The notes: generated by a model not told the origin, from the letters alone. A DNA stretch of 64,000 nucleotides from Wickerhamiella versatilis (GCA_030867685.1 JAQOWU010000008.1:3596001-3660000); one strand, 5' to 3'. Shown: positions 1-64,000, counted from the stretch's first letter. Numbers and translations are program-made.

Positions 1-957
1 GATAGCGAATGTTTGATGATTCTCGTCATATTCACCGACCGCCAATAAGCTATCATTCTGGGATTCTGAGAATGATTCAGATACAAGAAGTCTATCATTA
101 CCATCATATTCAAGAACAGTAGTTCCATAAGAAGTCACCAAAAAAAGCCATTTTGGATCAAGCCACAAGAGGCGATTAAGTGGTGGACATGGCTCTTGCA
201 TCAGCTCTTGTACTTGATTCCGTGGCTCAAAAACAGATATTCCTTGACTACTACTCGTAAAAAGCCTATTACGATCGATGATACCATGCTCCACTGATAA
301 TTGAGGGCTCTCGTCAACTTCATAGCATATGGAATCTCCGTTCAAATTCAAACAAAAGTTGGAGCCAGAACCAACAATGCGACTATTTATTGGCTCCACA
401 GAAACTTTGGGAAAAAAATGCAATTCCAGAATTTGTGACTGGTCAATGCTAAAAAGCCTCCCATCTGTGCTATCATATGCCTGAGGGTCTTGTTCAGGTA
501 TCCACCGACGACCCACCGTGTTTCCAGAGAGTGCATCAGACAAGTTGACCGCAGTTACTCCGTGCTTTCGACAAATGGCGACAGCATCATGGCGGATGGT
601 CCAGATCTGCCGGATTTCTCCTAAGTCGTAATCGATGGGCAAAGTGCAAATCGTTTCAGTCACCGAGCACACCCGAATTCGAGGTTGCCGTGAAGGCTGT
701 GCGATCCATAGCAGAGGTCCAGTATCCGAGCTCAGGTCCCATGTCAAAGCCATTGGCCTTGGCAAAGGTGTTGCATCGTCTTCAAGGGGCAATCTGAAAC
801 GACCACAGAATTTAAGTCCATTTTCCAAGCAGGAGTACAGAGCTACTGCCCCATCCATAATTGCTATGTATTGGCCACTAGGTTCTGCAACTATGCCAAT
901 AGTCTTTGGTTCCCTATTGGGAAGCATTATTCTTTGGCGCCATACAAGCCTAGCCAT
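1..957 (-). CDS. Uncharacterised protein, 5' part only (runs off window start)
   Basis: Manual translation from ATG 957 (MARLVWRQRIMLPNREPKTIGIVAEPSGQY...) gives 319 codons with no stop to position 1. Absent from the ORF track because no stop is in the window. Family not recognised. Confidence 0.7.
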   Translation of the reverse strand, partial: MARLVWRQRIMLPNREPKTIGIVAEPSGQYIAIMDGAVALYSCLENGLKFCGRFRLPLEDDATPLPRPMALTWDLSSDTGPLLWIAQPSRQPRIRVCSVTETICTLPIDYDLGEIRQIWTIRHDAVAICRKHGVTAVNLSDALSGNTVGRRWIPEQDPQAYDSTDGRLFSIDQSQILELHFFPKVSVEPINSRIVGSGSNFCLNLNGDSICYEVDESPQLSVEHGIIDRNRLFTSSSQGISVFEPRNQVQELMQEPCPPLNRLLWLDPKWLFLVTSYGTTVLEYDGNDRLLVSESFSESQNDSLLAVGEYDENHQTFAI

Positions 958-1574
958 ACAGCTAGAACACGATATACAAACAACTTCGCCCGAACCAAGC
1001 AGTAAAAAAACGGAATTCGCGTGACAAGCTGCGTCAAGAATAACTGATCCTAGCTGTATACAAAAGGCCATGTATTCCACAGCTGATCGGGTGACTTTGA
1101 CCAATTTCTCATTCACATAGAAAAGGCGACACAGCCTTGTACTAGGAAGGATTGGTGTATAATGATATGCACAATTTAATGAAGGCAAGGCCAGTTCAAC
1201 ATCCCACAACGCGGAGATACCTGATATGCCTGACACTTCACCCCCCTCCGCCATGTATAATAGTAAGCGTTATTGAACAGATGAGAATTTCAACTACTGA
1301 GGTCAAATTATGGCCTCTTTCTGAGCTATTTTGAATAAAATTCTCGAAAAAAATACTTTGTAGATAGGCCTAGGGTGCCATGTTGTGGCCAATAGATATA
1401 CATATCAACCTAAGTACAGGAAAGCAAATGCAGGGTAATGCAAATATATTTTCTTATTGCAAGTCAATTTATAATGGCTGTAGTTTGCCAAATCCTGCCG
1501 TTGAATATTTGACAACCCGTACCCGAGGGGTAGGTGTAGTTTCGTCAGCAGTCTGTCGAGTAAAGGACGCACAG

Positions 1575-3578
1575 ATGGCACCGGTTTATGCTGCGGTGTA
1601 TTCTAGCGTCCCTGTATGGATGTTGACGGCAAATGGGGTTGGCGTCATGCGCCGTCAGGGTGATGGCTGGGTCAATGCAACCCACCTTCTAAAGGTGGCA
1701 GCTTTGGATAAGCCTCGTCGTACGCGAATCCTTGAACGCGACATCCAAACCGGAGAGCATGAAAAGGTTCAAGGAGGATATGGTAAGTATCAAGGCACGT
1801 GGATTCCCCCAGACCGTGCTATTGAACTAGCAAAGCAGTTCAATATTTTGGATGAGGTTCGTGATCTCCTTATGTATTCTTCAGACACCAATGGTGCAGC
1901 AGAGGCACTTCCCCCTCCACCACGGCAAACTTCTGTCGCACGTAAAGCACCCGCTGAAAGAAGGCCGTTGAAGCGTGCCCGCAAAGCTACCACGATGCCA
2001 GCCGCAGTACCTCGACCCAAGCCCAAAGCACCATCCCCTTCAAGCGACGGCCTTAGTAGTGGAGAATCTCCAGGATGGGGAGGATCAGAAGAAGAAAGCT
2101 ACCGTAATGATGGGGATGTACGATCCCAGTGGCCCGTGATATCTGATAGATCCTACATGTCAGAGTATGCAGCCAAACTTTTAGACTACTTCATGAGCCC
2201 TGAAAAAGCCCCGGTACCCGAATTTTTGTTGTGGCCCCGACCCGGATTTCACATTAACCAGATGATTGATGATGAAGGTAATACTGCTTTTCATTGGACT
2301 TGTGCAATGGGGGTGACTGAAGTAATGGAGGCGTTATTACATGCCGGGGCAGATCCTTCAAGCCAAAATAATGCTGGGCACACACCTTTAGTGCGCGCAA
2401 TAATGTTCACGAATAACTATGACTTACGGACTTTTCCTAAGGTTTTGGACCTACTACGACAAACATTGTTACATGTAGACAGGCAAGGCCAAACGCTTTT
2501 GCATCATATAGCTTCTACTGCTGCTAACCGCTCGCGTATAAGCTGCACGAGGTACTATATGGAGATGTTCCTCGCGAAACTCAGTGAAATACAAGACTCT
2601 AAAAAGATTGCTGACTTTGTTAATCGAGGAGACATCAATGGAGATACAGCATTACATATTGCTAGCAGAAATGGCTCCCGAAAACTGATAAAGGTACTTC
2701 TTCATTATCATGCAAGCCCTCAGCTTGAGAATAAGATTGGGCGCACCCCGCATGACTATATTTTCGATCTAGATAGTCAACGTCAAATGGCTACTAGCTC
2801 GTCGCCACCTTATACCCCAAATCAGAATTATCAAATGATGCCTATGGTAGTATATGGTGATCCTTCGATGTATCCTCAGTCAATGATGATGCAACAACAA
2901 CAGCAACAACAGCAACAGCAGCAGCAGCTCCAACAGCCAATAATGGGATTGCAACAAAATAAACAGCAGCAACATGTTAGTGAGGCTGCCGCAGAAGCAA
3001 CAGGAAACATGCCTACTGCTGTTAATGAGCTTCTAGAGGAGCTGGCGCATACCTTTGATGCAGATCTTCAGGATAGGGACAATGATATCGATCAGATAAG
3101 ACAATTGCTCGAAAGTGTGAAGCAAAAGGTAATCAGTGCTCGCGAAATACAAATCCCCATGCTGCGGGCTCAGCTAGGATCTCAAGGGATAAATTCCGTG
3201 GAACTGGAGCGAGAGCATGAGATAGTAATACAGAGAACGAAAGAGCTCTATCATATATTTGAGCGTAATCAGGCGAAGGACTTAGCTGAGCTGGTCCAGA
3301 GTGAAGAAATAACCATACAAATGGAGCTCACAGAGCAACTCAAAATGCAGGGAGCCTTTGACACCTCTCAACAAAAGGCACTAGAGCTACGGCTCAGGGA
3401 CTTACAAGAGGACCGTAACAATTTTGTCCATGAAGTGGTAGAGCTCTCAGCGAATTCAGGAGCGCGTGAGAAAATGAAAGAATATCGTCACCTTTTGGCT
3501 ATGTGTTGTGACATGCGCGAAGATGAAATTGACGGTTTACTAGATGGGATCACCCAAGTTTTGGAAGACCGTCAATAA
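1575..3578 (+). CDS. MBF/SBF G1-S transcription factor (APSES/KilA-N DNA-binding domain plus ankyrin repeats, Mbp1/Swi4/Res-like)
   Basis: WVNATHLLKVA...KVQGGYGKYQGTWIP KilA-N motif; ankyrins DDEGNTAFHW and DINGDTALHIA; C-terminal coiled coil. Likely start is MAPVYAAVYS at 1575 (ORF open from 1380). Confidence 0.9.
   Translation: MAPVYAAVYSSVPVWMLTANGVGVMRRQGDGWVNATHLLKVAALDKPRRTRILERDIQTGEHEKVQGGYGKYQGTWIPPDRAIELAKQFNILDEVRDLLMYSSDTNGAAEALPPPPRQTSVARKAPAERRPLKRARKATTMPAAVPRPKPKAPSPSSDGLSSGESPGWGGSEEESYRNDGDVRSQWPVISDRSYMSEYAAKLLDYFMSPEKAPVPEFLLWPRPGFHINQMIDDEGNTAFHWTCAMGVTEVMEALLHAGADPSSQNNAGHTPLVRAIMFTNNYDLRTFPKVLDLLRQTLLHVDRQGQTLLHHIASTAANRSRISCTRYYMEMFLAKLSEIQDSKKIADFVNRGDINGDTALHIASRNGSRKLIKVLLHYHASPQLENKIGRTPHDYIFDLDSQRQMATSSSPPYTPNQNYQMMPMVVYGDPSMYPQSMMMQQQQQQQQQQQQLQQPIMGLQQNKQQQHVSEAAAEATGNMPTAVNELLEELAHTFDADLQDRDNDIDQIRQLLESVKQKVISAREIQIPMLRAQLGSQGINSVELEREHEIVIQRTKELYHIFERNQAKDLAELVQSEEITIQMELTEQLKMQGAFDTSQQKALELRLRDLQEDRNNFVHEVVELSANSGAREKMKEYRHLLAMCCDMREDEIDGLLDGITQVLEDRQ
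2892..2927 (+). repeat. CAA/CAG repeat encoding a polyglutamine tract
   Basis: caacaacaacagcaacaacagcaacagcagcagcag within the APSES gene. Confidence 0.9.
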
Positions 3579-3680
3579 TTTTGATTTAGTTTATTGCCTA
3601 GAAACATTAGTAGATTCATTTAACTGCCATCATATTCAGTATTGAAAATTGGCTAAAAAAATATTTGTCATCAGTTGTCG

Positions 3681-6368
3681 ATGGCAGACGTAGAGAATTC
3701 TCTACGTGGATTGGATGAGACAGAGGAGGACAAACAGATGCTTCGTGAGGTAGAAGCTGAGGGCTCTGATGTAGAGGGCAGTGAAGCTCCTGATGGGTTA
3801 GCTGATGACGTCGCTCAACTTTGGAGCTCACTTACAAAAGAGAGTAAGCCAAAGAAGACCGTTTTCGACAAAGAAGTCCCTGGGCATCGTGATGAAACTG
3901 TAAAACCACCAAAGAAGAAAGAAAACAACTTGGAACCGGTGAGAATTGAAACTAATAAAAAGCAGAAAGATAGAAAGCCTGCTACATCCCCTGAGAAAAA
4001 AAGTGTTTCTGCGCCAACAGAGGCACCTCAACCGGGTAAGAAGAAGTCCAAGCAAAAAGCTCGTATTGCTTCGATTTCTCATCCTGGAACGCTCGTCATA
4101 AAGGACGAAGCACCATGGTATGAAATACCTTTTCCAGAAGAAGGAGACGAAATAGCACCAGATCTCGTTCCAGAGCTCAAAGAAAAAGCTATGGAGATGT
4201 TGAGAGCTGAGAATGAGATCTATTCTAAGCTACGTTTGCGTGATCGTGAATATTCAAACTCTCTACAGTTCTTGAGAAGCGGAACATTTAGTGATCAGTT
4301 GGGTAGCTTGTCAATTCTAGCCACCGACTCACCGCTTCATAGCATCAGTTTTCTCGAGTCTTTATATAATAAGTGTGAGGCAAAGAATAGAGAAAGTGCT
4401 ACTCGTGCGCTCGAGGTGGTCAAAGACCTCTTATTATCCCACATTTTACCAAATCGACGACTTCGGTGGTTCTCCGCACAACCGCATATACTTAATGTAC
4501 GGGGCCTGATATTGATGGCTTTTGAAGATTGGCTTAAGCAGTACTATTTCAAACTACTACAAATCATGGAACGTCTTTCGGGCGACACTGTTGAGGCAAG
4601 CCGCATTCGCTCTTTGCACTGCATATTTGATCTTTTCCGTGGCAAACCCGAGCAAGAAGCGAATTTACTGCGGCTGGGGCTCAATAAACTAGGAGACCCA
4701 AGTGGAAAAGTATCGTCGCGGGTCAAGAAGCTCGTTCTCGATACACTGCAAGAACACCCTGGGATGAAATCCATTGTGGCATCAACAGTGAAGGAACTAC
4801 TTGAGCGTGTGCATGAATATCATTTTCGTTATTATGCGATGGATATGCTCAGTGATTTTATAATGAGCCGAAAAGAATCTTCGCTGGCCAACCAGCTAAT
4901 AAATATATATCTCGATATGTTTGAACGGTTGCTGAGTGAATGGAATGAGCTAGGAAGTACGTCACTGGAAGATCAGAAATTACCAGAGCGTCATAGCAGA
5001 AGAAAAAAGCCAGCGCGAGGAAAGAAGGGTGGTATCAAGCAAGAACAGAAAACAACTGATCAAGCTGAAGAGGAGAAGCGTGTAAGGCTCGTATCTAAGA
5101 TTTTTACGGGCCTTAACCGTGCTTTCCCATACAGCAATCTGAGCCCAGAAGTTTTTGACAAACATACAGATACATTATACCGCATGAGCCATTCATCAAA
5201 TGTGGGGACCTTAGTAGAGGCACTTGGCTTCATCTACCAGTTGTCTAAAGCTCGATCAGATCACGGAAATCACGATGGACAGGTTGATCGCTTTTACCGA
5301 GCACTGTACGATAGTTTACTGGATTCGCGGCTCTGCTATTCATCAAAGTTAAATAAGTACTTGCATTTAGTACTTCGAGCGGTAGTGGATGACAAGGACA
5401 ATGTTCCTCGCTCGACAGCATTTGCCAAGCGTATTGGACAGTCTGCTTCACAGTGGCCCGAGGTGGGCGCAGCAGCTAGTCTCGTATACATTATTTCGCG
5501 AATACCAGCAATTAATGAAATGGGGTCCGGGCCAGAGGATTATGATTTCCGTAAGCGGGAACCTCGATATGCTAAAGCAGAAACATCAAAGTTGTGGGAA
5601 TTAGTATTTTTGACGAATCACTACCACCCCACGGTATCCCTTTATGCCACTAATGTCTTAGACCCTCGTGGAGATTTGGATATGCCTGATGTTTCTCACC
5701 ATACTGTGTCCAATTTCTTAGCAAAATGGTCGTATGAGAAACCTCGAGAACGCGAAAACACTCGGGGTGGCAGTATATTCCAGCGTCTATCTGGTTACAC
5801 AGATATTGGACTGGGTGTCAGACAGCAAGCACCAGCCAACCTTGAACCCGCCTCGGTCCAAGATTGGGCTAACAGAAGTTCGACACAAGTTGCACCAGAC
5901 GAGCAATTCTTCTTGGAATATTTCAAGGATAGACCGCGAAAGGAAAAGACTGCTCAAAAACCCGAAGCCGCAGGAGATGATGATGGTTCAGGAACAGACG
6001 AAGAGGAGATTTTCGATGCAATCACGAAGTCGAATGGTGCAGAACTTGATGATGATGGTGAGCTTGGATTTTCTGACATGGAGTCAGACCCAGGTGACGA
6101 CGAAGAATTGGCCGCTGCAATGGAATCCTCAGATGATTCTGGAGGAGAAGTTGACGATGTGGAAATGAATTCTGATGGTGAGGTGGCATTCGAATCTGGC
6201 TCTCAGGATGAATCTGAACCGGATGTGGAACAAAGCACACAAGTAGGTGCCGACTCTGAGGAGAAAGTTGATTCAGCCAAACGCAAGCGTAAGCGCGAAT
6301 GGTCATCTATGCCTACTTTTATGGATGCTGATGATTTTGCTGAGGAAATGTCTAAGCGTCGAAAGTAA
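3681..6368 (+). CDS. MAK21: Ribosome biogenesis protein Mak21/Noc1 (CBF/Mak21 family)
   Basis: SGTFSDQLGSL, KPEQEANLLRLGLNKLGD, YDFRKREPRYA, LWEL...HYHPTVSLYA motifs and acidic C-terminus. First ATG at 3681. Confidence 0.9.
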   Translation: MADVENSLRGLDETEEDKQMLREVEAEGSDVEGSEAPDGLADDVAQLWSSLTKESKPKKTVFDKEVPGHRDETVKPPKKKENNLEPVRIETNKKQKDRKPATSPEKKSVSAPTEAPQPGKKKSKQKARIASISHPGTLVIKDEAPWYEIPFPEEGDEIAPDLVPELKEKAMEMLRAENEIYSKLRLRDREYSNSLQFLRSGTFSDQLGSLSILATDSPLHSISFLESLYNKCEAKNRESATRALEVVKDLLLSHILPNRRLRWFSAQPHILNVRGLILMAFEDWLKQYYFKLLQIMERLSGDTVEASRIRSLHCIFDLFRGKPEQEANLLRLGLNKLGDPSGKVSSRVKKLVLDTLQEHPGMKSIVASTVKELLERVHEYHFRYYAMDMLSDFIMSRKESSLANQLINIYLDMFERLLSEWNELGSTSLEDQKLPERHSRRKKPARGKKGGIKQEQKTTDQAEEEKRVRLVSKIFTGLNRAFPYSNLSPEVFDKHTDTLYRMSHSSNVGTLVEALGFIYQLSKARSDHGNHDGQVDRFYRALYDSLLDSRLCYSSKLNKYLHLVLRAVVDDKDNVPRSTAFAKRIGQSASQWPEVGAAASLVYIISRIPAINEMGSGPEDYDFRKREPRYAKAETSKLWELVFLTNHYHPTVSLYATNVLDPRGDLDMPDVSHHTVSNFLAKWSYEKPRERENTRGGSIFQRLSGYTDIGLGVRQQAPANLEPASVQDWANRSSTQVAPDEQFFLEYFKDRPRKEKTAQKPEAAGDDDGSGTDEEEIFDAITKSNGAELDDDGELGFSDMESDPGDDEELAAAMESSDDSGGEVDDVEMNSDGEVAFESGSQDESEPDVEQSTQVGADSEEKVDSAKRKRKREWSSMPTFMDADDFAEEMSKRRK

Positions 6369-6397
6369 ACTGAAAATTACATAAATTCTCTTTTTCT

Positions 6398-7381
6398 CTA
6401 TTTATCTAATTTTTCTCGGCCGTGCGGTTTTGTCCAATCAATGCTAGGCCCGATAGGTAGAAGTCCATAGGGGTTAATCGTTGGATGGCTCCGGAAGTAA
6501 TGGTTGCGAATATGATAAAGGTTTACTGTCTCTGCAACACCAGGAATCTGATATATATCGCAAAGATAACCAAATAAATTTGGATAATCCACGATTCGCT
6601 TTTTATCTGTCTTGAAGTGTGTCACATATACATGATCAAAACGTATGAGGGTCGTGAAGAGCCTAATGTCAGACGCAGTTAACTGCTTACCCGTCAAATA
6701 TCGCTTGGTTTCCAAAATACCCTCCAAGCGATCTAATGATTCGAAGAGAGGATATACATTTTCATCATATGCTACTTGTGAAGTAGCAAAGCCGCACTTA
6801 TATACACCGTTATTAACGGTGTCGTAAATCCAAGAATCGAGTTCTTGCATCAATGATAGGCTTTCTGCTGGGAAAAAATTTCCATGCTTCGCACCTACAC
6901 CATCGAATGCAGAATTGAACATTTCAATTATCTCTGTAGATTCATTGTTTACAATGGTCTTCTTTTCGGTATCCCAAAGTACAGGAACTGTAACACGTCC
7001 GGTGTATTTTGGGTCTGCCATTGTGTAAATCTGATACATGAAGTCCTTACCATATAGATCATCCCCAGTACTACCGGACGTCTTATCGAAAGTCCAACCG
7101 TGATCCAACATTAACGGTGAGACAACTGATACCGGGATGAGAGATTCAAGACCTTTTAAGCGGCGAAATATGAGAGTGCGATGTGCCCATGGACAGGCCA
7201 ATGATACATAGAGATGGTACCGGCCAGGTGCTGCTATGAACCCCCCGGCGCCAGATTTCCCAGGATCACCTGTTGGTGTGATCCAATTGCGAAATTGGCT
7301 ATTGCTTCTCACAAATCTACCACCTGAGCTTTTCGTATCATACCACACATTATGCCAAACACCATTGACGAGTTGACCCAT
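6398..7381 (-). CDS. Glutathionyl-hydroquinone reductase (Xi/omega-like GST), bacterial YqjG type
   Basis: RYHLYVSLACPWAHR active site, GRVTVPVLWD, NNGVYKCGFA. N-terminus MGQLVNGVWHNVWYDTKSSGGRF closely resembles E. coli YqjG as I recall it. Confidence 0.92.
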   Translation of the reverse strand: MGQLVNGVWHNVWYDTKSSGGRFVRSNSQFRNWITPTGDPGKSGAGGFIAAPGRYHLYVSLACPWAHRTLIFRRLKGLESLIPVSVVSPLMLDHGWTFDKTSGSTGDDLYGKDFMYQIYTMADPKYTGRVTVPVLWDTEKKTIVNNESTEIIEMFNSAFDGVGAKHGNFFPAESLSLMQELDSWIYDTVNNGVYKCGFATSQVAYDENVYPLFESLDRLEGILETKRYLTGKQLTASDIRLFTTLIRFDHVYVTHFKTDKKRIVDYPNLFGYLCDIYQIPGVAETVNLYHIRNHYFRSHPTINPYGLLPIGPSIDWTKPHGREKLDK

Positions 7382-7548
7382 ATTTTTTGATACTTAGCTA
7401 CTGGATTGCTTCTTAATTTATATATCTTCGATTACTTTAGTAATTACGCAGTGGGGATTATGTACTATTATAAAGATGTGTCGCTCTAGCGATTGCCAAT
7501 TTCAGACACCCCATAAATAATGTTCATCTGACCACATAAGCTAGGTAT

Positions 7549-7620
7549 GACTGCGTGGCGCAATGGTAGCGCATTGTCTTCCGGCGGCAAAGGTTGCGGG
7601 TTCGAGTCCCGCCGTGGTCT
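7549..7620 (+). tRNA. tRNA-Arg(CCG)
   Basis: Cloverleaf: acceptor GACTGCG/CGTGGTC, D-stem GCGC/GCGC, anticodon stem TTGTC/GGCAA with loop TTCCGGC, T-arm GCGGG-TTCGAGT-CCCGC. No intron. Confidence 0.93.
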
Positions 7621-7633
7621 AGCTGCTACATTG

Positions 7634-7642
7634 TTTTTTTTT
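7634..7642 (+). terminator. Pol III oligo-dT terminator of the tRNA
   Basis: T9 run 13 nt downstream of the tRNA 3' end. Confidence 0.75.
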
Positions 7643-7778
7643 CTTTCCGGAGTTGCCCTCATGATTTGTTTTTAAACTTGAATAAAAAATCTACTTTTTA
7701 GGCAAGACAATAAAATTCACTGTGCTGTCTGTAATTCTAACATCTATATAGTGTGCGGGCCACAGTCGCTGACAAATA

Positions 7779-8903
7779 ATGCTTTTTGGCACTCTGGGCC
7801 AGTTTCGGCCTACGCAGGCTGTCTTAACCTGCATTAGGACAGCTACGAAGCGAGCTTCAGGGGGTAAAAGTGCAAACAAAAATACGGCTGGTAGAAGACT
7901 GGGTCCTAAAAAAGGTGAAGGGGAGTATGTCGAACCTGGCCAAATAATATGGCGTCAGCGTGGTACGTCATGGTATCCCGGAGAGAATGTTGGGATAGGA
8001 CGGGATCATACATTGTACGCTCAAGAGCCTGGTTTTGTTCGCTATTATAGAGATCCTTTCCATGCTAGACGCCGTTTTATAGGCATAGCCCTGGGTAAAG
8101 AGGAAAGACTGCCGACTCCCCATTTTGCACCCCGGCGTCGCCGGTTTGGATTTATTCCAATAGACAACGATGAGATATCGGAATTTGAATTTGGATATTT
8201 GACCCGTAAAGAAACCCAGCGGGCTAAAGCACGGGATATTGTCCAGTCACATCGTGCTGTTGTCAAGGAACAACGTATTCAGGGACATAAAAAGATCCTT
8301 GCCGATTTAGTGCCCAATCTGGAATCTATAGATGCCCAAGCAGAACGCCTTGATGCTATTCTTGCTTTTGTGCAAGGAGGTACTCCGTTCATCGAAGCAC
8401 GCGATATTGTTACCAAGAATATTCTTCAGGATCTGGCCATATCAAAGAGTGTAGGAACCATTTCGGAGAATGAATATTCAGCAGCCCATAAAAGCTTTGT
8501 TGATTCTTGTGAGCAGGTCGATAATGCAGTAATGATTGGCCCGGCAAATAGGGTATGCAAAGCGCTATCCTTAGATGAGCTTTCTGCATCTCAGAAGGCA
8601 GCAGAGGAAGAAATTGTACAGATTGTTTCTAAAAATGGAGCGGAAGGTGCTACACCAGAAGTTGTGGAAAGTGTTAATGCCATTCTCGCCCAGCCCATCT
8701 TTTCGCCAGCCGCTGCCACTCGGCTTCGTCGAAAATATCTACGTCGGCCAGTGCCAGTACTTCTAGAGAACCCAGAAAAGGTTAAAGAGTTTGAAAAACG
8801 GGCAAGAAAAGGCGATGGAGAGATACGAAAGGTATGGGATTACGCAGATCGGAAAGTGCGCCAGTGGTTCGTACCCCCTGGTGCAAAACTTATATTTGAA
8901 TGA
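7779..8903 (+). CDS. MRP7: Mitochondrial ribosomal protein bL27m
   Basis: ATKRASG...AGRRLGPKKGEG...IIWRQRGT...PGENVGIGRDHTLYA L27 signature after a presequence, plus fungal C-terminal extension. Confidence 0.92.
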   Translation: MLFGTLGQFRPTQAVLTCIRTATKRASGGKSANKNTAGRRLGPKKGEGEYVEPGQIIWRQRGTSWYPGENVGIGRDHTLYAQEPGFVRYYRDPFHARRRFIGIALGKEERLPTPHFAPRRRRFGFIPIDNDEISEFEFGYLTRKETQRAKARDIVQSHRAVVKEQRIQGHKKILADLVPNLESIDAQAERLDAILAFVQGGTPFIEARDIVTKNILQDLAISKSVGTISENEYSAAHKSFVDSCEQVDNAVMIGPANRVCKALSLDELSASQKAAEEEIVQIVSKNGAEGATPEVVESVNAILAQPIFSPAAATRLRRKYLRRPVPVLLENPEKVKEFEKRARKGDGEIRKVWDYADRKVRQWFVPPGAKLIFE

Positions 8904-8928
8904 TCATGTACATAATAGTAACCCTTAT

Positions 8929-10035
8929 CTAGGAACTTTCATTTTTTAAATTAGCTTTTGTCACAAAATCATCGTAATTTAATTCGTAAACTTGGCCGCA
9001 GTTCGATTCCTGGTAGGACGCACCGCATTGCCAGATATAAGAGTAATCGTCATTGAGAGTCGTTCGTAATATCATTGGCCGGTTACAACGGCATCGTGGA
9101 AGATTTTTAGTTCTGAATTCCTTGCGATACATCCGGTAAGTCAGGCTTAGCCGCATCGTCCCCCAGAGTGGGTCTGGCTCCAATGTGCTAACCTGTGGGA
9201 TGCTATGCTTCCAGTTCTCCTGGCATCCAGAGTGCATTATAAGAAGGGAATTATGAGGGACTCGGATAGAGTAAATGGGGTATTCATGGGGATGCCGACG
9301 GTTCATGAGTCTGAACTCTCTGGTGCTGCCCAAGGAAAGACCAGCAATGATAGGTTCAGGCCCAATGTGGGTGAGCTGGTCTGAATGAAAAGCCAAGTTT
9401 TCAGTACGGTCTTTGAAAAGATTTGCCACGGTGATTCGAGAATCCCATTGTTGGTTCTCCGGTAGATAGCGTGACCGGGGTCGCTTGGAAATTTCTTTAT
9501 TTACTATATCCTGCACAACGTTACGGGCTTCAGCCATTTCAGGAAAAAAATTTCCTTGTACCGAGAGGCGTTCGCCGTTATACATGAAGTCTCGGCTAGA
9601 CAGCAACGTTGGATCATCTGTATACAACTGATTGCTGTGATGAGAATGCGCCTGTTTGTCAAAAAGCCAGAAGCGATTGTAAGTCCAGTCGGGGCTGTCC
9701 TCAATCAACTTTGCCGCCAGCAGATTAGCGGTAACTGGATCAAGAACGTTCCGATGTAAAGTACAGTATATTGGGGCCTCAGAAACTTGTTCTGCGGTAT
9801 GAAGATTCTGAATTGGTGCGATTTCTCCTTTTTTACGTTGTTTGCGTTGATGCGGCCTCGGCTTCATCACCTTGAAAGTGGTTTGTTTCATGTGTGTACT
9901 GCTTGAACTACATCCTAGAAGCTCAAGGACCTTCTTTACATCCCCATTGCATGAAACGATCAACTCAAGAACAGTTTCTGGATCTGCCTTAGGTGCTCGC
10001 CGTAAAACTGTAGATATCAACTGTTCTGTCGACAT
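8929..10035 (-). CDS. AlkB-family 2OG-Fe(II) dioxygenase with N-terminal CUE-like and C-terminal GRF-type zinc-finger domains
   Basis: FHSD...IAGLSLG...HNSLLIM...QENWKHSIP...RLSLTYR; CRC...WQC...C zinc finger. Confidence 0.82.
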   Translation of the reverse strand: MSTEQLISTVLRRAPKADPETVLELIVSCNGDVKKVLELLGCSSSSTHMKQTTFKVMKPRPHQRKQRKKGEIAPIQNLHTAEQVSEAPIYCTLHRNVLDPVTANLLAAKLIEDSPDWTYNRFWLFDKQAHSHHSNQLYTDDPTLLSSRDFMYNGERLSVQGNFFPEMAEARNVVQDIVNKEISKRPRSRYLPENQQWDSRITVANLFKDRTENLAFHSDQLTHIGPEPIIAGLSLGSTREFRLMNRRHPHEYPIYSIRVPHNSLLIMHSGCQENWKHSIPQVSTLEPDPLWGTMRLSLTYRMYRKEFRTKNLPRCRCNRPMILRTTLNDDYSYIWQCGASYQESNCGQVYELNYDDFVTKANLKNESS

Positions 10036-10078
10036 GGAACATATTATATAATTAGATAGTCCGATCTATTATTTAGAT

Positions 10079-11170
<1,092 letters not shown>

Positions 11171-11662
11171 TTACGACGCACGACGTGTATTTATGGCGCA
11201 GGCTCACGTATTCGCAGTTATGGGTTAGGGTGACATGTACGGATCTAACATGGAGGATCGAACCACGAAGGAAGCGAGTTCTGAGTTTGGGCGAGGCAGA
11301 AACACCAGAATTAGACTAAAGAGACCCATCTAAGAGCAAATATATCGAAACCCGATGTTTAGAAACCTACTAGCGATACATTGTACATCTTCAAGGTATG
11401 ACGATCACAACCTTGCATCAGCGATCTGTCACAACTACTCCTATAGTACTTAGCTGGTATCTAGGTGTTTCATCTCTCTGTTCAGCCAAAAAAATTCTGA
11501 TTGGGGCTTGTCAGCTTAGAAGGTTATGAGTAACATATTTTATCGTTGCCAAAAGGTCCACTAGCTGACACGCTTACCCGAACCCTTCTCTGCTGAGCTG
11601 AGAAAAAATCCTCTCCAGTTGTAGCAAGCTCGCAAGACTTAAATGGACATTATTGAAGACCA

Positions 11663-13111
11663 ATGGCAGCAAGTCAACGCGATAGTAATAGTGAAAATTG
11701 GAAAATGAATATACATCCTCCCGCAAGGTCCTCCAGTAGTACGTATCCCGGCGTTTTGGGGGGGTCGGGCGACTCCTCTAGTTCGGGGGAGGGAGGAGAT
11801 GAGGATGACGAGGAAGATATACAGGGCTATTCTTTCGACTTTGAGGATAAGCCTCCCATGCATGTGATTCAGAGAATGCTGCCTAGTGACTTTTCACAAG
11901 ACGAAGATGATGAGGCAACAGACAATGGTGATGATAGTGAGATGGATCAAAGTGAAGGGGAAATTATGGACAGCGATGATCAAAAAAGTGAAGATGGAAG
12001 CGATACAGAGGAATTTGGTGGGTTTAAAACCAGCAGCGAGAGCTTCAGTGATAATGAGCAAGCAATTGCTAGCAGCAGTAGTGACGAGTCGATCAAAAAT
12101 GAGGAGAATGATTTTTTTCGGAATGACCAACTCTCGGATAGCGAAAAAAGTCATGGTGGGAATTCCGAGGATGAAGATGATGAAGAAGACGATGATTTTT
12201 TTGACGACTTTTTCGATATTGAAACTACGTTGCAAAGCATACCACCAGAGGAACACTCATTTGCCTCTTACAACCGTGATGACAGCGAAAATGACAGCGA
12301 TAGCTATTTATGGGAGTATTTTCTGACTTCAGATGAGGATGATACGTTCGGCTATGTACGTGGAAGACGGTATTCACAGGTAGATGGCGTCCCTCAGGAG
12401 GTCAGCGGTGACTCCACTGACGAAGACGATAGTGTACCATCAACGGCCCAAAGAGCACAGGGGACTAAGGCTGTTGAAGTGCTTGGCGTCGATACGTTCA
12501 GCACTCGTCCTCCAGTTCTAGGACAGTGGGACATTAATGACAACGAAAACAAGCAAGTTGGAATTATTGATGGTCTAACAACCCGTTCTCTAACCCCTGG
12601 TGCCCCTCAAACTCCAAATGCTGTGGATTCCAATGCCGCTGGTTCGGCGGGAACCACAGACAAAGTTGAGACTCCTCAGACTGATGTCACACCGACGCCG
12701 AAGGATAACACTCCACAACCACGAATCTACTCCGAAGCGCTACACTCTGATTCAGACTACAGCGATGTCGAATTGGAAGAATTTATGAACACAAAGGAAA
12801 TGGACTTAGACAGTGATGACGACACGTCTGCCTTTCAATCATCGGCGGACCAACGTCCAAAAGTCCCGTTGTCAGCGTTTCGCAATCGTGGTGGTGCACA
12901 GGGCCCGCAGCAAATGGCATTTCGGCGGCGTCGAAGCAGTTTGGCCAACTCAGGAGATTTCATCTCACCCCTGAAGGGGTTGCACCGGAAGAAACGTCAG
13001 CGAGTGCGCAAGATACCATCGCCTAAGATGGAGCCACAAGAAAATAATAACAAAGACTTCGTAGACGAACTTATGGAGGTTAACGCGATTAGCCCGCTAT
13101 TCGGCATATAG
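11663..13111 (+). CDS. IFH1: Ifh1/Crf1-like ribosomal-protein-gene coregulator
   Basis: Highly acidic protein with SGDSTDEDDS...KAVEVLG...STRPPVLGQW...VGIIDGLTTRSL forkhead-binding-type segment and PLSAFRNRG motif. Confidence 0.72.
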   Translation: MAASQRDSNSENWKMNIHPPARSSSSTYPGVLGGSGDSSSSGEGGDEDDEEDIQGYSFDFEDKPPMHVIQRMLPSDFSQDEDDEATDNGDDSEMDQSEGEIMDSDDQKSEDGSDTEEFGGFKTSSESFSDNEQAIASSSSDESIKNEENDFFRNDQLSDSEKSHGGNSEDEDDEEDDDFFDDFFDIETTLQSIPPEEHSFASYNRDDSENDSDSYLWEYFLTSDEDDTFGYVRGRRYSQVDGVPQEVSGDSTDEDDSVPSTAQRAQGTKAVEVLGVDTFSTRPPVLGQWDINDNENKQVGIIDGLTTRSLTPGAPQTPNAVDSNAAGSAGTTDKVETPQTDVTPTPKDNTPQPRIYSEALHSDSDYSDVELEEFMNTKEMDLDSDDDTSAFQSSADQRPKVPLSAFRNRGGAQGPQQMAFRRRRSSLANSGDFISPLKGLHRKKRQRVRKIPSPKMEPQENNNKDFVDELMEVNAISPLFGI

Positions 13112-13134
13112 AACTAGTTATAAAATAAAGTACT

Positions 13135-14016
13135 CTACACCAGTGCAGTGAGTTCTGACGATAGACGCAGTTGTGATTTGATCGTATTCGTGAGGCTTAC
13201 GATGGTGAGCAAGTCCTTGAAATATGATGTATAGAGTTTGTCCGAAGAGAGACACGGCACAAGGCTCAAGGTCCGGTAAAGGTACTTACCCACAGCAACG
13301 TTGGCTGGCTTGGATCCAGTGAGAACTTCACGGACGTAATGTTGGACCCGGGTAAGCTCATCAATAAGCTCTTCTAAAGAATTTTCAAGTTCAGCATTGA
13401 GAGGCAATACTTCAGCACGGCGGTCGTGGGTGCTAGCACCAGCATTGATGACACCAAGGGCGGCCTGTTCAACAGGCATATACTCCACAACATTACGTAC
13501 TGGCAAGAAAATGCAATTACCAGCACTTTGGTCTGAAGGCACTCCAACGGCCGAGGCGACATAGGTTGACACATTGAGACTTCCGTCGACTACGTCAAGA
13601 GTTAAGTGCAACGCAGGATGGGGATAAGTACCACTTCCAGGTTGAGAGAATAGGTCGTGTATGAGGGCCGACAAATTGTTGAGTTCTGGGCTAGTTGCAT
13701 ACCACCCTAAAATATTGTAGTCAGGCGACGCTTTACGAATGAGATATGCCATCTCACGATGGTACTCGATGTTCACATTAACTGTGTCCTCAGTCTCGCT
13801 GATGGGGACAATATAAGCTGACTTTACTTCAACCTCATTGCCGTCATCGCTGCGAGTACCCATCAGGGTCCCGATGACCCGCTTCTGGTTCTCCTTACGG
13901 CGAACAGAGTGTGCTAGGATTTGATAAAGTGCCTGTGCATCCACGGACACCTTCGAAGGATACTGGACAGCTTGCCAGCCAGCCGCTAGTGCTGGTCTAG
14001 TGATCTGAAGGGCCAT
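13135..14016 (-). CDS. Translation initiation factor eIF3 subunit F (MPN/JAB1 domain)
   Basis: ALYQILAHSVRR...RVIGTLMGTRS...LGWYATS. Likely start MALQ at 14016 (ORF open from 14088). Confidence 0.85.
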   Translation of the reverse strand: MALQITRPALAAGWQAVQYPSKVSVDAQALYQILAHSVRRKENQKRVIGTLMGTRSDDGNEVEVKSAYIVPISETEDTVNVNIEYHREMAYLIRKASPDYNILGWYATSPELNNLSALIHDLFSQPGSGTYPHPALHLTLDVVDGSLNVSTYVASAVGVPSDQSAGNCIFLPVRNVVEYMPVEQAALGVINAGASTHDRRAEVLPLNAELENSLEELIDELTRVQHYVREVLTGSKPANVAVGKYLYRTLSLVPCLSSDKLYTSYFKDLLTIVSLTNTIKSQLRLSSELTALV

Positions 14017-14438
14017 GAAATTTTCAGCTGAGTAATACACAGTGCTATTTGACCGTGGATTCTGACTTGATTCCTTCATCACAACCATCCCTGGGTATAT
14101 AAGATGGAGCTCTTGCGATGTGGATAAGCTTCAGTGTTATAGCTCGTAGCATAGAGTGCAAGCCATAGTTTGTTGATAGGGGAAGAAATGACCGTCATAC
14201 ACTATTTATAAGGCATACTGCGTTCTGAGCCACCACGATTCATATTCAGATACACCTATAAGAATTAGTTGATGTACAGTGTGAAACTACCAGTATTAAG
14301 AGTATCACTCTTGTAATCGTTGCCATCACAGTGCGCAATGTGCAACTTTGTCCGAGATGTTAGGGTTGATGGCTATCGGCAACCGTCTTTGTAAATCCTA
14401 TATGTACTGTCCTAACATTGTCTGGATTTATCTCTGTC

Positions 14439-14849
14439 ATGGCACACACTCGTATCCGCCCATTCAACACTAAGCAGACTTATCCCGAACAGAATCTTGA
14501 CAATGATCTTTGCCAAGCTGTTGTCACGAAAAATGGTACAATCTACCTGCGCGGGCAAGTGCCTCAGGATCTTGATACACGAGAGAACGTTGGCGTAGGT
14601 GACATTGCTGCCCAAGCGACGAAGGTTATTGAGAATATTGAGCTCTTGATTAAGGAGTCGGGCGCCCAGCTCACTGACATTTGCAAGGTGGTAGTTTATC
14701 TTACTGACATCAGGCATCGCGAAACTGCATACCGCATTCTTGGGTCTCGCTTGAAGGGTGTTTTTCCAGTGTTTACAGGGCTGGTCGTTGTAGCGTTGGC
14801 ACGCCCTGAGTGGTTGATAGAGGTTGATGTGATTGCTGAACGCCAGTAA
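14439..14849 (+). CDS. Rid (YjgF/YER057c/UK114) family protein, bacterial HinL-like
   Basis: MAHTRIRPFNTKQTYPEQNLDNDLCQAVV...YLRGQV...KVVVYLTD...TGLVVVALARPEWLIEVDVIA matches a bacterial Rid subfamily as recalled. First ATG at 14439. Confidence 0.88.
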   Translation: MAHTRIRPFNTKQTYPEQNLDNDLCQAVVTKNGTIYLRGQVPQDLDTRENVGVGDIAAQATKVIENIELLIKESGAQLTDICKVVVYLTDIRHRETAYRILGSRLKGVFPVFTGLVVVALARPEWLIEVDVIAERQ

Positions 14850-14857
14850 ATATTAGT

Positions 14858-16024
14858 TTACATAGCTAAGTCATCTACAATTTTTGTAAGAAAGTTGACA
14901 CCATCCTTTAGTTCTTCTGGAAGAATGTATTCATCAGCCTTATGTGCGCGATTTATGGAACCAGGACCACATACTGCTACAGGGAAGTCCTTTCCGAGAT
15001 AGTGCTGGTAAAGTCCTCCTTCAGTTCCAAAATTAATACGTCCTGAAGTGTTAGAAGTTTTCCCTACGAAAGATGCGAGTTTTTCAGGAAAGACGTCATG
15101 AGGAGCAGGGTTTAAACCTGGGTACGAGGTAAGCTTTAGTATCTCAACTTTTCCATTGGGATACTTCTCTTTTAGGACTTTTTCAGCTCTCGATTCCAAG
15201 TAAGATATGTAATATTCTGGAGTCTTCGATCCTGAGAGTAAACGCATTTCGAATTCTATTTCACACAGGTCTGGCACAATGTTGACGGCGACACCGCCCT
15301 TCATGACCCCCACCTGGACTGTGCCATGAGGTACTTCATACGTCTTATCGGATGGGCCATCTTCTATTAACCCCTTTTGCAACAAGTCTATTTCTCTGAC
15401 CATGTCACAACCTAACATTACAGCATTGCAACCAAGTGCTGGATTCGAAGAGTGGGCACTTTGCCCGTGGCAACGAACTCTAGCCGCCAGCTTACCCTTA
15501 TGACCAGTCATTACAGTCATAAGTGTGGGCTCACCAATGACGCAACCAGAAGCTTTGAATGCAGTTTTCTGGAGATGTTCTAATAGGGATCGAATGCCCA
15601 CACACCCAATCTCCTCGTCAAAAGACACTGCAAGGTGAAGAGGTCTTGCAAGTTTCGTTTTCTTGGATGCATACTTAGCTGCGACAAGCATACAAGCAAG
15701 AAACCCTTTCATGTCGCTGGTTCCACGGCCGAACAGTTTACCATCTTTCTCGGTAAGTGAAAAGGGGTCCGTGGACCAAGGTTGACCATCGACTGGTACA
15801 ACATCACTGTGTGCGGATAGTACGATTCCATTGTCTCCTGCAGGCCCCATGCTAGCCAGTAAATTATATTGTCCTGGACTAGTTCCTTGAATACGCACAC
15901 AGCGAGCACCAAGCGGGTTAAGATAATTTTCTACCCAATCAATGAGCTGGCTGTTTTCCCTGCGGCACACAGTTGGAAAAGCAACTAACTTTTCTAGAAT
16001 CGTCCTGGCACTCATATCAGGCAT
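14858..16024 (-). CDS. M20 metallo-amidohydrolase, acetylornithine deacetylase ArgE-like (HinG-like)
   Basis: LSAHSDVVP, GRGTSDMKG, SFDEEIGC, IGEPT, GHKGK, AHSS and AHKADEY metal-binding motifs. Start is 16024 or 16015. Confidence 0.9.
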   Translation of the reverse strand: MPDMSARTILEKLVAFPTVCRRENSQLIDWVENYLNPLGARCVRIQGTSPGQYNLLASMGPAGDNGIVLSAHSDVVPVDGQPWSTDPFSLTEKDGKLFGRGTSDMKGFLACMLVAAKYASKKTKLARPLHLAVSFDEEIGCVGIRSLLEHLQKTAFKASGCVIGEPTLMTVMTGHKGKLAARVRCHGQSAHSSNPALGCNAVMLGCDMVREIDLLQKGLIEDGPSDKTYEVPHGTVQVGVMKGGVAVNIVPDLCEIEFEMRLLSGSKTPEYYISYLESRAEKVLKEKYPNGKVEILKLTSYPGLNPAPHDVFPEKLASFVGKTSNTSGRINFGTEGGLYQHYLGKDFPVAVCGPGSINRAHKADEYILPEELKDGVNFLTKIVDDLAM

Positions 16025-16070
16025 ACGTAGGTAGGTATCTTACATGCTCGGATTTAGTACCTCTACAGGG

Positions 16071-16191
16071 CTAGTTATTGTTAGTCATTACAAGCTGACT
16101 TCATGGTGGAGAAAGCCCGATTGCAATATTTTGATAAAGAAGAATGATATCTAGGTGCGCACATAGACTATTTACAACAGAAAGTACTTAC
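16071..16191 (-). other. Putative 121-nt spliceosomal intron in the 5' leader of the ArgE-like gene
   Basis: Minus strand GTAAGTACT...TGACTAAC-AATAAC-TAG. Same donor nonamer and short branch-to-AG spacing as the ERV14 intron in this window. Confidence 0.55.
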
Positions 16192-16262
16192 AGAAAGTCT
16201 TGTGTGATTCAACTAGTTAGCCTGGCATAACCCAGATATTCCACGATGTGAAACGTTGTACG

Positions 16263-16940
16263 TTACCGATCTCCTGGAACACCATATGAGGGCGCATCAC
16301 TGGGATTTAGACAACGTGTAACGTAGTCATGCATTTGTGGCTTCCAGATATTCCAGATTTTTTCGGTTTGATCTAAAGGTTTCTCATCCCAGTCTACACG
16401 AATATCAGCGATAGGCCAGGATACTTTATCTACAACAATCAATCCTGCTGAATATACAGGTCCGGCCTCACCACCAGCAGCAAGTCCAGCTTTCATCGCA
16501 GCTAGTAAACGGGTTCCAAGTTCATCGGAACCTGAAGACTTTTCAAATGCAGACACAATTATCTCTGGAACATCTGATTTGGATAGGAGGTTTCCAGCCG
16601 ACGCAACGTTTGTGCCCTTGTAGCTACCATTGGTGCCTAGAGTCTGTGAACCTGAGAAAACGGCAGTGTTACCGTCACGGTCCACTGCGCTAAGCTGTCG
16701 ATACTCCGGGAACTCACAAGTTCGTGAGACAATCTTGATTGCCTCCTCGGCTGATGCTCCTTGCTCCATTAGATCCAACAATTTCGGACCCAACCTCGGA
16801 TCCGTAACATTCTGTGTAGTGACGGCTCCCACACCAGCACGAGCATAGGCACAACGTGCTGCAACGGATGGTGATGAGGAAGAAACAGCGACAGCGAACT
16901 GTCCAGAGCGAGGACACCGAGCAACGATAGAAAATGTCAT
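16263..16940 (-). CDS. DUF1028 family protein (Ntn-hydrolase superfamily), HinH-like
   Basis: MTFSIVARC...GQFAVAVSS...RAGVGAVTTQN...YRQL...AGNLL...AGGEAGPVYSAGL...DIRVDW...YGVPGDR. Confidence 0.9.
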   Translation of the reverse strand: MTFSIVARCPRSGQFAVAVSSSSPSVAARCAYARAGVGAVTTQNVTDPRLGPKLLDLMEQGASAEEAIKIVSRTCEFPEYRQLSAVDRDGNTAVFSGSQTLGTNGSYKGTNVASAGNLLSKSDVPEIIVSAFEKSSGSDELGTRLLAAMKAGLAAGGEAGPVYSAGLIVVDKVSWPIADIRVDWDEKPLDQTEKIWNIWKPQMHDYVTRCLNPSDAPSYGVPGDR

Positions 16941-17016
16941 AGAGTGGAGTAGAAAGTTAGTAAGGAAATTTAATCCGACAAGGTACTGATAAGGTCTTTA
17001 AGGTCTTATTACCTAA

Positions 17017-18309
17017 TTATATCCTAGCTTGTTGGTAATCTTGGGTCGTAGCGAGTTCTTTAGATGGTACATACGCAAGATAGCTGTGCTGCTTGGCGAT
17101 GTGTTCAGCAATTAGTCGAGCATCATGCCAAACACCCCATATGAACGATGAACCACGTCGAGTTTGCCAAGGTAAACCGATATAGTATACGCCAGGTTCT
17201 GCAGAGAGCCCGCGATGCTGGTTAGGAAGACCTGAGGAACCAATAGCATTTGTCTTCATCCAACTATAATCGACTGTGAATCCTGTGGCCCAAATTATTG
17301 TTGTGATATTATCTTTTTGAAGATCCAATTCGAAAATTGGATGAACCAGGCTTTCAGGGTCATGAGGGAACTCCTTGGCAGATTCTTCCTCTGGCAAATT
17401 TATTCCCGTTTTTTCCACATATGCGTCTGCTTCCTGAAGTAGTGATAAGTAGTTAGCATCTCCTAAAGCAATATTTTGTGCAAGGTCAGGAGCAAATGTA
17501 ATTACTCCATTACGATAGCCACTGGTATGACCTAGCAGTGTAATACCATAATCGTTTGCCATTTTTCGAAAGTCGATTGTGTGCCCACCGTAGGCACCAC
17601 TGACGGCAATGGTCGTGTGGTCGGCACCAGGGGTAGTCTCCGAATCCCACATGTTTAGGACTCCAAGCCACCAAACAAAGTCTCTGTTACGATAACTACG
17701 TGGTGGACGATCATGTTTACCAACGGAGAGGTAAGTCTTCTTCCCACATCTCGAGAGTTCCTCTGCTATCTGTGCACCTGACGACCCAGCGCCAACGACG
17801 AGAACATTACCTTCAGGCAATTGATCGGGATTACGGTACATGGATGAATGCATCTGGGTTACGTTGGGGGAGTTTACTATCCCTGGAATTACAGGGATTT
17901 GAAACCCTCCTGTCGCAACAACCACACTTTCTGCAGCAATCACTGTCCCATTAGATGTAGTCACAATATACCCGACATGGCCTTCATTTCTTACACAATT
18001 GGTAACTTCAACACCTGTGTAAATTGGGGCGTTGATTTTTTGGGCATAAGATTCAAAGTATGTCACTACGTCATCCTTAGTGGCAAAATCATCAGGACCG
18101 CAGGTTTCGAAATTCATTCCTGGGAACTTATCATGCCAAGCAGGGCCATTGGCACTGAGTGAGTCCCACCTCGCAGTTCTCCAGCTCTCAGCGATTCTAT
18201 TCCGTTCGAAAATCATGTGAGGGATACCTGCATTTTGCAAGTGCTCACTCATTGCTAAACCTGCCTGTCCACCTCCAACTACCACTACACCAGTCGTTTT
18301 ATCCACCAT
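17017..18309 (-). CDS. Flavin-containing NAD(P)H-dependent monooxygenase (bacterial type), HinF-like
   Basis: GGGQAG FAD motif, AESWRTARWDSL, ATGGFQIP, HSSMYRNP, VLVVGAGSSGAQIAEEL NADPH motif, IIWATGF, SSFIWGVWHDA. Confidence 0.9.
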   Translation of the reverse strand: MVDKTTGVVVVGGGQAGLAMSEHLQNAGIPHMIFERNRIAESWRTARWDSLSANGPAWHDKFPGMNFETCGPDDFATKDDVVTYFESYAQKINAPIYTGVEVTNCVRNEGHVGYIVTTSNGTVIAAESVVVATGGFQIPVIPGIVNSPNVTQMHSSMYRNPDQLPEGNVLVVGAGSSGAQIAEELSRCGKKTYLSVGKHDRPPRSYRNRDFVWWLGVLNMWDSETTPGADHTTIAVSGAYGGHTIDFRKMANDYGITLLGHTSGYRNGVITFAPDLAQNIALGDANYLSLLQEADAYVEKTGINLPEEESAKEFPHDPESLVHPIFELDLQKDNITTIIWATGFTVDYSWMKTNAIGSSGLPNQHRGLSAEPGVYYIGLPWQTRRGSSFIWGVWHDARLIAEHIAKQHSYLAYVPSKELATTQDYQQARI

Positions 18310-18760
18310 TGACTATTATCAATTCAGTGAGACCTAAGCACATTTAAATCAGAAATAGTAGATAACTAATCACATCGGGATTAGTTACTTATATTATTTA
18401 AGCCTAGATAGTGCGTGAGTCGCTTGGGAGTTTCTGATTAAACTAAGGCAACTTTCTGCGATGGCTCTGGCAAATAAAGCGACAATAAAGGTTACTTTTG
18501 ATTCGTGCAACGAGTCAAAAACATAAAAATAATCGGTTTGACAGTCGTCCTAACTCATCATAGAGAAAAAAGAGACTCTATTAATTGAAATGTTACGAGA
18601 CTCACTTTGACTCCACATTGTAGACTACTAAGACAGCGCCAAGCAAGGTATGATATAATTCTCACTTAAGTCTACCTCATAAGACAACCTATAAAAACAA
18701 TTGCTTACTTTCGTAATAATGATAGACATACTAACTTGCTTTGATTTACCGGGCTGAGTC

Positions 18761-20305
18761 ATGAAAGTCTTGCGACCAGGCCTTGGACGAAGACTGACTC
18801 GGACAACCGTTTACGGTATATTTGGTGGAGGGATACTTTGCGCTTGGGATCAGAATTTTAACCGTGGTGTTATATCTCGTACCTTTTCTTGCCTATATAA
18901 TATTTCATATATTGGCATTGACTATAAGCTCAACTTTCGAGAGGGCGCCGACATTGATGCATTACATGAGCGGAGTGCCCAAAGATTATACAATCTTATT
19001 ACCCGAAACAAGGGGCTGTACATAAAACTTGGTCAGAGTCTTGCTGTGCAGGCAAATTTATTGCCACCGGCTTATGGTCAACGCCTCTCCCAGTTGTTCG
19101 ATAGAGCCCCGCAGGACTCGTGGGAACAATGTAGGGATACTATAGTTAAGGAGCTTGGTAGGGAGCCTGAAGATGTTTTTGCGTGGTTAGATACTAACGC
19201 CATAGCCTCCGCCTCGATTGCTCAAGTTCATCACGCCCAATTAAAAAATGGAGACGATGTGGCAGTGAAAATCCGACATGCTGATATACCAGATCTAACA
19301 TGGTGGGATTTGGAGACTTACAAGGCTATGATGTGGGTCTATGATAGATGGCTATTCCACATTCCGGTATATTTTGTGGCTAAATATGTAGCAAGTCAAT
19401 GCGAGAGTGAAATAGACTTTCGGAATGAACTCGTCAACACGGAAAAGATGAGAGCATTGGTATCGGGCGATAGGACATTGCGTGAGATGTATGTACCAAA
19501 GGTATATCCTGAGCTCAGTTCCGAAGCTCTACTAGTTATGGAATGGATCGATGGTATCAGTCTCTCGAATCCAGAGCAACTTAAAAGTAGCAAGTTGGAC
19601 ATCAAACGAGCTTTAACGTTAATATTCCGAGCGCTGTCCAAGATGACATTCGAATGGGGGGTGGTACATTGTGACCCGCACCCAGGGAATTGGATTTTAC
19701 GGCGTGATCCCATTAATAAATCACGGTCACAAATTGTAATGCTAGACCATGGTACTTATATCTACATGTCCCCTTCATTGGTAAGAGAATACTCTGACTT
19801 GTGGCGAGCCATGTTCCGACAAGATATAGAGACCGTGTCGAGAATCACAAAAACGTGGGGATTTGATGATCCAGAAATATTTGCATCTGCTACAATGCTT
19901 CAGTCATATGGTAAAGTTGGTAAGAATGAAAAATTTGTTAGCCGTGAGAAGGCTGCCGAACGCCTGCGGAATTTTATCAAAGATACAGAACGGGTTCCAT
20001 TGGCTCTTGTTTTTATTGGACGTGCTCAGCGCATTCTACAGGGCGTAAACCGCATGTATGGATCACCAGTCAACCGGATCCGTATAATCGTTGAGGGTGC
20101 TACAAGTGTCTCTCCCAGTTCACATGGGATCGTGCGTAACCTTATTGCCCGTTTATGGCGGACAACCCTTCTTTTGGCTAGCGAAATATTGTTCTTTTTG
20201 CTGCAGTTGCGGCAGCGATTTACCGGAGAAAATCTTGAGGATATGTTTGATAATTCAATACGGGAACAGGCAGGCGAAACCCTCAATGGGGGTGGTAGTA
20301 ATTGA
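18761..20305 (+). CDS. ABC1/UbiB atypical kinase (Mcp2/ADCK1-like, mitochondrial)
   Basis: YIKLGQ, ASASIAQVH, VAVK, HCDPHPGN, LDHG motifs. Confidence 0.88.
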   Translation: MKVLRPGLGRRLTRTTVYGIFGGGILCAWDQNFNRGVISRTFSCLYNISYIGIDYKLNFREGADIDALHERSAQRLYNLITRNKGLYIKLGQSLAVQANLLPPAYGQRLSQLFDRAPQDSWEQCRDTIVKELGREPEDVFAWLDTNAIASASIAQVHHAQLKNGDDVAVKIRHADIPDLTWWDLETYKAMMWVYDRWLFHIPVYFVAKYVASQCESEIDFRNELVNTEKMRALVSGDRTLREMYVPKVYPELSSEALLVMEWIDGISLSNPEQLKSSKLDIKRALTLIFRALSKMTFEWGVVHCDPHPGNWILRRDPINKSRSQIVMLDHGTYIYMSPSLVREYSDLWRAMFRQDIETVSRITKTWGFDDPEIFASATMLQSYGKVGKNEKFVSREKAAERLRNFIKDTERVPLALVFIGRAQRILQGVNRMYGSPVNRIRIIVEGATSVSPSSHGIVRNLIARLWRTTLLLASEILFFLLQLRQRFTGENLEDMFDNSIREQAGETLNGGGSN

Positions 20306-20349
20306 GCAAAATTTTAGATACTAGACTGCTAATAGAGAAGTGTAATAAA

Positions 20350-23300
20350 TTACTGACGTAGTCTCTGTGATGAAGAGCGTTCTCTTACTCTGCGAGCCGC
20401 TTCCAGCGCACGTTGACTGGGAGAAGCTTGGGAGACCGTGGTGGGTGGTGTCCCTTGTGAGCTTGAGTTTGACGAGGAACGCACCCCATTAGCACCCCCT
20501 AAAGACTGTTGCCTGGGCTGTGTTTGCGTAGTTGGCACAGAAGATGACTTCGACACTTTACTTGAATCCATAGCTGGAGCAGGTCTTTCTGTGCTAGGTG
20601 GATGAGAAGGTTGAAATTCACGACTCCGAGAATCTCTTAAGTTTGCCCTTGTCCTGATACTCTCAGAACTCTTCACACTAGGTATATCTCTTGGAGTTGA
20701 CCGAGACTCAACTTCGCGACTGCGAACATCTCGTATATTCGACCTTGTTTTCATGCTTTCAGTACTCTTCATATTAGGAATACTTTTTGGGGCCGATCGG
20801 GCTCCAATACCACGACTGCCCGGACTTGCCACATCACTGGCAATTTCAGTTGTTTTAGTATTGTCAGTACCACTTACTCTGGGAATACTTTGTGGAGTTG
20901 ACCGAGCCTCGGCTTGAGGATGTCCTCCTGTTGCAGCAGCAGACCCACTTCGCTTTTTCTGTAGCAATTCTCTCTCAACTGGAACTGATTGCTCAACAGA
21001 AATGTTCGCCTTAGAGGAATTTGTGGACGATTTCTCCAGCTGCTCAGAGGAGATTGCAGAAAGAGGTTTAGTAGCATGCTGTTCTGGATGTTCCGATTTG
21101 GAGCTAAAATCAACAGACTTCTTTGGTCGTAAATACGAGGTACTTGCACGAGCTGTCGCTTTAGAGTCCTCTGTGTTTCCGCTTCCGAAATATTCTTTAA
21201 GCTGTGCCAATTGCTCACTGAGAGCTGGAGCACGAGAATCATGGCGATGTTTTAGTCGAAGCAACAGACTTAAATCTTCGAAAGTGAGGTCAGTTTCACG
21301 ATTGCGAGCTTTCTCTAAAATAAGGTTAGGCGAGAGCCTGAAAAGGTCATAATAGCTCGCTGCACGAGAGAAGTTGACGGACTTAGGATCGGCAACCAAG
21401 CTTGTAAGTAGCTGCTGAAGGGAGAAAATGCTGGAGCATACTCTGTCATGTCCCGCTTCTGTCAACTCAGGAATAACCTCACTCTTCAGAATGAAGAGCT
21501 CCTGCATAAGTTGTGGAATACCGTAAAATACATAATCTCGATCATGTTCACTCATGCGCTCCCTGCATATGTCGCTCGTACCAGCAAGCTCCCGTTGCAG
21601 AGCGTCCACAACTAAGTTTGGTTCTTCACGACGTCTACTAGCGAAATTGCCTCTCTCGAACATTTGATCAAGATAATAAACTACACGGAGCATTGTATCT
21701 ACACGCAGCAAAGAAAGAATGCGCCAAGCCAGGTCATCAAGGCCTGTAGTGATTGTATCAAAACGTGTGAGTTCGTCATTGTCTAGTACAGCACCAGCGC
21801 CATGTTGTGAGGAAACTTCTAGCAAAGTCCAGCGCTTTCGCACACGAGTACGAAGTGCTTGGGCATTTTCGGAGGAATTCTCTGCCGCTCTCACCACCCT
21901 CATTTTTCGTAAACGAGCAGCTATCCACTCAGAGCTTGTCGCTAACAGAGCCATTGTTCGGAATACTTCCGTATCGAGCAGATCAGATATTTTTAGATGT
22001 GCTTTAGCACTATTTCGGCGAGCAAGATAAACTTTGATCTCGGAATGGAAATCACTCGTATTGTTTGCGTACAAAGCCCGTAAAAGTGGTTCTGAATCCC
22101 GGAGTATGGACTGTGAAACCTGGTTTTTACCACCTGAAACATCTTGTTCAACCATTTTGTCCTCGAAATACTGCTGTACAGTTTCAAGAAGATCAAGAAG
22201 TAAATTGGCATACTCCGCACGGAAATGCGCACCTGTGTTAAGAAGTTGACAAAGTAGATATACAAGATCAACAAATTTAACAGAGGCGATCGTAATCGGC
22301 AACTGCGAACGTTTTGACCATTCAGATTGAACCTGAAGACCTGCGGGATCTGCAAGTATATCATCAAAAGCATGTTGTAAAGCGAGTTCGAGTCGAGGCA
22401 TGAAGGTACGACGCAGCCAGTCATCAAGAAATCGGTCCATGTAGGAGACACATGTATCAAAGCCCTTCAAAATGGTGCGGGTACGCTGTAAAAACCCCGC
22501 TGTAGGCTCCAACAACGCTCGCACATTTAAAATGTGGGCAGGAACCACAACACTTAGGTGTGCCTCACGGACTGTATCTGCAAATGGCGACCCAAGCGTC
22601 GAAAGGTCTGGTGTGAGCCCTGGTACTGATTTTTTCAGTGATTTGAGCAATACGTCGAGGTCTGCTGTTGAAGCAGGTGGCTCATCACCAAACTCAAACA
22701 ACGGCCCGACCCAACGACTCCTGGTGGTCCCACTGTCCATGCTCGAAAAAGATCTTCCACGAGCCCGCAGAACTGGAACGCCGGACTCATCAATATATGT
22801 CAAAAGAAAGCTTGCAAGTTCGTCCCTAAGGGCAGTACAAACCTCATTCAAAGGATAATCAATATTTCCGATTTTTATAGCAACATCCGCAACAACGCGA
22901 TGCGCTTCAAGGGATGCCGCTAATTTGGTGAACAATGTGACTGCCAGAGCCTCCAATATGCGCAAAGAGTCGTGTCTTTGGTCAAATAGATGCGTTGGGA
23001 CTGATCGACGCAACGATTCAACAGTAATATGCGCCTGTTTCACAGCATCAGCAACAGTCTCTTCCACAAGTTGCTGGAAGTCAGGTTTGAGTGTCTGTAC
23101 AAGTTGTTCTAGTCCAGTCCCCAGACTATTAAGATCCCTTAAAGTAACCAATAAAGACTTGATGTATTCAAAAGTATTCTGCTCGGCTGGCTGATCGTCA
23201 GGAAGAGTTGTGGCTGTATCCTGCTCGTGCAGAAAATTCTCGAGAGAGCTTTGCTTACCCACGCCATCCTGGAAATTCAGCCTACTTCGCAATGCATTCT

Positions 23301-23997
23301 CTAGCTCTTCGCCAGTCCAAAAGCCAGATTCAGATTCCGTCACCGTAAATGGTTCCCATCGGTCTGAAGTAAATGGTGACTTCAAATATATGTGTGCCTT
23401 TAGCTCTTCGACTAATGTCGAGACCAAAGACGCCTGCTGTGACACGACATAGGAGTACAATTTTGCTATTTCTGGAACTTGCAATAAATTGTGTGCGTTG
23501 ATTGTACTACGTGCTGAACTGAGTACATGTAATGCTTGAAGGAACCGTTTCTGGGAGATGCACTCCTCAAATTTGTCCGGCACAGCATTGAGTCCTTCAA
23601 CAACATCCAATAACTCTAGCATCTGCTTGTGTCGCAAGGAACTCTCTTGCAGATCTCGAAGCATAGGCTTTCGTGTTTCCAGACGCGAGCGAAGACTAAT
23701 GAGCTGATCATGGGCATGCCGTACTTGAGCATGCGTATCATTAAATCCATGCACAACACTACGGTAAGCACCAACAGCACTATTGAATCCCTGGTAATTC
23801 GAATCCACTTGCGCCTTGAGACAGCTCTTCAAGTCTGCATGTAGCTGGGTAAATTCTCCGGCATAATGTTGCAATCCCACACTACTCGTATCTTGAAGAG
23901 CCAATGCAACAACCAAGGGATTAGATTCTTCATCCAGCAAGTCAGAGAAGTGGCGTGAAGCCCGGCGAATCACCAGGTCCACGTCCTCCACCGACAT
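20350..23997 (-). CDS. SEC8: Exocyst subunit Sec8 with low-complexity C-terminal extension
   Basis: NPLVVALALQDTSSVGL, YQGFNSAVGAY, VPDKFEECISQKRFLQA, ELKAHIYLKSP. Confidence 0.85.
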   Translation of the reverse strand: MSVEDVDLVIRRASRHFSDLLDEESNPLVVALALQDTSSVGLQHYAGEFTQLHADLKSCLKAQVDSNYQGFNSAVGAYRSVVHGFNDTHAQVRHAHDQLISLRSRLETRKPMLRDLQESSLRHKQMLELLDVVEGLNAVPDKFEECISQKRFLQALHVLSSARSTINAHNLLQVPEIAKLYSYVVSQQASLVSTLVEELKAHIYLKSPFTSDRWEPFTVTESESGFWTGEELENALRSRLNFQDGVGKQSSLENFLHEQDTATTLPDDQPAEQNTFEYIKSLLVTLRDLNSLGTGLEQLVQTLKPDFQQLVEETVADAVKQAHITVESLRRSVPTHLFDQRHDSLRILEALAVTLFTKLAASLEAHRVVADVAIKIGNIDYPLNEVCTALRDELASFLLTYIDESGVPVLRARGRSFSSMDSGTTRSRWVGPLFEFGDEPPASTADLDVLLKSLKKSVPGLTPDLSTLGSPFADTVREAHLSVVVPAHILNVRALLEPTAGFLQRTRTILKGFDTCVSYMDRFLDDWLRRTFMPRLELALQHAFDDILADPAGLQVQSEWSKRSQLPITIASVKFVDLVYLLCQLLNTGAHFRAEYANLLLDLLETVQQYFEDKMVEQDVSGGKNQVSQSILRDSEPLLRALYANNTSDFHSEIKVYLARRNSAKAHLKISDLLDTEVFRTMALLATSSEWIAARLRKMRVVRAAENSSENAQALRTRVRKRWTLLEVSSQHGAGAVLDNDELTRFDTITTGLDDLAWRILSLLRVDTMLRVVYYLDQMFERGNFASRRREEPNLVVDALQRELAGTSDICRERMSEHDRDYVFYGIPQLMQELFILKSEVIPELTEAGHDRVCSSIFSLQQLLTSLVADPKSVNFSRAASYYDLFRLSPNLILEKARNRETDLTFEDLSLLLRLKHRHDSRAPALSEQLAQLKEYFGSGNTEDSKATARASTSYLRPKKSVDFSSKSEHPEQHATKPLSAISSEQLEKSSTNSSKANISVEQSVPVERELLQKKRSGSAAATGGHPQAEARSTPQSIPRVSGTDNTKTTEIASDVASPGSRGIGARSAPKSIPNMKSTESMKTRSNIRDVRSREVESRSTPRDIPSVKSSESIRTRANLRDSRSREFQPSHPPSTERPAPAMDSSKVSKSSSVPTTQTQPRQQSLGGANGVRSSSNSSSQGTPPTTVSQASPSQRALEAARRVRERSSSQRLRQ
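20612..20803 (-). repeat. Diverged 96-bp (32-aa) tandem duplication in the Sec8 tail
   Basis: RSAPKSIPNMKSTESMKTRSNIRDVRSREVES versus RSTPRDIPSVKSSESIRTRANLRDSRSREFQP; cgact recurs at 20621 and 20717. Confidence 0.75.
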
Positions 23998-24051
23998 AAA
24001 CCGTCCGATTACGTAAGTATAGCTTCTACACTGGTTACTCTAGAATAAATG

Positions 24052-25170
24052 TCATAAGTTTGGTTTGGTTCCATGAATTTCATTTCTAACGAGATTTACC
24101 TCGTTCAAGAGCAACTGAAGTAGCTGGTCTTCACTGATGAGCTCGAAATCTACATCCACAGGGGTAGATTCCAGTTGTTCAATCGAGTTACGAACATTGT
24201 TAAAATATGAAGACTTGAGAGCCTGAGTAGCCGTCAATCGTAACTCAGGCTGATACACAAGAATTTTTTCTAGTGTCTCCAGTAATGCTGGTGGCTCTGA
24301 TCTCGGAATTAATGATGATAATGGGTTGAGGGGGCCCGAGCCCTCAGGATTCCGCATTACACACTGCTGCCATACTGAGGTTAGCTTGGCAGCAGCAAAC
24401 CACGCATAAGGTGGGTGTCCAATGGTTTGTGTGATTCGAAGAAATTGCTCTACCGAGTTTCGACCTCGAAAGAGAGGGCGATGCATGACTAGTTCTGCCA
24501 TGATACATCCCACGGCCCACATGTCTAAACCATAGTGATACCTATCAACTTTGAGTATTATCTCTGGAGCACGATACCATCTTGTTGTCACGTAGTCAGT
24601 GTACTTGTATCGTTCATAGTTTTCACCTATGATACCTCTGGCAAGCCCAAAGTCACACACCTTTATAATTCCTTGTCTGGATACAAGAATATTAGATGGT
24701 TTAAGGTCCCGATGTACAATGGCAGCCGTATGCATGTACTTAACGGCACATAGAAGTTGGTAGGAGATCCATGGAGCATGATGCTCAGTCAATGCCTCAT
24801 CACGAGACCTCAAGATGCTAGACAAATCCATATCCATAATATCATTGTAGCAGTAAAGCCCGGGGAAAAGGGAATCTGTTACGAGATCAACCTCTAGGAG
24901 TGAGATGATATTAGGGTGACCCCGCAAATGATGTGTTAGACGTAACTCCCTAATAGCTCTCCGCAAATGAATGCTATTCTCAAACACATTTTTGATTCGC
25001 TTAACAGCAATTTGTGCTCGGGGGTCTCCATCTTGGATAAACATATGGACATCGCCAAATGTTCCACGACCTAACGCCCTCAATGGCTTCCATCTCTTAT
25101 CTGTGTCGAAGCCAATGTCGAAATATAGAGCACGGTCATTATCTACTCTGCTTGAGCGCTTTCGTAGCAT
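24052..25170 (-). CDS. MAP kinase, probably sporulation-type Smk1-like (TDY activation loop)
   Basis: GRGTFG, AVK, RAIRELRL, HRDLKPSN, DFGLARG, TDYVTTRWYRAPE. Confidence 0.82.
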   Translation of the reverse strand: MLRKRSSRVDNDRALYFDIGFDTDKRWKPLRALGRGTFGDVHMFIQDGDPRAQIAVKRIKNVFENSIHLRRAIRELRLTHHLRGHPNIISLLEVDLVTDSLFPGLYCYNDIMDMDLSSILRSRDEALTEHHAPWISYQLLCAVKYMHTAAIVHRDLKPSNILVSRQGIIKVCDFGLARGIIGENYERYKYTDYVTTRWYRAPEIILKVDRYHYGLDMWAVGCIMAELVMHRPLFRGRNSVEQFLRITQTIGHPPYAWFAAAKLTSVWQQCVMRNPEGSGPLNPLSSLIPRSEPPALLETLEKILVYQPELRLTATQALKSSYFNNVRNSIEQLESTPVDVDFELISEDQLLQLLLNEVNLVRNEIHGTKPNL

Positions 25171-25282
25171 AAAAAAATGACTCTAGGATTTAGATGGGCT
25201 ATTTAGATGCTCGAGATTAAGGAATTACCATTTAGGGCAATAATCGAGCGAATTGCTGTAATTGGACTGAAAATGCTCGCAA

Positions 25283-25618
25283 TTACTTTCCTGCGCTATC
25301 TATTGCTCTTTTGATTATCTCAAGGGAGGTCTTTTCGTCTTGCACTGAAACCTTCCCTTCAAACCAATCTACCAAAGTCGGCTTCGGGAGCTCTGACGGT
25401 TTTATCCCCTGCAAGTCAACAATTGATTCTTGGATGAATTTTAGTTGCTCCGAGGTAGGTTCTTTTTCTGTTACATCCAGTTTAATATTGCGGCCCGAGT
25501 CCATTGAGTTCACCAGCTGAGAAGCCTGAGAAACCAATGATGAAGAAGTTGCGAGACCTGGGTTATTGAAAATCGTAATAACTCCAGGAAGGCGCTGTAA
25601 AGTTTTAAACATCGACAT
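25283..25618 (-). CDS. DUF1687/Fmp46-like mitochondrial thioredoxin-fold protein
   Basis: MSMFKTLQ...ITIFNNP...LDVTEKEPTSEQL...PTLVDW pattern. Confidence 0.7.
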   Translation of the reverse strand: MSMFKTLQRLPGVITIFNNPGLATSSSLVSQASQLVNSMDSGRNIKLDVTEKEPTSEQLKFIQESIVDLQGIKPSELPKPTLVDWFEGKVSVQDEKTSLEIIKRAIDSAGK

Positions 25619-25960
25619 TGCTGTACTGCGGAGGTATCCCTATGAGTATGTAATCCCGGAAGTATAAAGAGAATACGACCTAGCATCCCTATATCTCATC
25701 ATTTCCGTGAGGAGAAGTGAAATACATCCCGTCTGAATAGAATGTAAAAGTGGAGGTAAATAGCTCACATTAGAAGGCGTAATTATTGACTGGCTTTCAT
25801 ACAGATATATTTGGCAAGATCGATTGCATGAAGCAAAGTACTATCTTATCTCTATTTAGCAAGACATATCTATTCTAGAAGTATGATAAGTTGGGTTTCA
25901 GCAGTGCTTCAGATTTGCCAATCCTAAACAGAAAACATATCAAATCACGGTACTTGAACT

Positions 25961-26878
25961 ATGACTAAACCACATATGGACTACGACAAGAATGTTCTGG
26001 CGATTCAAAGCCATGTGGTACATGGATATGTTGGAAACAGGGCAGCAACATTTCCTTTACAGCTGAGAGGATGGAATGTAGATGCTATGAATACTGTCCA
26101 ATTCAGCAACCATACAGGATATGGATCATTTGAGGGGCGAAAAACTACCGCTGACGAGCTCTCACTATTATTCAAAGGTCTCGAAAGACAGGAATTCGAA
26201 TATTCAGGCCTACTTAGTGGTTATTTGCCCTCGGCTGAAGCAGTACACGCAGTTCTTTCGATGGGACATCAGCTTCGCGCTAAGACACCAGATCTCATTT
26301 GGCTTTTGGACCCCGTAATGGGAGATGCGGGTCAATTGTATGTAAAGGAAGATGTTGTTCCCGCGTATAGAGAAGCTCTGAAGTCAGGTATAGTTTCTCT
26401 CACTACACCTAATTACTATGAAGTTGAACTGCTTACGGGGATAACATTAGATTCGGAGTCATCTGTTCATCGCGCTTTGGATGTACTGCATAAAGACTTT
26501 TCTGTGCCATACGTTGTTATATCATCAGTAGAGTTACATGGTGACTTATTTTGCATCGCATCTTCCTCGGAGGGGAAATTTAGTTACCAATTGAACCAGA
26601 TCGATAGCTACTTTACTGGAACGGGCGATCTTTTTGCTGCTCTGTTGTTTGACAATTTTCATAGATACAAAAGAAATCTGAGAAAAGCAGTAGGTGCAAG
26701 TCTGGGTGCTCTACACAGCGTTCTAATGCGTACCTATGAATTTGGTCTGTCTCATAATGTGACGAAAACAAAAATCCGTGACAAATCTATGAAATACCAC
26801 GAATTGAGATTAATTCAGTGTCGAGATATTCTCATTTCCACGGAATATGAAGGGCCCATTTCTGTTGAATTTGTCTAG
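25961..26878 (+). CDS. BUD16: Pyridoxal kinase
   Basis: VLAIQSHVVHGYVGNRAA, TVQFSNHTGY, LDPVMGD, TPNYYE, FTGTGDLFAAL. Confidence 0.9.
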   Translation: MTKPHMDYDKNVLAIQSHVVHGYVGNRAATFPLQLRGWNVDAMNTVQFSNHTGYGSFEGRKTTADELSLLFKGLERQEFEYSGLLSGYLPSAEAVHAVLSMGHQLRAKTPDLIWLLDPVMGDAGQLYVKEDVVPAYREALKSGIVSLTTPNYYEVELLTGITLDSESSVHRALDVLHKDFSVPYVVISSVELHGDLFCIASSSEGKFSYQLNQIDSYFTGTGDLFAALLFDNFHRYKRNLRKAVGASLGALHSVLMRTYEFGLSHNVTKTKIRDKSMKYHELRLIQCRDILISTEYEGPISVEFV

Positions 26879-27112
26879 GCGTCAACGTCAACGTCTCCAA
26901 ATTACCTTTATGGGAATAATATTGTTATAGAATGCGAGGTTTTTGTCTTTTTACAATGATCTCGCTAAATACTAATATCTCAGCGCATCTTAATTCGAAA
27001 ATATGGGCTTCAATTACTAGCGCAATTTCTATATTAGGGAATACTCGAGCGACTTACGTACATCTTCCGGGTGGCTGGTATCAATCCTTGCCCTTGGCTT
27101 CTTGACACAATC

Positions 27113-27946
27113 ATGGAAAAATGCCTGGATGCAGTCTTTGTGAAGCCGGGAAATAATTCTGAGAAGAAAAAGAAGTTTCCATTTCTCCGAAGGAAGCGGT
27201 CAGAACAAAAACCTGAGCCATATTTTCCAGCCGCTGATATTGATAATTCAACAGAACTCGATGTGCAGCATGACAGTCTCTGTAGGCCCTGGGATTCGGA
27301 ATCCTTCAATTACGTTGGAACAGATTACGCTGTAGATGATCAAATGGTAGATGCGGAAGTCCCGTTGCCTGCCAATGACCGATCAGCTCTCACTCGATTG
27401 CTGGTCCGGGGTTCGCGGTTCGAGAGGCCTGAAGACAGAGAAAGACCATTATTTTCCAATAATCCACGTATTTTTGAGTTACCTGCATCACCTCGTACTC
27501 CCATGAGACCCAAGTCTTATGGTGATATTGTCTTTCGTGGCAGTGTCAAGTCCGACCGCAATTGCTCAACTGGAAGAAGCTCATCACGGACATCTTCCAT
27601 AAGAGATTTAAGTACAGGCACACGAGGCTCAGACATGACTGTTCAGACAAGACACGCATCAAGCAGAAAGGTATCTGGCCAAAGTTGTAATGCTCTCGAA
27701 CCTCCAAGGACCGATAATTTTTTGAATCTTTGCCGCTCCTTAGCAAGGTCAAGCGTTATTCTCTCTCCCATTGATCGTATTGCAGACCTGACTGAACGAT
27801 TTGAGGTTTGTGTCGTTTTATTGGAACTAGTGGCCATGCTATGGCTACTATACCAAATATCTATATTGGTCAAGGCCATCGCAATGGCTATTCAGACACT
27901 ATTTTTACCTCTTATAATTATAAGCAAGCTCTTGGGCTACATGTAG
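27113..27946 (+). CDS. Uncharacterised protein with C-terminal hydrophobic segments
   Basis: 277-aa ORF from first ATG; Ser/Arg-rich middle and hydrophobic C-terminus. Family not recognised. Confidence 0.65.
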   Translation: MEKCLDAVFVKPGNNSEKKKKFPFLRRKRSEQKPEPYFPAADIDNSTELDVQHDSLCRPWDSESFNYVGTDYAVDDQMVDAEVPLPANDRSALTRLLVRGSRFERPEDRERPLFSNNPRIFELPASPRTPMRPKSYGDIVFRGSVKSDRNCSTGRSSSRTSSIRDLSTGTRGSDMTVQTRHASSRKVSGQSCNALEPPRTDNFLNLCRSLARSSVILSPIDRIADLTERFEVCVVLLELVAMLWLLYQISILVKAIAMAIQTLFLPLIIISKLLGYM

Positions 27947-28024
27947 ACCTCTTTTCATGCATAGATTCGATACATAGTATAACTCGCATACAATCAGTAA
28001 GCGACTTGCATCTACCTGATTTAC

Positions 28025-30693
28025 ATGCGCATTTTGGCGGGGCTGCCAAAGAGATTCTTGGCTCAGCAGTATTGGGATGATTATCTCGTGATTTTATATA
28101 GTTCTGGATACGAGTTGGTTGTTTTAGACCATGCTAAACCGATCCAGAATCTACCTATCGCGAACGTCTGCAGCGCGAGCCTGAATCCTAAAACTGGTAC
28201 TTTATTGGCTGTTACTCCGGAAAAAATGATTGTTTTTGAAGCTGTAACATCTTTTAACAAATCTCCTCGATGGTGCATTGTTCGAGAGCTCAATTTTCCC
28301 GAAATTTCTTCAGTCGCGTGGCTTGATAAAGCACGCTTCGCTTTCTCGTGTAAATCGGACATATTTATTTTTTCTGACACAGGAAATGAATTATCACATT
28401 CAAGGGTACCTCACAGCTCATTGCTGCTATCTGACTTTTCAGGAATGCTCTTTATTTACGACTGCCACACAAATCTTCCAAAACTGAGCAAGGACGATGT
28501 ATTTACTTATTTGCCCCATCCCGGAAAGATCAGCTGGTGTCAGTTTTATCAAGGATTTCTTTTTACGCTAGCGGGCGGTTGGCTTCGTATATGGGAAGGC
28601 TGGCAACTAAGAGCAGCATGCCCTGCCGTCTCCCCGCCATACCTTCTTGAGGACGGTGAGGTAATAGTTGATGGTAAAAAGTATGTACTAGCTGCGCAAC
28701 AGCTAGTCCCTCGTCAGAATAATCCTAGCATCCCCTCTGGTATTGTCGCTGCTAATTGCGGAGATGGTAAGTATGTCGTACTCAATGATAACTCTTTGCA
28801 ATTATTCCAGCAGACCCCTACAACAGACTTCTGTATGGTTGGAGAGTCCACAGGCTCGTATGGTCTTGTCGAGCACATTATTACTTTGGATGAGGGTATT
28901 CTCTGTGTGACAAAAGAGGAAAAAATACTCTGGGACCATCATATGCACCATAGACTTCATAGATACCAGGAGTTACCTGAACTCAAGGCAGTGGATGGTT
29001 CAAGGACTTTGTGGTGGAAAGATGGAGAGCTAAGGTTGAACGAAAAAACATTGGATAAGATTTCTGATAAGCCAGAGATCTTGGACCTTAAGAATGACTA
29101 TGCCATCTCCGTAGGAGGCGGTCTGGCGAAAGTTTTCAAAATTAGGGGTACCCCAGAGTTGGAAATTGTATTTGAAGCAGACTCTGCAGCACTCTGCCGT
29201 GACTTGTTAGCTATTGCAACCAATATGGAAACGACGTTTTATGCACTAGAAAAATGGATACCTCTTCGCAAAGTTAGAGGCAATGCACCGGCATTTTCTC
29301 ACGATGGATATTCCGTATTAGCTCAAGGCTACATTATTGTGATCCTAGGGCCTGAACTCTCTGAGAATGATGATTACAATGATACACTTGCCTACGATGC
29401 AATTCGAAAATGGAACTTGCCACATTGTAAAACTATATTTGACGTATCTCGTTTTCTTAGACATGAGTTACCTCTGTATTCTCCTAAGGTGCTCAGTCAA
29501 CTAATTCAAGGAGATCGCATTGATGTTGTCCGAGATATTCTTGGATCACTGTTGGAAGAGCTTCGATTTAGTGTTGTTGATGAGAAAACAAAACAAGCCA
29601 ACATCACCCTTAAGATGCCAATGAAAAACTACAATTATAATGCTTCTGAGCTTGTCGATCGTCTCGAAAAAAGCCATTTGCCATATCTCACTGCTGAAAT
29701 GCAACAGCAGCTGATACGTATTGCATCCACCATAGAAGGTCAGGAGGAAGATTTGGACTTTTATTCTATCTGCTTTCTCACTCTTCATGATACAGAAGAG
29801 CCGAAAGCTGATAATTGGGCGTACCATTCAAGGGTAAAACCTGCTCTTCTAGCATCTCTTAACTTAAAACCTACTTGGGAAAGCTATGCTTCAGTCGGAG
29901 CTGGGTGGTGGCTAGAACTCGAAACGCTCGCAGAGACCTTCGAACAGATTGGCAAAAACATTTTTGCTCGCCAGCGAGACCCTGTCAAGTGTAGTCTCTG
30001 GTATCTTGCATTGAAAAAAAAAGCATACTACAAGGTCTATGGCGTATCAGCCATGGCCATCCCGAGCAGCAGAAAACAATTAAGCTCCTTTCGCATGACT
30101 ACACTACGCCTAGATGGCGCACAGCAGCTATGAAAAATGCATACGCCCTAATGAGCCTTCACAGATATGAGTACGCGGCCAGCTTATTCTTGCTAGGTGA
30201 TTCACCTGTAGATGCATGTCAGACCATTGCCCGTGGATGCAACGATCTTCAGCTGGCAGTAGCCGTGGCACGACTTTATAATAGCAACAAAGCTTTAAAT
30301 ATGCTCGCAACACGGTACTTCGACGACAACTTATGGTTCAAGTCTTGGGAATTATGGGAAACCGGTTCTGAGCTTGAAGCATGTAAAAGGCTTGTTACTG
30401 ATCCTTGCGGTCTTCTTCTCTATAAGCAAATACGGCATTTGCCTAAAGCTATTGTACCGGATGAAAGAGAGGCAGTGGAAAAAATGCGGACATGTTTTTC
30501 GCTATCATTTGTGGCGGAAAAGGTTATTGAGAACTGGGATTATCAAAAGCCCGGTGATACCATTAAAGGTAGTAATACTCAGAAACCGAGCAATAGCGAC
30601 ATGCCGGAAACCCCAGCAGGCAATGGATTTAAGCCCCCACCTACAAATCTACAACTCGAACCAGACATGAGTGCATTCGACTTCGGCTTTTAG
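28025..30693 (+). CDS. RAV1: RAVE complex subunit Rav1, split by a one-base frameshift in an A9 run (30014-30022)
   Basis: LPLYSPKVLSQ, WAYHS, DPVKCSLWYLALKKK in ORF1. The -1 frame continues SILQGLWRISHGHPEQQKT...RWRTAAMKNAYALMSLHRYEYAASLFLLGD into ORF 30130..30693. Confidence 0.88.
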
Positions 30694-30705
30694 ATAAGAT
30701 TAAAT

Positions 30706-31206
30706 TCACTTACCAAACTTGATATTTTTATCTTGAAGCTGTGAAAAGTCGAGTTCGGGATGCTGATTTTTGAATTTGTCTAGCATTTGCTTTTGCTTTT
30801 GCTCATCAGACGTCGGACGCCCCAATTGTTTCTGCTGCTGGTCATGCATCATTTTTTCGACTGTTGCGCGGGTCTCGGAATCTAAGTCGCTTAGGGAACT
30901 TTGTTCAGGCTCAATCTTTGTAACGTCGATTTTTGGATCAGTAGTGACGACATGTGGCCACCATTCCTGCTTTTTTTTCTCCAAAGTAATGCTAAGCTCC
31001 GTTTGATCCGTAATACCCCACGTAGATTCTTCGGTATTAATATCAGCATAAATTTCGCCTTCAATCAACGTATCCCCAGACCTTGTAGATGCATAGATAT
31101 TTTTCGGTGATATCTTGACATCCAGCATTTTGGCACGAGTAGGCTGTGCCAGTGGGATGTGGACTGTAATGTCCTGCAAAGTCTGGTCAAAGGTGTAGTT
31201 TCCCAT
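30706..31206 (-). CDS. Nuclear movement protein NudC (CS/p23 domain)
   Basis: YTFDQTLQD, WWPHVVTTDPKID, LSDLDSETRATVEKMMHDQQQKQLGRPTSDE, QHPELDFS. First ATG at 31206. Confidence 0.9.
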   Translation of the reverse strand: MGNYTFDQTLQDITVHIPLAQPTRAKMLDVKISPKNIYASTRSGDTLIEGEIYADINTEESTWGITDQTELSITLEKKKQEWWPHVVTTDPKIDVTKIEPEQSSLSDLDSETRATVEKMMHDQQQKQLGRPTSDEQKQKQMLDKFKNQHPELDFSQLQDKNIKFGK

Positions 31207-31539
31207 CTCAGCTCCACTTAGCTTCCAACTGTCTGCGTCAGCACACACTTCATACTGGGGGTGAAGAATATATGTATTCAAGGAAGTAACCGAGTAAAAA
31301 TACAAAGAAATCAGCAAGTTGAAGACAAATTAGATCATTAGCGTGCTCAATGTATCAGTGTGCTTCAGAATAAGCTTAAGTAGTTTTCAAGCCTTAAAGA
31401 AAATTAGCATCGGCTGTAAAAAAAACTAATAAAAATTAAAAAAAGTTTTGTTCAATTCTAAGGAATCTATCAATTGTACTATCTTGATTTATTAAAAGTT
31501 TAATTCGACTTTGTTAGCCACTATTGCTATCTTATCCAT

Positions 31540-33558
31540 ATGTCAGAATTAGTCTCCTGTATACCACCATTACTCATCTCCTTATTCATCGATACTAACC
31601 CGCTTCGTCCGGCCCATAAAGCAATGCACAACGCCATGCCTGACCAGCATCTCGCTACGGGATATGCTGGCAATTATGGCTATCAGGATTGGCCACCTTT
31701 GGGGTATCATCCTGCTTATACCCATAGTATGGGACCTACACCTATGACAATGATTCCACCTGTTGACGAAAGTGGTCGTCCAAATAGCATGGCATCACCC
31801 CAGCAGCCAATTGGTGCGCAAGTACGCACTAGGCCTGCATTACGAACTCTACGAAGCCATCAGCATCATTTGTCTATGCCCTTGACACCACCGGTTCCAC
31901 TATCTCCTCAACACCCGCATCCAGCTTATGGGGGACCGGGGCCCGCTTTGTCCGATGCCGCTGGTTCAGAGCCTCCGGTGATAAGGCGATTTGTATCGAG
32001 GAATCAGTTGATGCCGGTGAAAGTTGTGCATCCTAAAAGTAGAAGAGCTCTTCCTGATGGTGGCTTTATGTCTCCATTAGTGGCGCTGACCACAAATTTG
32101 GCATCCACTTATCATATTTGTGATCCAGGGTTTGATTATCAGTTATCTCATAATCCTCGACGGATTTTGACCGAACCGCATGAGCCGAAACTAAATGGAG
32201 GTTATGATAATGTTGAAAGTGATTTTATCCTGCATGTAAACGACATCTTGGGAACCGATGAAAATCGCCGGTATCTGGTGTTAAATGTATTGGGCAAAGG
32301 TACATTCGGCCAGGTGGTGAAATGTCAAAATATGGTTACAAAAGAAGTTGTCGCCGTGAAAGTCATAAAAAACAAGCCTGCCTACCTAAACCAGAGCATG
32401 ATGGAGGTTTCCATCCTTGAGCACATCCAACAGCATGTTGATTTGCATGACGAGCATAACCTATTACGTCTCAAGGATAAGTTTGTTCACAAAGAACACC
32501 TTTGTCTAGTGTTTGAGCTGCTAAGTTTAAACCTTTACGAATTTATCAAGAAAAATCAGTTTCGTGGGCTTGAAATTGGACTGGTGCGAATTTTTGCGGC
32601 ACAACTTCTCGACTCATTGAAAACGCTGAAGAATGCGCGTCTTATACACTGTGATCTCAAGCCGGAAAACATTTTGTTAAAGCACAACGGAGCCACAACG
32701 ATAAAAATCATCGACTTTGGTAGTGCTTGTCATGAGCGCCAAACAGTTTATACATATATTCAGTCACGCTTTTATCGGAGCCCTGAGGTTATACTTGGCC
32801 TTCCATACACTAGCACGATAGATATGTGGTCATTTGGATGCATTGTGGCAGAGTTATTCTTGGGCTTGCCGATATTCCCAGGAACTTCAGAGTACAATCA
32901 GTGGTCCAGAATTGTCGACAGTCTCGGATACCCCCCAGAGTGGATGATGGAAATGGGTAAAAATACGGCTAACTTTATGAAGAAGGTTTACCTGCCTGAC
33001 GGACGTAGCCGATGGGTAGTGCGACCTCTGGATGAGCAAAACAGACAATTTGGAAAGAATGAGAAGCCAAGCAAACAATATTTCAACTCAACCGACCTGC
33101 GCGAGGTTATTATGTCCTATCCTCTACTTAGACCCAACATGACGAAGTCGGATATTCAGATTGAGATGGCGGCTCGTGAGTCACTCGCTGATTTTGTGCG
33201 TGGATGCCTTATTTTGAACCATTTTGAGCGTTGGACACCAACGCAAGCTGCGATGCATCCCTTTATCACAGGTCAGCCTTGGACTGGGCCGTTCATTCCA
33301 ATTGACTCGGGAATCTTGCAACAAGGAATTACTGATCCCTCGTGGCGTGCACCGCCGAACTCGACAGCAGTATATGCAACACAACAACCAATACAAACTC
33401 GTCGGGGACGATCAGCCACAATTGGCCAACCCATGGGGGCCGTTCCTGTGCCAGGTCCTTTACAACGTGCCGCAGAGCGCGTCGATCCCTCTGAGGCAAT
33501 ACATTTACAAGCTAGTCCAGCCTACATTCCCCCTCCTGAACTTTACCGTCAGGTTTAG
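31540..33558 (+). CDS. YAK1: DYRK-family kinase Yak1
   Basis: LGKGTFGQVVKC, HCDLKPEN, DFGSAC, TVYTYIQSRFYRSPE. True start may be a downstream ATG such as 31624. Confidence 0.92.
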   Translation: MSELVSCIPPLLISLFIDTNPLRPAHKAMHNAMPDQHLATGYAGNYGYQDWPPLGYHPAYTHSMGPTPMTMIPPVDESGRPNSMASPQQPIGAQVRTRPALRTLRSHQHHLSMPLTPPVPLSPQHPHPAYGGPGPALSDAAGSEPPVIRRFVSRNQLMPVKVVHPKSRRALPDGGFMSPLVALTTNLASTYHICDPGFDYQLSHNPRRILTEPHEPKLNGGYDNVESDFILHVNDILGTDENRRYLVLNVLGKGTFGQVVKCQNMVTKEVVAVKVIKNKPAYLNQSMMEVSILEHIQQHVDLHDEHNLLRLKDKFVHKEHLCLVFELLSLNLYEFIKKNQFRGLEIGLVRIFAAQLLDSLKTLKNARLIHCDLKPENILLKHNGATTIKIIDFGSACHERQTVYTYIQSRFYRSPEVILGLPYTSTIDMWSFGCIVAELFLGLPIFPGTSEYNQWSRIVDSLGYPPEWMMEMGKNTANFMKKVYLPDGRSRWVVRPLDEQNRQFGKNEKPSKQYFNSTDLREVIMSYPLLRPNMTKSDIQIEMAARESLADFVRGCLILNHFERWTPTQAAMHPFITGQPWTGPFIPIDSGILQQGITDPSWRAPPNSTAVYATQQPIQTRRGRSATIGQPMGAVPVPGPLQRAAERVDPSEAIHLQASPAYIPPPELYRQV

Positions 33559-33633
33559 TATATTTATATGGTCATAGATATGATAAATGCAGCACTTTGA
33601 AGTCGACAAGTTAAATTTTACTCAGCGACATTC

Positions 33634-34227
33634 ATGCCCGATATATTGTATGCGGCATTCGTAAAAAACGGGCAGATATTAGCAGAGGCTAAGTCCAGTG
33701 AAGCACGTGATGGTGATTTGAATAGCATTGCAACGGCTATAGCACTGCAGGCTAAACCTAACGAGAAGTTGACAGTAACAGTTAGTGGGCTCGCTGGCCA
33801 CTATGTGGTGAACTCAGATGGATTGGTTATACTGGCGATCACTGGTCTTGACTGCCCCAAACGCATTCCACTCTGGTTTTTGAAGAATATCGAGGAGAGT
33901 CTCCCCTTCGATGACTGGTCAAGTTTACTTAAATCTAAACTGGAAGAGTCGCAAACCCGCCGAGACACCCTGTATCTGGCCCAATCAGAAATTGACCAGG
34001 TTAAAAATGTAATGTTTGACAACATTGACCGACTTCTAGAACGTGGAGAGCGCGCTAGTTTACTAGTCGACAGAACGTCGGAGATGAGTGCAAACGCAGC
34101 TGGATTTCGTTGGCAGGCGACTCAAGTGCAACGTAAATTCTGGTGGCAAAATATCAAGTTCAAAGTTTTCGTTTTCCTATGTGTTGTGGTTGTAATCTGC
34201 CTAATTTATCTATTTTTTTCTCGTTAA
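33634..34227 (+). CDS. Longin R-SNARE (VAMP7/Nyv1-like)
   Basis: Longin N-terminus, VKNVMFDNIDRLLERGER synaptobrevin motif, RKFWWQNIK followed by a TM anchor. Confidence 0.88.
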   Translation: MPDILYAAFVKNGQILAEAKSSEARDGDLNSIATAIALQAKPNEKLTVTVSGLAGHYVVNSDGLVILAITGLDCPKRIPLWFLKNIEESLPFDDWSSLLKSKLEESQTRRDTLYLAQSEIDQVKNVMFDNIDRLLERGERASLLVDRTSEMSANAAGFRWQATQVQRKFWWQNIKFKVFVFLCVVVVICLIYLFFSR

Positions 34228-34302
34228 TATCTAGACCACATAAATTGTTGATCCCTTCTCTCCTTGTGTTGACTAAGGTAATCTGCACGTTAAGCTCTCG
34301 TG

Positions 34303-35382
34303 ATGGTGCTACTAGAGCAGGCGAAGCTTCTAGGGCTCATTATCGTGGTTTTGGCAGAAATAGCAGTAACAGTGGCATATTTGAATCACTTGGTGCGGTT
34401 TCAATCAGGAGTTGACAATGATGAAACGCTTCGTGGAGTATGGTCTAAGGCAGATCAAATAATCTATCAACCAGCTTCGTTCCCGCTGGTTATTTCTCTG
34501 CTTACTGGCATAGGCTTTAACATTCTTGTCCAAGAACTCGTATTCTGCTTTCTGCATATTTTCGATTTGGTCACATTTCCCACACCGACAGCAAGCTTTT
34601 GGATTATCTTGATAGCTAGCGCTTTTGGGTCAGCTGTCGCAGCGGTGGTTTACAGTATAAATCACGGAAATCACGAAATTGTACAGCTTCTAGGGACGCT
34701 GGCGTCCTTTTTGGCACTAACTGTGTTACAGCTGTTTGGCGAACCATGGCTTCACGATACGTCTTATCCTGTCGGTGTGGTTCTCGCCGTTTGGCTTGTA
34801 GCCGTGGCTGTAGTAACTATTGGTACTGCTATTGCCCTTAGGAGGCGCATCGTTCCTCATCCTGTCGCACCTCTTTCCAGTGGGCCTATCCCCTTCACGA
34901 TTATCGGCATAGCTACCGTGTTACTATCAATTTTACGCGTTGAGGATGTATGGCTCACACTTTGGTCTTCCTCTTACCGCAACTACATGGCTGGTGCGCT
35001 TCAAGAGTTCCTGAAGTTGATGGTATTGATTAATTGTGCTTTCGTGGCAATCCTAGCAACAAACCGTAGCATCTTGTCAGGGACTTATCACTGGCAGTGG
35101 CGATCAATTGCTATTCCAACTATCCCAATGGTGGTGGTAGAACTTGTTGTCACGGTAGTTTTATATCGTCATCATAAGGATGCTGGTGATGCCCCGCCCC
35201 GGGTCCTTGTACTTGTCGCTGGCTACTTCTATCGTGTATTTATGTATGCTGCGTCTGGTTTCCTAGGTGCTGCTGCATATTTAGCAGCCCTTTCTCGAAT
35301 TGCAGCCTCAGCACTAGCTCCTGGTGGTGAAGGTGAGCCTGAACTTATTTTAGACGAAGATGATTCTGAATATGAGGTCTGA
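34303..35382 (+). CDS. Polytopic membrane protein, divergent TM9/EMP70 (nonaspanin)-like, copy 1
   Basis: About nine hydrophobic segments and GTYHWQWRS motif; paralogous to the next gene. Confidence 0.6.
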   Translation: MVLLEQAKLLGLIIVVLAEIAVTVAYLNHLVRFQSGVDNDETLRGVWSKADQIIYQPASFPLVISLLTGIGFNILVQELVFCFLHIFDLVTFPTPTASFWIILIASAFGSAVAAVVYSINHGNHEIVQLLGTLASFLALTVLQLFGEPWLHDTSYPVGVVLAVWLVAVAVVTIGTAIALRRRIVPHPVAPLSSGPIPFTIIGIATVLLSILRVEDVWLTLWSSSYRNYMAGALQEFLKLMVLINCAFVAILATNRSILSGTYHWQWRSIAIPTIPMVVVELVVTVVLYRHHKDAGDAPPRVLVLVAGYFYRVFMYAASGFLGAAAYLAALSRIAASALAPGGEGEPELILDEDDSEYEV

Positions 35383-35541
35383 ACAAGAAAAAAAAATAAT
35401 ACTGCATAGTCATTTTTAAATATAGTAGTAAACATATTGCTGTTGATGGCGTAAATGGTTTTGGATAAGGACAAGTGTACCTCTTATTTTTTGCCGAGCC
35501 TCATTACAAACCTTGTCACACTTAGCCCGCCCACATTAGCC

Positions 35542-36660
35542 ATGAGTGATGAGCTTGAGACTACCCCCAGCAATTTGTGGTGTGGTTTGGCTATCACGGT
35601 AGAATTAATCGCAATTATTTCCCTGGTTGCTGTCACAAAGTACACTGTGCAACACCGGTCGGGGTTGAATGAGCCGGACAAGCTTCATAGGATATGGGCC
35701 CGAGCCCCAGAAATTCGCTACCAACCCGTTGTGCATTGTCTTTGCTTCTCTGTGGCCGTGAGTTTTGGGGCACAGACAGTGATTTTCTCTCTGAGCGCTG
35801 CTCTCTTGAACTTGCTTGGACTCTCCGCTCACCGATCATGGCTTTTGGCCTCCATATTGATGGTTTTAAGTACGGGATTTAGTGCCGCCATAGCAATATT
35901 TGTGTACCGTGCTACAGGTGGCGATGACTGGCGTCGGTGCTTTGCAGCCACCTACGGCTTCAACGTCTTGATGTATTTCTTGCTAGCGATCACCAGGGGA
36001 TTGCTCTCGATGCTCTTCAGTAGCAGATTTTTCATTACTGTACTAGCATTCTTGCTGCCTCCGCTAATAGTGCTGGGCATACAGTCGCTATTCGCTTTCT
36101 GGGCCATGAATCGTAAAATGCCATCGGCCGCCAGGCTCATATACAACAGTGACGTGGTTCCTAATTGGGTGAAGCTCGATCGCACAATAGCTGTTGCAGC
36201 AGTTCCATTGGGATTTTTCCATGTTCTTGGCCTCGTAATTCAAAGAAGCCTTGGCCAGGGCACCACTTATCTTTCGCGTGTGGCAGACTCTTTATCGGTG
36301 TTGATGCTTCTCGCCGTCTCTGCATTGGTGTCCATAATCAGTGTAAACCGTGCATTGCTATCAAATGAATTCCAATGGCAGTGGAGGGCGTTCTTGACCC
36401 CTGCGGTTCCACTTGGTATATTTGATGTCATCATCATGATTATCAGGTTGATATTCGGCAACTATTCCTTTGGGCATTTACTGTACCAAGCACCACATCT
36501 CTTTATCAGCTACGGGTCATGCGGTGTTCTTGGTGCTTATGTCTATTTGAATCTTGCCGAGCGTTACGCACGAGCAAACCTAGATTCTGATGATATTGCC
36601 CAATCCGATATCTTGGCTGAATTTGATGCTGATGAAGATAATGAAGAATTAGAGGTATGA
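35542..36660 (+). CDS. Polytopic membrane protein, divergent TM9/EMP70-like, copy 2
   Basis: Hydrophobic segments and NEFQWQWRAFLTPA motif. Likely start MSDEL at 35542 (ORF open from 35455). Confidence 0.6.
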   Translation: MSDELETTPSNLWCGLAITVELIAIISLVAVTKYTVQHRSGLNEPDKLHRIWARAPEIRYQPVVHCLCFSVAVSFGAQTVIFSLSAALLNLLGLSAHRSWLLASILMVLSTGFSAAIAIFVYRATGGDDWRRCFAATYGFNVLMYFLLAITRGLLSMLFSSRFFITVLAFLLPPLIVLGIQSLFAFWAMNRKMPSAARLIYNSDVVPNWVKLDRTIAVAAVPLGFFHVLGLVIQRSLGQGTTYLSRVADSLSVLMLLAVSALVSIISVNRALLSNEFQWQWRAFLTPAVPLGIFDVIIMIIRLIFGNYSFGHLLYQAPHLFISYGSCGVLGAYVYLNLAERYARANLDSDDIAQSDILAEFDADEDNEELEV

Positions 36661-36748
36661 TAAAATGTATTTACATCTAGAAATACCACCTTTTTTGGTT
36701 TAGCTACTAGGCTTCTAAAATTCTGATTACTCATATAACTTGTCAATC

Positions 36749-37369
36749 ATGAGGCCGTCAAAAGTTGGCGTAGTCGTCTCGCAGGGAAAGATGGACAAGA
36801 CCGTCAAGGTACGCTTTCGGAATGTAAACTGGAATAAGACTGTGTCAAAATATATTGTCTCGCATCGAAATATGCTCATTCACGATGAAATGAATAAATG
36901 TCGTGAAGGCGACGTTGTCCGCTGCCAATATGTGAGGCCTCTTAGCGCTCGTAAGTCTTGGGCCGTCGCTGAATTCATAAAGCTGAAGGGTACCTCGTGG
37001 GAGAAATACTCGCGTGAGATCCCTCACGAAGTTGAGATTAATGAATTGGAAAAATTACAAAAATTCAACAATGAGCGAAAAAGTCGCGCTGAGCTTGGAG
37101 GTGATGATCCAGACGTCTGGAACTTAAGACATGGTAAGGCGGCCAATCCAGTTTCTCTCGATCTGACGGCCATGAGGGATGAAGTTAATGATCTTTGGTC
37201 GGCGGCATTTTGGTCGTCTGAAGCAAAAAGACTTCTAGAGGATGAACCAGAAAAAGCAAACGAAATCATAAGAGTTGCAGGCCGTAGTCCTGAAGGAATG
37301 AAGAAAGGTATCAAGAGGAATATCATTCTCAAGCAACTCCAGAAAACTTCGCCAGTATCCGCACAATGA
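36749..37369 (+). CDS. MRPS17: Mitochondrial ribosomal protein uS17m
   Basis: GVVVSQGKMDKTVKVR...HDEMNKCREGDVVR...RPLSARK. Confidence 0.9.
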   Translation: MRPSKVGVVVSQGKMDKTVKVRFRNVNWNKTVSKYIVSHRNMLIHDEMNKCREGDVVRCQYVRPLSARKSWAVAEFIKLKGTSWEKYSREIPHEVEINELEKLQKFNNERKSRAELGGDDPDVWNLRHGKAANPVSLDLTAMRDEVNDLWSAAFWSSEAKRLLEDEPEKANEIIRVAGRSPEGMKKGIKRNIILKQLQKTSPVSAQ

Positions 37370-37532
37370 TGTATATAGTATTAGAATTGTTTGTTCCTGT
37401 TTTTCAATAATAGCAGGAATGTTGCTTTATAGCTGCTAAAAAAATTACGAATATAAAATCTTTGTTTCTCTATGATAACAAGTAAAACATTCTGGTCCTG
37501 GGGCTTCAGCCTGGCTGACTTAATAACTACCT

Positions 37533-39602
37533 ATGTCCGCGTGGGCTGGCCCCGAGGACTTTGATACAGATTCCATTCTTGCTTCTGCCGATCCAGATGA
37601 GGTTAAGAAGCAAAAGCTGGAAAGTATTTTTTTGGATGCTGCATCAACGGGTGACGAAAACGTCGTACATGATATAGTGGAGATTGCGGCAGAAAATCAA
37701 AGTATCGGTGTGGACATTAATGTACTAGATGCTGCTGAGTGTAGTGCTTTACTCACCGCTGCAACCTATGGGTATGAGCCTATCGCTGCAGAGCTTCTTC
37801 GTGCAGGTGCCGATTGCAATAAGGCTGATCCAAAAGGGTGGACACCGCTGATGTGGGCAGTCTATGGCCAACACTTAGATATTGTGAAACTGTTGTTATC
37901 TAACGGTGCAGATATAAATGCCAAGAATGATGAAGGTACGGAAGCGCCAGAAATGGCGCCAGAGGGTAGCTTAGTTCATTATTATCTGGTAAGCGAGGGT
38001 TTAAAGACAGATTCGTCTACCAACGAATTCTATCATGGCGCTGCCATCGATGATGATGAAAACATTCCTTTCGCCCCAAGCCAAAGGCCTGATGGGGCTT
38101 CCGGTGGAGTGGATCTTGGTATCACAGACCTATCAATTGAGGATCAAGATGAAGGGATGCCGCCTATGGATGACTTTGATTGGGATACTTACCATCCATC
38201 TCAAGCATTTGCTCTAAATTATGAGGACGTTCCCAGGTTGTTAGATCATGTGGTGAGCAACATTAAACCCTCTCTCCGACGAGGCCAAGCTCCTTTGAGT
38301 GCTAATTGCATTTTTCTTGGTGCGCGGTACCTTCTTAACGAACACGGAGAAAATGAATTCTTTGCCTTGCTTGATCCACTAAGACGGCGGGTGGAATTAG
38401 CGTGTCAAAGTAACCCCAATGATCTTTCATATGTCACTTATTGGTTGGCAAACATACAGGTACTCCTGTACTATATCCGTCGCGATCGAACTACCAACCC
38501 AATTTCCAGTGGGGAGGAAAATCCGGCCTTGGAGGAGCTTTCTCGGAGTCTTATATTTGCAGTAACTCGGGCAGCTGAGGACCTTCTTACGCCTCATATT
38601 CGATCCTGTCTCCTAGAGTACACAAATATACCAGGTTTGTCAAACGTAGAACTTCGTGGTGACTGGCACTGGCGCCGGAAGAAAGATATAAACGAGCAGC
38701 AGGCTGCTTTGCAGACAATGCTTCCTCCCACCATGGAGCAGAAAATGCGACCGTCGCCCACTAAAATCACCCAAATACTTTCTTCCATTCTATTATTGTT
38801 GCAAATTTATGGTGTGCATCCCCTTGTGATCCTAGAGATTTATGGCCAGTTATTCTATTGGCTGGCTGCTATTGTGTTCAATGAGGTGGTTGACACGCCG
38901 CGATATCTGACGAGGACACGTGCCATCCAGGTGCGGTTGAATCTATCGGTCATTGAAGACTGGAGTCGGAATAATAACTTTCGACCCAGTGATGCTTCTT
39001 CACTGACTGGTAATACCTCGATCTATAAAAGCTTATCCGAAGTTTGCTCATCTCAAATTGCCCCACTGACCCAGCTCCTGCAGTGGCTTCAGACATTCAC
39101 AAGCTTTGGTGATGATTTCACAAACGTTGTAGCGACCCTTCAAGAACTCAAAAGTCTGAATCCAAAGCTACTTCTGAATGTATCGAAGCGCTACCGTCCA
39201 GACGTGCAGGAAACTCCTCTCAGCAAGGAGTATCGTGACTATCTCGGAGAGCTCTCCCGTCACTATGAGCAAACTCTATCTGAACAGTTCGAAAATGGTG
39301 AAAATGTTGATGATTCAATTGTATTAAAAACGTGTCCACCACAGTCAGTGAAGCAGGTTACCATGGATCCCACGAAATCGATGCCATTACGTTTGCCGAC
39401 CCTCAAGGAAGGTATAGATTTTTGGGGTGGGGGAATTGGTGGATCTCGGACGGAAGAGAAGCCATTGTATGTACCCTTTGTCCCCGGTGACGTTTGTGAT
39501 GCCCTCGATGCGGATCAGGCGAAACAAAAGCTAGAGCTGAGTGTTTCCCCTCCAGATAACTTACAAAAGACTATACTTGAGGATGAAGAGGATTATCGTT
39601 GA
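37533..39602 (+). CDS. Ankyrin-repeat plus DIL (dilute) domain protein
   Basis: KGWTPLMWA ankyrins; QLFYWL...LTRTRAIQVRLNLSVIEDW...QLLQWLQ DIL motif. Confidence 0.82.
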   Translation: MSAWAGPEDFDTDSILASADPDEVKKQKLESIFLDAASTGDENVVHDIVEIAAENQSIGVDINVLDAAECSALLTAATYGYEPIAAELLRAGADCNKADPKGWTPLMWAVYGQHLDIVKLLLSNGADINAKNDEGTEAPEMAPEGSLVHYYLVSEGLKTDSSTNEFYHGAAIDDDENIPFAPSQRPDGASGGVDLGITDLSIEDQDEGMPPMDDFDWDTYHPSQAFALNYEDVPRLLDHVVSNIKPSLRRGQAPLSANCIFLGARYLLNEHGENEFFALLDPLRRRVELACQSNPNDLSYVTYWLANIQVLLYYIRRDRTTNPISSGEENPALEELSRSLIFAVTRAAEDLLTPHIRSCLLEYTNIPGLSNVELRGDWHWRRKKDINEQQAALQTMLPPTMEQKMRPSPTKITQILSSILLLLQIYGVHPLVILEIYGQLFYWLAAIVFNEVVDTPRYLTRTRAIQVRLNLSVIEDWSRNNNFRPSDASSLTGNTSIYKSLSEVCSSQIAPLTQLLQWLQTFTSFGDDFTNVVATLQELKSLNPKLLLNVSKRYRPDVQETPLSKEYRDYLGELSRHYEQTLSEQFENGENVDDSIVLKTCPPQSVKQVTMDPTKSMPLRLPTLKEGIDFWGGGIGGSRTEEKPLYVPFVPGDVCDALDADQAKQKLELSVSPPDNLQKTILEDEEDYR

Positions 39603-39716
39603 TAAATAATAATTAAGACCGTAAATGTTAACCCAAGATTGAACCTCATCAGCCAGGAACCAGCTCTTTCAGCATATTAAGACCTTGGTAGTGTGTGATT
39701 ATGTAACGGTTTGCCT

Positions 39717-40202
39717 ATGGTCGCTGACGTCGACTATTCTCCGCCATATGCACCTTTCTTCGGGTTTGCAGGATGCGCCGCCTCTTTAATTTTCAGTGCT
39801 GCTGGTGCAGGTATTGGTACTGCTAAGAGTGGGATTGGTATAGCCGGAGTCGGCACGTTCAAGCCAGAAATTATCATGAAGTCTTTGATTCCAGTCATTA
39901 TGTCGGGTATCTTGGCCGTCTACGGCCTCGTGGTATCTGTGCTTATAGCTGGTGCTCTTGCACCTGATCAAAGCTATACGCTTTTCAATGGTTACATGCA
40001 TCTTGCCAGTGGTTTATGTGCAGGTCTTTCATCCCTGGCAGCAGGCTGGGCCATTGGAATTGTTGGCGATGATGGTGTTCGCAAGCTGATGTTGGAGCCC
40101 CGTCTTTTCGTTGGTATGGTACTGATTCTTATTTTCGCAGAAGTACTGGGACTCTATGGTATGATCATTTCCCTGATCCTCAATACTCGTGCCACTGGTT
40201 AG
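39717..40202 (+). CDS. VMA11: V-ATPase V0 proteolipid subunit c'
   Basis: [53 protein letters not shown]. Confidence 0.9.
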
Positions 40203-40265
40203 CGGTAGTTAAAGCAAATATATAAGTGAAGGTTGTAAACTCTAATCCATATTTTATGCTGCATA

Positions 40266-41705
<1,440 letters not shown>

Positions 41706-41988
41706 TTACTGTGTGTTCTTGACTCTAGAATCATCCTATCTTGCCGCTTAACTCTTTAATTGTTTCAAATATGATATTTTACTTTGCTGGACACCGACGT
41801 CGAGTAGCCTAGACCGGACGGCACGAAGGCCCAAATCTTCGCATAGGAGTGACAATTCAGCTCTCAATGAAAGTGAAGACAGTTAAATTAAGCTAATAAA
41901 ATTCCTGATATACAGAAAGAGCAAGTAAACCAGTCGTCGTTTCACCTTAGTTTCTATCTTGGCGAAAGCTTATCAAGCACACAAGTAT

Positions 41989-43020
41989 ATGCTTTCAGAG
42001 CTTTGGGAGGCTCTGCTTCACTGTACATCTTGTGGTACACTTCCCGCATATACTGTGGGTGGACGGAAACTTGAGGTACTTAAAGTGCTTGGAGAGGGAG
42101 GTTTTGCCTTTGTTTACCTGGTGAAAGACCGGGACTCAGGCCGTCAGTATGCCTTGAAGAAGATTCGATGCCCTTTTGGTGCTGAAAGTGTCTCAAATGC
42201 AATGAGAGAGGTTGATGCTTCAAGAATCTTTAGCGACAGCCGTTCCGTGATTTCATTGGTAGATTTCGCTGTTCGACAAGAGGAGGATGGGTCGAAGTCA
42301 GTACTAATTCTCCTGCCGTTCTATCCTAATGGTTCATTACAAGACAAACTGACAGATGCAGCCATTGCCAATACTTACTTACCTGAGCGTGAGGTCGTTT
42401 CCACTGCGTTGCAGGTTGCAAAAGCCTTGAGAGTCATGCATAAACATCGCAGCGGATCTTCATCCCTCTCCGGCGAGAATGAATCTGAGGATGGGGAGAG
42501 TGAAGCATTGCTAGCCAATGGAAATGAGTCGGTTGTTTTAGGAGATCCCTTGCCTTACGCACACAGGGATCTCAAGCCAGCAAATGTGATGATTGATCGT
42601 GATTGCTCTTCTGTAGTTCTCATGGATCTGGGAAGCTGCTCACCCGCAAGAATTCACATAACAACGCGTCAGAAAGCGATAGAGCTTCAAGATTTAGCTG
42701 CTGAGCACTGTACTCTACCATATCGAGCACCTGAACTGCTTGATGTTCGAACAGGTAGCACTATTAATGAGAAGGTAGATATATGGAGCTATGGTTGTCT
42801 TCTTTACGCGTTAATGTATACTGTGAACCCATTCGAATATATGGAAATGAACCAGGGTGCAAATATGAGCTTAGCAATCGCTCAAGGCAAATTCGACTTC
42901 CCCAATGATCCAGAGTACAACGATGCATTGAAGGACCTAATTCGTTCATGTCTCAATGTTGATCCACAAGCAAGACCATCGGTCGACGAACTTATACACA
43001 GCCTAAATCAATTATTGTAA
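41989..43020 (+). CDS. ENV7: NAK/STK16-family Ser/Thr kinase
   Basis: GEGGFAFVYL, ALKKIRCPFG, HRDLKPAN, DLGS, AAEHCTLPYRAPEL, N-terminal Cys cluster. First ATG at 41989. Confidence 0.88.
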   Translation: MLSELWEALLHCTSCGTLPAYTVGGRKLEVLKVLGEGGFAFVYLVKDRDSGRQYALKKIRCPFGAESVSNAMREVDASRIFSDSRSVISLVDFAVRQEEDGSKSVLILLPFYPNGSLQDKLTDAAIANTYLPEREVVSTALQVAKALRVMHKHRSGSSSLSGENESEDGESEALLANGNESVVLGDPLPYAHRDLKPANVMIDRDCSSVVLMDLGSCSPARIHITTRQKAIELQDLAAEHCTLPYRAPELLDVRTGSTINEKVDIWSYGCLLYALMYTVNPFEYMEMNQGANMSLAIAQGKFDFPNDPEYNDALKDLIRSCLNVDPQARPSVDELIHSLNQLL

Positions 43021-43096
43021 TGCCGTACTTCAGGTGCATAAGCGGTCAGAAGTTTATAAGCACGAGTATAACGTGTAACATTATATCGCATCTGCG

Positions 43097-43633
43097 ATGT
43101 CTACGCAAAATAATTATACAGGCCAGAGTGGATGGAATGATCTAATGCCAGATGCTCTCCCTGTGCTTAAATCTCGCAACAGCCAAGATCAATCTGCCAG
43201 ACGACCTAAGCGCCTCCCATCCCAAAGTGCAGAACTCAGACCTCAAGTTTCGCGTACTTCTTCGGTAAGCTCCACTGCCTCTTCTATACCACCTCCACCG
43301 CCAAGAAGTAGACAACCGTCCACAGCTACTATTGAACAGAATCAACCTGCGCCAAAGGTCGTAGTCCCATCCGAGCAAGAAGTGTTGAAGAGCACAATGG
43401 AGGTTCTGGATCGTTGTAATTTGTCTCCTCAGGAAATTTCGCAATCCAAAACACGTCTTGCACGATTAGTGCCTGGACTCGCGACGATACATCTTAATGT
43501 TCTTCATCAGGCAGTAACTTCTCAAAACGCCGAATCGGCTAAGGCACTACTCGTGCAGCACAGCATGACCCATTCGGGCATTTCATCGTGGATAATCCCT
43601 ATACGCCGCGCTATTGAGGCTGGAGGTATGTAA
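43097..43633 (+). CDS. Uncharacterised Pro/Ser-rich protein with possible SRA1/Sec31-C-like domain
   Basis: SGWNDL N-terminal motif, PPPPP tract, helical C-terminus ending HSGISSWIIPIRRAI. Confidence 0.55.
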   Translation: MSTQNNYTGQSGWNDLMPDALPVLKSRNSQDQSARRPKRLPSQSAELRPQVSRTSSVSSTASSIPPPPPRSRQPSTATIEQNQPAPKVVVPSEQEVLKSTMEVLDRCNLSPQEISQSKTRLARLVPGLATIHLNVLHQAVTSQNAESAKALLVQHSMTHSGISSWIIPIRRAIEAGGM

Positions 43634-43716
43634 ATTAAATTTCTAATAGATTCAGACGTGTTTTTAAACTGGTCCGTTTACATTTCGATGACACATATTG
43701 TCACTCACCGGCCCAA

Positions 43717-45054
43717 ATGAGTGGGGCTAAGTCACTCAGCTCAGAAAAGAATAATGTGCCTGAGTACACCGTTACAGGTATCATAAAGTTCCTTCAGTCT
43801 GAGTGGCAACGTGTTGAACGAGAAAAGATTCAGTGGGACATTGAAAAGGCCGAGCTACGTAGCCGAATAGCTAAACTGGAAGAAGAAAAACGTCGTGTCA
43901 TCCGAACTAAGTCTCCTCAGGACTTAAAAAATGCCACATCTAAGGAATCTGACGATATAGATCAGCATTTAGTGGACGCGCGAAGGAAAGTGGCGAAAAC
44001 TGTTGACGAAATCAAAGCTCTGCTGGAACAGAGTGGCATGGTGCCAGATGACTCTCCTCTGCCCATGCAGCCTCTTAATGAACGTCTCCTTGCTACTCTA
44101 GCAAATTTTGAAAGCCATTCTGCTGTTGCTGTCATAGTAATTGGCCAATTCATCGCAGCTGCCACAGGTAGCGGGTTGCTAATTTTTTGGGATATTGCAA
44201 GGCCAAATGAGATTTTATCAAAGCATAAAATCAATAGTGAGGATCATGACGCTAACGTAACTTTTTCTACCCGACGAACGACATTCTTAAAGTTTGTGGA
44301 GTCGGAGTCGTTATTAGTGACCGCTGGTGAGGATGGCGATGTTAAAGCTTGGCCTCTGACTTGTAAGGGGCTTCCGACTGGAGAATTTAGGCTCATTGGT
44401 TCATTGGACCGGGTCCCTACTGCACTCGATGTTGGTGCTGGTGGTCTTGTTGCAGGTGCAGCAGGTTCTTCTGTGAAACTATGGCCATTACGCAGTGATT
44501 TAGACGATAGCGAGGGAGATGTCTCGGCTGACGTTTTTCCTGAATTCAACTTTAGTTGTCACGTCACTAGTCTGGCTTTCTCTGGTGCCGAAATTATTAT
44601 TGGGTTGGCGGATGCTCGTGTGCTCGTCGCTTCACTTTCCACTGGTGATATACTGAAGAGGATAGCAGGTGCTTCTCCTGATGAGGCACTAAGCGAGTGT
44701 CCACCCGTTGCGCAAGCGTTATTAGTACTTGAGAAGCCAAGACAATGTGTGATAATCGGTATGGCCACGGGAGATATCCGAATTGTAGCCTTGCCGCGTG
44801 GGGAAATCATTTCTGAGCTCCCTGCTGCGCACAGGACTGCCATAACATCTTTGTCGCCGTCGCCCAAGCAGGATTCTTTTCTTTCCACAGGAACTGACGG
44901 TACGGTAGCACTATGGACTCTTATTGGGGATGGCACCACATGGCGTGGAAGACTATTGAGCCACGATGGTGGGGCACTCTGTTCCTACTGGAACACAGAT
45001 TTTATTGTAGTTGGTGGCGCAGATGCTGTCACCAGGGTATATAATTCGCCTTAA
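43717..45054 (+). CDS. Striatin-family (Far8-like) STRIPAK subunit with WD40 repeats
   Basis: YTVTGIIKFLQSEWQRVEREKIQWDIEKAELRSRIAKLE striatin N-terminus; WD40-like C-terminal half. Confidence 0.85.
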   Translation: MSGAKSLSSEKNNVPEYTVTGIIKFLQSEWQRVEREKIQWDIEKAELRSRIAKLEEEKRRVIRTKSPQDLKNATSKESDDIDQHLVDARRKVAKTVDEIKALLEQSGMVPDDSPLPMQPLNERLLATLANFESHSAVAVIVIGQFIAAATGSGLLIFWDIARPNEILSKHKINSEDHDANVTFSTRRTTFLKFVESESLLVTAGEDGDVKAWPLTCKGLPTGEFRLIGSLDRVPTALDVGAGGLVAGAAGSSVKLWPLRSDLDDSEGDVSADVFPEFNFSCHVTSLAFSGAEIIIGLADARVLVASLSTGDILKRIAGASPDEALSECPPVAQALLVLEKPRQCVIIGMATGDIRIVALPRGEIISELPAAHRTAITSLSPSPKQDSFLSTGTDGTVALWTLIGDGTTWRGRLLSHDGGALCSYWNTDFIVVGGADAVTRVYNSP

Positions 45055-45093
45055 AAGCTTTTTTAATAAATGCTTAGGATAGTTATGAATTTC

Positions 45094-45834
45094 CTACGAG
45101 ACGGCCTTAGCCTTCTTACGGGCACCACGAGTAACTGCCTGGTAGCCTGCCTTAATGGATTGCACTGAGCGACGCGAACCACAGGAGTTGCACTCAAGGA
45201 AATAAAGACGGTTCTCTTTAGTGAGACTAGTGTTCACACTCTTGCATGTCTTGCAAGTGACATATTCAAGTATATAACGCCTGAGAACACCCTCAATTTG
45301 CTTTTGCTGGAAGCGACCCTTGATGATCAATCGTTTAGTACCATCCACAGATCCCGAGGTACCAAGTTCAGTAAGAAGATAATGCATGACATGCTCCTCA
45401 GGGCGATGCATCTTGTCAGCGATCAGCTTAATGTTGCTGAATGCTGTCTTCTTTGAACCATCACGCAATACAACAGGTGGTGGAATCTTATACTTGACAC
45501 CAGAACGATCTCCTGCCATTTCAGGGTTGTTTTTACGAAGTACATCGAAAAACCTATGCAGGAGTCTTTCGTATCCACCAGCATCATCCTCACCTCCATT
45601 TCCTTCCTCAGCCTCTTCAACACCGGCCTTTTCTAGTTCCTTGGCGAAATCGTCAGCAGCATGAGCAGCCTTGTGCGACTTCTTCTTCTTCTTCTTGAAG
45701 TCGAATTCACCCGAGACGTTTAGGTCTGCGACTTGCTCAGACACACCATCTGGCGAGGCATCTTGGGTGTTTGTCTGGGTCTTTTTCTTCTTCTTCACAC
45801 TCGGGTCGAACAACAATGTCGACTCCTCACTCAT
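45094..45834 (-). CDS. SUI3: Translation initiation factor eIF2 beta
   Basis: Poly-Lys boxes, [10 protein letters not shown]...[16 protein letters not shown]...CNSCGS zinc ribbon. Confidence 0.95.
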
Positions 45835-46060
45835 GACAAAAACTTACGCTGATGAGTCAACAGATTGATTTAAGGGTGGAATCTACATATGGTCTTCCAC
45901 GAGTGGATATAAGCTCGGATAAAAATAGCTAAACGATGAATAGAAATAGTATATGGATCTTGTGATTGTTTCTTCCCCTTGTCCATCAAGTTCTGCCTGT
46001 CTTGCCGCCATTGATTAATCAGCGATAGACGAGGTGCGGGAGGCCTTTGATTGAACCTAT

Positions 46061-47008
46061 ATGCAAAGCAGCTCTAATTCTCACAATAATGGTATTTTGA
46101 CATCGACAGCAGCTTTTTTCCATCAGCCAATTATATCTGCATTTGTTGCTGGTGGCTGTGCAGGTGCAGTTAGTCGAACTATAGTCAGTCCTCTTGAACG
46201 GATGAAAATCATTTTCCAAACGCAACGGCCAGCGGAAGGAAACTATCATGGATTCGGTAGCACTCTGCATAGGATCTATCAGGAAGAGGGATGGCGAGGT
46301 TATTTCCGAGGGAATGGTGTCAACGTTCTCCGCATTGTTCCATACAGCGCTGTGCAGTTTACTACGTATACTATGATGAAGCGCCACCTCGGAATAGACA
46401 AAAAGAAGGCCAGATCAATACCTGAAAGAATGTTGGCGGGAGCAGTTAGTGGAATAGTCTGTGTTACTGCTACATATCCCCTGGATTTGATTAGGACGCG
46501 TTTGGCCGTTCAAACTGCAGCAATTGGAGTCACGCGAGCTAGCACAAGCAAACCTCCAGGAATTTGGGAGACGGCAAAGTCTGTATACCAGAATGAGGGG
46601 GGTGTGAGAGCCCTTTGGCGGGGCATTACCCCAACGTGTTTAGGTGTGGCGCCTTTTTTGGCAATTAATTTCTCCCTGTATGATCTACTTCGCCATACCC
46701 TTAGCGATAATGAGCAAAATCTTAGTTCATTCAGCACCCTATGTTCAGGTGCTCTATCAGGATTGATTGCTCAAACAGTGACTTTCCCATTGGATGTACT
46801 GAGACGGCGTTTTCAGGTGGCTAAGTTCCAGCACGGCGAACTCGGTTTCGAATATAACTCGGTCCTAGGTGCTGCCAAGATGATCGTACGGACCGAGGGC
46901 TTTCAAGGATTGTATAGGGGTCTTCTACCCAACTTGGCCAAGGCGATACCAGCAATGGCCTCGTCATTTTGGACATATGAAGCAGTCAAGAGACTTCTAG
47001 GAGGGTAA
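46061..47008 (+). CDS. Mitochondrial carrier (SLC25; YPR011C/SLC25A42-like)
   Basis: Three Px[DE]xx[KR] signatures: PLERMK, PLDLIRTR, PLDVLRRR. Confidence 0.9.
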   Translation: MQSSSNSHNNGILTSTAAFFHQPIISAFVAGGCAGAVSRTIVSPLERMKIIFQTQRPAEGNYHGFGSTLHRIYQEEGWRGYFRGNGVNVLRIVPYSAVQFTTYTMMKRHLGIDKKKARSIPERMLAGAVSGIVCVTATYPLDLIRTRLAVQTAAIGVTRASTSKPPGIWETAKSVYQNEGGVRALWRGITPTCLGVAPFLAINFSLYDLLRHTLSDNEQNLSSFSTLCSGALSGLIAQTVTFPLDVLRRRFQVAKFQHGELGFEYNSVLGAAKMIVRTEGFQGLYRGLLPNLAKAIPAMASSFWTYEAVKRLLGG

Positions 47009-47141
47009 CTTGTCAAAAAAAATTAATCGTTCAGAGATTTCATTCTAGCTGGGTCATACTACATTAGAACTCTTAGCAAACTTATTTTGATATTGTGATA
47101 GGCTCGATTCAATGCATAGTCACGTATGTGGAATCTATAAA

Positions 47142-47885
47142 TCAGAAAACAGCAGTGGTTGTGCTCATCGTGCTGGATATCTCCCAGTCGTCCCAATGTA
47201 ATTGCACGGGATGCGGCTCAAGTAGTGGAGGCGCAGGTGGGAGATTCACATCCTTGGTATTTACTAGCCTCCCTATTAATGTCCTGATAACGGCACTATC
47301 AGGAAAGTCGCGGTGAAATCTCGTAAGTACACGCTTCACCAATTCATCATCCCATCCGGTAGGGCCAAAATTACAAGCCCTCCTATAATGCAGTGACTCA
47401 ATCATATCTTCCAAGCATTCCTCATGCGATAGCTGGGTATCATTTCGCTCGGTGGTCCAATCTGAGGCAAGCATGGCATCTAGAGCGTTTGAGTCCATAA
47501 ATAGCCCATTGATACTTGTCGCAAGCTTGCTCCACAAACTGGGTCTGTTGCTTTCCTCCTCAGCTCTGATATCTTCCATAAGTCCTTCAAATGGTGACTC
47601 CATATTCTGCGCACCATTCTGCCATTGACTGATACGTTCTTGGAATGTACCCGCGCCATCGTGGGCTGGAAGCTCGAGAGGTTCATTTTCTTCTACACTT
47701 ACTATGCTGGTTGGTCCTTCATGGCTACGAATTGAAGCGTTTGTTGCTGGAGGAGAGAACAGAACCCACTCATCCATGCTATCAATTGACGAACTTCGTA
47801 AAAGCCCTGAGCTTAGCACAGATGTGCTTGCAATTGAGGCATTATTCTGCCTTCTCACATTGTTACGCTGCTGGAAGAACGACAT
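47142..47885 (-). CDS. Uncharacterised protein
   Basis: 247-aa ATG ORF (EWVLFSP, LPAHDGAGTF, ERISQW). Family not named. Confidence 0.65.
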   Translation of the reverse strand: MSFFQQRNNVRRQNNASIASTSVLSSGLLRSSSIDSMDEWVLFSPPATNASIRSHEGPTSIVSVEENEPLELPAHDGAGTFQERISQWQNGAQNMESPFEGLMEDIRAEEESNRPSLWSKLATSINGLFMDSNALDAMLASDWTTERNDTQLSHEECLEDMIESLHYRRACNFGPTGWDDELVKRVLTRFHRDFPDSAVIRTLIGRLVNTKDVNLPPAPPLLEPHPVQLHWDDWEISSTMSTTTAVF

Positions 47886-48494
47886 AACAGACTCAATTCA
47901 GGTGTATTCCGCAACGAAGTGAGTGTGGCTGACGCTATCCACCTGAAAGGCTAGGGGAGATGCCTAATCGGGCTAATAGATTAACATTCACGTGACATAT
48001 TGTTACAGGTGATGCGGCATTTATCTTTTTAACTAAAAAAGCTCTTTAATTTTTGTGTTGCAATTATGAAAATTCCTGCGTCACAGAGATAGCCCAGCTT
48101 ATCAAAGTTACTGCGAGGATGACAACCCCTCTTGTATTGCAACAGTTGGGAATTGTGCTATACCAGGGCGGTTTTCGGCCATATTTACAGTCTGAATATC
48201 GTCTAACACGCTCTAAATAAACTTAAATGAACACAGACGCGTTTGTGACTGCGCAGATCTCTTAGAAAAAAACCCTTGTCACTTCTTTCTGTTCTTTTTC
48301 TCACATTAGCACACTGTGTAATGGTGGGCGCACTGGTAACCTATGTCACGTATCCAGTGAACGACATGTCTTTCCACTACAGCTCGAACTACTGTTTGGC
48401 CGTCGCTTGGGAAACGACGTAAGCCAGTGAGTTGGGGGGTGTACAAATCATTCCTTCCTATTGGCTTATTCACCCACCCCATAGGCCATCTACC

Positions 48495-48704
48495 ATGCGT
48501 CCGAGCTTCATTCCACGATCTGCACACGGAGGAGGGATCAAGAAATTCATGCCGCCCGAGGTTTACCCGATTGTCTTTTTAATGTCGGGCCTCACTGTTG
48601 TCATCGGCTGGCGGTTGACTCACCTTTACCTCCAGCCTGATGTTCGGGCTGGTCATGAACAAAGGGACACATTCCGCGGTCCTGAGGTCAAAGAGGACCA
48701 CTAA
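48495..48704 (+). CDS. Small B12D/NDUFA4(COXFA4)-like single-TM protein
   Basis: 69 aa from first ATG: PPEVYPIV, TM segment, LYLQPDVR. Confidence 0.65.
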   Translation: MRPSFIPRSAHGGGIKKFMPPEVYPIVFLMSGLTVVIGWRLTHLYLQPDVRAGHEQRDTFRGPEVKEDH

Positions 48705-48968
48705 ACCTCTCCGAGAACTATTCAAGCGTTTTACTTCCTAGTCATATAGTATCTATTTTTGCAGGTAGGTTTCTGTTACCAATTATAGTTATCGGCAGAG
48801 TTTTAAAAGCACATTATAGGTTCTCTGGTGCAGAGAAAAAAAGGCCAAGACCTTATTTTTTCTGCTGATAGCTGATGCAATATAAAGCAGGGTTATTATG
48901 CCCATCTGTGGGTGTAAGAAGCTAGACTACTTACTGTATCTGATCTAGCTGACGAAGGAAAGAGATAC

Positions 48969-49580
48969 ATGTACCATTTGGCGAAGGGGATCTACGCGTC
49001 CCTTACTCGCCGCGAAGAGTATTCTGTGTTAATATTGGGGCTGGACAATGCCGGTAAGACAACGCTTCTTGAGCAGATGCGGCAAAGGTATTCCAAGTCG
49101 GGAAAAGGGTCCTTGAAGGACCTTCATGACCAGTCGTCAGTACCTACTGTCGGCCAGAATATGGGTCGGGTGCCTATCGGGAAAATTTTATTGAAACTAT
49201 GGGATCTTGGTGGCCAAGAGAGTTTGAGGACCCTGTGGGAAAGCTACTATGAAGATGCACATGCAGTCGTGTTCGTGGTTGATTCCACAGACCGGGCACG
49301 CATAGAAGAGTGCCGGAATGAACTCGACGCCATAGTGAGTGCCGATGTTTTGGAAGGGGCTCCCATTTTGATGTTGGCAAACAAGCAAGATCGTGATGAT
49401 TGCATCGAGGTGGAGGATATAAAAGAGATCTTCAACAAAATAGCAGAAAAGATGAGCGCGCGTGACTCAAGAGTTCTACCTATATCAGCTATTGATGGCA
49501 CCGGTGTTGAGGATGCTGCAGAATGGCTCGTGAGCCGTTTGGTGCGAAATCGACAATTCCGGCCACCGAATCTCGTGTAA
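48969..49580 (+). CDS. ARL3: ARF-like GTPase Arl3/ARFRP1
   Basis: MYHLAKG, GLDNAGKTT, WDLGGQ, NKQD. Confidence 0.93.
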   Translation: MYHLAKGIYASLTRREEYSVLILGLDNAGKTTLLEQMRQRYSKSGKGSLKDLHDQSSVPTVGQNMGRVPIGKILLKLWDLGGQESLRTLWESYYEDAHAVVFVVDSTDRARIEECRNELDAIVSADVLEGAPILMLANKQDRDDCIEVEDIKEIFNKIAEKMSARDSRVLPISAIDGTGVEDAAEWLVSRLVRNRQFRPPNLV

Positions 49581-49782
49581 TTGTTACTATTTAAACGTTC
49601 TCATGAAGCTAATCGTGTGCTTCTTAATTATTTGTCTGTACCTAGTTTAAACTTATGCCTGAAATTTTGCATAAAACAGATCAGCACTTGGCGGCTACGG
49701 TCACGTGCTCGTTATAACCAGTTCCTTTGATACCTCCCTCCTTACCTTAATCGCGTATCTGTGTGATTCTGGCCAGCGCAAG

Positions 49783-51294
49783 ATGGGCGAAAATTATGGA
49801 AATCTCACTGCTAGGCCTTTTTTGCTACGTATTTCTTTTGCGCTTGTTTTCACTCTCTTGGTACTGTGGTATATCTCTCCCTTCAACGGGGCTGGTGAAA
49901 ACCAGTTGGAGAAGGAGCCTCTACAGAATCCAGAGCGGAAGAGAAATGTTATTTTTATGGTAAGTGATGGTATGGGACCAGCCTCTTTGGCTTTAACCCG
50001 TGGATTCCGTCAATATAATGAAGGCAGTGATTCATCGACATTGAACCTTGACAAGTACTTTATTGGAAACTCGCGGACGCGCTCCAGCGATAGCCTCATT
50101 ACCGATAGTGCTGCAGGTGCTACCGCATACAGCTGTGCACTGAAGAGTTATAATGGCGCTATCGGCGTCACCCCTGAAGGACTGCCATGTGCGACTGTTC
50201 TGGAGGCCGCCAAACTAGACGGCTACGCAACGGGTCTCGTGGTAACTACACGTATAACAGATGCTACACCGGCGTCTTTTGCTTCTCATGCGCGTGATAG
50301 AAGTGAAGAGGACTTCATTGCAGAGCAGCTAGTTCTTAACAAGTCCCATCCGTTCGGCACAATGGTAGATGTCCTTATTGGGGGTGGTCGTTGCCACTTC
50401 TATGGCTGCCGTGGTGATGAGCGTAATATTTTAGAGGAGGCGCAACAGGAAGGTTGGACATATAGTCCGACCCTCAATGACGACCTGGATAACATCACTC
50501 TGCCATATATGGCTTTGGTAGCATCCCACGACGTACCCTACGAACTTGATCGTAATCCTAATCATTATCCATCGCTGAAGGAATCTGCCTTGTCTGCTGT
50601 ACGTTTGCTTGATCGCGAGACCCGTGGAAGAGAAAAAGGGTTCTTCTTGTTGGTCGAGGGTTCAAGGATTGACCACGCTGGTCATTCTAATGACCCTGCG
50701 GCACAGGTTCATGAAGTACAGGCATATGACGATACCGTAGAAGCCCTTGTCCAATACAGCCAAGAGTCGGACACAGAGACGATCGTGATATCTACCAGTG
50801 ACCATGAGACTGGTGGATTATCCGTGGCTCGCCAAGTAACCGTGGACTATCCTGATTATGCCTGGTTTCCTGAGGTTCTAGCAAATGCATCCCATAGCAC
50901 GGCCTATTTGTCCTCGAAAATACGTCACAACCTACCCCATTTGAAATCTGATGCTGCTCTGCGAAACTTTTTGATTGATGTTCTGCAGCAGGACCTTGGA
51001 ATTCCGGATCCTCAGGAGGATGAGATTGATCTTGTCTTCTCGAATGCTCGAGTAAGTGCTCATGACGCTTTGGCGGTAGTTTTGTCTCGTAGGGCCCAAA
51101 TAGGGTGGTCCACACATGGTCATTCTGCTGTTGAGGTTAACGTATATGGGTTTTCGAACCGGCCTCATGCCATCGATGATGTTCGAGGTAGTAATGAGAA
51201 TATTGAGGTGGGCAAGTTTCTGCAGAACTATCTTAACCTCGATGTCGCAGAACTTACCCCGGCCCTGCGCAAAGGTTTTGGCGATAACTTTTGA
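49783..51294 (+). CDS. PHO8: Vacuolar alkaline phosphatase
   Basis: N-terminal TM, SDGMG, ITDSAAGAT, EGSRIDHAGH, TSDHETGG, THGHSAV. First ATG at 49783. Confidence 0.93.
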   Translation: MGENYGNLTARPFLLRISFALVFTLLVLWYISPFNGAGENQLEKEPLQNPERKRNVIFMVSDGMGPASLALTRGFRQYNEGSDSSTLNLDKYFIGNSRTRSSDSLITDSAAGATAYSCALKSYNGAIGVTPEGLPCATVLEAAKLDGYATGLVVTTRITDATPASFASHARDRSEEDFIAEQLVLNKSHPFGTMVDVLIGGGRCHFYGCRGDERNILEEAQQEGWTYSPTLNDDLDNITLPYMALVASHDVPYELDRNPNHYPSLKESALSAVRLLDRETRGREKGFFLLVEGSRIDHAGHSNDPAAQVHEVQAYDDTVEALVQYSQESDTETIVISTSDHETGGLSVARQVTVDYPDYAWFPEVLANASHSTAYLSSKIRHNLPHLKSDAALRNFLIDVLQQDLGIPDPQEDEIDLVFSNARVSAHDALAVVLSRRAQIGWSTHGHSAVEVNVYGFSNRPHAIDDVRGSNENIEVGKFLQNYLNLDVAELTPALRKGFGDNF

Positions 51295-51355
51295 AGCATG
51301 AAATACTATAATTTCTAGGCAAGTACCATACAAGGTAATATTAATGTTTTTAGAA

Positions 51356-51697
51356 CTAGCAAACGCCCTTGCCAAACTGTTCAATCTTAGTCGAGATCGC
51401 CGAATGGGCGTCCATTGCCTCTACAAGACGCTCCAAAATACTATTCATCTCCTGGAGGTTTGCACCAGACATTAAGAACCATTGGCTATAGGGGTTTTGC
51501 TGTTGCAGTTGATTAGGAATGTTGATAATGAGATCTTTGACAAGGGTCTCGATATTGCGCATGCTCCAGTCGTGGGCAGCGTTCACGATTTTACGTGATG
51601 GAGGCGTGATTTGGAGCAATTCTGAATACAGCGCCGCGATATCGCAGCGTATTCTGACTTGCTCGGCCTGCAAGTCGACGACAGTCTCTTGCTGCAT
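51356..51697 (-). CDS. Hypothetical protein (113 aa)
   Basis: ATG ORF filling an otherwise empty spacer; no recognised motif. Confidence 0.45.
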   Translation of the reverse strand: MQQETVVDLQAEQVRIRCDIAALYSELLQITPPSRKIVNAAHDWSMRNIETLVKDLIINIPNQLQQQNPYSQWFLMSGANLQEMNSILERLVEAMDAHSAISTKIEQFGKGVC

Positions 51698-52083
51698 TCA
51701 GTCCTCCCCAGAAACTCTCGATAGACGGACAAATGTGCTTCTATTAGTCAGGGGTGATATTAGAGGCAAGTGGGGTCCAACGGTCGATCACAAGAAAAGC
51801 CACCAAGGCACTGCTGCGCCCCCAATTTATTTTGATTCGGCTCCTTTAGTTATAATATTGTTGCCTGGTCCCCTTTTCGTTGTTAATATCAATAGCCCAA
51901 CGAACCAATGTTAATAACATTTGTTCAGCACACGATATTTGATCACGAAAACTGTCGGTAAACTTATATATGCCACTTTCTGAGATGTAGTATACTGAAC
52001 TATATTATCATGATTTTACCGATGGTTTCTGGCGAAAAGAATACAAACCTCCAGCCAATGTTTACGTAACTACGTCTCTGGTC

Positions 52084-52668
52084 ATGATGTATCATATGGA
52101 CCCTACGACGAAGAAAGTAGCGCTGGACGCTACGGCTTTTGTTGATGAAGAGAGCCGAGTTCAGGCAGAACAGGCAGTCGCGTTGGTTAACAGGCTTATG
52201 GCTGACCTTGTAGTCTCTGGGCGGGATCAACCGCCTCCACCCAAGCAGAATGTGTCCACGAACATTTCCGTGGCCAGCAACAAGTTGATTGCAAATGGTA
52301 TACTTATGATACAGCAGAATAAGCCTGCTGAAGCTACCAAGGTCTTCTCGACAGCGTTGGAGATGATTCTACGACGACCTCTTTGGGAGCCGACTCCACT
52401 CACAATCGAGGAGGTGACCAAGGTATTGGCGCCTAGATGCGATGCATACATAGCATCACAGCAATGGGAGGATGCATATGCCGATGCTTCAATGCTTCAG
52501 ATTTTACAACCAGCAGACGCCGCAAACTTCTATCGCAAGGCGGTGACTCTCCTAAGTGCGTCCAAGGTTAAGGAGGCGCGTGAATTGCTGGTCACTGCGT
52601 TATCTATTGCGCCTGGAAACAGTATATTCCGCAAGGCCTTAGAGAGCATTGACAAAAAGAGTCCCTAA
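52084..52668 (+). CDS. SEC72: Sec63 complex TPR subunit Sec72
   Basis: PPPP linker, ALEMILRRPLWE, RCDAY...DA...FYRKA TPR pattern. Confidence 0.78.
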   Translation: MMYHMDPTTKKVALDATAFVDEESRVQAEQAVALVNRLMADLVVSGRDQPPPPKQNVSTNISVASNKLIANGILMIQQNKPAEATKVFSTALEMILRRPLWEPTPLTIEEVTKVLAPRCDAYIASQQWEDAYADASMLQILQPADAANFYRKAVTLLSASKVKEARELLVTALSIAPGNSIFRKALESIDKKSP

Positions 52669-52736
52669 GGAACGTAAACTCCTACTATGTAAGGAGAAAA
52701 ATCTAATACAATAGCCCAAGCCATACTCCAAATTAA

Positions 52737-52783
52737 ATATATATATATATATGTATATGTATATGTATGTACATGTGTGTGTG
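52737..52783. repeat. Compound (AT)n/(ATGT)n/(GT)n microsatellite
   Basis: atatatatatatatatgtatatgtatatgtatgtacatgtgtgtgtg. Confidence 0.9.
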
Positions 52784-52848
52784 GTTGTCACTCTGTGGGT
52801 GCGCTCGCTCATTGACACTCATTACCTGAGTCAGCACGCGCCACCACT

Positions 52849-55800
52849 ATGCTCGCCCCGGGCAGCTCTTCACGTCCCGTAGAGGTTATAGACATGACGG
52901 GCGAAAGCGAGGGCTATGCAGCATCCAAGAGATCTGCTGATAGTGATATTGGAGAAAATTCAACCAAACGACAGGCTGGCAATGATGGAAATGGTGTTGT
53001 GGATTTGACCCAGGAAGAGAACCGTGATGATCCAGCGGTGGAGATTTCGGAGGTAAGGCACTTGCCGCAGTCAGATTCGCTCGCCCATCCTTCCGCAGCA
53101 CGTCCCAGACCTAGGCAGACTGCGCAAAGGGAAAAGTTGCGAGCTTATATTACGACCCTACCAGGAAACGAAAAGAAGGTCGCAATAAGACTGGTGAAGA
53201 TGCTTCAAGACGAAAAGCAATCACTATTCAATCGCAAAACTGCTGCAAGTAATGATCTTGCTGATGCTAAGCAGCAGGGAAACAAATTCGCTGAGCAAGC
53301 ATTCCACCAACTATGGCTCTCGCATTCTCGTGCCCAACTTGATCTTAGTGACATGGTTGAGCAAATATGTAATGGTACAGTTGCTAACCTTGGGGAGCAG
53401 GAGAGAGTTGCTCAGCAATACATTGCAGCCTCGCGACAACAGGATCAACATGTTCGTCAGCGAATTATGCTGCAGAGAAGTGCACAAGCGCAAAGTGAAT
53501 ATGGCCGCTACCAATTAGCGAATGACCCAGTATATCAACAGGGCCGAGCCAACTCATATGTTTCCGATCAACCCCCACCTCAGTCGGGATACCAACCCTC
53601 CGTTTCAGGAGGACCCCAACAGCCAATCCGTGGTATGGGCACCCTCAATGGTAATCTTGCCCAGGCTCTCAATCAAATTCAACAACCTAGAATGCCTACA
53701 ATGCCTCAGAATCCTGCTCGACGACCGCTTTCTGGTGTGATACCTCTTCCATCCCCCAGTGAATTCAGAAGAAATGGCAATATGATGGATAACAATGCCA
53801 TGCTGGCTGCTGGGTCGGGAATTGGCTCTTATGGGCGACCGGTATCCTCCATATATGACAGCCATGTAAACCTCCAAGATTATGAAGAGTTGGTTGATCA
53901 AGCACGCAAGGATGCGGATCCGGCGGATATGCCTAAGGAACTAAAAGTCGATTTTTGGGAACATCAGCGGTTGGGTCTGGGTTGGCTACTAAGGGCTGAG
54001 TTTAGTAGAAACCGAGGTGGAATCCTTGCCGATGATATGGGTCTTGGTAAGACAGTCCAAACCATAGCTCTCATGTACGCAAATACTCCGAAAACAGGTC
54101 GCCAGAAACAAACTCTTATTATTTGTCCTGTTGCGTTGCTTGAGAACTGGAGAACTGAATTAGAAAAGCGGGTGCGGCCAGAGTTCCGATATCGCGTTTA
54201 TATACATCACAGAGCCACCCAAGCAAACCACCATGCGAAGTTCTATACGGAAGCACGCGATATCCAGGACCAGTTTGATGTGGTGATCGCAACGTATAGT
54301 GCCGTAACAGCGGAATACAAGAATTTCAAGAGTCATGAGGGCGAGTCCCCGTTGTTTGATATTGAATGGTACCGTGTGGTACTTGACGAAGCACATACAA
54401 TCAAAAATCGTCAGTCCAAGGGTAGCTTGGCATGTGCCCACCTTAGATCTGTGTACCGCCTATGTCTTACAGGAACTCCCATGCAAAATGATCCGGCAGA
54501 GTTGTATCCTCTTGTGAGGTTTCTTCATATCGAGCCTTACTGGCAAGATTGGTCGAGATTCAAAAAGCTTGTTCCGAGCATCGATAGCCCAAGGTCAGTC
54601 CAGGCAGAGGGACGAATTGCATTGGTTGCCTTGTTGAGCGCCATAATGCTGCGTCGTAAGAAGGATACAGTAATTAATGGCAAAAAGATTCTTGACACGC
54701 TTCCCGCCAAGACGCAAGAGGATATATATGTGCGACTTGAGGGAGAAGAACTTGAGGCTTATAAGACTTTGGAGGGCACGATTCAGGCCCAGGCATCCCG
54801 CCTCATGAAGTTGGCTAGTGAAAATGCATATAGTAATATGCTTGTCCTGCTTTTAAGACTACGTCAACAGGCATGTCATCCTCTTCTTATTGAGGTCACA
54901 AAGCGAAACCGTGTTCGCACGACTAGTTTCAAGGATCCCAAGAAGGAAATACGTGCCGCAAAAAGGATGGATCCATCACGTCGTGTTCAAGTGTTGAATG
55001 AGTTCAAGGGAACAAGTGGTGTTGGCTGTTCTGTATGCCAAGATGCAATGTGTGTTTTGCCTCATGAAACGTTTGCCTTGACAGAGTGCGGGCACTTCTG
55101 CTGCCATGAGTGTGCAAATAAATTTGAAGAAGGTCTCGAAGATGATGATGACGAAGGACAGCGGTGTAGAATACCCGATTGTAATAGGCCTGTGACAGGC
55201 TGGACCTGTATAGAGGTCTTGGATGCAGTGGGTCGTGAGCAGACAAGAAATGATAATCTTATTGTTGCCGATTTACGTATGAGACATCGTATACGTCAAT
55301 CAGATGAGCGTTCTAAAGCTGATGCGCGTAAAAAAGCTTTGTCGCAGCTTATCCATCAACAAGAATGCAAGGATATGTGGGAACAAGGCTTTGACTCGGA
55401 GGAGGATGCAGATGACAACTTAGATACGAAACCAAAAGAAGTGTCCTCTGATACCTCCAAGGGTCTTCATAATGTTTTGGATATTAACCGCGTGGCTGAG
55501 TTATTCTATGTCCCCGATGTGTTTTTAACGGGGTGGGTACCTTCAGCGAAAGTGGACAAATGCATGGAGGTTTTGAACAATATCTGGAAAAAGCATCCGG
55601 AGGACAAGGTTATAGTGTTCTCTTTCTTCACTAGTATGCTGAGCCTTATGACGATTCCACTGGAAGCGGGTCGTGTTCCATTTCTGGAGTATAATGGTGC
55701 ACTCAGCGCTCCGGAGAGATCTGATGTTCTTGAAAAGTTCCGCAATACACGGGCACGCGTACTATTGACATCAGTCAAGGCTGGTAATGTTGGTCTTACA

Positions 55801-56070
55801 TTGACCGAAGCTAACCATGTGATTATCATGGATCCCTACTGGAATCCGTACGTGGAAGAACAGGCAAAAGATCGTGTTTATCGAATTGGTCAATCAAAGC
55901 CAGTCACCATATATCGAGTCCTTGTGGAGGACTCAGTCGAGAATCGTATCATAGACCTGCAAAGCAAGAAAATGGAGGTCATTGAAGGATGTCTCGATCC
56001 TGAGCAGAAACGGCGCGCCCAAGGTCTTAATCGTAACGATCTGTTATATGCCCTGGGCTTGCGGCGATAG
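52849..56070 (+). CDS. Snf2-family ATPase with RING finger (Uls1/Ris1-like, Rad5/Rad16 group)
   Basis: GGILADDMGLGKT, LDEAH, LTGTPMQN, RING CSVC...CGH..C..C, QAKDRVYRIGQ; SIM-like VIDMT and VVDLT at the N-terminus. Confidence 0.88.
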   Translation: MLAPGSSSRPVEVIDMTGESEGYAASKRSADSDIGENSTKRQAGNDGNGVVDLTQEENRDDPAVEISEVRHLPQSDSLAHPSAARPRPRQTAQREKLRAYITTLPGNEKKVAIRLVKMLQDEKQSLFNRKTAASNDLADAKQQGNKFAEQAFHQLWLSHSRAQLDLSDMVEQICNGTVANLGEQERVAQQYIAASRQQDQHVRQRIMLQRSAQAQSEYGRYQLANDPVYQQGRANSYVSDQPPPQSGYQPSVSGGPQQPIRGMGTLNGNLAQALNQIQQPRMPTMPQNPARRPLSGVIPLPSPSEFRRNGNMMDNNAMLAAGSGIGSYGRPVSSIYDSHVNLQDYEELVDQARKDADPADMPKELKVDFWEHQRLGLGWLLRAEFSRNRGGILADDMGLGKTVQTIALMYANTPKTGRQKQTLIICPVALLENWRTELEKRVRPEFRYRVYIHHRATQANHHAKFYTEARDIQDQFDVVIATYSAVTAEYKNFKSHEGESPLFDIEWYRVVLDEAHTIKNRQSKGSLACAHLRSVYRLCLTGTPMQNDPAELYPLVRFLHIEPYWQDWSRFKKLVPSIDSPRSVQAEGRIALVALLSAIMLRRKKDTVINGKKILDTLPAKTQEDIYVRLEGEELEAYKTLEGTIQAQASRLMKLASENAYSNMLVLLLRLRQQACHPLLIEVTKRNRVRTTSFKDPKKEIRAAKRMDPSRRVQVLNEFKGTSGVGCSVCQDAMCVLPHETFALTECGHFCCHECANKFEEGLEDDDDEGQRCRIPDCNRPVTGWTCIEVLDAVGREQTRNDNLIVADLRMRHRIRQSDERSKADARKKALSQLIHQQECKDMWEQGFDSEEDADDNLDTKPKEVSSDTSKGLHNVLDINRVAELFYVPDVFLTGWVPSAKVDKCMEVLNNIWKKHPEDKVIVFSFFTSMLSLMTIPLEAGRVPFLEYNGALSAPERSDVLEKFRNTRARVLLTSVKAGNVGLTLTEANHVIIMDPYWNPYVEEQAKDRVYRIGQSKPVTIYRVLVEDSVENRIIDLQSKKMEVIEGCLDPEQKRRAQGLNRNDLLYALGLRR

Positions 56071-56192
56071 TCATCTTCTCTGTATTTATTAAGTTGTAAT
56101 CGAATAATTAGATATCGTACAGCGTAGCTAGTTTTTTGAATGGCCATTTGATCAACTCCTGGAAAAGCGGTGTGTAAGCAGGTTCTTCTTCC

Positions 56193-56655
56193 ATGCTGGG
56201 GCAAACCTGTCTTTATGGGTTTGCGCTTATTGCGAACGGAGTTAACTTGTTCCTTCAAGTTTTCTTCGCTATTATGTTCAGTGATTTAGGTAAGTACTAA
56301 CATGTTGACTTGAGTACAACGCTAACTGGCAGAGGTTGACTATATCAATCCCATCGACTTGTGCAACCGCTTGAATCCCTGGATACTTCCTGAGGCTGCG
56401 GTACAGCTTTTCCTGACTCTTACGTTTCTCCTGACTGGTCACTGGCTTTCATTCTTACTGAATGTGCCAATTTTTGCCTTCAATGTATATTCGATCTACA
56501 CGAACCAGTACTTGCTCGACGCGACAGAAATATTCCGCACTCTCAGCGCTCACAAACGAACAGCATTCTCGAAATTCGCTTTCCATCTTCTAATGTTGTT
56601 CTTCTATCTGTACTCGTTCATTGTGAGCATCGTTGAATGGTCCGAGAATTTTTAA
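56193..56655 (+). CDS. ERV14: Cornichon-family COPII cargo receptor, two exons (56193-56289, 56333-56655)
   Basis: Splicing restores FFAIMFSDLE-VDYINPIDLCNRLN; LLDATEIFRTL motif. Confidence 0.92.
56290..56332 (+). other. 43-nt spliceosomal intron in ERV14
   Basis: GTAAGT...GCTAAC-TGG-CAG; removal keeps the frame and rebuilds the conserved SDLExDYINP motif. Confidence 0.9.
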
Positions 56656-56937
56656 ACTATTGAAGAGTAATCTTAGGATATAGATCTAGAAAATTTGCAG
56701 GGTTTAAAGTAAAAACCATAATAATCGCGCGAACATCCAAAAAGTTCGATAATAGTGGTAATTTTGAAAAACCCCGCGATCTGAAGACGCGTAAATATTC
56801 CTCATATCAGACGAGCTTTGGTTGTGGAACAAACAAAGTATTATATCCGTCAGAGCTCAATCATGAATTTCGAGGATTCGATAGATAAACATTTCATACA
56901 ACGGCATACAACGGGTTTGTAATCAAATATACGTAAA

Positions 56938-57408
56938 ATGGGCTGGTTTCAACGCCAAAAAGAGGCCAAAGAATCGGTTGATCAGGATCTACAGAAGTAC
57001 TACGATGATACAATCAATGGTAGAGTAACAACTGAGGTAACACCATCAAAGAAGCAGACAGATACTCTCGTGGCATCAAAATCATCAGGAAAAACACTAC
57101 GACAAACAGCAATGGATAACTGCGTAGAGTTTGAACGTGCTTATTCCCATTGTCTGTTAAAGGGAAGCCTTTGGGAACGCTTCACAAGTTGTCCTACTCA
57201 GAAGGCCATGCACGATCAATGCAAAGAAATGCAAACGCATGCTCTCGAGGTCCTTGGCTGGAGATCAGCAGGCTCGGCTGACGCACAGCAAAATATCAAA
57301 ACCAAAGCAGATGATCTTATGATAAAATATGCACCATCACTGATTATAACGGAATCACAGGTTGCGGCTTTTAATGATGACCTTAATCGCTCCGTACGTG
57401 ATTCCTGA
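56938..57408 (+). CDS. Uncharacterised twin CX9C protein
   Basis: CVEFERAYSHC and CPTQKAMHDQC. Confidence 0.7.
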   Translation: MGWFQRQKEAKESVDQDLQKYYDDTINGRVTTEVTPSKKQTDTLVASKSSGKTLRQTAMDNCVEFERAYSHCLLKGSLWERFTSCPTQKAMHDQCKEMQTHALEVLGWRSAGSADAQQNIKTKADDLMIKYAPSLIITESQVAAFNDDLNRSVRDS

Positions 57409-57997
57409 GGTTCACCCAATACTCAATCTGCCTTTGAGCTGGTATTGAATTGAGACCAGATGTAGAGGGAACAACCCATAATAAAGCGCCAGCAAATCGG
57501 CTGGGCTGGAGTCCATAATTGAATCCTGCTCGCGACCATCCTTTCGATCTCGCGACTGCCTCCCAAATGCCCTTCCCAACAAAGCATACACGTTCAGGAT
57601 GGTACTGCTCTATTCTGTCCTCGAGTTCAATTACTCCGGCTGCCATCTCCTCATGACTCAATTCATGGGCTGCACGCGTACTACGGGCAACAAGATCCGT
57701 GAAGCCATAGTTATAGAGATCAGGTACCTTCCAATCGTCGTAAGATGTTAGCGCACGGTCTACAAGACCGCTCATTCTTAAAAATTTCCAGAACCTGTTG
57801 GATCTATGAGCGTAATAATGTCCTACACGTGCGCTTTCAAGTCCAGGATTGAACCCGACAAAAACCAGTGAAAGATCCGGTCTAAGAAGAGGTGGTAGGG
57901 GACCTTCCCAATCTGCTTTCTTTCTTAGTTTTACAGGTCTTTGAGCAATGTCGTCGTCCTCCTCTCCGCCATGGTAGCGAAACCGTGAGAGATCCAT
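57383..57997 (-). CDS. G/U mismatch-specific uracil/thymine DNA glycosylase (MUG/TDG family)
   Basis: VFVGFNPG, GHYYAHRSNRFW, GFTDLV, CFVGKG, VPSTSG. Confidence 0.9.
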   Translation of the reverse strand: MDLSRFRYHGGEEDDDIAQRPVKLRKKADWEGPLPPLLRPDLSLVFVGFNPGLESARVGHYYAHRSNRFWKFLRMSGLVDRALTSYDDWKVPDLYNYGFTDLVARSTRAAHELSHEEMAAGVIELEDRIEQYHPERVCFVGKGIWEAVARSKGWSRAGFNYGLQPSRFAGALLWVVPSTSGLNSIPAQRQIEYWVNLRNHVRSD

Positions 57998-58268
57998 GCA
58001 TATGTCACCTACCAGTGATTTCTAAGTCATATAAATGTTTATGTTAAAGTAATTGACAATGGTTCGCGAAACACGCTATCTTAGCAATCTGCTTCAGGAT
58101 TCTCTAAAATTGGATCAAGGAAGGAGTATTTCGAGGTTTAAATTCATTCTTGTTTGGTTATCGGGGGCCGTTGTAAATCCTGTGCTATTAATAATAATAT
58201 TCACGAATCCGGACCCAACTAAGACTTTTGCCTGAGCGTTCCAACTTTGGCAAATACTATATTGTTGT

Positions 58269-58613
58269 ATGGGGAAGTACCATTGTTTGTACTGTGGTAC
58301 CACCTTGACGCATGACTCCATTTCAGTAAGGCGAAAGCACCTGACTGGCCGCAACCACATTAGAAATGTTCATATATACTGGAACACAGTATCAGAAAAA
58401 ATTGACCCATTTGCTAATATTGACCCATTAGTTGCACCTATCATTGATCCTCTCGATCAAACGTCTGAGTTAAAAGAGAAATTGCGCATACCTGGAATCG
58501 ATGATGATGTGGAAACGATGTTGGACCAAAGTACACTTCCGGCCCCGATTAATATCCCCACTGCACGCTTCCCTAGAAGTTTTCTTGGTTCAATGGATAC
58601 TAATAGGCAATAG
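58269..58613 (+). CDS. YHC1: U1 snRNP protein C
   Basis: KYHCLYCGTTLTHDSISVRRKHLTGRNH U1-type zinc finger. Confidence 0.9.
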   Translation: MGKYHCLYCGTTLTHDSISVRRKHLTGRNHIRNVHIYWNTVSEKIDPFANIDPLVAPIIDPLDQTSELKEKLRIPGIDDDVETMLDQSTLPAPINIPTARFPRSFLGSMDTNRQ

Positions 58614-59043
58614 TCTATTGTTCTGTTGTTTACGCCAAAACCAAGAGATACAGACACTGTATACGTGAGAAAAAAAGGTACTTGGCGCCAATAAACGATT
58701 AACTTTTTAATATTTATAGCAGTAATATGTGGAGGTTATAGACATCTTGATCTTTCTAAAAAAAACAAATCCTGTATCCAGGGGTGAGGTAAACGTCAAC
58801 GGTGAAATTTCAGAATGAAATAGTTATTGAGCTTTATAGAGACAACATGGTCCTAGTAATTTGCCATACCAGTTGCGTATATTAATATACTCTAGCAGCA
58901 GATCAAATGGTTCCAGAAAACTGCTCTATTATCAGGGATTTATCTCCATAGAAGCAATATTGTAGAGTGAAAGTCACAGTACCCTAGCCCATGTTGGTCA
59001 ACTTTTTCTCCCACCTTCGCGTAAACACCTAAACTGTTCATAC

Positions 59044-59691
59044 ATGGCGGCTCAACAGGTCCCTACGTTTAAGCTTGTGCTTGTCGGAGATGGTGGTACG
59101 GGTAAGACTACCTTTGTAAAACGCCACCTTACGGGTGAGTTCGAGAAGCGGTACCACGCAACGCAGGGTGTCGAGGTTTACCCACTTGGTTTCCAGACAA
59201 ACTTCGGTGAAATCAAGTATGAGGTCTGGGACACAGCGGGCCAAGAGAAATTTGGTGGTCTTCGTGACGGTTACTATATTAATGGCCAGTGCGGCATCAT
59301 CATGTTCGACGTGACCTCGCGTATTACTTACAAGAATGTGCCTAACTGGCACCGCGATCTTGTGCGTGTCTGTGAGAATATTCCTGTCGTCCTTTGTGGT
59401 AACAAGGTTGATGTTAAGGAGCGTAAGGTTAAGGCCAAGTCTATCACATTCCACCGCAAGAAGAACTTGCAGTACTATGATATTTCTGCCAAGTCAAACT
59501 ACAATTTCGAGAAGCCTTTCTTGTGGCTTGCCCGCAAACTTGCCGGCAACCCAAGCCTCGAGTTCGTTGCTGCTCCTGCTCTTGCCCCACCTGAAGTCCA
59601 GATTGATGCTGAGCAGATGCAGAAAATTCAGCAGGATGCCGAACAGGCAGCTGCTATGCCCTTGCCGGATGAGGACGACGCGGATCTGTGA
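59044..59691 (+). CDS. GSP1: Ran GTPase
   Basis: [31 protein letters not shown]-terminal DEDDADL. Confidence 0.97.
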
Positions 59692-59853
59692 TCCAAATAC
59701 GAACTATGTAGTTTAAAACGTCAATCTTTACAATCATATAGCCCCTAAAAATGTGCTCCTATGATATATTAACTAGGTGCAATGCTAATGAACTGGCGCT
59801 AGCAGCCAGAATTTATGTGGTTAAATTATAGTGAGAAAGTAGCAGCTTTCTCG

Positions 59854-62800
59854 TTACTTCTCTGATCGCATCATTTGCAATAATTCCCGGGCCCGCCCGG
59901 CTATATCCTCTGCATCTGCACTACGATCTGCCTCCTCAGTGACCTTTGAAGGCGAGACCTGCTGAGATTGGAACTCTTGCTGATGTCGCCGTCTTTGACG
60001 ATCTTCTCGTCTGTTGGACAACGGTGCTAGCGACTTGGCCTTTTCAAGCACTGAATCCATGTCTGTTGTTCTTGCTTCGCGAGATTCTGAGGCCCCACCT
60101 TCTGCCTTAGGTTTACGCTCTTCCAGAAGCTTCAACCGCTGTTCGTAGATACGTGCCTCATGTTCTCGATGAATATTCTCCTGGGAGGCCTGACTATAGG
60201 ATTGTACAAAGGTGGAGAAATAAGGGAAAAAGTTTTCCACAGCACTCGTATCACCACTGTTCTCACCGTAAAACTCCATAACCTTTTCGAGCTTCCCAAC
60301 AGTATACTTCATATGATCTTCAAGATGTTGAGCCTTGGACAAAGCCTCCTTCAGAGATGTTAAAATAATTTTGAGACATTGGTCTTGTGGATGAAATGTA
60401 GCCGGATCGCTTAACTTCCCGCTTTCAACCGACTTTTGAATCCTCCGCACGCCTGCAATAAACTCCTCCGCATCACTTCTCAATGTCTTGATCTTAACAT
60501 GGGATGCCAATATAGTAGGTTCGAGCTCATCCTGGAATTGTGCAATTTCAGGATTAAGTCCTGTCCGTACAATCCTTTCTACCTGGTGTATCAAAGTTGC
60601 ATTATTCTGATCATCTTTCATTAGCTGCAATCGTTCCAGGGTAGCCAGACGAAATCCCAAGGCCTGCTTGGTACGACCATTCATAAAGTTACCCACAATT
60701 AAGATGACTTCAAGAACCCTCTTGAAATGGGCTGAATTCAACGCAGCATCGCAGGCAGCATCCACAGTCTTTACCTGAGTCATAAGTTCGTCGTATGACT
60801 TTTTATATGTTTTGGACATTTTTAAAGCTTTAGACCTTATTGGCCAATACTCGTGTAGATTGAAGAAAAGCTCCAAGTACAACCTATCGAGTCTTTCTAG
60901 TTCATCAGGATTTTTTTCTGGTGTAGAATCTGAGTCTGAAGAACTGTACGGAAGGAAAAGCCTTTCCCGCTGGGGTGTGATTTCGCAAGCTTCTGGACTA
61001 AGGAAAAAGTCAATCAATCCGTCCCGTTCCATGACAGCCGGTGTGCACTTAAGAACATTTTCGACTACCTCCATGACAGGAAGCTTTTTGAACTTTTCGA
61101 AATTAAGATCCATACGGTGGGCTAATTGCTCGTCCATTAGTCGCTTCTTCTTTATTTCAGCCATTCTAGCGGCCTTTCCGAGGTCCTTAACTTCCTTCAA
61201 AGCGAAATTCCGCTCAATTTCTGCGAAAACGCCTTGTTTTTGCAGAAGCTCCAAGGTTGAGGGCTCTCCGGCAGACACAGGTTTTGTCCAGATTGTCTTG
61301 CCAACATCCTGCAAACCGTACCAGTGCAGCTGCTTTAGTTTCTTCGTTGGTCTCGGGCCAGGAAGCTCTGCCGGAGCTGTGGGCTGAGGTACAGTTTTAA
61401 CTGGAGCCGCATTTTTGATGGGTAGAGGTGGTGCATTAGGAGGTGGTGGTGTTGGCGGTGGAGGCGTGGGTGAATTAACGTTACTCCCCGGAAGCGGTGG
61501 CGCTGGTGGTGGTGGTGGCACGGATGGACTCTTCCCTGGCAGTGGCGGTGGCGGTGGAATTGAAGATGCTTTTCCTGGCAGAGGTGGTGCCGGTGGCGGT
61601 GGATTTGACGACGAATTACCTGGCAGAGGTGGTGCCGGTGGTGGCGGCATGTTCGTTACCAAAGTACTGGACGGAGCATCGGTAGCGCCACTTCTTGAGA
61701 CTGCAGGGCCATTTGTGGGTGTGATTTGCTTCGCATTGACTCCGCTCCCTTCGACTGATTTATCAGGCTTAGACGCAGAATCAATTTCATGGACGCCACT
61801 AGCTGTTTCATCCTGCTTACCCTGTCCACCAACTTTCCCTCGAGCAGTAATCTCTTGAAATAACGCAGAGCTTAAATTCATACCAGGTTGAGAACCGTTG
61901 GCACCGCGACCTGCACCGCCTGGACCTGCACCGCCTGGACCTGAACCGCCTGGACCTGAACTGCCTGGACCTGAACCGCCTGGACCTGAACCGCCTGGAC
62001 CTGCAATGCCTACATTCCGTTGATGCGTCTCACTCGAAGCATCTTGTGATGGCCGCTCACCAGATTCCGACGAAGTAGATACGTTTACCTGTGTTCCAGA
62101 GGAGCGCGCTGTTAAGAGAGTTTCGATTTGTTCTTGGAAGTCGGCACGATCCTTGTCAGATTTAGCAACATGCTGTGATAATTGATCCACCAGATCACGG
62201 ATCTTCTCCTCTGCCGTAAACTTCGCTATTTCGTTAGATTGAAGTTGTAACTCTTCAAGATCCTTGAGACGCCGCTGCACTTGATTGCGCCTTGCAGATG
62301 TCTCTTCCTCTTCGTCGGACTGTAACTCAAGCTCGCGTGCTTCTAGTTGTACCGACTCGATGCGATCCTGAAGCTTTTTCAAACTACCGCTAGGTTGTCG
62401 AGAGTGACCAGTAGCACCTCCCAACGCGCCCTGCAACCTTTGCAAGAGCGCACGCCTGTCGATCCTACCGTATTCGACATTGACAGCAGCACCATCTCTT
62501 GCCTGTTCCTGAACAATGGCAAAAAGTTCTCTCATATCGAGATTACTAGATGTCTTCTCATACTGAAGGCGTTCTTCGTTCTCTCGAGCCTCTTCCTCGA
62601 ATTCGACTATCCGCTGCCGAAGAATACCATTAGCCTCAGTGAGCTCAGTTACTTTATCTTGTAACCGGGCAATATTACCATCGGCGCCTAATCGAAGCAA
62701 TTGTTCCATTCGTCGGCGTTCCGCTTCAGCGGCTTCTGCACGCCGAAGTGCTTGAGTCCGGTCTAGGTAGGCTTGTCGGGCTTGATCATCAGTGGTAAGT

Positions 62801-64000
62801 CGATCTATTAAATGCTGGACTGTGAATGTCGCACCAGCTCCAGAAGCTGAGCCATCACTTACCACGTATTCTGCAAGTGCGTTTACGAGCCTGAACTTCG
62901 CAGCACGATCTGTTTGAATGCGATTCAACGAAGACATAATATTTTTGAAATGGTCTTCGACCTCCTTATCCGCCTCGAGCTTTTTAACGGTAGCATCCAC
63001 AGGGGGAGCTGGAAGATCTCTGTGCGATAGCACTGACGGGGGACGCCTAATTAAGAAAAGATCCGCCTGCTCAAGCTCTCGATACTCATTGATTTTCTCA
63101 TCTATCCTTTCATGTCTCAATGTATGCATATTGTCGAAAAGCTTCGAAAGACCAGCTTTCTCTAAATCTTTACGCACGTCACATCGCTGTACTGGGGAGA
63201 GTTCTGAGTGTTCAGGGTTCACCAGCATGCAAGCTAAGGCGACAGTACCTAGAGAATAATCCAATAGCGTAGCCTCCGCACTAACACCAGCAGTTTTAAA
63301 CTGGTGCGTGGCACCTACGTGCGACCCAAACCGTCCCCTACTTTCAACTGCCAATTGCACCCTACGAATCCACTCAGAGAATACAGGGCCCTTAAGAGAT
63401 CCAAAGGCCCGCATTACTGCCGCATGTCCCTTGGGAATAAAATGTTCGTTGTAGACGAAAAATGTTAAAATGTCTGTAATAATCCGACAAGTCTCAATAT
63501 CTTCAGAAATCAACGGCCGAATCAATCTCTGAAGAATGCGTGGATTTTGAAGAGCCTCCTGAACGGCATCTGTGACATTGTACATGGATTTAAAGCATTT
63601 AACAAGGAGCCTTTTGCGCTCAACATTCGCTGGACCTTTCAGATGACCCAAAACTTCGCTCATAGCCACCTGTCCTTGCATCACCACGAAACGCTCAACC
63701 CAATGCACTGGTTTACTACGAAGTTGAACTTGGAGAGTGGTTAAAAATTCCCTACTGAGATTAGCCTCCATGATCCTTTGCACAAACCAGTCGGGACTCT
63801 CCTCCTTCGGGGTGGGCGCCAGCTTTGGAGGTGCCTGGTCCTGTGTCCGCTCCTCTGCGATTAAATGCTGCTTCAAAAGAAGCCTCTTTTTTTCAACTGG
63901 TAGCGCTGCCATAGTTGCTTGGCCCTGAACTGGCAGATTAGGGTAGTTTCGAGACTCGACCATATCAATAAAGAGCCTATTCACGTCTGCCTCAGAGGCG
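59854..64000 (-). CDS. Formin (Bni1/SepA-like: GBD/FH3, FH1, FH2); N-terminus lies beyond the window end
   Basis: Poly-Pro FH1, KKLKQLHW, VILIVGNFMN and GFRLATL FH2 motifs, DAD-like MDSVLEK. Frame stays open to position 64000. Confidence 0.92.
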   Translation of the reverse strand, partial: ASEADVNRLFIDMVESRNYPNLPVQGQATMAALPVEKKRLLLKQHLIAEERTQDQAPPKLAPTPKEESPDWFVQRIMEANLSREFLTTLQVQLRSKPVHWVERFVVMQGQVAMSEVLGHLKGPANVERKRLLVKCFKSMYNVTDAVQEALQNPRILQRLIRPLISEDIETCRIITDILTFFVYNEHFIPKGHAAVMRAFGSLKGPVFSEWIRRVQLAVESRGRFGSHVGATHQFKTAGVSAEATLLDYSLGTVALACMLVNPEHSELSPVQRCDVRKDLEKAGLSKLFDNMHTLRHERIDEKINEYRELEQADLFLIRRPPSVLSHRDLPAPPVDATVKKLEADKEVEDHFKNIMSSLNRIQTDRAAKFRLVNALAEYVVSDGSASGAGATFTVQHLIDRLTTDDQARQAYLDRTQALRRAEAAEAERRRMEQLLRLGADGNIARLQDKVTELTEANGILRQRIVEFEEEARENEERLQYEKTSSNLDMRELFAIVQEQARDGAAVNVEYGRIDRRALLQRLQGALGGATGHSRQPSGSLKKLQDRIESVQLEARELELQSDEEEETSARRNQVQRRLKDLEELQLQSNEIAKFTAEEKIRDLVDQLSQHVAKSDKDRADFQEQIETLLTARSSGTQVNVSTSSESGERPSQDASSETHQRNVGIAGPGGSGPGGSGPGSSGPGGSGPGGAGPGGAGRGANGSQPGMNLSSALFQEITARGKVGGQGKQDETASGVHEIDSASKPDKSVEGSGVNAKQITPTNGPAVSRSGATDAPSSTLVTNMPPPPAPPLPGNSSSNPPPPAPPLPGKASSIPPPPPLPGKSPSVPPPPPAPPLPGSNVNSPTPPPPTPPPPNAPPLPIKNAAPVKTVPQPTAPAELPGPRPTKKLKQLHWYGLQDVGKTIWTKPVSAGEPSTLELLQKQGVFAEIERNFALKEVKDLGKAARMAEIKKKRLMDEQLAHRMDLNFEKFKKLPVMEVVENVLKCTPAVMERDGLIDFFLSPEACEITPQRERLFLPYSSSDSDSTPEKNPDELERLDRLYLELFFNLHEYWPIRSKALKMSKTYKKSYDELMTQVKTVDAACDAALNSAHFKRVLEVILIVGNFMNGRTKQALGFRLATLERLQLMKDDQNNATLIHQVERIVRTGLNPEIAQFQDELEPTILASHVKIKTLRSDAEEFIAGVRRIQKSVESGKLSDPATFHPQDQCLKIILTSLKEALSKAQHLEDHMKYTVGKLEKVMEFYGENSGDTSAVENFFPYFSTFVQSYSQASQENIHREHEARIYEQRLKLLEERKPKAEGGASESREARTTDMDSVLEKAKSLAPLSNRREDRQRRRHQQEFQSQQVSPSKVTEEADRSADAEDIAGRARELLQMMRSEK
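61908..62004 (-). repeat. 15-bp minisatellite, about 6 copies, encoding (GPGGS/A)n in the formin
   Basis: Repeated gcctggacctg(a/c)ac(c/t); peptide GPGGSGPGGSGPGSSGPGGSGPGGAGPGGAG. Confidence 0.92.

Follow-up and report, generated by a model that had tools for sequence, protein, structure and literature searches.

A chromosome of the yeast Wickerhamiella versatilis carries four adjacent genes of bacterial type, encoding a flavin monooxygenase (FMO), a DUF1028 protein, an M20 amidohydrolase and a Rid protein, and the best named relatives of all four are found in Acetobacter. The block is a chromosomal insertion in the yeast and not an artefact. We consider it probable that part of an Acetobacteraceae operon was acquired, that four of its genes were kept and rearranged, and that they serve a HinF/L/H/G-type catabolism of imidazole-acetate for nitrogen. 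The block would be a genuine and new case of a bacterial operon passing horizontally into a yeast.

The window, by which we mean the whole stretch of 64,000 nucleotides that was analysed, comes from a yeast of food fermentations. The features in and around the block are these:

13135 to 14088, minus strand: eIF3 subunit f, the native left flank, with JAB and MitMem_reg domains
14089 to 14438, no strand: left junction, 350 bp of intergenic DNA between the divergent eIF3f and Rid genes
14439 to 14849, plus strand: Rid (YjgF/L-PSP) family protein, 136 aa, HinL-like, putative enamine/imine deaminase
14858 to 16024, minus strand: M20 ArgE/DapE-type metallo-amidohydrolase, 388 aa, HinG-like, putative N-formyl-aspartate deformylase
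16025 to 16262, no strand: spacer between DUF1028 and M20, 238 bp
16263 to 16940, minus strand: DUF1028 Ntn-hydrolase-superfamily protein, 225 aa, HinH-like, putative amidase acting on the ring-opened intermediate
16941 to 17016, no strand: spacer between the FMO stop and the DUF1028 start, 76 bp
17017 to 18309, minus strand: FAD/NAD(P)H flavin monooxygenase (FMO), 430 aa, HinF-like, putative imidazole-acetate monooxygenase (from ORF and Pfam)
18310 to 18760, no strand: right junction and presumed promoter, the divergent intergenic region between FMO and the ABC1 kinase, 451 bp
18761 to 20305, plus strand: ABC1/ADCK-type atypical kinase, the native right flank (Pfam ABC1, 5.4e-64)

The four open reading frames occupy 3.9 kb, with no other gene between them in the ORF listing of the window and no internal stop in any of them. 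The length and start of Rid follow an internal ATG at 14439 (the enclosing ORF is listed from 14418), and the Rid and M20 genes converge with their stop codons 8 bp apart. Other tandem spacers in the window measure 43-102 bp, so the 76-bp spacer between FMO and DUF1028 is usual for this genome; the region at 18310-18760 has an AT content of 0.65, two GATAA sites and an RNA-seq depth of about 1-2. On the left, the flanking protein matches solved chains of eIF3 subunit F at 6e-31, against about 1e-10 for Rpn8, and the genes farther out are fungal housekeeping genes of the usual kind (Sec8, mitochondrial L27, a Gal10-like epimerase and CBF/Mak21). RNA-seq reads aligned to the block contain no splice joints, and hence no introns are seen in it.

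Each protein retains the features of its family. Two GxGxxG dinucleotide-binding motifs are a mark of class B-like flavin monooxygenases, and FMO has them at residues 12-17 and 173-178, with G12/G14/G17 and G173/G175/G178 invariant in the alignment; it matches Pfam Pyr_redox_3 (2.9e-27) and FMO-like (3.1e-10), and scores 348 bits against NCBIfam TIGR04046, under the cut-off of 498. The DUF1028 protein (PF06267, 5.4e-66) begins with an M-T-F-S-I-V motif common to all its close relatives, which aligns with the start of the solved chain 2imh, and Thr2, which directly follows the initiator Met and is a candidate nucleophile, is conserved in every relative aligned. In the M20 protein (Peptidase_M20, 1.7e-32; M20_dimer, 9.1e-18; NCBIfam NF005710, 430.7 bits, over the cut-off of 412), five metal and catalytic motifs (His/Asp/Glu-Glu/Glu/His), whose residues presumably have the roles usual in ArgE/DapE enzymes, all align with E. 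coli ArgE (7rsf). The Rid protein matches PF01042 (Ribonuc_L-PSP, 1.3e-17) and reaches 59 bits against the RidA model TIGR00004, under the cut-off of 106; when it is aligned to 3k0t, its P-V-F lies opposite the P-A-R of that chain, the arginine of which we take to be the key residue of the RidA subfamily. By that score and that substitution the protein is not an archetypal RidA (2-aminoacrylate deaminase); it belongs to another Rid subfamily, like the bacterial HinL-like orthologs. Among the columns invariant in bacteria, FMO retains 115 of 120 (94 orthologs), DUF1028 39 of 40, M20 58 of 58 and Rid 35 of 35, or 247 of 253 over the four proteins. The first-pass annotation had described four adjacent intronless genes with intact family motifs between eIF3f and an ABC1 kinase; coordinates, Pfam domains and RNA-seq agree with this layout, and Pfam and NCBIfam searches together with the motif alignments show all four families.

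Identity to Acetobacter, where 14 of 16 loci have all four genes, is 59-66% for FMO, 79-85% for Rid, 60-71% for DUF1028 and 55-59% for M20; for the best named relatives in the genus the figures are 61-66%, 81-85%, 66-71% and 57-59%, in that order. The best named DUF1028 match is an Acetobacter protein at 68%, and a cluster at 71% (P0005) represents the A. pasteurianus/pomorum/ascendens group. Outside the genus, Rid is at most 66% identical (78 other loci of the first scan), and M20 falls to 38-44% in the other genera of an 80-locus set, against 57-59% in Acetobacter. No fungal name occurs among the top 120 database matches of FMO, DUF1028 or M20. Those 14 loci hold the genes within about 8-11 kb, 13 of them on one strand, and in 12 of the 16 the order on one strand is DUF1028-FMO-(aldehyde dehydrogenase)-Rid-NCS1 permease-GMC oxidoreductase-M20-LysR, a cluster for which we found no published characterisation in the literature. 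A second yeast lineage, 75-84% identical, has at least three of the genes intact on one contig.

Trees were built by quick searches with SH-aLRT support. In the M20 tree the two yeast sequences form a pair (100) nested in an Acetobacter clade of 22 rows (100), which in turn belongs to the Acetobacteraceae (95); the window's Rid protein falls inside an Acetobacter clade (96); and a four-gene concatenate unites the yeasts with Acetobacter at 100, leaving A. oeni outside (95). The DUF1028 tree gives an Acetobacteraceae placement at 82-91, and in the FMO tree the yeast pair stands on a long stem (0.6) with an open backbone, so that the donor is not resolved. An AU test did not exclude a topology in which the yeasts fall outside an Acetobacter clade (p = 0.127), so nesting in the genus is not established and the yeast genes may be sister to Acetobacter or inside it. 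Five further M20 proteins group with the yeast pair (94), as does one further DUF1028 protein (84), and these may represent a nearer donor or may themselves be from yeasts. As far as the M20, Rid and concatenated trees indicate, the genes branch within a bacterial clade and not with fungi; the expectation that all four would nest in one bacterial clade is borne out by these three trees, less strongly by DUF1028, and not by FMO.

The bacterial origin and the single clustered donor that had been proposed are both upheld, the former because named matches are bacterial only in the top 120 lists of three proteins and Rid is 81-85% identical to Acetobacter, the latter because the same Acetobacter genomes hold all four genes side by side. 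The description of the block as a transplanted operon stands in part: the donor cluster is co-oriented, but the yeast copy is not colinear with it and lacks three or four of its genes. With FMO and DUF1028 swapped and Rid inverted, the yeast order and orientation are unlike those of any Acetobacter locus seen, and no donor permease, aldehyde dehydrogenase or LysR regulator lies within the window. 'Operon' therefore fits the donor only, and the yeast has a rearranged four-gene cluster.

The function of the block is suggested by its resemblance to the hinFLHG genes of Pseudomonas (PA5393-PA5390 in P. aeruginosa; the hin2 cluster in P. putida U), described in PMC8231116 as encoding the enzymes that take imidazole-4-acetate to aspartate. 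According to Table 3 of PMC6467879, HinF is an FAD-monooxygenase (EC 1.14.13.5), HinL an enamine deaminase, HinH an amidase and HinG an enzyme of EC 3.5.1.8. We infer from gene order and these descriptions that HinH is the DUF1028 protein and HinG the M20 protein. FMO, Rid and DUF1028 genes co-occur in 71 of 80 bacterial loci and all four in 50, with F-L-H-G colinear in 29; these 29 include 16 of the 21 Pseudomonas loci, in which FMO-Rid-DUF1028-M20 are colinear within 4.5 kb (the hinF-L-H-G order). To the proteins of the 21 Pseudomonas loci, the yeast proteins are 59-62% (FMO), 53-57% (Rid), 50-54% (DUF1028) and 38-42% (M20) identical. The first-pass match to hinF-hinL-hinH-hinG by family holds on this colinearity and on the roles given in those two accounts; Pfam, NCBIfam and the ORF listing place all four hinFLHG-type families, physically clustered, in the yeast block. 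The F-L-H-G order on one strand is absent in the yeast, where F-H-G occupy the minus strand and L the plus strand; in the same letters, the Acetobacter cluster would be written H-F-(D)-L-...-G. Orthology suggests that the yeast proteins may convert imidazole-acetate to aspartate, ammonia and formate. We found no report in print of a hinFLHG-type cluster or pathway in a yeast.

The alternative that survives best, though we think it unlikely, accepts the same Acetobacteraceae transfer and supposes that the yeast enzymes, and perhaps those of Acetobacter too, have some substrate different from imidazole-4-acetate, such as a related N-heterocyclic acid or, for M20, an N-acyl amino acid. The Acetobacter cluster has an NCS1 permease, a GMC oxidoreductase and an aldehyde dehydrogenase that Pseudomonas hinFLHG lacks, and the yeast FMO has a long branch and five changes at otherwise invariant positions. 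M20, besides its low identity to the Pseudomonas orthologs, clears NCBIfam 'acetylornithine deacetylase' cut-offs, so that a different acyl-amino-acid substrate is possible for it. However, FMO identity is 59-66% in taxa ranging from Actinomycetota to Pseudomonadota, and this conservation, with its linkage to Rid and DUF1028, indicates one conserved pathway; the sole role characterised for the module, as described in PMC8231116 and PMC6467879, is imidazole-acetate catabolism, and the aldehyde dehydrogenase and alcohol oxidase of Acetobacter would fit an upstream feed into imidazole-acetate.

It is considerably less credible that the four genes are a functionless passenger in the yeast, neutral or in decay. 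All four are transcribed in the host, but in the raw reads of a single RNA-seq run (X23) their depth is low, below that of their neighbours (per mate class, Rid 17-36, M20 4-10, DUF1028 0.5-4 and FMO 1.5-5, against 25-280 for the flanks), the transporter and regulator of the donor are missing, and FMO shows 15-16 amino-acid differences among close strain variants, compared with 0-3 for DUF1028. Against this, all four reading frames are intact and almost all bacterial invariant columns are kept, a second lineage preserves its copies, and GC3 in the block (0.37-0.50) falls in the native range (0.35-0.51, 24 genes) and not in that of the A. sicerae orthologs (0.69-0.76); such host-like composition implies long residence without decay.

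We give still less weight to several separate transfers, or different donors, with the genes brought together later: the yeast arrangement matches no donor locus seen and the single-gene trees are unequal in resolution, but the same Acetobacter genomes give the top identity for all four proteins and carry the genes as a cluster, all four lie in one stretch between two native genes, and the concatenate shows no conflict.

Several independent data place the block in the yeast chromosome. Two contigs bridge the left junction, one of 3,698 nt from a metagenome (X16) and one of 8,991 nt from a strain with about 1.8% divergence (X19). A 221-kb contig of run X5, possibly the source of the window, spans the whole block and both junctions; apart from this contig and the window itself, no sequence bridges the right junction (18310-18760), whose independent support consists of word shares only. 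The interval 13100-20400 was found at half of its words or more in 19 runs among the matches listed (20 matching rows from 11 studies, with 12 of these rows possibly the window's own source), and eight runs had 100% of the sampled words. The artefact or misassembly that the first-pass annotation had allowed for is contradicted by the host-like GC3, the independent contigs and the RNA-seq coverage. Bacterial contamination, a chimeric assembly or an old, vertically inherited fungal cluster is the least probable explanation, favoured by the limited bridging of the right junction and opposed by the evidence above, by an identity of at most 85% to any bacterium, which shows that this is not contaminating bacterial DNA, and by the absence of fungal names from 3 x 120 top matches and the position of the genes among bacteria in the M20, Rid and concatenated trees.

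In the history that we favour, that of a single acquisition from Acetobacteraceae, an ancestor of the yeast would have taken part of an operon from Acetobacter or from a close, possibly unsampled, relative, and retained four of its seven or eight genes. Insertion between eIF3f and the ABC1 kinase would have been followed by the FMO/DUF1028 swap and the Rid inversion, and by loss of the permease, GMC oxidoreductase, aldehyde dehydrogenase and LysR regulator, while short intergenic regions of yeast type arose for each gene and the base composition shifted to host values. If the four proteins are orthologs of HinF, HinL, HinH and HinG and function like their Pseudomonas counterparts, the flavin monooxygenase would use NAD(P)H and O2 to hydroxylate imidazole-4-acetate, the DUF1028 amidase and Rid deaminase would open and deiminate the ring product to give N-formyl-aspartate and ammonia, and the M20 hydrolase would split N-formyl-aspartate into formate and L-aspartate.

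The block shares its four families with Pseudomonas hinFLHG, their putative roles agreeing with the published ones, but differs in gene order, in having an intergenic region for each gene and a eukaryotic host, and in lacking a nearby HinK-type LysR regulator. The Acetobacter cluster provides the closest sequences for all four proteins and is the presumed donor type, although the yeast keeps four of its 7-8 genes, with proteins 15-43% diverged and host-like GC3. There are precedents in the Wickerhamiella/Starmerella yeasts. The enterobactin operon transfer (Kominek et al.; bioRxiv 10.1101/399394) is likewise described as a multigene bacterial operon that became a eukaryotic gene cluster in a budding-yeast chromosome, but there the donor was an enterobacterium (Enterobacteriaceae) and the function siderophore biosynthesis, whereas here the donor is of Acetobacter type and the putative function catabolic nitrogen scavenging. 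In the thiamine-salvage transfers (Goncalves & Goncalves 2019, as cited in PMC13376923), bacterial operon genes are similarly reported to rebuild a pathway in yeasts, although the pathway and donors are different and several transfers are layered.

If our reading is correct, the block would give the yeast access to nitrogen from imidazole-acetate, derived from the breakdown of histamine or histidine. Imidazole-acetate may arise in fermentations that are common to the yeast, Acetobacter and histamine-forming bacteria.

Four uninterrupted reading frames lie exactly where the first-pass annotation had placed a block of bacterial-type genes, and Pfam and NCBIfam confirm the families of all four proteins:

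14439-14849, plus strand: Rid-family gene, 136 aa, uninterrupted ORF
14858-16024, minus strand: M20 amidohydrolase gene, 388 aa, uninterrupted ORF
16263-16940, minus strand: DUF1028 gene, 225 aa, uninterrupted ORF
17017-18309, minus strand: two-dinucleotide-binding flavin monooxygenase (FMO) gene, 430 aa, uninterrupted ORF

Domain and structure-chain matches also bear out the eukaryotic identity claimed for both flanks. On the left lies eIF3 subunit f, matching solved eIF3f chains at 6e-31 against only about 1e-10 for Rpn8, and on the right an ABC1 kinase. Since these and the farther neighbours (Sec8, a protein kinase, a Gal10-like epimerase, mitochondrial L27, CBF/Mak21 and others) are ordinary fungal genes, the block sits in a core chromosomal region. 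Its spacers measure 8, 76 and 238 bp, which is normal for this host because the genome is very compact; native spacers in the window are 43-102 bp between tandem genes and 23-44 bp between convergent pairs outside the block. Packing is very dense throughout: the 64 kb contain 35 distinct ORFs of 200 aa or more (36 rows, with one frame at 59854-63999 counted twice). Over the six convergent pairs of the window stop codons are only 8-44 bp apart, and adjacent 3' ends must overlap. Marks of integration sought beside the block (flanking repeats, tRNAs) amounted to short, chance-like repeats and the single tRNA of the window, a tRNA-Arg(CCG) at 7549-7620, 6.8 kb away.

Misassembly or contamination, which could have accounted for such a block, is not upheld. 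The left junction is crossed by a 3,698-nt contig from metagenome run X16, which reads from eIF3f across Rid and M20 and into DUF1028, and by an 8,991-nt contig from run X19 (organism B), with 82 differences in 4,457 nt. A 221-kb contig from run X5, possibly the source of the window itself, covers 12500-21000 with zero differences; support for the right junction consists of this contig and full word shares. In an indexed run search, at least half of the sampled words of 13100-20400 were found in 19 listed runs; 11 studies account for the 20 matching rows, of which 12 may be the window's own source, and the material is isolates of organism A and metagenomes of food, food fermentations and sediment. 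Composition is that of the host: GC per 500 bp is 0.42-0.49 in the block, equal to the flanks, and GC3 is 0.37-0.50 in the four genes, 0.35-0.51 in 24 native genes and 0.69-0.76 in the orthologs of Acetobacter sicerae. Nor is the block contaminating bacterial DNA, because the best bacterial identity for any of the four proteins is at most 85%.

That the genes are bacterial in origin, as had been claimed, is borne out by the database matches. There are no fungal names among the 120 best matches each of DUF1028, FMO and M20; the closest proteins are near-identical to those of the window, followed by others 75-84% identical, and the first named matches are Acetobacter species, followed in the DUF1028 and M20 lists by other Acetobacteraceae. 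A scan with an FMO alignment over one genome per prokaryote species returned at least 579 relatives among at least 590 matched stretches, from which 80 loci were kept. Among these, tblastn placed A. sicerae and A. oeni best for all four proteins at once, most clearly so for Rid and M20, with identities of 83% and 79% for Rid (elsewhere at most 66%) and of 59% and 55% for M20 (elsewhere at most 44%). FMO was found at E <= 1e-100 in 24 of 57 Acetobacter genomes. The complete set of four genes occurs in 14 of the 16 loci of our Acetobacter set (14 loci of which were added after the first scan), at identities of 59-66% for FMO, 79-85% for Rid, 60-71% for DUF1028 and 55-59% for M20. No M20 closer than the 60% of A. 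sicerae occurred in 251 sampled Acetobacteraceae genomes, and a metagenome scan gave no close relatives of the yeast FMO, the 80 loci returned being all 58-63% identical and bacterial-like. An origin of the block from a bacterial operon of Acetobacter type is nearly certain.

The expectation that all four proteins would nest in one bacterial clade held for M20, Rid and the concatenate and less firmly for DUF1028, while FMO resolves no donor. All trees were quick IQ-TREE searches with SH-aLRT support only. The M20 tree (81 rows, including every one of the 62 loci covered to 85% or more and 18 database proteins) groups the window's protein with its counterpart from a second lineage at 100 and nests this pair in a clade of 22 rows of cluster-linked Acetobacter M20s (100), which itself falls within Acetobacteraceae (95). 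For Rid, a tree of 53 rows (all Acetobacter loci and the even-numbered others) has the window's protein within the Acetobacter clade (96), with A. oeni outside (92). The DUF1028 tree, thinned in the same way and with 16 database proteins (69 rows), places the yeast pair (99) among Acetobacteraceae at support of only 82-91. In the FMO tree (55 rows, every third non-Acetobacter locus) the pair stands on a long stem (0.6) above an unresolved backbone, so that no donor can be named, and the nearest rows by path are Acetobacter. The concatenate (40 rows: two yeasts, the second without Rid, 14 Acetobacter and 24 of 48 other complete loci) joins yeasts and Acetobacter at 100, with A. oeni outside the rest at 95; the program flagged the yeast rows for deviant amino-acid make-up, and an AU test did not reject an Acetobacter clade excluding the yeasts (p = 0.127). 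On this evidence it can safely be said that the donor was Acetobacter or a close relative.

The first-pass annotation described a transplanted operon. All four families do come from one clustered donor type; the donor's order and strand have not been kept. In 12 of the 16 Acetobacter loci the genes run on one strand as DUF1028, FMO, (aldehyde dehydrogenase), Rid, NCS1 permease, GMC oxidoreductase, M20 and a LysR regulator, the aldehyde dehydrogenase being present in eight of the Acetobacter clusters. The yeast has the four core genes only, in the order FMO-DUF1028-M20 with Rid inverted, and tblastn of the remaining six Acetobacter operon proteins found no match in the window at 1e-3. The simplest history would be that the genes entered in one event and that deletions and two or more rearrangements came later. 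At L122, a locus of the A. pasteurianus group (L122-L124), GC3 of the same cluster is 0.37-0.46, compared with 0.69-0.76 in A. sicerae (L001); because so low a value is odd for an Acetobacter genome, it hints that the cluster has moved between bacteria too.

The second lineage carries DUF1028 (84% identical to the window's), FMO (75%) and M20 (75%) together on one 62.5-kb contig, and its genes are sisters of the window's in every tree that contains them. Because the stem below the yeast pair in the concatenate (0.5) exceeds the branches after the split (0.21 and 0.12), the transfer would be either older than the split of the two yeast lineages or followed at once by fast evolution. In an enlarged M20 tree the pair groups (94) with the database proteins P0262, P0267, P0272, P0274 and P0276, and the DUF1028 pair groups (84) with P0016, whose longest contig is of equal length to that of P0274; the distance of these six from Acetobacter (55-60%) equals that of the yeast proteins, and the best match to P0272 in 401 sampled Acetobacteraceae genomes was 57%. 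They belong either to bacteria nearer the donor or to further yeasts, and in the latter case the transfer would be an old one, shared across an entire clade of yeasts. The second lineage's M20 (P0261, 442 aa) has 54 extra N-terminal residues without counterpart in the window or in bacteria, probably through an upstream ATG chosen by the gene caller. Close variants also exist of the window's own FMO (P0121 and P0258, 15-16 of 430 residues different) and DUF1028 (P0001, 3 of 225 residues), and for M20 the representative listed, P0260, shows 100% identity.

What the genes do is suggested by their bacterial neighbourhoods. FMO, Rid and DUF1028 occur together in 71 of the 80 bacterial loci and all four genes in 50; in 29, including 16 of the 21 Pseudomonas loci, FMO-Rid-DUF1028-M20 are colinear within 4.5 kb, an order that matches the hinFLHG operon. 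Passages of PMC8231116 describe hinFLHG (PA5393-PA5390) as induced 240- to 2200-fold by histamine and as converting imidazole-4-acetate to aspartate, and Table 3 of PMC6467879 gives HinF as an FAD-monooxygenase (EC 1.14.13.5), HinL as an enamine deaminase, HinH as an amidase and HinG as an amidase (EC 3.5.1.8). Judging by gene position and published description, HinH would correspond to the DUF1028 protein and HinG to the M20 protein. The proposed correspondence of the four families to this module is supported. Motifs are intact, as had been read from the sequence: the yeast FMO keeps both GxGxxG motifs, M20 the metal and catalytic motifs of ArgE and DUF1028 its N-terminal Thr, and of the columns invariant over bacterial orthologs the yeast retains 115 of 120 in FMO (94 orthologs), 35 of 35 in Rid (84), 39 of 40 in DUF1028 (83) and 58 of 58 in M20 (62). 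Like its bacterial orthologs, the yeast Rid lies outside the archetypal RidA subfamily. FMO would act on imidazole-acetate with NAD(P)H and O2, ring opening and deimination would release NH3, and deformylation would yield aspartate and formate; the classical intermediates are imidazolone-acetate, formimino-aspartate and formyl-aspartate. Judged from conserved sequence and gene context, a function of the block in imidazole-acetate use is likely.

Raw RNA-seq reads of run X23 (organism A) cover all four genes without joints, in agreement with the claim of intronless coding regions. Depth per mate class is 17-36 for Rid, 4-10 for M20, 0.5-4 for DUF1028 and 1.5-5 for FMO, against 200-280 for eIF3f and 25-64 for ABC1; the block is weakly transcribed in this sample, which is compatible with an uninduced catabolic set and equally with little use. 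The runs listed for 13100-20400 in the indexed run search included no RNA runs. The X19 contigs (about 2% diverged) break off at 16956, cover 17060-18318 and resume at 18749, with mean word depth of 65 for the FMO contig and 29 for ABC1. Because their ends coincide with gene ends, or fall within about 45 nt of them, X19 looks like a transcriptome with FMO well expressed; this is unproven, its RNA label being a guess, and X19 was left out of the expression evidence. GATAA sites, associated with nitrogen regulation, number six in the 1,115 bp of the block's four upstream regions, compared with 0.26 per 100 bp over all intergenic DNA, an excess of about twofold in too small a number to serve as evidence.

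D-Y-(Q/H)-Q-A-R-I forms the C-terminal end of both yeast FMO families (window 17017-17061) despite divergence in the 10 preceding residues, and the Acetobacter FMOs are 10-11 residues shorter. The A-R-I end occurs in no other family of the FMO match list, and there is no comparable tail in the yeast Rid, DUF1028 or M20. We take A-R-I to resemble a PTS1 peroxisomal signal, and it may, speculatively, be a newly evolved one. FMO also has the longest tree branch among the block genes and seems to evolve faster than its neighbours.

Transfer of a whole bacterial operon into a eukaryote is very rare. As of 2026 the main text of PMC13376923 counts two such transfers in yeasts, enterobactin and thiamine salvage, and a term search of that main text found no mention of histamine, imidazole, DUF1028, Acetobacter or monooxygenase. 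In the literature searched, DUF1028 appeared in an unrelated context only and no link of this module to a yeast was found; the supplementary gene lists of yeast HGT surveys may include the genes. The event described here is of the same kind as the enterobactin and thiamine-salvage transfers; its donor and its catabolic pathway are new, and its host lineage may be new as well. Since leaving the donor the genes have lost regulator and transporter, been rearranged, acquired new spacers and drifted in composition. One more example, from another donor and with a catabolic role, would extend knowledge of how bacterial polycistronic clusters become eukaryotic genes.

Acetobacter is a habitual fermentation partner of yeasts, and imidazole-ethanol and imidazole-acetaldehyde are yeast Ehrlich-type products of histidine. 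The extra Acetobacter genes (aldehyde dehydrogenase, NCS1 permease and GMC oxidoreductase, at L122 10513-15671 and other loci) raise the purely speculative thought that an alcohol oxidase and the aldehyde dehydrogenase could feed these compounds into the Acetobacter pathway; if this is true, cross-feeding might connect yeast and Acetobacter. We give about an even chance to the full reading: a third independent transfer of a bacterial operon to yeast and the first from acetic acid bacteria, bringing a complete imidazole-ring-opening pathway with which the yeast would feed on histamine- or histidine-derived imidazole-acetate from its fermentation partners, A-R-I perhaps being a new peroxisomal signal. 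If true, this would give fungi their first predicted route to cleave the imidazole ring in imidazole-acetate, with relevance for nitrogen scavenging in fermentations, for the removal of histamine from fermented foods, and for cross-feeding among yeasts, acetic acid bacteria and histamine-forming bacteria.
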